A stretch of DNA of 64,000 nucleotides, from positions 378,696,001 through 378,760,000 of the forward strand of contig OZ024742.1 in NCBI GenBank assembly GCA_964016885.1, given 5' to 3'. Under the pieces are notes generated by a model that saw only the letters and a program-made list of their open reading frames with translations, ran no database searches and was not told where the DNA came from. Below are positions 1-64,000 of the stretch, piece after piece; position 1 is the stretch's first letter; the number at the start of each line of letters is the position of its first letter. The DNA is from Eledone cirrhosa (Eukaryota). Both the position numbers and the translations under genes were made by a program.

Positions 1-3000
1 ATTGTAGCACTGAGCAGTCTATTGTATTAATGTTGTGTTCATTTGTTGTCTATTGTAGCACTGAGCAGTCTATTGTATTATTACTGTGGTCATTTGTAGT
101 GTAATGTAGCACTGAGCAGTCTATTGTATTAATGCTGTGGACATTTGTAGTCTATTGTAGCACTGAGCAGTCTATTGTATTAATATTGTGGTCATTTGTA
201 GTCTATTGTAGCACTGAGCAGTCTATTGTATTAATGTTGTGGTCATTTGTAGTCTATTGTAGCACTGAGCAGTCTATTGTTTTAATGTTGTGGTCATTTG
301 TAGATCTATTGTAGCATTCAGCAGTCTATTGTATTAATGTTGTGGTCATTTGTAGCTCTATTGTAGCATTGAGCAGTCTATTGTATTAATGTTGTGGTCA
401 GTTGTATTCTATTGTAGCACTGAGCAGACTATTGTATTAATGCTGTGGTCATTTGTAGCTCTATTGTAGCACTGAGCAGTCTATTGTATTAATGTTGTGG
501 TCATTTGTAGCTCTATTGTAGCACTGAGCAGTCTATTGTATTAATGTTGTGGTCAGTTGTAGTCTATTGTAGCACTGAGCAGACTATTGTATTAATGTTG
601 TGGTCAATTGTAGTCTATTGTAGCACTGAGCAGTCGATTGTATTAGTGTTGTGGTCATTTGTAGCTCTATAGTAGCACTGCGCAGTCTATTGTATTAATG
701 TTGTGGTCAGTTGTAGTCTATTGTAGCACTGAGCAGTCTATTGTATTAATGTTGTGGTCATTTGTAGTCTATTGTAGCACCGAGCAGTCTATTTATTAAT
801 GTTGTGGTCATTTGTAGCTCTATTGTAGCACTGAGCAGTCTATTGTATTAATGTTGTGGTCATTTGTAGTCTATTGTAGCACTGAGCAGTCTATTGTATT
901 AATGTTATGTTCATTTGTAGTCTATTGTAGCACTGAGCAGTCTATTGTATTAATGTTGTGGTCATTTGTAGTCTATTGTAGCACTGAGCAGTCTATTGTA
1001 TTAATGTTGTGGTCATTTGTAGTCTATTGTAGCACTGGGCATTGTATTGTATTAATGTTGTGGTCATTTGTAGCTCTATTGTAGCACTGAGCAGTCTATT
1101 ATATTAATGTTGTGGTCATTTGTAGTCTATTGTAGCACTGAGCAGTCTATTGTATTAGTGTTGTGGTCATTTGTAGCTCTATTGTAGCACTGAGCAGTCT
1201 ATTGTATTAATGTTGTGGTCAGTTGTAGTCTATTGTAGCACTGAGCAGTCTATTGTATTAGTGTTGTTGTCATTTGTAGCTCTATTGTAGCACTGAGCAG
1301 TCTCTTGTATTAATGTTGTGGTCATTTGTAGCTCTATTGTAGCAATGAGCATTGTATTGTATTAATGTTGTGGTCATTTGTAGACTATCGTAGCACTGAG
1401 CAGTCTATTGTATTAATGTTGTGGTCATTTGTAGCTCTATTGTAGCACTGAGCAGTCTATTGTATTAATGTTGTGGTCATTTGTAGCTCTATTGTAGCAC
1501 TGAGCAGTCTATTGTATTAATGTTGTGGTCATTTGTAGTCTATTGTAGCACTGAGCAGTCTATTGTATTAATGTTGTGGTCATTTGTAGTTTATTGTAGC
1601 ACTGAGCAGACTATTGTATTAATATTGTGGTCATTTGTAGTCTATTGTAGCACTGAGCAGTCTATTTTATTAATGTTGTGGTCATTTGTATCTCTATTGT
1701 AGCACTGAGCATTGCATTGTATTAATGTTGTGGTCATTTGTAGTCTATTGTAGCACTGAGCAGTCTATTATATTAATGTTGTGGTCATTTGTTGTCTATT
1801 GTAGCACTGAGCAGTCTATTGTATTAATGTTGTGGTCATTTGTATTCTAATGTAGCACTGAGCAGTCTATTGTATTAATGCTGTGGAGATTTGTAGTCTA
1901 TTGTAGCACTGAGCAGTCTATTGTATTAATATTGTGGTCATTTGTAGTCTATTGTAGCACTGAGCAGTCTATTGTATTAATGTTGTGGTCATTTGTAGCT
2001 CTATTGAAGCACCGAGCAGTCTATTGTGTTAATGTTGTGGTCATTTGTAATCTATTGTAGCACTGAGCAGTCTATTTTATTAATGTTGTGGTCATTTGTA
2101 TCTCTATTGTAGCACTGAGCATTGTATTGTATTAATGTTGTGGTCATTTGTAGACTATTGTAGCACTGAGCAGTCTATTATATTAATGTTGTGGTCATTT
2201 GTTGTCTATTGTAGCACTGAGCAGTCTATTTTATTAATGTTGTGGTCATTTGTAGTCTAATGTAGCACTGAGCAGTCTATTGTATTAATGTTGTGGTCAG
2301 TTGTAGCTCTATTGTAGCACTGAGCAGTCTATTGTATTAATGTTGTGGACATTTGTAGTCTATTGTAGCACTGAGCAGTCTATTGAATTAATATTGTGGT
2401 CATTTGTAGTCTATTGTAGCATTCAGCAGTCTATTGTATTAATGTTGTGGTCAGTTGTAGCTCTATTGTAGCATTGAGCAGTCTATTGTATTAATGTTGT
2501 GGTCAGTTGTATTCTATTGTAGCACTGAGCAGACTATTGTATTAATGCTGTGGTCATTTGTAGCTCTATTGTAGCACTGAGCAGTCTATTGTATTAATGT
2601 TGTGGTCATTTGTAGCTCTATTGTAGCACTGAGCAGTCTATTGTATTAATGTTGTGGTCAGTTGTAGTCTATTGTAGCACTGAGCAGACTATTGTATTAA
2701 TGTTGTGGTCAATTGTAGTCTATTGTAGCACTGAGCAGTCGATTGTATTAGTGTTGTGGTCATTTGTAGCTCTATAGTAGCACTGCGCAGTCTATTGTAT
2801 TAATGTTGTGGTCAGTTGTAGTCTATTGTAGCACTGAGCAGTCTATTGTATTAATGTTGTGGTCATTTGTAGTCTATTGTAGCACCGAGCAGTCTATTGT
2901 ATTAATGTTGTGGTCATTTGTAGCTCTATTGTAGCACTGAGCAGTCTATTGTATTAATGTTGTGGTCATTTGTAGTCTATTGTAGCACTGAGCAGTCTAT

Positions 3001-6000
3001 TGTATTAATGTTATGTTCATTTGTAGTCTATTGTAGCACTGAGCAGTCTATTGTATTAATGTTGTGGTCATTTGTAGTCTATTGTAGCACTGAGCAGTCT
3101 ATTGTATTAATGTTGTGGTCATTTGTAGTCTATTGTAGCACTGGGCATTGTATTGTATTAATGTTGTGGTCATTTGTAGCTCTATTGTAGCACTGAGCAG
3201 TCTATTATATTAATGTTGTGGTCATTTGTAGTCTATTGTAGCACTGAGCAGTCTATTGTATTAGTGTTGTGGTCATTTGTAGCTCTATTGTAGCACTGAG
3301 CAGTCTATTGTATTAATGTTGTGGTCAGTTGTAGTCTATTGTAGCACTGAGCAGTCTATTGTATTAGTGTTGTTGTCATTTGTAGCTCTATTGTAGCACT
3401 GAGCAGTCTCTTGTATTAATGTTGTGGTCATTTGTAGCTCTATTGTAGCAATGAGCATTGTATTGTATTAATGTTGTGGTCATTTGTAGACTATCGTAGC
3501 ACTGAGCAGTCTATTGTATTAATGTTGTGGTCATTTGTAGCTCTATTGTAGCACTGAGCAGTCTATTGTATTAATGTTGTGGTCATTTGTAGCTCTATTG
3601 TAGCACTGAGCAGTCTATTGTATTAATGTTGTGGTCATTTGTAGTCTATTGTAGCACTGAGCAGTCTATTGTATTAATGTTGTGGTCATTTGTAGTTTAT
3701 TGTAGCACTGAGCAGACTATTGTATTAATATTGTGGTCATTTGTAGTCTATTGTAGCACTGAGCAGTCTATTTTATTAATGTTGTGGTCATTTGTATCTC
3801 TATTGTAGCACTGAGCATTGCATTGTATTAATGTTGTGGTCATTTGTAGTCTATTGTAGCACTGAGCAGTCTATTATATTAATGTTGTGGTCATTTGTTG
3901 TCTATTGTAGCACTGAGCAGTCTATTGTATTAATGTTGTGGTCATTTGTATTCTAATGTAGCACTGAGCAGTCTATTGTATTAATGCTGTGGAGATTTGT
4001 AGTCTATTGTAGCACTGAGCAGTCTATTGTATTAATATTGTGGTCATTTGTAGTCTATTGTAGCACTGAGCAGTCTATTTTATTAATGTTGTGGTCATTT
4101 GTAGCTCTATTGAAGCACCGAGCAGTCTATTGTGTTAATGTTGTGGTCATTTGTAATCTATTGTAGCACTGAGCAGTCTATTTTATTAATGTTGTGGTCA
4201 TTTGTATCTCTATTGTAGCACTGAGCATTGTATTGTATTAATGTTGTGGTCATTTGTAGACTATTGTAGCACTGAGCAGTCTATTATATTAATGTTGTGG
4301 TCATTTGTTGTCTATTGTAGCACTGAGCAGTCTATTTTATTAATGTTGTGGTCATTTGTAGTCTAATGTAGCACTGAGCAGTCTATTGTATTAATGCTGT
4401 GGACATTTGTAGTCTATTGTAGCACTGAGCAGTCTATTGAATTAATATTGTGGTCATTTGTAGTCTATTGTAGCACTGAGCAGTCTATTGTATTAATGTT
4501 GTGGTCATTTGTAGCTCTATTGTAGCAATGAGCATTGTATTGTATTAATGTTGTGGTCATTTGTAGTCTATCGTAGCACTGAGCAGTCTATTGTATTAAT
4601 GTTGTGGTCATTTGTAGCTCTATTGTAGCACTGAGCAGTCTATTGTATTAATGTTGTGGTCATTTGTAGCTCTATTGTAGCACTGAGCAGTCTATTGTAT
4701 TAATGTTGTGGTCATTTGTAGTCTATTGTAGCACTGAGCAGTCTATTCTATTAATGTTGTGGTCATTAGTAATTTATTGTAGCACTGAGCAGACTATTGT
4801 ATTAATGTTGTGGTCATTTGTAGTCTATCGTAGCACTGAGCAGTCTATTTTATTAATGTTGTGGTCATTTGTATCTCTATTGTAGCACTGAGCATTGTAT
4901 TGTATTAATGTTGTGGTCATTTGTAGTCTATTGTAGCACTGAGCAGTTTATTATATTAATGTTGTGGTCATTTGTTGTCTATTGTAGCACTGAGCAGTCT
5001 ATTGTATTAATGTTGTGGTCATTTGTAGTCTAATGTAGCACTGAGCAGTCTATTGTATTAATGTTGTGGTCATTTATAGTCTATGTGGTCATTTGTAGTC
5101 TATTGTAGCACTGAGCAGTCTATTGTATTAATGTTGTGGTCATTTGTAGCTCTATTGTAGCACTGAGAGTCTATTGTATTAATGTTGTGTTCATTTGTTG
5201 TCTATTGTAGCACTGAGCAGTCTATTGTATTAATATTGTGGTCATTTGTAGTGTAATGTAGCACTGAGCAGTCTATTGTATTAATGCTGTGGACATTTGT
5301 AGTCTATTGTAGCACTGAGCAGTCTATTGTATTAATATTGTGGTCATTTGTAGTCTATTGTAGCACTGAGCAGTCTATTGTATTAATGTTGTGGTCATTT
5401 GTAGTCTATTGTAGCACTGAGCAGTCTATTGTTTTAATGTTGTGGTCATTTGTAGATCTATTGTAGCATTCAGCAGTCTATTGTATTAATGTTGTGGTCA
5501 TTTGTAGCTCTATTGTAGCATTGAGCAGTCTATTGTATTAATGTTGTGGTCAGTTGTATTCTATTGTAGCACTGAGCAGACTATTGTATTAATGCTGTGG
5601 TCATTTGTAGCTCTATTGTAGCACTGAGCAGTCTATTGTATTAATGTTGTGGTCATTTGTAGCTCTATTGTAGCACTGAGCAGTCTATTGTATTAATGTT
5701 GGGGTCAGTTGTAGTCTATTGTAGCACTGAGCAGTCTATTGTATTAGTGTTGTGGTCATTTGTAGCTCTATAGTAGCACTGCGCAGTCTATTGTATTAAT
5801 GTTGTGGTCAGTTGTAGTCTATTGTAGCACTGAGCAGTCTATTGTATTAATGTTGTGGTCATTTGTAGTCTATTGTAGCACCGAGCAGTCTATTGTATTA
5901 ATGTTGTGGTCATTTGTAGCTCTATTGTAGCACTGAGCAGTCTATTGTATTAATGTTGTGGTCATTTGTAGTCTATTGTAGCACTGAGCAGTCTATTGTA

Positions 6001-9000
6001 TTAATGTTATGTTCATTTGTAGTCTATTGTAGCACTGAGCAGTCTATTGTATTAATGTTGTGGTCATTTGTAGTCTATTGTAGCACTGAGCAGTCTATTG
6101 TATTAATGTTGTGGTCATTTGTAGTCTATTGTAGCACTGAGCAGTCTATTGTATTAATGTTGTGGTCATTTGTAGTCTATTGTAGCACTGAGCAGTGTAT
6201 TGTATTAATGTTGTGGTCATTTGTAGCTCTATTGTAGCACTGAGCAGTCTATTATATTAATGTTGTGGTCATTTGTAGTCTATTGTAGCACTGAGCAGTC
6301 TATTGTATTAGTGTTGTGGTCATTTGTAGCTCTATTGTAGCACTGAGCAGTCTATTGTATTAATGTTGTGCTCAGTTGTAGTCTACTGTAGCACTGAGCA
6401 GTCTATTGTATTAGTGTTGTTGTCATTTGTAGCTCTATTGTAGCACTGAGCAGTCTCTTGTATTAATGTTGTGGTCATTTGTAGCTCTATTGTAGCAATG
6501 AGCATTGTATTGTATTAATGTTGTGGTCATTTGTAGACTATCGTAGCACTGAGCAGTCTATTGTATTAATGTTGTGGTCATTTGTAGCTCTATTGTAGCA
6601 CTGAGCAGTCTATTGTATTAATGTTGTGGTCATTTGTAGCTCTATTGTAGCACTGAGCAGTCTATTGTATTAATGTTGTGGTCATTTGTAGCTCTATTGT
6701 AGCACTGAGCAGTCTATTGTATTAATGTTGTGGTCATTTGTAGTCTATTGTAGCACTGAGCAGTCTATTGTATTAATGTTGTGGTCATTTGTAGTTTATT
6801 GTAGCACTGAGCAGACTATTGTATTAATATTGTGGTCATTTGTAGTCTATTGTAGCACTGAGCAGTCTATTTTATTAATGTTGTGGTCATTTGTATCTCT
6901 ATTGTAGCACTGAGCATTGCATTGTATTAATGTTGTGGTCATTTGTAGTCTATTGTAGCACTGAGCAGTCTATTATATTAATGTTGTGGTCATTTGTTGT
7001 CTATTGTAGCACTGAGCAGTCTATTGTATTAATGTTGTGGTCATTTGTATTCTAATGTAGCACTGAGCAGTCTATTGTATTAATGCTGTGGAGATTTGTA
7101 GTCTATTGTAGCACTGAGCAGTCTATTGTATTAATATTGTGGTCATTTGTAGTCTATTGTAGCACTGAGCAGTCTATTGTATTAATGTTGTGGTCATTTG
7201 TAGCTCTATTGAAGCACCGAGCAGTCTATTGTGTTAATGTTGTGGTCATTTGTAATCTATTGTAGCACTGAGCAGTCTATTTTATTAATGTTGTGGTCAT
7301 TTGTATCTCTATTGTAGCACTGAGCATTGTATTGTATTAATGTTGTGGTCATTTGTAGACTATTGTAGCACTGAGCAGTCTATTATATTAATGTTGTGGT
7401 CATTTGTTGTCTATTGTAGCACTGAGCAGTCTATTTTATTAATGTTGTGGTCATTTGTAGTCTAATGTAGCACTGAGCAGTCTATTGTATTAATGCTGTG
7501 GACATTTGTAGTCTATTGTAGCACTGAGCAGTCTATTGAATTAATATTGTGGTCATTTGTAGTCTATTGTAGCACTGAGCAGTCTATTGTATTAACGTTG
7601 TGGTCATTTGTAGTCTATGTGGTCATTTGTAGTCTATTGTAGCACTGAGCAGTCTATTGTATTAATGTTGTGGTCATTTGTAGATCTATTGTAGCACTGA
7701 GCAGTCTATTGTATTAATGTTGTGGTCATTTGTAGTCTATTGTAGCACTGAGCAGTCTATTGTATTAATGTTGTGGTCATTTGTTGTCTATTGTAGCACT
7801 GAGCAGTCTATTGTATTAATATTGTGGTCATTTGTAGTCTATTGTAGCACTGAGCAGTCTATTGTATTAATGTTGTGGTCATTTGTATCTCTATTGTAGC
7901 ACTGAGCATTGTATTGTATTAATGTTGTGGTCATTTGTAGTCTATTGTAGCACTGAGCAGTTTATTATATTAATGTTGTGGTCATTTGTTGTCTATTGTA
8001 GCACTGAGCAGTCTATTGTATTAATGTTGTGGTCATTTGTAGTCTAATGTAGCACTGAGCAGTCTATTGTATTAATGTTGTGGTCATTTATAGTCTATGT
8101 GGTCATTTGTAGTCTATTGTAGCACTGAGCAGTCTATTGTATTAATGTTGTGGTCATTTGTAGCTCTATTGTAGCACTGAGAGTCTATTGTATTAATGTT
8201 GTGTTCATTTGTTGTCTATTGTAGCACTGAGCAGTCTATTGTATTAATATTGTGGTCATTTGTAGTGTAATGTAGCACTGAGCAGTCTATTGTATTAATG
8301 CTGTGGACATTTGTAGTCTATTGTAGCACTGAGCAGTCTATTGTATTAATATTGTGGTCATTTGTAGTCTATTGTAGCACTGAGCAGTCTATTGTATTAA
8401 TGTTGTGGTCATTTGTAGTCTATTGTAGCACTGAGCAGTCTATTGTTTTAATGTTGTGGTCATTTGTAGATCTATTGTAGCATTCAGCAGTCTATTGTAT
8501 TAATGTTGTGGTCATTTGTAGCTCTATTGTAGCATTGAGCAGTCTATTGTATTAATGTTGTGGTCAGTTGTATTCTATTGTAGCACTGAGCAGACTATTG
8601 TATTAATGCTGTGGTCATTTGTAGCTCTATTGTAGCACTGAGCAGTCTATTGTATTAATGTTGTGGTCATTTGTAGCTCTATTGTAGCACTGAGCAGTCT
8701 ATTGTATTAATGTTGGGGTCAGTTGTAGTCTATTGTAGCACTGAGCAGACTATTGTATTAATGTTGTGGTCAATTGTAGTCTATTGTAGCACTGAGCAGT
8801 CTATTGTATTAGTGTTGTGGTCATTTGTAGCTCTATAGTAGCACTGCGCAGTCTATTGTATTAATGTTGTGGTCAGTTGTAGTCTATTGTAGCACTGAGC
8901 AGTCTATTGTATTAATGTTGTGGTCATTTGTAGTCTATTGTAGCACTGAGCAGTCTATTGTATTAATGTTATGTTCATTTGTAGTCTATTGTAGCACTGA

Positions 9001-12000
9001 GCAGTCTATTGTATTAATGTTGTGGTCATTTGTAGTCTATTGTAGCACTGAGCAGTCTATTGTATTAATGTTGTGGTCATTTGTAGTCTATTGTAGCACT
9101 AGGCATTGTATTGTATTAATGTTGTGGTCATTTGTAGCTCTATTGTAGCACTGAGCAGTCTATTATATTAATGTTGTGGTCATTTGTAGTCTATTGTAGC
9201 ACTGAGCAGTCTATTGTATTAGTGTTGTGGTCATTTGTAGCTCTATTGTAGCACTGAGCAGTCTATTGTATTAATGTTGTGCTCAGTTGTAGTCTACTGT
9301 AGCACTGAGCAGTCTATTGTATTAGTGTTGTTGTCATTTGTAGCTCTATTGTAGCACTGAGCAGTCTCTTGTATTAATGTTGTGGTCATTTGTAGCTCTA
9401 TTGTAGCAATGTGCATTGTATTGTATTAATGTTGTGGTCATTTGTAGACTATCGTAGCACTGAGCAGTCTATTGTATTAATGTTGTGGTCATTTGTAGCT
9501 CTATTGTAGCACTGAGCAGTCTATTGTATTAATGTTGTGGTCATTTGTAGCTCTATTGTAGCACTGAGCAGTCTATTGTATTAATGTTGTGGTCATTTGT
9601 AGTCTATTGTAGCACTGAGCAGTCTATTGTATTAATGTTGTGGTCATTTGTAGTTTATTGTAGCACTGAGCAGACTATTGTATTAATATTGTGGTCATTT
9701 GTAGTCTATTGTAGCACTGAGCAGTCTATTTTATTAATGTTGTGGTCATTTGTATCTCTATTGTAGCACTGAGCATTGCATTGTATTAATGTTGTGGTCA
9801 TTTGTAGTCTATTGTAGCACTGAGCAGTCTATTATATTAATGTTGTGGTCATTTGTTGTCTATTGTAGCACTGAGCAGTCTATTGTATTAATGTTGTGGT
9901 CATTTGTATTCTAATGTAGCACTGAGCAGTCTATTGTATTAATGCTGTGGAGATTTGTAGTCTATTGTAGCACTGAGCAGTCTATTGTATTAATATTGTG
10001 GTCATTTGTAGTCTATTGTAGCACTGAGCAGTCTATTGTATTAATGTTGTGGTCATTTGTAGCTCTATTGAAGCACCGAGCAGTCTATTGTGTTAATGTT
10101 GTGGTCATTTGTAATCTATTGTAGCACTGAGCAGTCTATTTTATTAATGTTGTGGTCATTTGTATCTCTATTGTAGCACTGAGCATTGTATTGTATTAAT
10201 GTTGTGGTCATTTGTAGACTATTGTAGCACTGAGCAGTCTATTATATTAATGTTGTGGTCATTTGTTGTCTATTGTAGCACTGAGCAGTCTATTTTATTA
10301 ATGTTGTGGTCATTTGTAGTCTAATGTAGCACTGAGCAGTCTATTGTATTAATGCTGTGGACATTTGTAGTCTATTGTAGCACTGAGCAGTCTATTGAAT
10401 TAATATTGTGGTCATTTGTAGTCTATTGTAGCACTGAGCAGTCTATTGTATTAACGTTGTGGTCATTTGTAGTCTATGTGGTCATTTGTAGTCTATTGTA
10501 GCACTGAGCAGTCTATTGTATTAATGTTGTGGTCATTTGTAGATCTATTGTAGCACTGAGCAGTCTATTGTATTAATGTTGTGGTCATTTGTAGTCTATT
10601 GTAGCACTGAGCAGTCTATTGTATTAATGTTGTGGTCATTTGTTGTCTATTGTAGCACTGAGCAGTCTATTGTATTAATATTGTGGTCATTTGTAGTCTA
10701 ATGTAGCACTGAGCAGTCTATTGTATTAATGCTGTGGACATTTGTAGTCTATTGTAGCACTGAGCAGTCTATAGTATTAATATTGTGGTCATTTGTAGTC
10801 TATTGTAGCACTGAGCAGTCTATTGTATTAATGTTGTGGTCATTTGTAGTATATTATAGCACTGAGCAGTCTATTGTTTTAATGTTGTGGTCATTTGTAG
10901 ATCTATTGTAGCATTGAGCAGTCTATAGTATTAATGTTGTGGTCAGTTGTATTCTATTGTAGCACTGAGCAGGCTATTGTATTAATGCTGTGGTCATTTG
11001 TAGCTCTATTGTAGCACTTAGCAGTCTATTGTATTAATGTTGTGGTCATTTGTAGCTCTATTGTAGCACTGAGCAGTCTATTGTATTAAAGTTGTGGTCA
11101 GTTGTAGTCTATTGTAGCACTGAGCAGACGATTGTATTAATGTTGTGGTCAATTGTAGTCTATTGTAGCACTGAGCAGTCTATTGTATTAGTGTTGTGGT
11201 CATTTGTAGCTCTATAGTAGCACTGAGCAGTCTATTGTATTAATGTTGTGGTCAGTTGTAGTCTATTGTAGCACTGAGCAGTCTATTGTATTAATGTTGT
11301 GGTCATTTGTAGTCTATTGTAGCACCGAGCAGTCTATTGTATTAATGTTGTGGTCATTTGTAGCTCTATTGTAGCACTGAGCAGTCTATTGTATTAATGT
11401 TGTGGTCATTTGTAGCTCTATTGTAGCACTGAGCAGTCTATTGTATTAATGTTGTGGTCATTTGTAGTCTATTGTAGCACTGAGCAGTCTATTGTATTAA
11501 TGTTGTGGTCATTTGTAGTTTATTGTAGCACTGAGCAGACTATTGTATTAATATTGTGGTCATTTGTAGTCTATTGTAGCACTGAGCAGTCTATTTTATT
11601 AATGTTGTGGTCATTTGTATCTCTATTGTAGCACTGAGCATTGCATTGTATTAATGTTGTGGTCATTTGTAGTCTATTGTAGCACTGAGCAGTCTATTAT
11701 ATTAATGTTGTGGTCATTTGTTGTCTATTGTAGCACTGAGCAGTCTATTGTATTAATGTTGTGGTCATTTGTATTCTAATGTAGCACTGAGCAGTCTATT
11801 GTATTAATGCTGTGGAGATTTGTAGTCTATTGTAGCACTGAGCAGTCTATTGTATTAATATTGTGGTCATTTGTAGTCTATTGTAGCACTGAGCAGTCTA
11901 TTGTATTAATGTTGTGGTCATTTGTAGCTCTATTGAAGCACCGAGCAGTCTATTGTGTTAATGTTGTGGTCATTTGTAATCTATTGTAGCACTGAGCAGT

Positions 12001-15000
12001 CTATTTTATTAATGTTGTGGTCATTTGTATCTCTATTGTAGCACTGAGCATTGTATTGTATTAATGTTGTGGTCATTTGTAGACTATTGTAGCACTGAGC
12101 AGTCTATTATATTAATGTTGTGGTCATTTGTTGTCTATTGTAGCACTGAGCAGTCTATTTTATTAATGTTGTGGTCATTTGTAGTCTAATGTAGCACTGA
12201 GCAGTCTATTGTATTAATGCTGTGGACATTTGTAGTCTATTGTAGCACTGAGCAGTCTATTGAATTAATATTGTGGTCATTTGTAGTCTATTGTAGCACT
12301 GAGCAGTCTATTGTATTAACGTTGTGGTCATTTGTAGTCTATGTGGTCATTTGTAGTCTATTGTAGCACTGAGCAGTCTATTGTATTAATGTTGTGGTCA
12401 TTTGTAGATCTATTGTAGCACTGAGCAGTCTATTGTATTAATGTTGTGGTCATTTGTAGTCTATTGTAGCACTGAGCAGTCTATTGTATTAATGTTGTGG
12501 TCATTTGTTGTCTATTGTAGCACTGAGCAGTCTATTGTATTAATGTTGTGGTCATTTGTAGTCTATTGTAGCACTGAGCAGTCTATTGTATTAATGTTGT
12601 GGTCATTTGTATCTCTATTGTAGCACTGAGCATTGTATTGTATTAATGTTGTGGTCATTTGTAGTCTATTGTAGCACTGAGCAGTTTATTATATTAATGT
12701 TGTGGTCATTTGTTGTCTATTGTAGCACTGAGCAGTCTATTGTATTAATGTTGTGGTCATTTGTAGTCTAATGTAGCACTGAGCAGTCTATTGTATTAAT
12801 GTTGTGGTCATTTATAGTCTATGTGGTCATTTGTAGTCTATTGTAGCACTGAGCAGTCTATTGTATTAATGTTGTGGTCATTTGTAGCTCTATTGTAGCA
12901 CTGAGAGTCTATTGTATTAATGTTGTGTTCATTTGTTGTCTATTGTAGCACTGAGCAGTCTATTGTATTAATATTGTGGTCATTTGTAGTGTAATGTAGC
13001 ACTGAGCAGTCTATTGTATTAATGCTGTGGACATTTGTAGTCTATTGTAGCACTGAGCAGTCTATTGTATTAATATTGTGGTCATTTGTAGTCTATTGTA
13101 GCACTGAGCAGTCTATTGTATTAATGTTGTGGTCATTTGTAGTCTATTGTAGCACTGAGCAGTCTATTGTTTTAATGTTGTGGTCATTTGTAGATCTATT
13201 GTAGCATTCAGCAGTCTATTGTATTAATGTTGTGGTCATTTGTAGCTCTATTGTAGCATTGAGCAGTCTATTGTATTAATGTTGTGGTCAGTTGTATTCT
13301 ATTGTAGCACTGAGCAGACTATTGTATTAATGCTGTGGTCATTTGTAGCTCTATTGTAGCACTGAGCAGTCTATTGTATTAATGTTGTGGTCATTTGTAG
13401 CTCTATTGTAGCACTGAGCAGTCTATTGTATTAATGTTGGGGTCAGTTGTAGTCTATTGTAGCACTGAGCAGACTATTGTATTAATGTTGTGGTCAATTG
13501 TAGTCTATTGTAGCACTGAGCAGTCTATTGTATTAGTGTTGTGGTCATTTGTAGCTCTATAGTAGCACTGCGCAGTCTATTGTATTAATGTTGTGGTCAG
13601 TTGTAGTCTATTGTAGCACTGAGCAGTCTATTGTATTAATGTTGTGGTCATTTGTAGTCTATTGTAGCACTGAGCAGTCTATTGTATTAATGTTATGTTC
13701 ATTTGTAGTCTATTGTAGCACTGAGCAGTCTATTGTATTAATGTTGTGGTCATTTGTAGTCTATTGTAGCACTGAGCAGTCTATTGTATTAATGTTGTGG
13801 TCATTTGTAGTCTATTGTAGCACTAGGCATTGTATTGTATTAATGTTGTGGTCATTTGTAGCTCTATTGTAGCACTGAGCAGTCTATTATATTAATGTTG
13901 TGGTCATTTGTAGTCTATTGTAGCACTGAGCAGTCTATTGTATTAGTGTTGTGGTCATTTGTAGCTCTATTGTAGCACTGAGCAGTCTATTGTATTAATG
14001 TTGTGCTCAGTTGTAGTCTACTGTAGCACTGAGCAGTCTATTGTATTAGTGTTGTTGTCATTTGTAGCTCTATTGTAGCACTGAGCAGTCTCTTGTATTA
14101 ATGTTGTGGTCATTTGTAGCTCTATTGTAGCAATGTGCATTGTATTGTATTAATGTTGTGGTCATTTGTAGACTATCGTAGCACTGAGCAGTCTATTGTA
14201 TTAATGTTGTGGTCATTTGTAGCTCTATTGTAGCACTGAGCAGTCTATTGTATTAATGTTGTGGTCATTTGTAGCTCTATTGTAGCACTGAGCAGTCTAT
14301 TGTATTAATGTTGTGGTCATTTGTAGTCTATTGTAGCACTGAGCAGTCTATTGTATTAATGTTGTGGTCATTTGTAGTTTATTGTAGCACTGAGCAGACT
14401 ATTGTATTAATATTGTGGTCATTTGTAGTCTATTGTAGCACTGAGCAGTCTATTTTATTAATGTTGTGGTCATTTGTATCTCTATTGTAGCACTGAGCAT
14501 TGCATTGTATTAATGTTGTGGTCATTTGTAGTCTATTGTAGCACTGAGCAGTCTATTATATTAATGTTGTGGTCATTTGTTGTCTATTGTAGCACTGAGC
14601 AGTCTATTGTATTAATGTTGTGGTCATTTGTATTCTAATGTAGCACTGAGCAGTCTATTGTATTAATGCTGTGGAGATTTGTAGTCTATTGTAGCACTGA
14701 GCAGTCTATTGTATTAATATTGTGGTCATTTGTAGTCTATTGTAGCACTGAGCAGTCTATTGTATTAATGTTGTGGTCATTTGTAGCTCTATTGAAGCAC
14801 CGAGCAGTCTATTGTGTTAATGTTGTGGTCATTTGTAATCTATTGTAGCACTGAGCAGTCTATTTTATTAATGTTGTGGTCATTTGTATCTCTATTGTAG
14901 CACTGAGCATTGTATTGTATTAATGTTGTGGTCATTTGTAGACTATTGTAGCACTGAGCAGTCTATTATATTAATGTTGTGGTCATTTGTTGTCTATTGT

Positions 15001-18000
15001 AGCACTGAGCAGTCTATTTTATTAATGTTGTGGTCATTTGTAGTCTAATGTAGCACTGAGCAGTCTATTGTATTAATGCTGTGGACATTTGTAGTCTATT
15101 GTAGCACTGAGCAGTCTATTGAATTAATATTGTGGTCATTTGTAGTCTATTGTAGCACTGAGCAGTCTATTGTATTAACGTTGTGGTCATTTGTAGTCTA
15201 TGTGGTCATTTGTAGTCTATTGTAGCACTGAGCAGTCTATTGTATTAATGTTGTGGTCATTTGTAGATCTATTGTAGCACTGAGCAGTCTATTGTATTAA
15301 TGTTGTGGTCATTTGTAGTCTATTGTAGCACTGAGCAGTCTATTGTATTAATGTTGTGGTCATTTGTTGTCTATTGTAGCACTGAGCAGTCTATTGTATT
15401 AATATTGTGGTCATTTGTAGTCTAATGTAGCACTGAGCAGTCTATTGTATTAATGCTGTGGACATTTGTAGTCTATTGTAGCACTGAGCAGTCTATAGTA
15501 TTAATATTGTGGTCATTTGTAGTCTATTGTAGCACTGAGCAGTCTATTGTATTAATGTTGTGGTCATTTGTAGTATATTATAGCACTGAGCAGTCTATTG
15601 TTTTAATGTTGTGGTCATTTGTAGATCTATTGTAGCATTGAGCAGTCTATAGTATTAATGTTGTGGTCAGTTGTATTCTATTGTAGCACTGAGCAGGCTA
15701 TTGTATTAATGCTGTGGTCATTTGTAGCTCTATTGTAGCACTTAGCAGTCTATTGTATTAATGTTGTGGTCATTTGTAGCTCTATTGTAGCACTGAGCAG
15801 TCTATTGTATTAAAGTTGTGGTCAGTTGTAGTCTATTGTAGCACTGAGCAGACGATTGTATTAATGTTGTGGTCAATTGTAGTCTATTGTAGCACTGAGC
15901 AGTCTATTGTATTAGTGTTGTGGTCATTTGTAGCTCTATAGTAGCACTGAGCAGTCTATTGTATTAATGTTGTGGTCAGTTGTAGTCTATTGTAGCACTG
16001 AGCAGTCTATTGTATTAATGTTGTGGTCATTTGTAGTCTATTGTAGCACCGAGCAGTCTATTGTATTAATGTTGTGGTCATTTGAAGCTCTATTGTAGCA
16101 CTGTGCAGTCTATTGTATTAATGTTGTGGTCATTTGTAGTCTATTGTAGCACTGAGCAGTCTATTGTATTAATGTTGTGGTGATTTGTAGTCTAGTGTAG
16201 CACTGAGCAGTCTATTGTATCAATGTTATGGTCATTTGTAGTCTATTGTAGCACTGAGCAGTCTATTGTATTAATGTTGTGGTCATTTGTAGTCTATTGT
16301 AGCATTGAGGAGTCTATTGTATTAATGTTGTGGTCATTTGTAGTCTATTGTAGCACTGGGCATTGTATTGTATTAATGTTGTGGTCATTTGTAGCTCTAT
16401 TGTAGCACTGAGCAGTCTATTGTATTAATGTTGTGGTCAGTTGTAGTCTATTGTAGCACTGAGCAGTCTATTGTATTAATGTTGTTGTCATTTGTAGCTC
16501 TATTGTAGCATTGAGCAGTCTCTTGTATTAATGTTGTGGTCATTTGTAGCTCTATTGTAGCAATGAGCATTGTATTGTATTAATGTTGTGGTCATTTGTA
16601 GTCTATCGTAGCACTGAGCAGTCTATTGTATTAATGTTGTGGTCATTTGTAGCTCTATTGTAGCACTGAGCAGTCTATTGTATTAATGTTGTGGTCATTT
16701 GTAGCTCTATTGTAGCACTGAGCAGTCTATTGTATTAATGTTGTGGTCATTTGTAGTCTATTGTAGCACTGAGCAGTCTATTGTATTAATGTTGTGGTCA
16801 TTTGTAGTTTATTGTAGCACTGAGCAGACTATTGTATTAATGTTGTGGTCATTTGTAGTCTATTGTAGCACTGAGCAGTCTATTTTATTAATGTTGTGGT
16901 CATTTGTATCTCTATTGTAGCACTGAGCATTGTATTGTATTAATGTTGTGGTCATTTGTAGTCTATTGTAGCACTGAGCAGTCTATTATATTAATGTTGT
17001 GGTCATTTGTATTCTAATGTAGCACTGAGCAGTCTATTGTATTAATGCTGTGGAGATTTGTAGTCTATTGTAGCACTGAGCAGTCTATTGTATTAATATT
17101 GTGGTCATTTGTAGTCTATTGTAGCACTGAGCAGTCTATTGTATTAATGTTGTGGTCATTTGTAGCTCTATTGAAGCACCGAGCAGTCTATTGTGTTAAT
17201 GTTGTGGTCATTTGTAGTCTATTGTAGCACTGAGCAGTCTATTGTATTAATGTTGTGGTCATTTGTTGTCTATTGTAGCACTGAGCAGTCTATTATATTA
17301 ATGTTGTGGTCATTTGTTGTCTATTGTAGCACTGAGCAGTCTATTATATTAATGTTGTGGTCATTTGTAGTCTATTGTAGCACTGAGCAGTCTATTATAT
17401 TAATGTTGTGGTCATTTGTTGTCTATTGTAGCACTGAGCAGTCTATTATATTAATGTTGTGGTCATTTGTATTCTAATGTAGCACTGAGCAGTCTATTGT
17501 ATTAATGCTGTGGAGATTTGTAGTCTATTGTAGCACTGAGCAGTCTATTGTATTAATATTGTGGTCATTTGTAGTCTATTGTAGCACTGAGCAGTCTATT
17601 GTATTAATGTTGTGGTCATTTGTAGCTCTATTGAAGCACCGAGCAGTCTATTGTGTTAATGTTGTGGTCATTTGTAGTCTATTGTAGCACTGAGCAGTCT
17701 ATTGTATTAATGTTGTGGTCATTTGTTGTCTATTGTAGCACTGAGCAGTCTATTATATTAATGTTGTGGTCATTTGTTGTCTATTGTAGCACTGAGCAGT
17801 CTATTATATTAATGTTGTGGTCATTTGTAGTCTATTGTAGCACTGAGCAGTCTATTATATTAATGTTGTGGTCATTTGTTGTCTATTGTAGCACTGAGCA
17901 GTCTATTATATTAATGTTGTGGTCATTTGTATTCTAATGTAGCACTGAGCAGTCTATTGTATTAATGCTGTGGAGATTTGTAGTCTATTGTAGCACTGAG

Positions 18001-21000
18001 CAGTCTATTGTATTAATATTGTGGTCATTTGTAGTCTATTGTAGCACTGAGCAGTCTATTGTATTAATGTTGTGGTCATTTGTAGCTCTATTGAAGCACC
18101 GAGCAGTCTATTGTGTTAATGTTGTGGTCATTTGTAGTCTATTGTAGCACTGAGCAGTCTATTGTATTAATGTTGTGGTCATTTGTAGTTTATTGTAGCA
18201 CTGAGCAGACTATTGTATTAATGTTGTGGTCATTTGTAGTCTATTGTAGCACTGAGCAGTCTATTTTATTAATGTTGTGTTCATTTGTATCTCTATTGTA
18301 GCACTGAGCATTGTATTGTATTAATGTTGTGGTCATTTGTAGTCTATTGTAGCACTGAGCAGTTTATTATATTAATGTTGTGGTCATTTGTTGTCTATTG
18401 TAGCACTGAGCAGTCTATTGTATTAATGTTATGGTCATTTGTAGTCTAATGTAGCACTGAGCAGTCTATTGTATTAATATTGTGGTCATTTGTAGTCTAT
18501 TGTAGCACTGAGCAGTCTATTGTATTAATGTTGTGGTCATTTGTAGTCTATGTGGTCATTTGTAGTCTATTGTAGCACTGAGCTGTCTATTGTATTAATG
18601 TTGTGGTCATTTGTAGATCTAATGTAGCACTGAGCAGTCTATTGTATTAATGTTGTGGTCATTTGTAGTCTATTGTAGCACTGAGCAGTCTATTTGATTA
18701 ATGTTGTAGTCATTTGTAGTCTATTGTAGTACTGAGCAGTCTATTGTATTAATGCTGTGGTCATTTGTAGTCTATTGTAGCACTGAGCTGTCTATTGTAT
18801 TAATGTTGTGGTCATTTGTAGTCTATTGTAGCACTGAGCAGTCTATTGTATTAATGTTGTTGTCATTTGTAGTCTATTGTAGCACTGAGCAGTCTATTTT
18901 ATTAATGTTGTAGTCATGTGTAGTCTATTGTAGCACTGAGCAGTCTATTGTATTAATGTTGTGGTCATTTGTAGTCTATTGTAGCACTGAGCAGTCTATT
19001 GTATTAATGTTGTGGTCATTTGTAGTCTATTGTAGCACTGAGCAGTCTATTTTATTAATGTTGTAGTCATGTGTAGTCTATTGTAGCACTGAGCAGTCTA
19101 TTGTATTAATGCTGTGGACATTTGTAGTCTATTGTAGCACTGAGCAGACTATTGTATTAATGTTGTGGTCATTTGTAGCTCTATTGTAGCACTGAGCAGT
19201 CAACTATATCAATGTTGTGGTCATTTGTAGTCTATTGTAGCACTGAGCAGTGTATTGTATTAATGTTGTGGTCATTTATACTCTATTGTAACACTGAGCA
19301 GTCTATTGTATTAATGTTGTGGTCATTTGTAGCTCTATTGTAGCACTGAGCAGTGTATTGTATTAATGTTGTGGTCATTTGTAGTCTATTGTAGCATTGA
19401 GCAGTCTATTTTATTAATGTTGTAGTAATGTGTAGTCTATTGTAGCACTGAGCAGTCTATTGTATTAATGTTGTGGTCATTTGTAGCTCGATTGTAGCAC
19501 TGAGCAGTATATTGTATTAATATTGTGGTCATTCGTAGTCTATTGTAGCACTGAGCAGTCTATTGTATTAATGTTGTGGTCATTTGTAGCTCTTTTGTAG
19601 CACTGAGCAGTCTATTGTATTAATGTTGGGGTCATTTGTAGTCTATTGTAGCACTGAGCAGTCTATTGTATTAATGTTGTGGTCATTTGTAGTCTATTGT
19701 AGCACTGAGCAGTCTATTGTATTAATGTTGTGGGCATTTGTAGCTCTATTGTAGCACTGAGCAGTCTATTGTATTAATGTTGTGGTCAAGTGTAGTCTAT
19801 TGTAGCACTGAGCAGTCTATTGTATTAATGTTGTGGTGATTTGTAGCTCTATTGTAGCACTGAGCAGTCTATTGTATTAATGTTGTGGTCATTTGTAGCT
19901 CTATTGTAGCACTGAGCACTCTATTGTATTAATGTTGTGGTTATTTGTAGTCTATTGTAGCAATGAGCAGTGTATTGTATTAATGTTGTGGTCATTTGTA
20001 GCTCTATTGTAGCACTGAGCAGTCTACTCTATTAATGTTGTGGTCATTTGTAGTCTATCGTAGCACTGAGCAGTGTAATGTATTAATGTTGTGGTCATTT
20101 GTAGCTCTATTGTAGCACTGTGCAGTCTATTGTATTAATGTTGTGGTCATGTGTAATTTATTGTAGCACTGAGCAGTGTATTGTATTAATGTTGTGGTTA
20201 TTTGTAGCTCTATTGTAGCACTGAGCAGTCTACTGTATTAATGCTGTGGTCATTTGTAGCTCTATTGTAGCACTGAGCAGTCTATTGTATTAATGCTGTG
20301 GCCATTTGTAGTCTATTGTAGCACTGAGCAGTCTATTTTATTAATGTTGTTGTCATTTGTAGTCTATTGTAGCACTGAGCAGTCTATTTTATTAATGTTG
20401 TAGTCATGTGTAGTCTATTGTAGCACTGAGCAGTCTATTGTATTAATGTTGTGGTCATTTGTAGTCTATTGTAGCACTGAGCAGTCTATTGTATTAATGT
20501 TGTGGTCATTTGTAGTCTATTGTAGCACTGAGCAGTCTATTTTATTAATGCTGTGGTCATTTGTAGTCTATTGTAGCACTGAGCAGACAATTGTATTAAT
20601 GTTGTGGTCATTTGTAGCTCTATTGTAGCACTGAGCAGTCTATTGTATTAATGTTGTGGTTATTTGTAGTCTATTGTAGCACTGAGCAGTCTATTGTATT
20701 AATGTTGTAGTCATGTGTAGTCTATTGTAGCACTGAGCAGTCTATTGTATTAATGTTGTGGTCATTTGTAGTCTATTGTAGCACTGAGCAGTCTATTGTA
20801 TTAATGTTGTGGTCATTTGTAGTCTATTGTAGCACTGAGCAGTCTATTTTATTAATGCTGTGGTCATTTGTAGTCTATTGTAGCACTGAGCAGACAATTG
20901 TATTAATGTTGTGGTCATTTGTAGCTCTATTGTAGCACTGAGCAGTCTATTGTATTAATGTTGTGGTCATTTGTAGCTCTATTGTAGCACTGAGCACTCT

Positions 21001-24000
21001 ATTGTATTAATGTTGTGGTTATTTGTAGTCTATCGTAGCACTGAGCAGTGTATTGTATTAATGTTGTGGTCATTTGTAGCTCTATTGTAGCACTGAGCAG
21101 TCTACTCTATTAATGTTGTGGTCATTTGTAGTCTATTGTAGCACTGTGCAGTCTATTGTATTAATGTTGTGGTCATGTGTAGTCTATTGTAGCACTGAGC
21201 AGTGTATTGTATTAATGTTGTGGTTATTTGTAGCTCCATTGTAGCACTGAGCAGTCTACTGTATTAATGTTGTGGTCATTTGTAGTCTATTGTAGCACTG
21301 AGCAGTGTATTGTATTAATGTTGTGGTCATTTGTAGCTCTATTGTAGCACTGAGCAGTGTATTGTATTAATGTTGTGGTCATTTGTAGCTCTATTGTAGC
21401 ACTGAGCAGTCAACTATATCAATGTTGTGGTCATTTGTAGTCTATTGTAGCACTGAGCAGTGTATTGTATTAATGTTGTGGTTATTTGTAGCTCCATTGT
21501 AGCACTGAGCAGTCTACTGTATTAATGTTGTGGTCATTTGTAGCTCTATTGTAGCACTGAGCAGTCTATTGTATCAATGTTGTGGTCATTTGTACTCTAT
21601 TGTAGCACTGAGCAGTCTATTGTATTAATGTTGTGGTCATTTGTAGCTCTATTGTAGCACTGAGCAGTGTATTGTATTAATGTTGTGGTCATTTGTAGTC
21701 TATTGTAGCACTGAGCAGTCTATTTTATTAATGTTGTAGTAATGTGTAGTCTATTGTAGCACAGAGCAGTCTATTGTATTAATGTTGTGGTCATTTGTAG
21801 TCTATTGTAGCACTGAGCAGTGTATTGTATTAATGTTGTGGTCATTTGTAGCTCTATTGTAGCACTGAGCAGTGTATTGTATTAATGTTGTGGTCATTTG
21901 TAGCTCTATTGTAGCACTGAGCAGTCAACTATATCAATGTTGTGGTCATTTGTAGTCTATTGTAGCACTGAGCAGTCTATCGTATTAATGTTGTGGTCAT
22001 TTGTAGCTCTATTGTAGCACTGAGCAGTCAACTATATCAATGTTGTGGTCATTTGTAGTCTATTGTAGCACTGAGCAGTGTATTGTATTAATGTTGTGGT
22101 CATTTGTAGCTCTATTGTAGCACTGAGCAGTCTATTGTATCAATGTTGTGGTCATTTGTACTCTATTGTAGCACTGAGCAGTCTATTGTATTAATGTTGT
22201 GGTCATTTGTAGCTCTATTGTAGCACTGAGCAGTGTATTGTATTAATGTTGTGGTCATTTGTAGTCTATTGTAGCACTGAGCAGTCTATTTTATTAATGT
22301 TGTAGTAATGTGTAGTCTATTGTAGCACTGAGCAGTCTATTGTATTAATGTTGTGGTCATTTGTAGCTCTTTTGTAGCACTGAGCAGTCTATTGTATTAA
22401 TGTTGTGGTCATTTGTAGTCTATTGTAGCACTGAGCAGTCTATTGTATTAATGTTGTGGTCATTTGTAGTCTATTGTAGCACTGAGCAGTCTATTGTATT
22501 AATGTTGTGGGCATTTGTAGCTCTATTGTAGCACTGAGCAGTCTATTGTATTAATGTTGTGGTCATTTGTAGCTCTATTGTAGCACTGAGCAGTCTATTG
22601 TATCAATGTTGTGGTCATTTTAGTCTATTGTAGCACTGTGCAGTCTATTGTATTAATGTTGAGGTCATTTGTAGTTCTATTGTAGCACTGAGCAGTCTAT
22701 TTTATTAATGTTGTGGTCATGTGTAGTCTATTGTAGCCCTGAGCAGTCTATTGTATTAATGTTATGTTAATGTGTAGTCTATTGTAGCACTGATCAGTCA
22801 ATTTGATTAATGTTGTAGTCATTTGTAGTCTATTGTAGTACTGAGCAGTCTATTGTATTAATGTTGTGGTCATGTGTAGTCTATTGTAGCACTGAGCAGT
22901 CTATTGTATTAATGTTGTGGTCATTTGTAGTCTATTGTAGCACTGAGCAGTCTATTGTATTAATGTTGTGGTCATGTGTAGCTCTATTGTAGCACTGAGC
23001 AGTCTATTGTATTAATGTTGTTGTCACTTGTAGTCTATTGTAGCACTGAGCAGTCTATTTTATTAATGTTGTAGTCATGTGTAGTCTATTGTAGCACTGA
23101 GCAGTCTGTTGTATTAATGTTGTGGTCATTTGTAGTCTATTGTAGCACTGAGCAGTCTATTGTATTAATGTTGTGGTCATTTGTAGTCTATTGTAGCACT
23201 GAGCAGTCTATTTTATTAATGTTGTAGTCATGTGTAGTCTATTGTAGCACTGAGCAGTCTATTGTATTAATGTTGTGGTCATTTGTAGTCTATTGTAGCA
23301 CTGAGCAGTCTATTGTATTAATGTTGTGGTCATTTGTAGCTCTATTGTAGCACTGAGCAGTGTATTGTATTAATGTTGTAGTCATTTGTCGTCTATTGTA
23401 GCACTTAGCAGTCTACTGTATTAATGTTGTGGTCATTTGTAGTCTATTGTAGCACTGTGCTGTCTATTGTATTAATATTGTAGTCATGTGTAGTCTATTG
23501 TAGCACTGTGCAGTCTATTGTATTAATGTTGTGGTCATTTGTAATCTATTGTAGCACTGTGCAGTCTATTGTATTAATATTGTGGTCATTTGTAGCTCTA
23601 TTGTAGCACTGTGCAGTCTATTGTATTAATGTTGTGGTCATTTGTAATCTATTGTAGCACTGAGCAGTGTATTGTATTAATGTTGTGGTCATTTGTAGCT
23701 CTATTGTAGCACTGAGCAGTCTATTGTATTAATGTTGTGGTCATTTGTAATCTATTGTAGCACTGAGCAGTGTATTGTATTAATGTTGTGGTCATTTGTA
23801 GCTCTATAGTAGCAATGAGCAGTCTATTGTATTAATGTTGTGGTCATGTGTAATCTATTGTAGCACTGAGCTGTCTATTGTATTAATGTTGTGGTCATTT
23901 GTAGCTCTATAGTAGCAATGAGCAGTCTATTGTATTAATGTTGTGGTCATGTGTAATCTATTGTAGCACTGAGCTGTCTATTGTATTAATGTTGTGGTCA

Positions 24001-27000
24001 TTTGTAGCTCTATAGTAGCAATGAGCAGTCTATTGTATTAATGTTGTGGTCATTTGTAGTCTATTGTAGCACTGAGCAGTCTATTGTATTAATGTTGTGG
24101 TCATCTGTAGCTCTATTGTAGCACTGAGCAGTCTATTGTATTAATGTTGTGGTCATTTGTAGCTCTATTGTAGCACTGAGCAGTGTAATGTATTAATGTT
24201 GTGGTCATTTGTAGTCTATTCTAGCACTGAGCTGTCTATTGTATTAATGTTCTGGTCATTTGTAGCTCTATTGTAGCACTGAGCAGTGTATTATAATAAT
24301 GTTGTGGTCATTTGTTGTCTATTGTGGCACTGAGCAGTGTATTGTATTAATGTTGTGGTCATTTGTAGTCTATTGTAGCACTGAGCTGTCTATTGTATTA
24401 ATGTTGTGGTCATTTGTAGTCTATTGTAGCACTGAGCAGTCTATTGTATTAATGTTGTGTTCATTTGTAGCTCTATTGTAGCACTGAGCAGTGTAATGTA
24501 TTAATGTTGTGGTCATTTGTAGCTCTATTGTAGCACTGAGCAGTCTATTGTATTAATGTTGTGGTCATTTGTAGCTCTATTGTAGCACTGAGCACTCTAT
24601 TGTATTAATGTTGTGGTTATTTGTAGTCTATTGTAGCACTGAGCAGTGTATTGTATTAATGTTGTGGTCATTTGTAGCTCTATTGTAGCACTGAGCAGTC
24701 TACTCTATTAATGTTGTGGTCATTTGTAGTCTATTGTAGCACTGTGCAGTCTATTGTATTAATGCTGTGGTCATGTGTAGTCTATTGTAGCACTGAGCAG
24801 TGTATTGTATTAATGTTGTGGTCATTTGTAGTCTATTGTAGCACTGAACAGTGTATTGTATTAATGCTGTGGTCATTTGTAGCTCTATTGTAGCACTGAG
24901 CAGTCTATTGTATTAATGCTGTGGTCATTTGTATTCTATTGTAGCACTGAGCAGTCTATTTTATTAATGTTGTAGTCATGTGTAGTCTATTGTAGCACTG
25001 AGCAGTCTATTGTATTAATGTTGTGGTCATTTGTAGTCTATTTTAGCACTGAGCAGTCTATTGTATTAATGTTGTGCTCATTTGTAGCTCTATTGTAGCA
25101 CTGAGCAGTCTATTGTATTAATGTTGTGGTCATTTGTAGTCTATTGTAGCACTGAGCAGTCTATTGTATTAATGTTGTGGTCATTTGTAACTTTATTGTA
25201 GCACTGAGCATTTTTTTTTATTAATGTTGTGGTCATGTGTATTCTATTGTAGCACTGAGCAGTCTATTGTATTACTGTTGTGTTCATGTGTAGTCTATTG
25301 TAGCACTGAGCAGTCTATTGTATCAATGTTGTGGTCATTTGTAGCTCTATTGTAGCACTGAGCAGTCTATTGTATCAATGTTGTGGTCATTTGTAGTCTA
25401 TTGTAGCACTGAGCAGTCTATTGTATTAATGTTGTGGTCATGTGTAGCCTATTGTAGCACTGAGCAGTCTATTTTATTAAAGTTGTGGTCATTTGTAGTC
25501 TATTGTAGCACTGAGCAGTATATTGTATTAATGTTGTGGTCATTTGTAGTCTATTGTAGCACTGAGCAGTGTATTGTATTAATGTTGTGGTCATTTGTAG
25601 CTCTATTGTAGCACTGAGCAGTCAACTATATCAATGTTGTGGTCATTTGTAGTCTATTGTAGCACTGAGCAGTGTATTGTATTAATGCTGTAGTAATGTG
25701 TAGTCTATTGTAGCACTGAGCAGTATATTGTATTAATATTGTGGTCATTTGTAGTCTATTGTAGCACTGAGCAGTCTATTGTATTAATGTTGTGGTCATT
25801 TGTAGATCTATTGTAGCACTGAGCAGTCTATTGTATCAATGTTGTGGTCATGTGTAGTCTATTGTAGCACTGAGCAGTCTATTTGATTAATGTTGTAGTC
25901 ATTTGTAGTCTATTGTAGTACTGAGCAGTCTATTGTATTAATGTTGTGGTCATTTGTAATCTATTGTAGCACTGTGCAGTCTATTGTATTAATGTTGTGG
26001 TCATTTGTAGCTCTATTGTAGCACTGTGCAGTCTATTGTATTAATGTTGTGGTCATTTGTAATCTATTGTAGCAATGAGCAGTCTATTGTATTAATGTTG
26101 TGGTCATTTGTCGTCTATTGTAGCACTGAGCAGTCTACTGTATTAATGTTGTTGTCATTTGTAGTCTATTGTAGCACTGTGCAGTCTATTGTATTAATAT
26201 TGTGGTCATTTGTAATCTATTGTAGCACTGTGCAGTCTATTGTATTAATGTTGTGGTCATTTGTAGCTCTATTGTAGCACTGTGCAGTCTATTGTATTAA
26301 TGTTGTGGTCATTTGTAATCTATTGTAGCAATGAGCAGTCTATTGTATTAATGTTGTGGTCATTTGTAGTCTATTGTAGCACTGAGCAGTCTATTGTATT
26401 AATGTTGTGGTCATTTGTAGCTCTATTGTAGCACTGAGCAGTCTATTGTATTAATGTTGTGGTCATTTGTAGCTCTATTGTAGCACTGAGCAGTGTAATG
26501 TATTAATGTTGTGGTCATTTGTAGTCTATTCTAGCACTGAGCTGTCTATTGTATTAATGTTGTGGTCATTTGTAGCTCTATTGTAGCACTGAGCAGTGTA
26601 TTATAATAATGTTGTGGTCATTTGTAGTCTATTGTAGCACTGAGCAGTGTATTGTATTAATGTTGTGGTCATTTGTAGTCTATTGTAGCACTGAGCAGTC
26701 TATTGTATTAATGTTGTGGTCATTTGTAGCTCTATTGTAGCACTGAGCAGTCTATTGTATTAATGTTGTGGCCATTTGTAGCTCTATTGTAGCACTGAGC
26801 AGTGTAATGTATTAATGTTGTGGTCATTTGTAGCTCTATTGTAGCACTGAGCAGTCTATTGTATTAATGTTGTGGTCATTTGTAGCTCTATTGTAGCACT
26901 GAGCTCTCTATTGTATTAATGTTGTAGTTATTTGTAGTCTATTGTAGCACTGAGCAGTGTATTGTATTAATGTTGTGGTCATTTGTAGCTCTATTGTAGC

Positions 27001-30000
27001 ACTGAGCAGTCTACTCTATTAATGTTGTGGTCATTTGTAGTCTATTGTAGCACTGTGCAGTCTATTGTATTAATGTTGTGGTCATGTGTAGTCTATTGTA
27101 GCACTGAGCAGTGTATTGTATTAATGTTGTGGTTATTTATAGCTCTATTGTAGCACTGAGCAGTCTACTGTATTAATGTTGTGGTCATTTGTAGTCTATT
27201 GTAGCACTGAGCAGTCTATTGTATTAATGCTGTGGTCATTTGTAGTCTATTGTAGCACTGAGCAGTCTATTTTATTAATGTTGTAGTCATGTGTAGTCTA
27301 TTGTAGCACTGAACAGTCTATTGTATTAATGTTGTGGTCATTTGTAGTCTGTTGTAGCACTGAGCAGTATATTGTATTAATGTTGTGGTCATTTGTAGTC
27401 TATTGTAGCACTGAGCAGTCTATTTTATTAATGTTGTAGTCATGTGTAGTCTATTGTAGCACTGAGCAGTCTATTGTATTAATGCTGTGGTCATTTGTAG
27501 TCTATTGTAGCACTGAGCAGACTATTTTATTAATGTTGTGGTCATTTGTAGCTCTATTGTAGCACTGAGCAGTCTATTGTATTAATGTTGTGGTCATTTG
27601 TAGCTCTATTGTAGCACTGAGCAGTGTATTGTATTAATGTTGTGGTCATGTGTAGTCTATTGTAGCACTGAGCAGTGTATTGTATTAATGTTGTGGTTAT
27701 TTATAGCTCTATTGTAGCACTGAGCACTCTATTGTATTAATGTTGTGGTTATTTGTAGTCTATCGTAGCACTGAGCAGTCTAATGTATTAATGTTGTGGT
27801 CATTTGTAGTCTATTGTAGCACTGAGCAGTCTATTGTATTACTGTTGTGGTCATTTGTAGCTCTATTGTAGCACTGAGCAGTCTATTGTATTAATGTTGT
27901 GGTCATTTGTAGTCTATTGTAGCACTGAGCAGTGTATTGTATTAATGTTGTGGTCATTTGTAGCTCTATTGTAGCACTGAGCAGTCTATTATATTAATGT
28001 TGTGGTTATTTGTAGCTCCATTGTAGCACTGAGCAGTCTACTGTATTAATGTTGTGGTCATTTGTAGTCTATTGTAGCACTGAGCAGTGTATTGTATTAA
28101 TGTTGTGGTCATTTGTAGCTCTATTGTAGCACTGAGCAGTGTATTGTATTAATGCTGTGGTCATTTGTAGTCTATTGTAGCACTCAGCAGACTATTGTAT
28201 TAATGTTGTGGTCATTTGTAGCTCTATTGTAGCACTGAGCAGTCTATTGTATTAATGTTGTGGTCAGTTGTAGTCTATTGTAGCACTGAGCAGACTATTG
28301 TATTAATGTTGTGGTCATTTGTAGTCTATTGTAGCACTGAGCAGTCTATTGTATTAATGTTGTGGTCATGTGTAGCTCTATTGTAGCACTGAGCAGTCTA
28401 TTTTATTAATGTTGTAGTAATGTGTAGTCTATTGTAGCACTGAGCAGTCTATTGTATTAATAATGTGGTCATTTGTAGCTCGATTGTAGCACTGAGCAGT
28501 ATATTGTATTAATACTGTGGTCATTTGTAGTCTATTGTAGCACTGAGCAGTCTATTGTATTAATGTTGTGGTCATTTGTAGCTCTATTGTAGCACTGAGC
28601 AGTCTATTGTATTACTGTTGTGGTCATTTGTAGCTCTATTGTAGCACTGAGCAGTCTATTGTATTAATGTTGTGGTCATTTGTAGTCTATTGTAGCACTG
28701 TGCAGTCTATTGTATTAATGTTGTGGTCAATTGTAGCTCTATTGTAGCACTGAGCAGTCTATTGTATTAATGTTGTGGTCATTTGTAGCTCTATTGTAGC
28801 ACTGAGCAGTCTATTGTATCAATGTTGTGGTCATTTGTAGTCTATTGTAGCACTGTGCAGTCTATTGTATTAATGTTGTGGTCATTTGTAGCTCGATTGT
28901 AGCACTGAGCAGTCTATTGTATTAATGTTGTGGTCATTTGTAGCTCTATTGTTGCACTGAGGAGTCTACTGTATTAATGTTGTGGTCATTTGTAGCTCTA
29001 TTGTAGCACTGAGCAGTCTATTGTATTAATGTTGTGGTCATTTGTAGCTCTATTGTAGCACTGAGCAGTTTATTGTATTAATTTAGTGGTCAATTGTAGC
29101 TCTATTGTAGCACTGAGCAGTCTATTGTATTAATGTTGTTGTCATTTGTAGCTCTATTGTAGCACTGAGCAGTCTTTTGTATAAATGTTGTGGTCATTTG
29201 TAGCTCGATTGTAGCACTGAGCAGTCTATTGTATTAATGTTGTGGTCAATTGTAGTCTATTGTAGCACTGAGCAGTCTATTGTATTAATGTTGTGGTCAT
29301 TTGTAGCTCTATTGTAGCACTGAGCAGTCTATTGTATCAATGTTGTGGTCATTTTAGTCTATTGTTGTGCAGTCTATTGTATTAATGTTGTGGTCATTTG
29401 TAGTCTATTGTAGCACTGAGCAGTCTATTGTATTAATGTTGTGGTCATGTGTAGTCTATTGTAGCACTGAGCAGTCTATTGTATCAATGTTGTGGTCATT
29501 TTAGTCTATTGTTGTGCAGTCTATTTGATTAATGTTGTAGTCATTTGTAGTCTATTGTAGTACTGAGCAGTCTACTGTATTAATGTTGTGGTCATTTGTA
29601 GTCTATTGTAGCACTGTGCAGTCTATTGTATTAATATTGTAGTCATGTGTAGTCTATTGTAGCACAGAGCAGTCTATTTTATTAATGTTGTAGTCATGTG
29701 TAGTCTATTGTAGCACTGAGCAGTCTATTGTATTAATGTTGTGGTTATTTGTAGCTCTATTGTAGCACTGAGCAGTCTATTGTATTAATGTTGTGGTCAT
29801 TTGTAGTCTATTGTAGCACTGAGCAGTCTATTGTATTAATGTTGTGGTTATTTGTAGCTCTATTGTAGCACTGAGCAGTGTATTGTATTAATGTTGTAGT
29901 CATTTGTCGTCTATTGTAGCACTGAGCAGTCTACTGTATTAATGTTGTGGTCATTTGTAGTCTATTGTAGCACTGTGCAGTCTATTGTATTAATATTGTA

Positions 30001-33000
30001 GTCATGTGTAGTCTATTGTAGCACTGTGCAGTCTATTGTATTAATGTTGTGGTCATTTGTAATCTATTGTAGCACTGTGCAGTCTATTGTATTAATGTTG
30101 TGGTCATTTGTAGCTCTATTGTAGCACTGTGCAGTCTATTGTATTAATGTTGTGGTCATTTGTAATCTATTGTAGCAATGAGCAGTCTATTGTATTAATG
30201 TTGTGGTCATTTGTAGTCTATTGTAGCACTGAGCAGTCTATTGTATTAATGTTGTGGTCATTTGTAGCTCTATTGTAGCACTGAGCAGTCTATTGTATTA
30301 ATGTTGTGGTCATTTGTAGCTCTATTGTAGCACTGAGCAGTGTAATGTATTAATGTTGTGGTCATTTGTAGCTCTATTGTAGCACTGAGCTCTCTATTGT
30401 ATTAATGTTGTGGTTATTTGTAGTCTATTGTAGCACTGAGCAGTGTATTGTATTAATGTTGTGGTCATTTGTAGCTCTATTGTAGCACTGAGCAGTCTAC
30501 TCTATTAATGTTGTGGTCATTTGTAGTCTATTGTAGCACTGTGCAGTCTATTGTATTAATGTTGTGGTCATGTGTAGTCTATTGTAGCACTGAGCAGTGT
30601 ATTGTATTAATGTTGTGGTTATTTGTAGCTCTATTGTAGCACTGAGCAGTCTACTGTATTAATGTTGTGGTCATTTGTAGTCTATTGTAGCACTGAGCAG
30701 TCTATTGTATTAATGTTGTGGTCATTTGTAGTCTATTGTAGCACTGAGCAGTGTATTGTATTAATGTTGTGGTCATTTGTAGCTCTATTGTAGCACTGAG
30801 CAGTCTATTGTATTAATGCTGTGGTCATTTGTAGTCTATTGTAGCACTGAGCAGTCTATTTTATTAATGTTGTAGTCATGTGTAGTCTATTGTAGCACTG
30901 AGCAGTCTATTGTATTAATGTTGTGGTCATTTGTAGTCTATTGTAGCACTGAGCAGTATATTGTATTAATGTTGTGGTCATTTGTAGTCTATTGTAGCAC
31001 TGAGCAGTCTATTTTATTAATGTTGTAGTCATGTGTAGTCTATTGTAGCACTGAGCAGTCTATTGTATTAATGTTGTGGTCATTTGTAGTCTATTGTAGC
31101 ACTGAGCAGTATATTGTATTAATGTTGTGGTCATTTGTAGTCTATTGTAGCACTGAGCAGTCTATTTTATTAATGTTGTAGTCATGTGTAGTCTATTGTA
31201 GCACTGAGCAGTCTATTGTATTAATGCTGTGGTCATTTGTAGTCTATTGTAGCACTGAGCAGACTATTTTATTAATGTTGTGGTCATTTGTCGTCTATTG
31301 TAGCACTGAGCAGTCTATTGTATTAATGTTGTGGTCATTTGTAGCTCTATTGTAGCACTGAGCACTCTATTGTATTAATGTTGTGGTTATTTGTAGTCTA
31401 TTGTAGCACTGAGCAGTCTATTGTATTACTGTTGTGGTCATTTGTAGCTCTATTGTAGCACTGAGCAGTCTATTGTATTAATGTTGTGGTCATTTGTAGA
31501 TCTATTGTAGCACTGAGCAGTCTATTGTATTAATGTTGTGGTCATTTGTAGCTCTATTGTAGCACTGAGCAGTCTACTCTATTAATGTTGTGGTCATTTG
31601 TAGTCTATTGTAGCACTGTGCAGTCTATTGTATTAATGTTGTGGTCATGTGTAGTCTATTGTAGCACTGAGCAGTGTATTGTATTAATGTTGTGGTTATT
31701 TGTAGCTCCATTGTAGCACTGAGCAGTCTACACTATTAATGTTGTGGTCATTTGTAGTCTATTGTAGCACTGAGCAGTGTATTGTATTAATGTTGTGGTC
31801 ATTTGTAGCTCTATTGTAGCACTGAGCAGTGTATTGTATTAATGCTGTGGTCATTTGTAGTCTATTGTAGCACTGAGCAGTGTATTGTATTAATGTTGTG
31901 GTCATTTGTAGTCTATTGTAGCACTGAGCAGTGTATTGTATTAATGCTGTGGTCATTTGTAGTCTATTGTAGCACTGAGCAGTGTATTGTATTAATGTTG
32001 TGGTCATTTGTAGTCTATTGTAGCACTGTGCAGTCTATTGTATTAATGTTGTGGTCATTTGTAGCTCTATTGTATCACTGGGCAGTCTATTTTATTAATG
32101 TTGTAGTAATGTGTAGTCTATTGTAGCACTGAGCAGTCTATTGTATTAATGTTGTGGTCATTTGTAGCTCGATTGTAGCACCTAGCAGTATATTGTATTA
32201 ATATTGTGGTCATTTGTAGTCTATTGTAGCACTGAGCAGTGTATTGTATTAATGGTGTGGTCATTTGTAGTCTATTGTAGCACTGTGCAGTCTATTGTAT
32301 TAATGTTGTGGTCATTTGTAGCTCTATTGTAGCACTGAGCAGTCTATTTTATTAATGTTGTGGTCATGTGTAGTCTATTGTAGCACTGAGCAGTCTATTG
32401 TATTAATGTTGTGGTCATTTGTAGTCTATTGTAGCACTGAGCAGTCTATTGTATTAATGTTGTGGTCATTTGTAGCTCTATTGTAGCACTGAGCAGTCTA
32501 TTGTATCAATGTTGTGGTCATTTGTAGTCTATTGTAGCACTGTGCAGTCTATTGTATTAATGTTGTGGTCATTTGTAGCTCTATTGTTGCACTGAGGAGT
32601 CTACTGTATTAATGTTGTGGTCATTTGTAGCTCTATTGTAGCACTGAGCAGTTTATTGTATTAATTTAGTGGTCAATTGTAGCTCTATTGTAGCACTGAG
32701 CAGTCTATTGTATTAATGTTGTGGTCATTTGTAGCTCTATTGTAGCACTGTACAGTCTATTGTATTAATGTTGTTGTCATTTGTAGCTCTATTGTAGCAC
32801 TGAGCAGTCTATCGTATAAATGTTGTGGTCATTTGTAGCTCGATTGTAGCACTGAGCAGTGTATTGTATTAATGTTGTGGTCATTTGTAGTCTATTGTAG
32901 CACTGAGCAGTCTATTTTATTAATGTTGTAGTCATGTGTAGTCTATTGTAGCACTGAGCAGTCTATTGTATTAATGTTGTGGTCATTTGTAGCTCTATTG

Positions 33001-36000
33001 TAGCACTGAGCAGTCTATTGTATTAGTGTTGTGGTCATTTGTAGTCTATTGTAGCACTGAGCAGTCTATTGTATTAATGTTGTGGTCATGTGTAGCTCTA
33101 TTGTAGCACTGAGCAGTCTATTGTATTAATCGTGTGGTCATTTGTAGTCTATTGTAGCACTGAGCAGTCTATTGTATTAATGTTGTGGTCATGTGTAGCT
33201 CTATTGTAGCACTGAGCAGTCTATTGTATCAATGTTGTGGTCATTTGTAGTCTATTGTAGCACTGAGCAGTCTATTGTATTAATGTTGTGGTCATTTGTA
33301 ACTTTATTGTAGCACTGAGCATTTTTTAAAATTAATGTTGTGGTCATGTGTATTCTATTGTAGCACTGAGCAGTCTATTGTATTACTGTTGTGGTCATGT
33401 GTAGTCTATTGTAGCACTGAGCATTCTATTGTATCAATGTTGTGGTCATTTGTAGCTCTATTGTAGTACTGAGCAGTCTATTGTATCAATGTTGTGGTCA
33501 CTTGTAGTCTATTGTAGCACTGAGCAGTCTATTGTATTAATGTTGTGGCCATGTGTAGTCTATTGTACCACTGAGCAGTCTATTGTATTAATGTTGTGGT
33601 CATTTGTAGTCTGTTGTAGCACTGAGCAGTCTATTGTATTAATGTTGTGGTCATTTGTAATCTATTGTAGCACTGAGCAGTGTATTGTATTAATGTTGTG
33701 GTCATTTGTAGCTCTATTGTAGCACTGAGCAGTCAACTATATCAATGTTGTGGTCATTTGTAGTCTATTGTAGCACTGAGCAGTGTATTGTATTAATGTT
33801 GTGGTCATTTGTAGCTCTATTGTAGCACTGAGCAGTCTATTGTATCAATGTTGTGGTCATTTGTAGTCTATTGTAGCACTGAGCAGTCTATTGTATTAAT
33901 GTTGTGGTCATTTGTAGCTCTATTGTAGCACTGAGCAGTGTATTGTATTAATGTTGTGGTCATTTGTAGTCTATTGTAGCACTGAGCAGTCTATTTTATT
34001 AATGTTGTAGTAATGTGTAGTCTATTGTAGCACGGAGCAGTCTATTGTATTAATGTTGTGGTCATTTGTAGCTCGATTGTAGCACTGAGCAGTATATTGT
34101 ATTAATATTGTGGTCATTTGTAGTCTATTGTAGCACTGAGCAGTCTATTGTATTAATGTTGTGGTCATTTGTAGCTCTATTGTAGCACTGAGCAGTCTAT
34201 TGTATTAATGTTGTGGTCATTTGTAGTCTATTGTAGCACTGAGCAGTCTATTGTATTAATGTTGTGGTCATTTGTAGTCTATTGTAGCACTGAGCAGTCT
34301 ATTGTATTAATGTTGTGGTCATTTGTAGCTCTATTGTAGCACTGAGCAGTCTATTGTATTAATGTTTTGGTCATTTGTAGCTCTATTGTAGCACTGAGCA
34401 GTCTATTGTATCAATGTTGTGGTCATTTGTAGTCTATTGTAGCACTGTGCAGTCTATTGTATTATTGTTGTGGTCATTTGTAGCTCTATTGTAGCACTGA
34501 GCAGTCTATTTTATTAATGTTGTGGTCATGTGTAGTCTATTGTAGCACTGAGCAGTCTATTGTATTAATGTTATGGTCATGTGTAGTGTATTGTAGCACT
34601 GAGCAGTCTATTTGATTAATGTTGTAGTCATTTGTAGTCTATTTTAGTACTGAGTAGTCTATTATATTAATGTTGTAGTCTATTGTAGCACTGAGCAGTC
34701 TATTGTATCAATGTTGTGGTCATTTGTAGTCTATTGTAGCACTGAGCAGTGTATTGTATTAATGTTGTGGTCATTTGTAGCTCTATTGTAGCACTGAGCA
34801 GTCTATTGTATGAATGCTGTGGTCATTTGTAGTCTATTGTAGCACTGAGCAGACTATTGTATTAATGTTGTGGTCATTTGTAGCTCTATTGTAGCACTGA
34901 GCAGTCTATTGTATTAATGTTGTGGTCATTTGTAGCTCTATTGTAGCACTGAGCACTCTATTGTATTAATGTTGTGGTTATTTGTAGTCTATTGTAGCAC
35001 TGAGCAGTCTATTGTATTAATGTTGTGGTCATTTGTAGCTCTATTGTAGCACTGAGCAGTCTACTCTATTAATGTTGTGGTCATTTGTAGTCTATTGTAG
35101 CACTGTGCAGTCTATTGTCTTGATGTTGTGGTCATGTGTAGTCTATTGTAGCACTGAGCAGTGTATTGTATTAATGTTGTGGTTATTTGTAGCTCTATTG
35201 TAGCACTGAGCAGTCTATTGTATTAATGTTGTGGTCATTTGTAGTCTATTGTAGCACTGAGCAGTGTATTGTATTAATGTTGTGGTCATTTGTAGCTCTA
35301 TTGTAGCACTGAGCTGTCTACTGTATTAATGCTGTGGTCATTTGTAGCTCTATTGTAGCACTGAGCAGTCTATTGTATTAATGCTGTGGTCATTTGTAGT
35401 CTATTGTAGCGCTGAGCAGACTATTGTATTAATGTTGTGGTCATTTGTAGTCTATTGTAGCACTGAGCAGTCTATTGTATTAATGTTGTGGTCATTTGTA
35501 GTCTATTGTAGCACTGAGCAGTGTATTGTATTAATGTTGTGGTCATTTGTAGCTCTATTGTAGCACTGAGCTGTCTACTGTATTAATGCTGTGGTCATTT
35601 GTAGCTCTATTGTAGCACTGAGCAGTCTATTGTATTAATGCTGTGGTCATTTGTAGTCTATTGTAGCGCTGAGCAGACTATTGTATTAATGTTGTGGTCA
35701 TTTGTAGCTCTATTGTAGCACTGAGCAGTCTATTGTATTAATGTTGTGGTCATTTGTAGCTCTATTGTAGCACTGAGCACTCTATTGTATTAATGTTGTG
35801 TTTTTTTGTAGTCTATTGTAGCACTGAGCAGTGTATTGTATTAATGTTGTGGTCATTTGTAGCTCTATTGTAGCACTGAGCAGTCTACTCTATTAATGTT
35901 GTGGTCATTTGTAGTCTATTGTAGCACTGTGCAGTCTATTGTATTAATCTTGTGGTCATGTGTAGTCTATTGTAGCACTGAGCAGTCTACTGTATTAATG

Positions 36001-37938
36001 TTGTGGTCATTTGTAGTCTATTGTAGCACTGAGCAGTGTATTGTATTAATGTTGTGGTCATTTGTAGCTCTATTGTAGCACTGAGCATTGTATTGTATTA
36101 ATGTTGTGGTCATTTGTAGCTCTATTGTAGCACTGAGCAGTCTACTGTATTAATGTTGTGGTCATGTGTAGTCTATTGTAGCACTGAGCAGTGTGTTGTA
36201 TTAATGTTGTGGTTATTTGTAGCTCTATTGTAGCACTGAGCAGTCTACTGTATTAATGTTGTGGTCATTTGTAGTCTATTGTAGCATTGAGCAGTGTATT
36301 GTATTAATGTTGTGGTCATTTGTAGCTCTATTGTAGCACTGAGCAGTCTACTGTATTAATGCTGTGGTCATTTGTAGCTCTATTGTAGCACTGAGCAGTC
36401 TATTGTATTAATGCTGTGGTCATTTGTAGTCTATTGTAGCACTGAGCAGACTATTGTATAAATGTTGTGGTCATTTGTAGCTCTATTGTAGCACTGAGCA
36501 GTCTATTGTATTAATGTTGTGGTCATTTGTAGTCTATTGTAGCACTGAGCAGTGTATTGTATTAATGTTGTGGTCATTTGTAGCTCTATTGTAGCACTGA
36601 ACAGTGTATTGTATTAATGTTGTGGTCATTTGTAGCTCTATTGTAGCACTGAGCAGTGTATTGTATTAATGTTGTGGTCATTTGTAGCTCTATTGTAGCA
36701 CTGAGCAGTCTATTGTATTAATGCTGTGGTCATTTGTAGTCTATTGTAGCACTGAGCAGACTATTGTATAAATGTTGTGGTCATTTGTAGCTCTATTGTA
36801 GCACTGAGCAGTCTATTGTATTAATGTTGTGGTCATTTGTAGTCTATTGTAGCACTGAGCAGTGTATTGTATTAATATTGTGGTCATTTGTAGCTCTATT
36901 GTAGCACTGAGCAGTGTATTGTATTAATGTTGTGGTCATTTGTAGCTCTATTGTAGCACTGAGCAGTGTATTGTATTAATGTTGTGGTCATTTGTAGCTC
37001 TATTGTAGCACTGAGCAGTGTATTTTATTAATGTTGTGGTCATTTGTAGCTCTATTGTAGCACTGAGCAGTGTATTGTATTAATGTTGTGGTCATTTGTA
37101 GCTCTATTGTAGCACTGAGCAGTGTATTGTATTAATGTTGTGGTCATTTGTAGCTCTATTGTAGCACTGAGCAGTCTATTGTATTAATGTTGTGGTTATT
37201 TGTAGTCTATTGTAGCACTGAGCAGTGTATTGTATTAATGTTGTGGTTATTTGTAGTCTATTGTAGCACTGAGCAGTGTATTGTATTAATGTTGTGGTCA
37301 TTTGTAGCTCTATTGTAGCACTGAGCAGTCTACTCTATTAATGTTGTGGTCATTTGTAGTCTATTGTAGCACTGTGCAGTCTATTGTATTAATGTTGTGG
37401 TCATGTGTAGTCTATTGTAGCACTGAGCAGTCTTTTGTATTAATGTTGTGGTCATTTGTAGTCTATTGTAGCACTGAGCAGTGTATTGTATTAATGTTGT
37501 GGTCATTTTTAGTCTATTGTAGCACTGAGCAGTCTATTGTATTAATGTTGTGGTTATTTGTAGTCTATTGTAGCACTGAGCAGTGTATTGTATTAATGCT
37601 GTGGTTATTTGTAGCTCTATTGTAGCACTGAGCAGTCTACTCTATTAATGTTGTGGTTATTTGTAGTCTATTGTAGCACTGTGCAGTCTATTGTATTAAT
37701 GTTGTGGTCATTTGTAGTCTATTGTAGCACTGAGCAGTGTATTGTATTAATGTTGTCGTCATTTTTAGTCTATTGTAGCACTGAGCAGTGTATTGTATTA
37801 ATGTTGTGGTCATGTGTAGTCTATTGTAGCACTGTGCAGTCTATGGTATTAATGTTGTGGTCATGTGTATTCTATTGTAGCACTGAGCAGTCTATTGTAT
37901 TAATGTTGTGGTCATGTGTAGTCTATTGTAGCACTGAG
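1..37938. repeat. Satellite DNA array, 51/52-bp monomer, with higher-order repeats; runs off the left edge of the window
   Basis: Head-to-tail monomer ATTGTAGCACTGAGCAGTCTATTGTATTAATGTTGTGGTCATTTGTAGTCT (51 bp); the 52-bp variant has GTAGCTCT. No foreign insert seen. Ends abruptly at ...GCACTGAG|TTTTCTTCG. Confidence 0.99.
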
Positions 37939-37980
37939 TTTTCTTCGATATCTTAATATCTAGATTTTAATTCGTTTGTG

Positions 37981-38199
37981 AATGGAGCTCCACTGAACCA
38001 GGCGGAGAAGTTCAAGTATCTTCGGGCCGTTTTCAAGACTAATGGAAGATAGCGGGAGGCTGAATTAAGTTGAAGGATTGCAGGAGATGGTGTAGTAATG
38101 CGCGAGCTTCAGTATTCAGTAACCAGAAGAAAGGAGGCAGGTCTAAATGCTAAACTCGCTATCTTCAATTCGGTATTCGTGCCAACCCTTATGTATGGT
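37981..38199 (+). pseudogene. Degenerate RTE-clade LINE reverse transcriptase C-terminal fragment
   Basis: Manual translation NGAPLNQAEKFKYLRAVFKTNGR*REAELS*RIAG...AKLAIFNSVFVPTLMYG fits the RTE pattern FKYLG...EI..RI...KL..Y...PTL.YG; two in-frame stops. Confidence 0.8.
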
Positions 38200-38301
38200 A
38201 CAAGGGTCGTGGCGTCAAGGAGTTCACATTGCAACCACGTAGATCTGGGTTCGGTCATTCTTAAGTAAGTGTTTACTAATCAGACGTATATACATACACA
38301 G

Positions 38302-38522
<221 letters not shown>

Positions 38523-38695
38523 TTACCCACTCTACTACCCTAAGTATTGAGTACTCTGCTGCGTTATGATCCATCTGGTTCCTTACCACATTTCCTTCGT
38601 TATATATTTATATATACATGCACACACACATACACACACATGCACACGCACACATACACACACACACACACATGTGCACACACACACATACACCG

Positions 38696-38768
<73 letters not shown>

Positions 38769-38844
38769 AATGAAAAATAGCGTGCTGTGTTGTTGCATAT
38801 GTAATATACAAATTAAAATGAAGAATTAGAAATAGGACTATCCA

Positions 38845-38936
38845 TCATCAGTGATCTACTAGCCATCATAGGTATTTCTTCGCATTAAAGACTAGATACC
38901 TCAGGTTAGCGCGAACAATAACTAAAATAAGTTATT
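38845..38936. ncRNA. Unidentified structured RNA motif (double pseudoknot), copy A
   Basis: Aligns nearly gap-free to 53086-53176 with compensatory changes in two long-range helices. Confidence 0.65.
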
Positions 38937-38949
38937 CCTCATTTTAATT

Positions 38950-39002
<53 letters not shown>

Positions 39003-39009
<7 letters not shown>

Positions 39010-40202
39010 TTGGAGCTCTGAAATAGCAATATATATATATATGGATGTATATATAATGTATTTTGCAATACACTTTATGCTTAATTAAAAGCATTTTGAA
39101 GACCGTAAGCTATTTTTTTAAAGTAGTGACAAATTCACTCACTTTGATCTCAGCAAACAGGGGAGATAAGCCGACATGACATGTTTCGCTTTGGTTGAAG
39201 CTTATCAAGGCCAACTACCCCACCTGTCTACTGAGATCATTGATGTTATATTCTTATAGAAATATAGTAAATAATCAGGAGCTGATTATGCAGAGCGGTT
39301 GTTGGTCAGGCAGAAATTAAAAATTAGAATTGGAGCTCTGAAATAGCAATATATATATATATGGATGTATATATAATGTATTTTGCAATACACTTTATGC
39401 TTAATTAAAAGCATTTTGAAGACCGTAAGCTATTGTTTTAAAGTAGTGACAAATTCACTCACTTTGATCTCAGCAAACAGGGGAGATAAGCCGACAAGAC
39501 TTGTCTCGCTTTGGTTGAAGCTTATCAAGGCCAACTACCCCACCTGCTTACTGAGATCATTGATCTTATATTCTTATAGAAATATAGTAAATAATCAGGA
39601 GCTGATTATGCAGAGCGGTTGTTGGTCAGGCAGAAATTAAAAATTAGAATTGGAGCTCTGAAATAGCAATATATATATGGATGTATATATAATGTATTCT
39701 CAGTAAGCAGGTGGGGTAGTTGGCCTTGATAAGCTTCAACCAAAGCGAAACAAGTCTTGTCGGCTTATCTCCCCTGTTTGCTGAGATCAAAGTGAGTGAA
39801 TTTGTCACTACTTTAAAAGCTTACGGTCTTCAAAATGCTTTTAATTAAGCATAAAGTGTATTGCAAAATACATTATATATACATCCATATATATATTGCT
39901 ATTTCAGAGCTCCAATTCTAATTTTTAATTTCTGCCTGACCAACAACCGCTCTGCATAATCAGCTTCTGATTATTTACTATATTTCTATAAGAATATAAC
40001 ATCAATGATCTCAGTAAGCAGGTGGGGTAGTTGGCCTTGATAAGCTTCAACCAAAGCGAAACAAGTCTTGTCGGCTTATCTCCCCTGTTTGCTGAGATCA
40101 AAGTGAGTGAATTTGTCACTACTTTAAAAAAATAGCTTACGGTCTTCAAAATGCTTTTAATTAAGCATAAAGTGTATTGCAAAATACATTATATATACAT
40201 CC

Positions 40203-40203
<1 letters not shown>
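39003..40203. mobile_element. Non-autonomous retrozyme/pLTR-like insertion: 320-bp unit, ~2.2 copies in one orientation plus ~1.6 inverted, 4 HHR motifs
   Basis: Period 320 (39003, 39323, 39643); orientation flips at 39698; (TA)n on both sides; no credible ORF. Confidence 0.85.
39699..39786 (+). ncRNA. Type I hammerhead ribozyme, U3-A8 core variant (other copies: + ~40006-40099; - ~39145-39239 and ~39465-39559)
   Basis: GCC UUGAUAA GCUU-caacca-AAGC GAAA CAAG-u-CUUG UC GGC, with extended stem I CUCAGUAAGCAGG/CCUGUUUGCUGAG. Confidence 0.8.
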
Positions 40204-40239
<36 letters not shown>

Positions 40240-40246
<7 letters not shown>

Positions 40247-40365
40247 TCATACTTTGGGAGGGTCATGTAGCATGCAGCATGACCCTCCCAAAGTATAACA
40301 ATATCTGTTTCAACACAGGTTTTCAGATAAGAAATCTTGCAAAACAAATTAAAAAACGAAGTACG
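40240..40365. mobile_element. Mini foldback derived from the 3' end of the pLTR family of the 46143-47232 element
   Basis: ATATTGTCATACTTTGGGAGGGTCATG and CATGACCCTCCCAAAGTATAACAATAT are inverted arms; the continuation resembles 47149-47230; embedded in (TA)n. Confidence 0.75.
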
Positions 40366-40507
<142 letters not shown>

Positions 40508-40723
40508 ATTAAATAAATGGAAACTATATTTATAAAACCATATTTATTTCATTATATATATTTCAGGGATATCATATTAACAATATGCTATGCCTTCCTC
40601 AGACAAAATACAATATAAACAGTTTTATAGATAAATAGTAATGTCAAAATTGCTATCTCTATCTGCTCTGGTCCATAGTTGGTCATTAAATTCTATCAAA
40701 GTTTTCCTAGCCGATAATATAAT

Positions 40724-41677
40724 ATGCATTTCATTTCTAACCACCCCAGATCTGTCAAAAACACTATAGTAAACTCTATCCAAAAACGTATCTCTAGGAT
40801 CTCGTCGAATAGAAAGATTTTCGACGAAAAAGCCCAATACTACAATGAAGCATTAGCTAGAGCAGGATATGCTGATAAGATTGTGTACATAGATAATGAT
40901 AGACAAACTAAACAAAGTAACAACTTCTTTAATTACGGCAACATCCTTAACAACTATAATAGAAAGCATTACAATAATTCCAAAGGCCAAAAAAGAAATA
41001 GAACTAGGAACATAATTTCGTTTGCCCCCCCTTTCTCACTAAACATTAAAACCCACATAGCTTAACTATTTTTTAAAGCTCTTGATAATCGCTTCCCTAG
41101 AACACATAGATATCACTCAATTTTCAATAGACATACAATTAAATTAACCTACTCATCCACCAAAAATTTAGCACAAAATATCAATAGAATAAATAATAGG
41201 AACTTAAAACCTAGTGATAACAGCATAAATAATATACAAGTTAACAAATGTAACTGTAGAGATAGATCTAAATGTCCGTTAAATAACAACTGCTTAGTTA
41301 AAAATATAGTATACAATTGTAATGTTAATACTGACTCTAATTCTTTTAACTACGTCGGTTCCACATCGACGGAATTTAAACTTCGCTATAATAACCACAA
41401 GAATTCTTTCACAGATCCAAGTAAAAAATCTTCAACGGCATTATCAGGCGTACTATGGCAACTTAAGCTAGATAACGTTAGATATTCGACGGCTTGGAAT
41501 ATAGTCTCAAGAGGGATTCCTTTTAATTCATCCTCTGAGACATGTGACCTCTGCGCAGAGGAGATATTCTTTATACTAAAATCTAAAAATTCCCTTAATC
41601 TACGGACAAATTTATTCAGTTGTTGCAAACATAGATTAAACTCAACGTTTAAATATAAATTTAAATTTAAAATGTAG
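40724..41677 (+). pseudogene. PLE RT C-terminus + GIY-YIG endonuclease, one premature stop at 41063-41065
   Basis: SNHP...FAPPFS; reading through the TAA in frame gives FPRTH..IFNRHTIKLTYS...CNCRDRSKCPL...NIVY...YVGST..FKLRYNNH...CDLC..E...LNLR...CCKH, stop at 41675-41677. Confidence 0.88.
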
Positions 41678-43100
41678 TATATTTAGTTTGATTTATAATT
41701 ATATGGGAAACTAGCCGATAAATCTTTGATTCTCTTTTTATTCTTTTTATTTTTATTTTATTTATTTTTATTTAAACATTCTTCATGAAAAATTAAGCTA
41801 CCCTAAAAGTTGATGCTCCAAATATTTCGAATAAACGTTTCACTAGATAAACTTCTATATTAAATATAAGAACACATGTAGACCAAATTGGGCATCCTAT
41901 ACTTTTCGAAATGATCTTTGCTAGATGCGATTTGATAGATAATTTTTGGCTTTATCTGTTTTTCGACTCTGATGTTTATAATGAACTTGGCAATATATTG
42001 TCAATTAATTTTGAAGGGTTGATCTTTGTGGTTTATTTTATTTTTATTATTGTTGTATTTCCTAATATTTTATTTTTAATATTTTTAATATGTAAATTTT
42101 TTAATATGTAATATTTTTAATATGTAATATTCTTTCGTAATATTTCTTAGTTTTCTATTTTATTATTACTTATTATTATTATTGTTATTTTTAGTTTTGT
42201 TTCCGATATATTTTTATTTTTATTAGTATATTGAAATCTGCTCTATTTTTGCTTGATAGATAATCTTGTAGAGTAGAGACAGAAATAGTAATATTGACTC
42301 TATATACACATATATGTATACTTAAATTTTTATACCGCATTGAGAATACTTTCCGTGAACTTAGGGTTTGCAGAATTGATCATGTACATTCACATAGATG
42401 TTTGTAATTATCACATAAACATATGAATTTTTTTTAAAAAACTAAACATAAGATCATTAATTTTCACACATTGTGGATACATATCTCATTCAGGAATACT
42501 GATATTTACAATGTAGAGGCTGGTTTTGTAAATACTAATACCTCTACATTAAAACAGAGGTTTTTACGCCTCGCCTGTGTCTGGATATTTTTGAATTTTT
42601 TCTCTCCCTTTTTTTTTTTTTTTTTTTTCTCTCTCTATATTTTTTTCTCTCTCTATATTTTTTCTCTCCCTATATAACAGCTGGTTTTCCCTCCATATAT
42701 CTCCCTTACATTAATACTAGAGCTAAATAAATAAATAAATAAATAAATGTATCATTGATACGTTATTCAATAGACGTCCCACTACCTAGCTTTCTATATA
42801 TATGTATCTATCTCTATTTCCTCTCTCTCTATATATATATATCTCTTTCTGTTTCTTTACATGAAGTTCTTCTCTTTATCTATCTTTCCATCTCTCTATT
42901 TTGTTCCATGCATTTCTTCTTTTTCTTTTTCTTCGTTTTCTGTCTTTCTTTCCTTTTTTCTCTCTTTTTCTCTCTTTCTCTCTCTCTTTCTTTCTCTCTG
43001 TGTACAATTTTGTCACTACCAAATCAACCTTCTCAAATGCAAGTAGATGGTGTTACGGTATGTCGAATCTATTTATCTATAAAACTGTTTATATTGTATT

Positions 43101-43155
43101 TTGTCTGAGGAAGGCATAGCATATTATTAATATGATATCCCTGAAATATATATAA
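43101..43155 (+). ncRNA. Minimal hammerhead motif in the P1 pLTR (inverted copy ~40551-40606)
   Basis: CUGAGGA + ~14-bp stem II (AGGCAUAGCAUAUU/AAUAUGAUAUCCCU) + GAAA UAUA UA; stem I is weak and needs one extra U before C3. Confidence 0.7.
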
Positions 43156-43289
43156 TGAAATAAATATGGTTTTATAAATATAGTTTCCATTTATTTAATA
43201 TTGTAAATATACTCCAAATATTTGTCGAGTGCTTTTATATCAGTTATAAATATTTACTAGTTGTAACCCAACAATTTAAATATAACTTT

Positions 43290-43325
<36 letters not shown>

Positions 43326-44145
43326 GTAGAAAATTTTTAAAACATAAAGTGTGTATAACAAAAAAAAATTCCTGTAATATCTTAACAATTGTAACATCTA
43401 TATAACTAAGTAACGTAATATTACATTGAAAAGACTTTCTCTGATTTTATAAGTTTTCCTATATCTTAAATTAAAAAAAATCCTTTATATTTAGTATGTA
43501 TATATTATATACGTAGTTAGATATATATATATATTTTTATACGTGTGTATATATATTTATATTTTTGCGTATGTATATGTGTTATATTCTTCTTATAATA
43601 TATAGTCTTAATAATAATTGTTTCTACTTTAGGCACAAGGCCAGCAATTACCCAGTGCATTACTGATAGATTTCTTAATATATACATCTCAATTTTTAAA
43701 GTATTGATCTCAATATTATAACTGATTAACTAAACATTTAATCATATTTAAACAATGGTTAAATTTCTCATATTATATATCTATATTCCATTCATGATTA
43801 TTAACATTTCTAATTTTATTTATTCATTTCATCTCAAATGTTAAGATAAATCAACAAGATATGATTTGGAGTTTGCACTCTCTCTCTCTCCTTTCCCTTT
43901 CTCCTCTCTCTCTCTCTTTTTCTTTTTTCTATTTCTATTTCTTTTCTCTCTCTGTTGTTATGCTCTCTCTCTCTCTCTTTTTTATTCTCTTTTTTCTCTC
44001 TGTTATTCTGCTCTCTCTCTCTTTCTCTTTCTCTGTAACCCAACGGCTTATTTTAAAATATCCAATACTAACTTACCTAATACTATAAGTATAAATATAA
44101 CTCCACTATCCGGGAGGTTCCAACAGTAATGGTTGCATTCTTTAA

Positions 44146-44380
44146 GGGTATGTCAATATTTATTTATAAAACTGCTCTATATTATATTTTATCTGATGAA
44201 AGCACACCATAATTTAACTTGGTGTCCTTGAAATATGTATAATGAAATAAATATGGTTTTATAAATATAGTTTCCATTTGTCAATATCGTATTTTTACTC
44301 CAATTATTTGTTGAGTGCTTTATATCAGTTATAAAAATATTTGCTTGTTGTATCCCAACAATTTAAATAGAACTTTTGCA
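44146..44380 (+). mobile_element. Solo pLTR related to P1 with hammerhead motif at ~44188-44242
   Basis: Colinear with ~43058-43290; CUGAUGA AAGCACACCA-loop-UGGUGUCCUU GAAA UAUG UA. Confidence 0.78.
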
Positions 44381-44436
44381 TATTACACAAATTACACAAT
44401 ATTATTACACAAATATGACCCTCCCCAAGTATAACA

Positions 44437-44532
<96 letters not shown>

Positions 44533-44779
44533 TAAGTTCTAGTTACATTTATTTAGTTACCTACCTAGCTATGTGTGCTTTCACACTTGTAAAGATTATC
44601 CCCTGTGATTGTTTCATATGTTTATTTATATGTAAATCAATTTCTAGTTGTTATAAAATGCTCGGACCTATTCATTAGAATCTTAGAGCTTATTTTACGG
44701 GTGATATGGCGCATGCCTTTCTGGCATGACACCCATAATTTTGATTTAGATTAAATTCATTTTGATTTATCTTAATTTT

Positions 44780-44818
<39 letters not shown>

Positions 44819-45830
44819 AAATTTAAATTAAATTAAGGGTGTCATGTCAGAGCGACATGCGCCATATCCACTGGAGAATACGCTCCAAGATTCCAATGAA
44901 TAGATCCGAGCATTTTATATCAACTAGAAATTGATTTACATATATATATATATTTATATATCTAAAATAAACATATGAAACAATCACAGGGGATAATTTG
45001 TAAAAGTATGTAAGCACACACAGCTATGTGGGTAACTAATTAAAGTTTAACTAGAACTTCAAAATTAGATACCTTATAAATTGATTAATCTTCCTTGTAT
45101 ATATTTCATTAAAGAAATATATTTCACCAATTAATCGATTGGTAAACGATAGTACCCAAATCCTGGATTTTCAACTTAATTGTAGAAAGGACTTGACTGC
45201 TATTTCTAGTTGTCGATAACCCTATTCAGGCCACTGGGACGAAGCTGGCGCGACGTGTGTTTTTGTATTAAATGCAACACGTGCTAATAGTTAGTCACAG
45301 ATTTGAATTTGATGTGTAAACACAGATAGTTAAGCCTTCTTCCTTGTTGAAAATCCAGGATTTGCCTACTGTCGTTTACCAATCGATTAATTGGTGAAAT
45401 ATATTTCTTTAATGAAATATATACAAGGAAGGTTAATCAATTTATAAGGTATCTAATTTTGAAGTTCTAGTTAAACTTTAATTAGTTACCCACATAGCTG
45501 TGTGTACTTACACACTTTTACAGATTATTCCCTGTGATTGTCTCATATGTTTATTTTAGATATATATATATGTCAATCAATTTCTAGTTGATATAAAATG
45601 TTAGGATCTAATCATTGGAATCTTGGAGCATATTTTACAGTGGATATGGCGCATGTCGCTCTGACATTACACCCTTAATTTAATTGAAATTTTGGATATA
45701 TATAAATACGGCCCCTTAATTGTAGAGCTAACTCAGTTGAAAGGACTTGACTGCTATTTCTAGTTGTCGATAAGCCTATTCACGCCATATATATATTTTA
45801 GATAGATATATATGTCAATCAATTTCTAGT

Positions 45831-45832
<2 letters not shown>
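44533..45832. mobile_element. ~540-bp non-coding repeat family: diverged partial copy (44533-44783), inverted arm (44816-45175), direct unit from 45176 with partial tandem repeat; HHR-like motif at 45339-45431
   Basis: 44816-45175 mirrors 45346-45696; TTAATTGTAGA..AAAGGACTTGACTGC recurs at ~45176 and ~45717; (TA)n flanks. Confidence 0.78.
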
Positions 45833-45910
<78 letters not shown>

Positions 45911-45978
45911 AGGTCCCGGGTTGAGTCGGGGATAACCACAGTAAGTAAAGTACTCAATACATGGCAGAGTAAAATTTT

Positions 45979-46070
45979 TTTATTTTATAGAAGGAGCTTC
46001 TACAGGACTAGTACTGTTTCATCTAAATGAAACAGTACTAGTCCTGTAGAAGCTCCTTCTATAAAATAAA
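45979..46070. repeat. Perfect 44-bp-arm palindrome with 4-nt loop
   Basis: TTTATTTTATAGAAGGAGCTTCTACAGGACTAGTACTGTTTCAT-CTAA-reverse complement; each arm reads GAAA CAGUACUAG UC like an HHR 3' half. Confidence 0.9.
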
Positions 46071-46073
46071 TAA

Positions 46074-46142
<69 letters not shown>

Positions 46143-46150
<8 letters not shown>

Positions 46151-47232
46151 ATGCTTTGGGAGGGTCATGTTGCCAATAAGAAACACACGCACCAGTTGCT
46201 TTCACTCCAATTTATTATAAATTAAATTTATAAATTTAAGAATTTATAAATTTTCGGTTGGTTGGTTGGTTCCACAACCAGACGACTGTATATATATTGT
46301 CAAAGTTCTTTTGTCACACATTCTGTGACCTCTTCAGTGACTGGGGATTCTTTTCTTTTCTTATTAGCAATACATACCCTTTTCAAAGACCTCCCTGTAT
46401 AGATAAGAAATGTATAATCTGTAAACTAAGCCCCCATATTAACTGTAAAACTAGAAATGTAGTATATAGCATAATATGTACTGAAGGACAATGTAGAGAC
46501 AAAAATATAGTGTACATAGTTGAGACAGCTCGTAGTATAGGAGAACGGATAAATGAACACTGGCGAGAGCTTCAAGATAGTAAAGAATCATCTGTACTCC
46601 ACCAACATGCTAAAATAGAACATAAGGGTAAATTAGAGAAGATAGAAATAAAAATAGAATCTACACACAGAAAAGACGCAATGTTTAGACAAATCAAAGA
46701 GGCAATAAACATAAATGAACTCCAACCAAAATTAAATAGAAAATATGAGTGGAACAGCAACATCATAACTTATATTTAAGGACAAAATGAAAACACACAC
46801 AGATAGAACAAACAACCAACCAGTAACATGTAAATAAACAAATAAATAAACAAATATAAACACACACAGACACCCGGATGTAACACATGCGCAAACTAAG
46901 CACACAACACACACAAAAACAAGATGGCGTAGGACAGAACAAAGAAGAGGCACAAAAACAAAGAAAAGAATCCCAGTCACTAAAGAGGTCACAGAATGTG
47001 TGACGAAAGAACTTTAACAATATATGAACAATCGTCTGGTTGTGGAACCAACTAACCAACCGGAAATTTCTAAATTCCTAAATTTATAAATTTAATTTAT
47101 AATGAATTGGAGTGAACGCAACTGGTGCGTGTGTTTCTTATTGGCAACATGACCCTCCCAAAGCATAACAATATCGGTTTCAACACACGTTTTCATATAA
47201 AGAATCTTGCTAAACAAATTCAGAAACGAAAT
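46143..47232 (+). mobile_element. 5'-truncated Penelope-like element P2 (endonuclease remnant only; possibly Naiad-type)
   Basis: Inverted pLTR ~46143-46358 mirrors ~46961-47175; GIY-YIG coding remnant between; HHR motif in both pLTR copies; TA flanks. Confidence 0.87.
46361..46779 (+). pseudogene. PLE GIY-YIG endonuclease domain fragment
   Basis: CIDKKCIIC linker, NVVYSIIC...YIVETAR (G of YIG replaced by V), ERINEH, HQHAKIEH, RQIKEA, LNRKYEW. The annotated N-terminus (46258-46360) is read from inverted pLTR. Confidence 0.88.
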
Positions 47233-47309
47233 ATATATATATATGTAAGAATATTTTCGAAACAGCGAGTTGGTTTGATGTGTTGGTGTAAATGGTAGCA
47301 CAATTGGGT

Positions 47310-47381
47310 GATGTGTTGGTGTAAATGGTATCACAGTGGTCCGGATAACCAAAGATGTGGGTTCGACTCCCATGTACGTCA
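47310..47381 (+). pseudogene. tRNA-like cloverleaf (pseudo-tRNA or SINE head)
   Basis: GATGTGT/GTACGTC acceptor, GTG-TAAATGGTAT-CAC D arm, TGGT-CCGGATA-ACCA arm, GTGGG-TTCGACT-CCCAT T arm, T-run at ~47391. U33 is absent and the acceptor has many wobbles. Confidence 0.65.
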
Positions 47382-47485
47382 ATACTCATCTTTTTTCCAT
47401 TTCTCCGAGGGTTCGTAACCCCACTATCAGGCTAAATAATTTCTTTAATTTCTTTAGTCAAAATACGGCGATAGCTTACATTTCT

Positions 47486-47550
<65 letters not shown>

Positions 47551-48009
47551 TAAACGGAATAGAACATGCTGACAAATTGTTCACAGATGAAAAATGGTTT
47601 AATTAGGAATAAAAGAGTATTAATGATTGTATGGGTTAGTATTCAGTTGTGGTTTTAAGTTTTTAAGTTTTTACCGGTTGCGCATTTCTAAATGCTTTTC
47701 AAAAATAATGTTGAGATAGAGTGTCCGTGCTGTTTGCTCTGATCTGATTAGTTTTGGGAATTCTACCTGTTTTTATGTTAAAAAAGTGGCTCCAATTTGA
47801 AAAAATTCTTGTGGTCAAAACAATTTTGATTGGTCGGTAGACGTCATGTGAATGTAAAAAATTGATTTTGCGCCAAGACTGTTTTTATGTTAAAAAAGTG
47901 GCTCCAGCAAAAATTCTTGTGGTCAAAACAATTTTGATTGGTCGGTAGAGGTCATGTGAATAAAAAATTAGTTTCGCGCCAAGATTGAGAAATGACTCTT
48001 TCACAACAA

Positions 48010-48069
<60 letters not shown>

Positions 48070-48146
48070 GCGTGTGTGTGTAGTAGTAGTAAGGTGTTCG
48101 ATGTGATAATGGTTAGCAGCGATGTGTGTCAAATGGCTATTAAGAT

Positions 48147-48185
<39 letters not shown>

Positions 48186-48282
48186 GCAGAGTAATTCGTG
48201 GTGGCAGGGATGGTCAGTAAGAATGTGTCTGAAAGCAATGGTGGGTATTTTAGCATGGAGGGTGTTTCCAAATTTGTTTAGG

Positions 48283-48342
48283 ACTTTAGTGTAACAAACT
48301 TTAGTGTAACAAACTTTAGTGTAACAAACTTTAGTGTAACAA
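48283..48342 (+). repeat. 4 x 15-bp tandem ACTTTAGTGTAACAA at the P3 inversion junction
   Basis: Four exact units directly after an inverted piece of the RT ORF. Confidence 0.95.
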
Positions 48343-48361
48343 ACCCTGCAGGCAGAAATCT

Positions 48362-49562
48362 GGGACCGCTATGGGAACGAAAACAGCCCGCACTTATGCC
48401 AACCTAGTCGTGGGATACCTGGAAATCACCCTCTACACTAAAGTCCTAAACAAATTTGGAAACACCCTCCACTTACACATTGAAAGGAACTGGAAGCGAT
48501 ATCTAGATGACTGCTTCATCCTTTGGCACGAAAACATCGAAAAACTTAAAGAATTTCACACCCTTATAAATGGGTTCAACACAAATATTAACTTCACGAT
48601 GGAATACAGCCATCAACAACTCCCCTTCCTCGACATCCTCATTAAGATCCATAACAAAAAAATAGAAACAGACATATACTACAAGCCCACAGACTCCAAG
48701 CAATATCTCCCCTTCAACTCTTGCCACCCTAGACACGTTAAAATTAATATTCCCTACAACTTAGCCAAGAGAATCTGTACTATAGTCTCCAATAAAAACA
48801 TCTGCTACTTACGGCTACAAGAACTAAAGGACACACTCATAGGCAGGGACTACCCTGCATCACTAATTGACAATGGAATCCAACGTGCCCTAAAACTCAG
48901 TAACCAGGACCTTAGACACCCTAAAGTAAATCAACCGAAACTAAAAGCTCTTCCATACATCTCCACACACAACCCCCTCAACAATGAGGCCTTTGACACC
49001 ATCCTCCAGAACATCCCTGTATTGAAAAAGGACCATAGAATGAACCAAATTCTACGAACACACGATATCATAAAGAGCAAAAGACAATCCAAGTCAATGA
49101 AAAACATCTTAACACATGCCAAAGTACTGCTAACCACAACAACGAAACCCACAGTAAAAAAAATGCGATAGACCCAACTGTGGCATTTGCATCAACCTAA
49201 TAGAGGGTTCGGAATTCTATTTCAAAGATGGACAACGTTTTATAGTAAAACACAATTTCACATGTGCATCGGAAAATCTAATATATGTATTAACTTGTTC
49301 AGGTTGTCGAGAACAATATGTAGGCCAGACCAAAAACAGCCTCCGCCAACGCATGACTGTCCATAGATCCCAAATCAAAATACGGGAATACAGGAAAATA
49401 CCACTGAGTGAACACATTGATATCTGTGCCACCCAAAATCGTCCCAACTTCAGAATCTTTCCCCTCTACAAATTTAAAGATAATGCCACCCACACCCAGC
49501 GCATCAGCAAGGAATCTTACTTCATTAACAAATACGGACCCCGTCTAAACACTTCTCCCTAA
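48362..49562 (+). pseudogene. PLE reverse transcriptase (partial) + Cys linker + GIY-YIG endonuclease; frameshift in the A8 run at 49156-49163
   Basis: GTAMGTKTARTYANL, WKRYLDDCF, LPFLDILI, YYKPTD, SCHP; after removing one A: KKCDRPNCGIC...FTC...NLIYVLTCSGCREQYVGQT...RMTVH...EH...KESYFI...LN. Confidence 0.92.
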
Positions 49563-49701
49563 GACGAACCCACAACATACACACGTCAACATACATACCT
49601 ACATCAGCACACATCTCTACCCACATATAAACACAATGACATCGTAAACACACATGCTCTATGGTGCAACACAAAAAAATATATGTGCATATATATATGT
49701 A

Positions 49702-49732
<31 letters not shown>

Positions 49733-49739
<7 letters not shown>

Positions 49740-51247
49740 TTAGAAACACACAGATACATGCGGACACACACACATACACATGAATGCATCCGCACCCAAC
49801 TGTGAGTTAAGGGTGCCAACTTCACCGATGTTGCTCAATGAATGACTGGGACAGACCAATTCATTTGAACCAGACTGAACCAGTATCAGAGTTAAAAATA
49901 CATTATGAAGAGAGAAGAAACATTTAGATATAATTAGTAATAAAATGTATCATACCTAAACTGCTCCTAAATTCCTCGACTACGTAGTTTCGTGGCATAA
50001 ACAAAAACAATATATCATAAAGATATAGAGTCCTTGCGAGGTCTGCCGACTTATCAAGAGGATACCTCATTTTACTAGTCTCAAGAACGCGTCTACACGA
50101 CGTGAGAAAGAATCCCAAAAGGCGGAGGGGGAGATAGTCACGCGATATAACGGTCGAGAAACAGAGCTAAGCCTCTTGTAACCCCGGTGTGTCCGCATGT
50201 ATCTGTGTGTTTCTAAATATATTGTTAATAACTCCCTCTGGTCGAGCAATCTTTGAAGTGTGGGGACAGCTGGAAAGCTTCCATTACTCATACTTCTCGC
50301 CTTCTTCACCACCTCTTCTACGGCCTCGATATAAATACCCCCTCCGCCTCTGTGCTATTTTCATCGGGGTTATAAGAGGCTTAGCTCTGTTTCTCGACCG
50401 TTATATCGCGTGACTATCTCCCCCTCCGCCTTTTGGGATTCTTTCTCACGTCGTGTAGACGCGTTCTTGAGACTAGTAAAATGAGGTATCCTCTTGATAA
50501 GTCGGCAGACCTCGCAAGGACTCTATATCTTTATGATATATTGTTTTTGTTTATGCCACGAAACTACGTAGTCGAGGAATTTAGGAGCAGTTTAGGTATG
50601 ATACATTTTATTACTAATTATATCTAAATGTTTCTTCTCTCTTCATAATGTATTTTTAACTCTGATACTGGTTCAGTCTGGTTCAAATGAATTGGTCTGT
50701 CCCAGTCATTCATTGAGCAACATCGGTGAAGTTGGCACCCTTAACTCACAGTTGGGTGCGGATGCATTCATGTATATGTGTGTGTGTCCGCATGTATCTG
50801 TGTGTTTCTAAATATATTGTTAATAACTCCCTCTGGTCGAGCAATCTTTGAAGTGTGGGGACAGCTGGAAAGCTTCCATTACTCATACTTCTCGCCTTCT
50901 TCACCACCTCTTCTACGGCCTCGATATAAATACCCCCTCCGCCTCCGTGGTATTTTCTTCGGGGTTATAAGAGGCTTAGCTCTGTTTCTCGACCGTTATA
51001 TCGCGTGACTATCTCCCCCTCCGCCTTTTGGGATTCTTTCTCACGTCGTGTAGACGCGTTCTTGAGACTAGTAAAATGAGGTATCCTCTTGATAAGTCGG
51101 CAGACCTCGCAAGGACTCTATATCTTTATGATATATTGTTTTTGTTTATGCCACGAAACTACGTAGTCGAGGAATTTAGGAGCAGTTTAGGTATGATACA
51201 TTTTATTACTAATTATATCTAAATGTTTCTTCTCTCTTCATAATGTA
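49733..51247. mobile_element. Non-autonomous retrozyme/pLTR-like insertion: 595-bp unit, inverted partial copy plus ~1.8 direct copies, 3 HHR motifs
   Basis: Period 595 (50433 to 51028); orientation flips at 50186/50187; TA tracts on both sides. Confidence 0.87.
50489..50578 (+). ncRNA. Type I hammerhead, U3-A8 variant with 59-nt stem II domain (copies 51084-51173 +, 49973-50062 -)
   Basis: UCCUC UUGAUAA GUcGGCA...UGCCAC GAAA CUACGUAG UC GAGGA; stem III is the palindrome ACUACGUAGU. Confidence 0.8.
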
Positions 51248-51626
51248 TATATATATATATATATAGTGAATATATGTGTGTGTATATATAAATAGTGAAT
51301 ATCATTTCACACCTTTTTTTGTTAAGATTTTTGATGTTCTATTAAGAGAACCGATTTTACTGAAAAAATCGAATAATGTACACCATTTTACCAGGGGGGA
51401 AAAAATACTGGTCCACCCACACACACACACACACACATATATATACACACACACATACACACGCGTACATCAACATACAAAGAGACTTATATATACACAC
51501 ACACACACACACACGCACTTCTCGGTATAAGACAAAAGCTAAAAATATCTTTTGACATGCTAAAATACCCCCCATTGCTTTCAGACACATTCTTACTGAC
51601 CATCCCTGCCACTACGAATTCTCTGC

Positions 51627-51665
<39 letters not shown>

Positions 51666-51750
51666 ACACACACACACACTTATCTTAATAGCCATAAAAC
51701 ACACATCGCTGCTAACCATTATCACAACATCGAACACCTTACTACTACTA

Positions 51751-51828
<78 letters not shown>

Positions 51829-52020
51829 TTGTTGTGAAAGAGTCATTTCTCAATCTTGGCGCAAAACCAATTTTTTATTCACATGAACTCTACCGACCAA
51901 TCAAAATTGTTTTGACCACAAGAATTTTTGCTGGAGCCACTTTTTTAACATAAAAACAGGTAGAATTTCCAAAACTAATCAGATCAGAGCAAACAGCACG
52001 GATACTCTAACTCAAAATTA

Positions 52021-52057
52021 TTTTTGAAAAGCATTTAGAAATGCGCAACCGGTAAAA
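52021..52057 (+). ncRNA. Variant minimal hammerhead-like motif in the P3 pLTR (inverted copy ~47669-47705)
   Basis: UUU UUGAAAA GCAUUU-ag-AAAUGC GCAA CCGG UA AAA; GCAA replaces GAAA in both copies. Confidence 0.55.
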
Positions 52058-52221
52058 ACTTAAAAACTTAAAACCACAACTGAATACTAACCCATACAAT
52101 CACTAATACTCTTTTATTCCTAATTAAACCATTTTTCAACTGTGAACAATTTGTCAGCATTTTCTATTCCGTTTACCAATATATAATAACTTGTGTGTTA
52201 CACCTCTATTCTTTTAACTAT

Positions 52222-52278
<57 letters not shown>

Positions 52279-52940
52279 CATTTCAGGTTATCAATAATGT
52301 AGTGATACTATATCGTCACGTTAGAGATGAACAGCATCCGTGTAGGTTTGCTCAACGAGTATAAATTATATTCCGGAGAAAATGTAGAAAAGATGAATAT
52401 AAAATGAAAGTGCTTTTATAAAGGAATTTATTAGGTATTGACATATGTTTCTGTAACAGATGGAATACCTATGTATCGCTGCTTGCGTAATCATATAATG
52501 TTAGCAAGTATTCGATAGCAAATGTATAATCAGTTGTCACTTCTTCAGAGATATTGGATAAATTGGAAAATATCAGAAAAATTGAAGTATTTATATTAGT
52601 TGTAAGAAAGGAAGAAGAGAGGGGATAGTATATGACAGATGGCAATCCAATTTACTGGTAAACAAGTATATAAAAGTTTCTAATGAGAATACAATCAGTA
52701 TATGGTTTATTTTATCTAAATAAGAATTTTGGGGAGTGCCTATTTTAATCTATACTTGACCAATTGAACAATGGACAGGACTGGTCGTTTGGTGTAGTAG
52801 TATTAATAGATATAGTGTCAATTAAGGAAGAGGGAGATTTTCACTGCTACTGAATAACAACAATGCTGGTAGCCTGCTGGTATATGCATTAGGGAATTGA
52901 ATTAAGAAATCTCATTTTATCTATAGAGAAAATGAGATTT

Positions 52941-52997
<57 letters not shown>

Positions 52998-53085
52998 TCT
53001 AATATATATATATATATATATGTAATAAAATGGGGAGAAAAATACTGCTCGTAGCACATGGATAACATGTAATAAAATAAGTCCC

Positions 53086-53176
53086 TCATCAGTGATTTGC
53101 CGACGATCATAGATATTTCATTGCATTAAAAATCATATACCTCACGTCGGTGCAATAATAACTAAATTAAGTTATT
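53086..53176. ncRNA. Unidentified structured RNA motif (double pseudoknot), copy B
   Basis: Covaries with 38845-38936; an extra closing helix GTCC (53081) / GGAC (53178) is possible. Confidence 0.65.
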
Positions 53177-53480
53177 AGGACAATTAAAACGCGTAAAGCG
53201 AGTGAGACAAGAAAACAACAAAGAGTAGAGCTAACCGTAGAAGGAAGGAGACAAGCTTCATAGTTATTCTGTTAGCATAAGCTAGGTGAATATATGAGCG
53301 CTTATGTATATATATATATCCCGTCTTCCTCGGAAACAATCGTATTACCCGAAACCTTTCTTTCTATCGATTTCACTGGATTATACGCTATCAGATTACA
53401 TTGAGTTCTATCAACGGTATGGACCTTACCACGAAGGGTATACCACATTGAAATATATATATATATATATACATATATAT

Positions 53481-53633
53481 ATTTCGTTTCTGAATTTGTT
53501 TAGCAAGATTCTTTATCTGAAAACGTGTGTTGAAACCGATATTGTTATACTTTGGGAGGGTCATGTTGCCAATAAGAAACACACGCACCGCGTGTGATTC
53601 TTATTGGCAACATGACCCTCGCAAAGTATAACA

Positions 53634-53637
<4 letters not shown>
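53481..53637. mobile_element. Mini foldback of the P2-type pLTR 3' end
   Basis: Reverse complement of ~47123-47232 followed by a mirror arm, turning at CACACG-CACCG-CGTGTG; lies in (TA)n. Confidence 0.8.
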
Positions 53638-53731
<94 letters not shown>

Positions 53732-53922
53732 TGTTATACTTGGGGAGGGTCATATTGTTGTAATAATATTGCCAGAATTAATAACAGAACACACTCACTG
53801 TTTGGTTGGTTTTCGCTTCTGTGTATAGTAATAATATAGTAATAATAATAAATGTGAAGACTAAAATCAGAAGAGGGTTCGATAAGGATAATATATATAT
53901 AAAAATATATAAAACCATAGAG

Positions 53923-54029
<107 letters not shown>

Positions 54030-54274
54030 GTACGTTACATACATGTGTGTCTGAGGCGCTTATATATCGACTAAGGATATTCAAAACCCGACGAGAAAAG
54101 CAAATAATTGATGTTTTGGGAATAAAATCTCTTGAGTTACACCGAGGTACAAATGCTTCCGTTTCAGTCTCCCGTCAAATGTACAGTGTGCCAATGAATG
54201 ATACTAAGAAAATCTCTAACTACCGACGCTAAAGTTCACAAGTTGTAATATAGTGTTGGTATTTAGTTTAATAA

Positions 54275-54460
54275 TTGTTTCTACATTTGGCACAAGGCCA
54301 GCAATTATCCCAGTACATTACTGGTACTTTATTTTATCGACCCCGTAAGGATAAAAGGCAAAGTTAACCTCGGCAGGATTTGAACTCAGATCATAAAGGG
54401 AGTTAACTCTATGCTTCAAAGCATGGCGTCCGACTCTCTACCGATACTGCCAATCCACCG
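54275..54460 (-). mobile_element. tRNA-derived SINE (related fragments at ~43618-43666 and ~57716-57795)
   Basis: Minus strand has an A-box-like TGGCAGTATCGG and B-box GAGTTCAAATCC, then a body GGGGTCGATAAAATAAAGTACCAGT resembling octopus SINEs as I recall them. Confidence 0.75.
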
Positions 54461-55288
54461 AATGCTATATTTTTAACGGTAAATTATTTCTGTCCTGGTA
54501 ACAAAAGAAACTGAAAATATCACCTTCATACTCCATTTTCTCCTATTTATTTCGGAGATATTTTATCAGCAATTTATTATTTTCATTGGGTTGGACATAA
54601 AAGAATGAGGACCTAATGGTTTTTTTAAAGTAAGAGATTTTCATTTGCCGTGGAGCTGATCATATTCCGTAGGTTGTAATTAAATATTGAGAGAGAGAGA
54701 GGGTGAGAATGAGAGAGAGGGGGAGAGAGAGGGACTGAGAAAAGAGACAGAGATAGATATTGACTGGGTTAGAGAGAGAGAGAGATAGAAAGAGAGAGAG
54801 AGAAATAGAGTGAGAGAGAGAGAGAGAAATAGAGTGAGAGAGGGAGAGAGAGAGAAAGAAAGAGAGAGGATAGAGAGAGAGTTAGAAAGCGAGATTTAGA
54901 GAGAGAGGGAGAGTGAGAGAGAGAGAGGGGTTTAAAGAGAGAGAGAGAATATAAAGTAATATTTCAAATCTGTTCCATTGTTGTAGAGATTTAATTGAAA
55001 TAAATTAAACAAGTAAAATAATAAAACATACTCACGTGAATATAGTTATATGTGTGTATATGTGTGTGGCGTATAAGTGTGTGTATATGTATATTTATAC
55101 AAATACACATATATATATATGTGTGTGTGTGTGTGTGTATATGTGTATGTATATATATATATGATATATATAGATATATATGTATGTATATATATATATA
55201 TATATATACATATATACATATATATATACATACACACACATGCACACACACACATATATATATATGTGTGTGTGTATGTATATGTACA

Positions 55289-55315
<27 letters not shown>

Positions 55316-55320
<5 letters not shown>

Positions 55321-55370
55321 AGTATGTATGTATACGTACATACATATATGTATACAGACGTACAGTAGCA

Positions 55371-55412
<42 letters not shown>

Positions 55413-55865
55413 TATACACATATGCATACAGGTACACATACATATATGCACGCATCAGTTTAGCCTACGTTTATTATAACGCCGGCCGCTTTGTTCGTTT
55501 GTTTGTCAACAAAGCGAACAGCCTGAATTTATGCCATACGGTGTTAAGGCAACCACGTCACCTTTTTGTTCAACACTGACACAGGAACGATGTACTAGTT
55601 TCAAGCTTGTTAGCTATCATCAGCACCGTTTACCCATCTGCCAGATAGTTGAACGTTCGAAAGTATATACTTTCCTTATGAAAATTAACGGCTGAGCAGC
55701 CTAATTTGCATATTGAGTGAGTTAAATCGGTCAGGCATACCGAAAACGATTAGTTGAAAAAAAATGAAAACGAAATTTCATTTCTCACTCTTAGTATGGC
55801 ACTTACTTAAATGTAAGTATGTATGTATACGTACATACATATATGTATACAGACGTACAGTAGCA

Positions 55866-55907
<42 letters not shown>

Positions 55908-56360
55908 TATACACATATGCATACAGGTACACATACATATATGCACGCATCAGTTTAGCCTACGTTTATTATAACGCCGGCCGCTTTGTTCGTTTGTTTG
56001 TCAACAAAGCGAACAGCCTGAATTTATGCCATACGGTGTTAAGGCAACCACGTCACCTTTTTGTTCAACACTGACACAGGAACGATGTACTAGTTTCAAG
56101 CTTGTTAGCTATCATCAGCACCGTTTACCCATCTGCCAGATAGTTGAACGTTCGAAAGTATATACTTTCCTTATGAAAATTAACGGCTGAGCAGCCTAAT
56201 TTGCATATTGAGTGAGTTAAATCGGTCAGGCATACCGAAAACGATTAGTTGAAAAAAAATGAAAACGAAATTTCATTTCTCACTCTTAGTATGGCACTTA
56301 CTTAAATGTAAGTATGTATGTATACGTACATACATATATGTATACAGACGTACAGTAGCA

Positions 56361-56402
<42 letters not shown>

Positions 56403-56855
56403 TATACACATATGCATACAGGTACACATACATATATGCACGCATCAGTTTAGCCTACGTTTATTATAACGCCGGCCGCTTTGTTCGTTTGTTTGTCAAC
56501 AAAGCGAACAGCCTGAATTTATGCCATACGGTGTTAAGGCAACCACGTCACCTTTTTGTTCAACACTGACACAGGAACGATGTACTAGTTTCAAGCTTGT
56601 TAGCTATCATCAGCACCGTTTACCCATCTGCCAGATAGTTGAACGTTCGAAAGTATATACTTTCCTTATGAAAATTAACGGCTGAGCAGCCTAATTTGCA
56701 TATTGAGTGAGTTAAATCGGTCAGGCATACCGAAAACGATTAGTTGAAAAAAAATGAAAACGAAATTTCATTTCTCACTCTTAGTATGGCACTTACTTAA
56801 ATGTAAGTATGTATGTATACGTACATACATATATGTATACAGACGTACAGTAGCA

Positions 56856-56897
<42 letters not shown>

Positions 56898-57350
56898 TAT
56901 ACACATATGCATACAGGTACACATACATATATGCACGCATCAGTTTAGCCTACGTTTATTATAACGCCGGCCGCTTTGTTCGTTTGTTTGTCAACAAAGC
57001 GAACAGCCTGAATTTATGCCATACGGTGTTAAGGCAACCACGTCACCTTTTTGTTCAACACTGACACAGGAACGATGTACTAGTTTCAAGCTTGTTAGCT
57101 ATCATCAGCACCGTTTACCCATCTGCCAGATAGTTGAACGTTCGAAAGTATATACTTTCCTTATGAAAATTAACGGCTGAGCAGCCTAATTTGCATATTG
57201 AGTGAGTTAAATCGGTCAGGCATACCGAAAACGATTAGTTGAAAAAAAATGAAAACGAAATTTCATTTCTCACTCTTAGTATGGCACTTACTTAAATGTA
57301 AGTATGTATGTATACGTACATACATATATGTATACAGACGTACAGTAGCA

Positions 57351-57392
<42 letters not shown>

Positions 57393-57563
57393 TATACACA
57401 TATGCATACAGGTACACATACATATATGCACGCATCAGTTTAGCCTACGTTTATTATAACGCCGGCCGCTTTGTTCGTTTGTTTGTCAACAAAGCGAACA
57501 GCCTGAATTTATGCCATACGGTGTTAAGGCAACCACGTCACCTTTTTGTTCAACACTGACACA
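55316..57563 (-). mobile_element. Retrozyme-like tandem array, 495-bp unit x ~4.5, one HHR per full unit
   Basis: Apparently identical units at period 495 (55328, 55823, 56318, 56813, 57308); no credible ORF. Confidence 0.9.
55586..55630 (-). ncRNA. Minimal type I hammerhead ribozyme (copies 56081-56125, 56576-56620, 57071-57115)
   Basis: AACGGUG CUGAUGA uAGCU-aaca-AGCUu GAAA CUAG UA CAUCGUU: 7-bp stem I, palindromic stem III ACUAGU, GUA cleavage triplet. Confidence 0.88.
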
Positions 57564-58366
57564 CACATTCACACACACACACATGTATATATATATACAA
57601 ATTAGATATATTTACACAAATATATGTATGTGTGTGTGTGTATATGTGTATTTATGTGTGTGTGTACATGTGTATTTATGTGTGTGGTGGGTGTTTTAAT
57701 ATAGTTCTTAGGATTGATAAAATAAGTACCAGTAATTATTGGGGCTTGATTTAATCGATATGGAGAGCTCTCTCATAAAATAAGTGGCCTCATACCAATT
57801 TTTCTAAATCAATAACACCGCCACGAGAATTGATCTTATTTTTGATCACTAACCTACAAAATAATACGACATGAAGATTTTTATGATTCCTAGAAAACTG
57901 GAATAATGAGTCTAGATAATAATTCCTGTTTTATAATGAGCCAAGGAGGAGGATGACGTCAAGTATGTTTGCTAATTAGAAATAATAAATGATATATCGC
58001 CAACAGCATTGATAAAAGATTGCTGTTCAACAAATTTGGAGAATAACTAGCAATTTTCTCTAGTTTCATATCATTTATTCTTGGTGGAATAACCGAAACA
58101 AATAGATTCGTTTGGGGCAGTAAAAATGATATTGTCCTTTAATAGATAGCAGTAGCATTAAAGGGGGGGAAATTGAAAGGAAAATGGCGGACAATTTGTA
58201 GGAATCTGACAATTTTATCAATGATGAAGAGATTCAAAGTAAGGGAAATCATTAACTCATTCAAGTGTAATAGAAAGATTCAATTTAGGATTTTAACATA
58301 ACGAAAATGTTTGCAGTTTATGTTTGAAGTATTACTATGAAACCGTTTCTTGGTCTACTCTCTCTC

Positions 58367-58944
<578 letters not shown>

Positions 58945-61900
58945 GTCCTGGGTATGACATTAAACTACATCCAGTGGCAAGGCTCCAGTTCGGGAGTTCA
59001 GGAGATGTGGGCAATGTGGAGTTACCCCTTAGTTGTCATGACTCCCAGGTCTGCCCTGGCCCGGTGTGGTAGTACCTGTTAGGGCTCCATTTATGGGTTA
59101 AATAACTACCTTATTCGAGTGGCGCCGGTAAGGTATTGTCAGCCATTGAAAAGAAATATGGAGAGTCGATCTAACAGCACTAGGGTTAGAGCCCCTAATT
59201 ACACTGTCAAGGCGCAGCCTGGTCGTTATGACTCTGCTGGCTTAGAGCCACAGAGAGGGCCAGTGGATGATGGATCAGCTGTCTCTGAGACAAATATAAA
59301 GAATGCAGTTTTGTCCTGCAGAAGAGCCATCAAAATGGGCACTTTGAATGTGAGGACTATTCGAACGCTGGAGAAGAGAGAGGAGTTGGGACATCTGTTC
59401 GAGGAGAGTGGTATACAGATACTTGCGATCCAAGAACACAGGATTCTACACGATGAGCCCGTGAGGAGTGTGATGATCGGGAGGAAGAGCCAGCTCATCA
59501 CTACATCGGCAGTGAAGAACACAACAAATGCTGCAGTGGGAGGAGTGGGTTTTGTGTTCAGTGCAAAAACCAATCTGTTGGTGAGGGAAATAATGCCTAT
59601 CTCCCCGCGAGTGTTGAGTGTGACCTTCAATGGAAACCCAAGACTGACAGTCATCTCAGCCTATAGTCCAACCGAGGTGACAGTGATGTGAATGCCGAGG
59701 AGTTCCATGAGGAGGTGTGTAGAGCTGTCAACACCACTCAGGCACACAATATCCTGCTTGTTTTGGGGGACTTCAATGCGCATCTGAGTAAGGAGGGCAG
59801 TGAAGATCCTTGCTGGTACTTCCATAACAACACCAACCGAAATGGAAGACTACTGAGAGACACCCTGCTGGAGGCGAACTTGATGGCGACCAACCTAAGG
59901 TTTAGGAAGAATCTGGGGAAGATGTGGACCTACATCTCAGATATGCACCTGTCCAAGTCCCAGATTGATTTCATTCTGGTGAGGAAAAAGTGGCGGAATA
60001 GTGTTCTGAACACGGAACCATACAGCTATTTCAGTACACTGGGTAGTGACCACCGGCTTGTTATGAGTGAGGTCCGCGTGAGCTTAAGAAAGAGCAAGGC
60101 TCAGCCCCGGAGAACAATCTATGACTGGGGAGCTTTCAAGGAAGATGATAAGCTACAGGAGAGGTTCACAGTGGAAGTGAGAAACAGGTTTAGTGCTCTG
60201 TGTGGAGAATCAGAGGAGAGAGAGATTGGATGGACTGAGGAGAGTGTGACGAGGAGGTACGGGCACTTCACCAATGCAGTGGCGAAAGCAAGTGAAACCC
60301 TGGTGCCGAGGAAAAAGAACAAAGGGAAGCACGTCAGCTCTGCAAACCCAAAAGTGTGTGCAGCCAGAGAACACCTGAAAGCTGCCAGGGACCAATTCTA
60401 TGCTGATCCTACGGAGGAGAGGATGGAGACTGTGGAGGTGATGAGGGAAGAGCTCTGTACCGCTTACACTGAGGTCAGAGAGGAGGCACTGATAGAGAAG
60501 ATCAGAAGTGTGGAGAGAGCGGTTGACAGATCTGGATGTAAGGAGAGCTGGATGATCATCAACGAGATCACAGGGAGGAAGAAAAGGTGTTCGAGTCAGA
60601 TCCAGGGAACGGGGCCCGAGGATAGGAAGAGGAAATGGCTAGACCATTTTAGGACCCTACTAGGAGAGCCACCCTCCACAGCCCAGAGCACTGGGGAGAT
60701 CAGGCGGCTGTTTGAGGAACTGGATGTTGAGACAGAGCCCTTCACCAGAGAGGAGCTTCAGAGAGCCAAGAAGAAGATGAAGGAGGGCAAGGCTCATGGA
60801 GAAGATGGAGTGGCATCAGAGGTGATGAAGAGGTGTGATTTTGATGATATCATCCTGGGGTTCTGTAACGGGGCACTGGAGAAAGGAGTTGCCCCGAATC
60901 AGTGGAGGATCAGTAACATCGTCCCAGTGCCAAAGAAGGGAGATCTCTCTAACACCAACAACTACCGGGGGATCTCACTGACGTCACTTGTAGCAAAGAC
61001 CCTCAACAGGATGATTCTTAAAAGGATCCAGCCTGAGATGGAGAAGAAGCTCAGGGACAACCAGAACGGCTTCAGAGAGGGTAGATCAACCACCAGTCAC
61101 ATCCTGATGCTGAGGAGGATATTAGAGGGAGCTAGAGCAAAGTGCCTTCCTGCGGTCATGGTTTTCATTGACTTTAGGAAGGCCTTTGATTCTGTGGACC
61201 GTTACTGCCTGATGAAGATCTTACAGGCTTATGGAATCCCCAAGAGGATAGTGGACCTGATATCACTGCTCTACACCAACACCAAAGCCCAAGTCATTAC
61301 ACCTGATGGGATGACAGAGTTCTTTGAGATACTGGCTGGAGTGCTCCAGGGAGATACATTGGCTCCCTACCTTTTTATCATCGTAGTGGACTATTGTATG
61401 CGCCTTGCACTGGAGAAACACCAGGACTCTGGCTTTACTGTAGCACCGGCTCAGAGCAGGAGAGTTGGGGCGAAAAAGGTATCGGGTGCTGAATTTGCCG
61501 ACGACATAGTTTTGGTGACAAATACAATGAAGGAGGCAGAGGATTTGATGCGGGAGATTGAGACTGTGTCGATGAGTGTGGGGCTGAGAATGAATGAGAC
61601 TAAAACAAAATATCTGGTAGAGAATGTTGAGAAGCCAGAGGGGATCACTAATGTAGGCGGGAAGCCGCTGGAATTGGTTGAGGACTTCCTGTATTTGGGA
61701 GCAAAGATTGGGAATACGGAGGATGATGTGGTTGAAAGGAAGAGCAAGGCCTGGGCGGCGTGCCACAGCTTGAGATCGGTGTGGAAGTCGGACCTTCGTA
61801 GAGACCTGAAAGTCCGCCTCTTCATTGCTGTAGTGGAGTCTGTGCTGCTGTATGGGTCTGAAACTTGGACACTGACCAAGAAACTCACTCAGATGGTTGA

Positions 61901-62250
61901 TGGGTGCTACACGAGAATGCTGAGGATGGCTCTGAACATTAATCAGTATACACTGAGGATGAAAAACTCAGAGCTCTATGGGAGCATCCCAAAAGTCAGC
62001 TCAAAAGTGACACAGAGGAGACTGAGGTTGGCTGGACATGCTCACCGACATCCAGAGTTGACATTGCACTCAGTGCTCCTTTGGGAGCCCCTACATGGAC
62101 ACACTAGAAGAGGAAGACCAAGGTTAACATATGTTGATGCCCTAAGGACAGACACTGGTCTGTTGGAGATGCAGGATATGGCAGCGATAATGAGGGACAG
62201 AGACCGCTGGAGAGAACTCGTCCATGGATCTCGGGAATTTTACCCGCCTT

Positions 62251-62252
<2 letters not shown>
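58945..62252 (+). mobile_element. Apparently full-length single-ORF LINE (RTE/RTE-X-like), 3.3 kb, inserted in (TA)n
   Basis: ~200-bp 5' leader, APE + RT coding region, GC-richer than flanks, (TA)n directly on both sides. Confidence 0.93.
59158..62252 (+). pseudogene. APE endonuclease-reverse transcriptase ORF with a single frameshift near 59676
   Basis: EN motifs GTLNVRT, AIQEHR, GVGF, SAYSPT | LGDFNAH, QIDFILV, GSDHRLV; RT motifs PVPKKGD, NYRGISL, QNGFR, FIDFRKAFDSV, GVLQGDTLAPYLF, FADD; C-terminal RGRP. Confidence 0.93.
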
Positions 62253-62306
<54 letters not shown>

Positions 62307-62736
62307 ATAATAATAAATTTGAAGACTAAAATCCAAAGAGGATAAATATATATCAAATATATAAGAACCGTAGAGCAAATATATATTAAAATAACAGATT
62401 AAAGTTTAAGCAAAGATCGCTGCTTTCACCCTTAACGGGATCTTCTGAAACTAACAAAGTCAATCTGTGAACGCAGAAGTGAATATTTCAAAAAACGTTG
62501 CAACCGGAGGAAGACAGGAAGACGATACTTTGGTTCGCGGAAACGTTCCCTGGCAAAGAACGGGCATATATATATATATATATATATGAATGAAGTATTT
62601 CCGTCGGAAAGGTCCAGGAAAAAAGAGTGCTCTATGTAAGTTACAGAGCTTATTAGTCATGTAATAAACAACATAAGATAATTATTTCAAGAAACCATTG
62701 GTAAATGAAATAATTATCTTATGTTGTTTATTACAT

Positions 62737-62813
<77 letters not shown>

Positions 62814-62823
62814 TATATATAAA

Positions 62824-62887
<64 letters not shown>

Positions 62888-62889
<2 letters not shown>

Positions 62890-63268
62890 AATTAAAATAC
62901 TAGAGTGCGTTGGAGTAAAACACACTCGTCGTATTATAGAAATGACAGTACAGGATATAGCTCAATGTAATACAACAGAGCCGAAAAATTATAAAAATAG
63001 ACAAAGAAGCCTTCAATACATCAAAAGTCTTTATTAGCCTACAATGTTTCGTCCCATTAATAAGGACTCTTCAGGACAATTAAACAGATAAGAAGCATTA
63101 ACGGCCAGAACAACCAAAACTCAGAAGAATAGGGAGTTCATATCCATGAAAGCTTATGAGAGATATGAAGGAAAAGCATGCTAAAGCTTTTAGCTTAATG
63201 GGACGAAACATTGTAGGCTAATAAAGACTTTTGATGTATTGAAGGCTTCTTTGTCTATTTTTATAATT

Positions 63269-63270
<2 letters not shown>
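62888..63270 (-). mobile_element. Short non-coding HHR-bearing insertion with 76-bp inverted repeat
   Basis: 62985-63060 mirrors 63195-63270; TA tracts on both sides. Confidence 0.8.
63037..63077 (-). ncRNA. Canonical minimal type I hammerhead ribozyme
   Basis: GUC CUGAAGA GUCC-uuauuaaug-GGAC GAAA CAUUG UA GGC. Confidence 0.88.
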
Positions 63271-63346
<76 letters not shown>

Positions 63347-63397
63347 TGTGAGTCAATATATATATATATATATATTGACCCACATTTCCGCCATTGA

Positions 63398-64000
63398 GCT
63401 AATCTATAAACCTCCTATTCTATAAATCAGCTATTCTATAAACCGGCTAATCTATAAACTGGCTATTCTATAAACCTGCTATTCTGTAAACTTGCTATTC
63501 TATAAACCTGCTATTCTGTAAACCGGCTATTCTATAAACCTCCTATTCTATAAACCGGCTATTCTATAAACCTGCTATTCTGTAGACCGGCTATTCTGTA
63601 AACTGGCTATTCTAAAAACCTGCTATTCTGTAAACCTGCTATTCTATAAACCTCCTATTCTGTAAACCTGCTATTCTATAAACCGGCTATTCTATAAACC
63701 TCCTACTCTGTAAACCTGCTATTCTATAAACCAACTAATCTATAAACCGGCTATTCTATAAAACGGTTATTCTGTAAACCGGCTATTCTATAAACCGACT
63801 ATTCTATAAACCGGCTATTCTATAAACCAACTATTCTATAAACCGGCTATTCTGTAAACCGGCTATTCTATAAACCGGCTATTCTATATACCGACTATTC
63901 TATAAACCCGCTATTCTGTAAAACCGCTATTCTGCAAACCGGCTATTCTGTAAAAAGGCTATTCTGTAAACCCGCTATTCTTTTAAACCGGCTATTCTTT
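63398..64000. repeat. 16-bp minisatellite (GCTATTCTATAAACCG), runs off the right edge
   Basis: ~37 variant copies read directly. Confidence 0.96.

Follow-up and report, generated by a model that had tools for sequence, protein, structure and literature searches.

In a 64,000-nucleotide stretch of Eledone cirrhosa DNA (contig OZ024742.1, positions 378,696,001 to 378,760,000; here called the window), we identified a tandem repeat with hammerhead ribozymes. Judged from sequence, the locus probably represents one insertion of a hammerhead-bearing tandem retroelement without open reading frame (ORF), i.e., a non-LTR retrozyme of the metazoan kind, with the reverse transcriptase (RT) and endonuclease of a Penelope-like element (PLE) having copied it into a (TA)n tract. 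The repeat has a period of 311 or 320 bp and a GC content of 34%, is laid out in tandem rather than flanked by LTRs, and is present at this one locus within the window. A first-pass annotation had described tandem units of a 320-bp family. All sequence details noted there were recovered, and their interpretation holds in part. The repeat is real, but its units measure 320 and 311 bp, and copies 1 and 2 lie on the minus strand and copies 3 and 4 on the plus strand, forming two head-to-head arms rather than one array.

Each unit carries one type I hammerhead, and all four copies have the core UUGAUAA (U3-A8) that had been read there instead of CUGAUGA. Copy 1, belonging to a variant subfamily, spans 39149..39235 on the minus strand (U3 at 39208, C17 at 39173), and copy 2 spans 39469..39555 on the same strand (C17 at 39493). 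On the plus strand, copy 3 occupies 39699..39785 (U3 at 39726, C17 at 39761) and copy 4 occupies 40010..40096 (U3 at 40037, C17 at 40072), with all 87 nt identical between the two. Cleavage is predicted after C17 at 39173(-), 39493(-), 39761(+), and 40072(+), and the GUC site annotated earlier was found at 39759-39761. All four copies possess a helix II of 4 bp that includes G10.1-C11.1 and is closed by a 6-nt loop, a stem I of 4 proximal and 17 distal pairs (separated in copy 3 by a 5x3 internal loop), and an 11-nt quasi-palindromic helix III that precedes C17. The three helices, A15.1-U16.1, H17, G10.1-C11.1, and the ends in stem I conform to type I topology. The Watson-Crick 3-8 pair, U4 G5 A6 A9, and G12 A13 A14 are complete in three of the four copies. 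Copy 2 fails at A14, a consensus core position according to PMC3088659, through an A-to-G change at 39505; it is the GAGA copy near 39500 that had already been suspected to be dead, and its core is probably inactive. Consecutive units with complete hammerheads, U3-A8 being allowed, therefore occur in the right arm and not in the left. U3-A8 appears to replace the C3-G8 tertiary pair (for background, see PMC2920678 and PMC3884650) as a fixed trait of the family.

A 30-nt ribozyme pattern with up to three mismatches matched the window four times, compared to no match in 100 shuffles. A generic hammerhead descriptor, composed after the motif had been seen, gave six matches in 37939-64000 versus a mean of 0.02 over 300 shuffles; three of the six belong to the 311/320-bp family and three have C3-G8. 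None of 20,000 shuffles of the unit passed a strict descriptor. By these sequence counts, the hammerhead motif is real and beyond chance. At gathering scores, Rfam reported no hammerhead anywhere in the window. Alignment of the whole Hammerhead_HH9 model (RF02275) to copy 1 scored 27.6 bits, with a second score of 24.6, against a gathering score of 52. A relaxed Rfam scan was dominated by microsatellite matches to miRNA models, and HH9 on copies 1, 3, and 4 was among the matches listed (best 150 of 210). The repeat shares with HH9 the type I topology, the 4-bp helix II, the 6-nt C-A-A-n-n-A loop (loop 2 agrees with the consensus at four of six positions), and the GUC site. It differs from HH9 in U3-A8, in a proximal stem I of 4 bp versus 6, so that the internal loop of stem I lies four rather than six pairs from the core, and in its repeat context. 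A tertiary contact of loop 2 with stem I, for which these two loops were compared with the model, is putative at best.

The left arm (39003..39698, minus strand) comprises 696 bp or about 2.2 units, and its RNA sense runs away from the junction, while the right arm (39699..~40212, plus strand) comprises about 1.6 units and begins at the 5' base of the long stem I. The inversion junction lies at 39689..39708 with the breakpoint at 39698/39699, one base being common to both arms. Target (TA)n is found to the left at 38952..39004 and to the right at 40190..40244, where the right arm terminates in the unit's own (AT)n run and merges with it. Counted in unit register, the end of the right arm falls at 193-207, within this (AT)n, and that of the left arm at 233, so that one end carries 26 to 40 extra bases. 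This tail (39003..39042, minus strand) is present at the left end only and is composed of 26 nt that are unique and as many as 14 nt belonging to the unit's (AT)n. The arms also overlap in unit register, the end of the right arm lying 20 to 34 nt beyond the start point of the left arm. An adjacent inverted truncated copy and a 30- to 40-bp tail are described as features of PLE insertions, for which microsatellite targeting is common (PMC8557442), and the tail has been linked to two start sites of reverse transcription (PMC11167929). The single locus examined here shows an inverted 5'-truncated copy, a tail at one end, and an AT-rich (TA)n target, as PLE insertions do (PMC8557442; PMC11167929), but unlike these the element has no RT or endonuclease coding sequence. 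PLE structures are reported to trouble assemblies (PMC8557442), and the window contains a 495-bp repeat at 100% identity, so an inversion or tandem created by the assembly was considered. We regard such an artefact as highly improbable, since the arms differ from each other by substitutions and indels and a like anatomy recurs in two other families.

Cleavage would release a monomer or circle of 311 nt from the right arm (39762..40072, plus strand, between two cleavage sites; 34% GC; z = -7.0 for the circular fold) and of 320 nt from the left arm (39173..39492, minus strand; z = -6.4). The longest ATG-initiated ORFs on these circles have 28 codons (311 nt, sense strand) and 42 codons (320 nt). 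Two 87-codon stop-to-stop frames were rejected as genes, as they are antisense to the ribozyme and lack an early start. No RT plus GIY-YIG ORF was found between the repeats, and a simple pattern search of the unit revealed no RNA polymerase III A or B box. The unit showed no similarity to the rest of the window beyond microsatellite, and none to any PLE there. Outside the window, no exact match occurred in bacterial or archaeal genomes and no match in phages, which are collections unlikely to hold animal repeats.

Non-LTR retrozymes are defined by tandem units of 150 to 450 bp with type I hammerheads, those of mussel included (PMC7229834). The repeat resembles the metazoan representatives from mussel, coral, and axolotl/newt in its short tandem units, a GC content below 50%, one type I hammerhead per unit, and the lack of an ORF, as well as in a self-paired predicted circle and the presence of PLEs in the same genome (PMC7229834; bioRxiv 10.64898/2026.07.22.740005). 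It differs in the U3-A8 core and in the 11-nt quasi-palindromic helix III, theirs having 1 to 2 bp and a tetraloop. The ribozyme is furthermore predicted to be self-blocked in the circle, which PMC7229834 reports among animals for some mussel circles only, and the repeat has inverted arms and a tail, whereas the word "inverted" is absent from the main text of that paper. A literature search covering few subscription papers yielded no cephalopod retrozyme and no retrozyme with a PLE-type inversion and tail, although supplements could hold one. From these characters, we class the repeat as a further member of the non-LTR retrozymes whose core is known but less common.

The core had been explained as a tolerated natural swap. 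U3-A8 is indeed reported in nature (PMC3088659; PMC4209133), but its tolerance depends on context (PMC9901934). It is known from several natural hammerheads (PMC3088659), in the supplements of which neither the core UUGAUAA nor octopus was matched, and from about 1,300 Schistosoma motifs found via a PLE, one of which has exactly UUGAUAA according to the supplement (PMC4209133). A deep mutational scan of pairs described strong rescue for G3-C8 only, with low activity for other changes in the region (PMC9901934), on which basis U3-A8 may act slowly.

These Schistosoma motifs bear on an alternative origin, in which the unit would represent the terminal repeat (pLTR) derived from an autonomous PLE whose ORF was lost at this locus by 5' truncation and local duplication, and the hammerhead would process the PLE transcript. 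The U3-A8 variant of the PLE minimal hammerheads shares with the repeat the core, in one case exactly, the palindromic helix III, and a proposed dimer (PMC4209133). The insertion anatomy is that of PLEs, and as the arms have only two units each, local duplication of a truncated PLE end could have produced them. In Xenopus, 24 of 57 retrozyme families match known elements at their ends, nearly all of them PLEs (bioRxiv 10.64898/2026.07.22.740005). On the other hand, the PLE minimal consensus has an extra base after A9, a long helix II, and a helix III of 1 to 2 bp, which the repeat with its 4-bp helix II, no extra base, and long helix III does not fit; its stem I is also longer by 17 pairs, and no PLE ORF is joined to it (PMC4209133). 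Moreover, copies 1, 2, and 4, for which sequence upstream of the hammerhead exists, all have the same noncoding spacer there. We thus consider an origin as a PLE terminal repeat unlikely.

Helix III reads ACAUG-U-CAUGU in copy 1 and ACAAG-U-CUUGU in the other three copies. Both variants are present as annotated, but what had been called a double compensatory change alters one base pair on both sides. Likewise, an AG/GA swap in distal stem I leaves pairing intact but is not compensatory, as its two changes are one-sided (A-U to G-U and G-U to A-U). Copy 1 has four private substitutions in 233 nt, at 39228 and 39227 in distal stem I and at 39181 and 39177 in helix III (minus strand), every one in a stem and pair-keeping and none outside stems. 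The other copies have four private substitutions, one 5-nt deletion, and a change in microsatellite length, of which one alone, breaking A14, touches the ribozyme. The chance that four independent changes all fall in stems and keep pairs is 2e-5 to 1.5e-4 (203 nt, 1,000,000 draws each), and a looser criterion of no damage plus one two-sided change gives 0.002 (1,000,000 draws); both values are post hoc and assume independence, and as few as two events may account for the four changes. All 30 pairs are retained in the three distinct hammerhead sequences, but a covariation test on this three-row alignment was not significant, 166 of 500 shuffles scoring as high. The proposal that the fold is under selection draws on the pair-keeping changes and not on the covariation test, and we take it as likely but no more than suggestive, coming from one variant.

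Compensatory changes among satellite hammerheads are documented in cave crickets (PMC2837043). The repeat resembles the Dolichopoda pDo500 and Aedes repeat hammerheads in such changes among copies as well as in a palindromic helix III with a 10-bp dimer stem (PMC2837043; PMC3088659, legend to Fig. S8). In the Dolichopoda family, however, C3-G8 is highly conserved and covariation was drawn from 198 sequences (PMC2837043), compared to U3-A8 and three sequences here. The first-pass annotation had further proposed that adjacent copies compensate each other. For a dimer this does not hold, as the helix III duplex between copies 2 and 1 was predicted at -2.1 kcal/mol versus -10.1 and -10.5 kcal/mol for like with like. 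The change in copy 1 is compensatory within its unit but mismatched to its neighbor, indicating that copies 1 and 2 come from different subfamilies. In these duplex predictions, helix III covariation would preserve the palindrome within a unit type, which argues against reading it as evidence of coadapted neighbors.

The same data were weighed against the possibility that the ribozyme survives only as a relic, decayed or very slow, with the changes in copy 1 arising at the DNA level by a dinucleotide swap and templated quasi-palindrome repair and no selection on RNA. Templated repair of quasi-palindromes is a DNA-level route to paired changes. Only three distinct sequences are available, the shuffle test was not significant as given above, and the core is broken in one of four copies; in addition, one scan did not have U3-A8 as a rescuing pair (PMC9901934), and a PLE hammerhead is described as dispensable for insertion in vitro (PMC11167929). 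Conversely, the core is intact in the other three copies and in all three copies of an unrelated U3-A8 family, copy 1 lacks private substitutions outside stems, and the swapped dinucleotide was not copied from the opposite strand of the stem. A relic of this kind is thus quite improbable. By inspection, the two helix III variants are not interconverted by a micro-inversion of 5 nt.

Dimers through a palindromic helix III are standard in repeats (PMC4209133; PMC3088659; review, PMC6765202), and the 1-nt loop of helix III had been taken to imply dimeric folding. Such a loop is itself impossible, but when the fifth pair, a G-C pair that would form in the dimer only, is opened, 4 bp remain with a loop of 3 nt (+1.0 to +1.2 kcal/mol). 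Helix III can therefore close in the monomer, unlike that of an obligate dimer, and the dimer is not forced. As nearest-neighbor models penalize three-way junctions and leave tertiary contacts as well as the kinetics of folding out of account, only differences between the following energies are meaningful. Relative to the free ensemble, the double hammerhead was predicted to cost 3.6 kcal/mol in the native transcript of copies 3 and 4, versus 7.7 kcal/mol for one monomer and 14.5 kcal/mol for two, and a homodimer of the copy 1 type would also cost 3.6 kcal/mol. For the actual neighbors copy 2 and copy 1, with two helix III mismatches, the dimer was predicted at 11.5 kcal/mol versus 7.6 to 8.2 kcal/mol for a monomer. 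Modeled folding thus favors the dimer for identical neighbors. The hammerhead was not the minimum-energy fold in any context tried, and for a lone unit or circle the prediction is a misfold in which CUUG of the core pairs with CAAG of helix III. In the model, exchange to C3-G8 lowers the monomer cost by 1.9 of 6.8 kcal/mol in the common type and by 0.9 of 6.2 kcal/mol in copy 1, and it also reduces the dimer cost from 3.6 to 1.7 kcal/mol.

Alternatively, the same element could carry a ribozyme that acts as a monomer, with a 4-bp helix III, a 3-nt loop, and the long stem I, the palindrome being incidental or inherited. Helix III exceeds the 1 to 2 bp of obligate dimers, the changed pair closes the 3-nt loop and so is compensatory in the monomer too, and local stem I would presumably form about 230 nt before the partner is transcribed. 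Most invertebrate retrozyme hammerheads are reported to cleave efficiently as monomers (PMC4209133; PMC7229834). However, the monomer is the form predicted to misfold, and both variants as well as the second U3-A8 family retain a perfect 5-bp palindrome. Monomeric action is a possibility of some substance but not the one we favor.

In the favored retrozyme reading, transcription would yield multimers of the 311- to 320-bp unit that cut themselves after GUC, most favorably as a double hammerhead formed by identical neighbors pairing their 11-nt palindromic helix III. Counting against this, of nine predicted Xenopus retrozyme dimers one cleaved in vitro and eight did not (bioRxiv 10.64898/2026.07.22.740005). 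A host ligase would circularize the products of 311 to 320 nt, and a PLE enzyme would nick both strands of a (TA)n tract and prime reverse transcription from each, giving inverted arms. Copy 1 would stem from a second subfamily whose changes passed the filter of the fold, and copy 2 would have lost A14. A single monomer circle would yield identical neighbors; to account for the left arm, a mixed multimer, a template switch, or gene conversion at a later time is required. For the movement of animal retrozymes, PLE enzymes have been proposed as partners, argued from co-occurrence and pLTR similarity (PMC7229834; bioRxiv 10.64898/2026.07.22.740005), and the preprint of 2026 derives non-LTR retrozymes from PLE ends; one of these two sources also allows local tandem growth.

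PLE RT and GIY-YIG remnants lie within 10 kb of the repeat. An RT plus GIY-YIG remnant that is frameshifted and has a cysteine-rich linker was observed at 48335-49562; it resembles Neptune as described in PMC8557442. For the protein from 48335-49168, the best named relatives are octopod (Argonauta hians and Octopus vulgaris, 60 to 63% identity), followed by bivalves (44 to 54%), in line with a likely octopod host. Type I hammerheads with C3-G8 and a short helix III were seen at 40602(-), 43105(+), 44193(+), and 63074(-); the one at 43105 lies downstream of a GIY-YIG-like frame (41066-41677), with that at 40602 as its inverted copy, in the usual PLE layout. Pfam returned nothing for four of the six frames searched, and the two endonuclease remnants matched weakly when compared pairwise. 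The RT plus GIY-YIG remnant and the GIY-YIG-like frame, the latter as a lead only, are candidate partners of the repeat. PLE mobilization is further supported by a neighboring terminal-repeat family that is linked to PLE remnants and has a like anatomy with a tail of about 60 nt. This family occurs in (TA)n at 40243-40360, 46143-47247, and 53466-53637, its five matches comprising two short ends and three long ends, the latter about 60 nt longer. By eye, degenerate hammerhead-like stretches lie near 46300-46345 and 46970-47020.

The second, unrelated U3-A8 family, 10 kb away (49733-51248; cores at 50057(-), 50494(+), and 51089(+)), has a 595-bp unit, a GUC site, a long helix II insert, and a perfect 10-nt palindromic helix III. 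No homology to the first family was detected beyond words of 8 to 14 nt. Its dimer, at a modeled 9.4 kcal/mol, is no cheaper than one monomer (9.5) but cheaper than two (18.7). It also forms head-to-head arms in (TA)n with an arm overlap of 37 nt, but its arm ends lie 165 nt apart and do not fit a tail of 30 to 40 nt. The inversion junction of the first family (39687-39698) and the right end of the second (51237-51248) coincide at one AT-rich word that the two units share as an oppositely oriented match of 12 nt (E = 0.022), by either chance or endonuclease preference.

That both arm overlaps, 20 to 34 nt and 37 nt, are so close has by rough estimate a chance of about 3 in 100. The overlap fits priming twice on one RNA, for which LINE-1 twin priming is an analogue. 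Together with its position at the unit's (AT)n and with neighbors that differ beyond the output of one circle, this led us to a more tentative reading, on the unlikely side, in which the locus directly records how a PLE enzyme copied a single multimer RNA, uncleaved and of mixed composition, and the ribozyme carries a U3/helix III lock. The template order would be copy 3, 4, 2, 1 with both target strands primed, and neither a monomer circle nor unequal crossover would be involved. The core would pair with helix III in a lone unit and open only next to an identical unit, with the result that slow, dead, or mismatched multimers survive to be inserted. The modeled C3-G8 exchange supports the lock in part, as it cheapens the monomer, but it cheapens the dimer as well. 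If this reading is true, standard descriptors would miss whole U3-A8 retrozyme families.

Elsewhere in the window, positions 1-37938 consist of a 51-bp satellite, repeated about 740 times, with a pronounced strand skew and indications of higher-order periods, and the remainder (37939-64000) is microsatellite rich and full of retroelement remnants. A nearly intact LINE lies at 59083-62252, with two overlapping frames and AP endonuclease and RT domains. A tRNA-like sequence at 47276-47381 (Rfam, 41 bits), with a partial copy of its 5' end ahead of it, is possibly a SINE head. The 495-bp repeat at 100% identity comprises 4.5 copies at 55316-57563 and is either very recent or an assembly duplication. 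Long inverted repeats span 44803-45708 (373 bp, 92%) and 47490-52270 (blocks of about 400 bp, 88 to 91%), the latter pair enclosing the RT remnant and the 595-bp family.

The chemistry of the ribozyme itself is not new, and the more useful feature is the putative PLE-type insertion scar on an array without an ORF. Such an array with a PLE inversion, a tail, and a (TA)n target would be evidence of a different kind from co-occurrence and pLTR similarity, and it can be scored genome-wide. The two natural helix III variants offer a ready-made comparison of monomer and dimer cleavage. Finally, the occurrence of two unrelated U3-A8 families in 26 kb of nonsatellite sequence, both below the Rfam gathering score, suggests that ribozyme repeats are undercounted in this animal.
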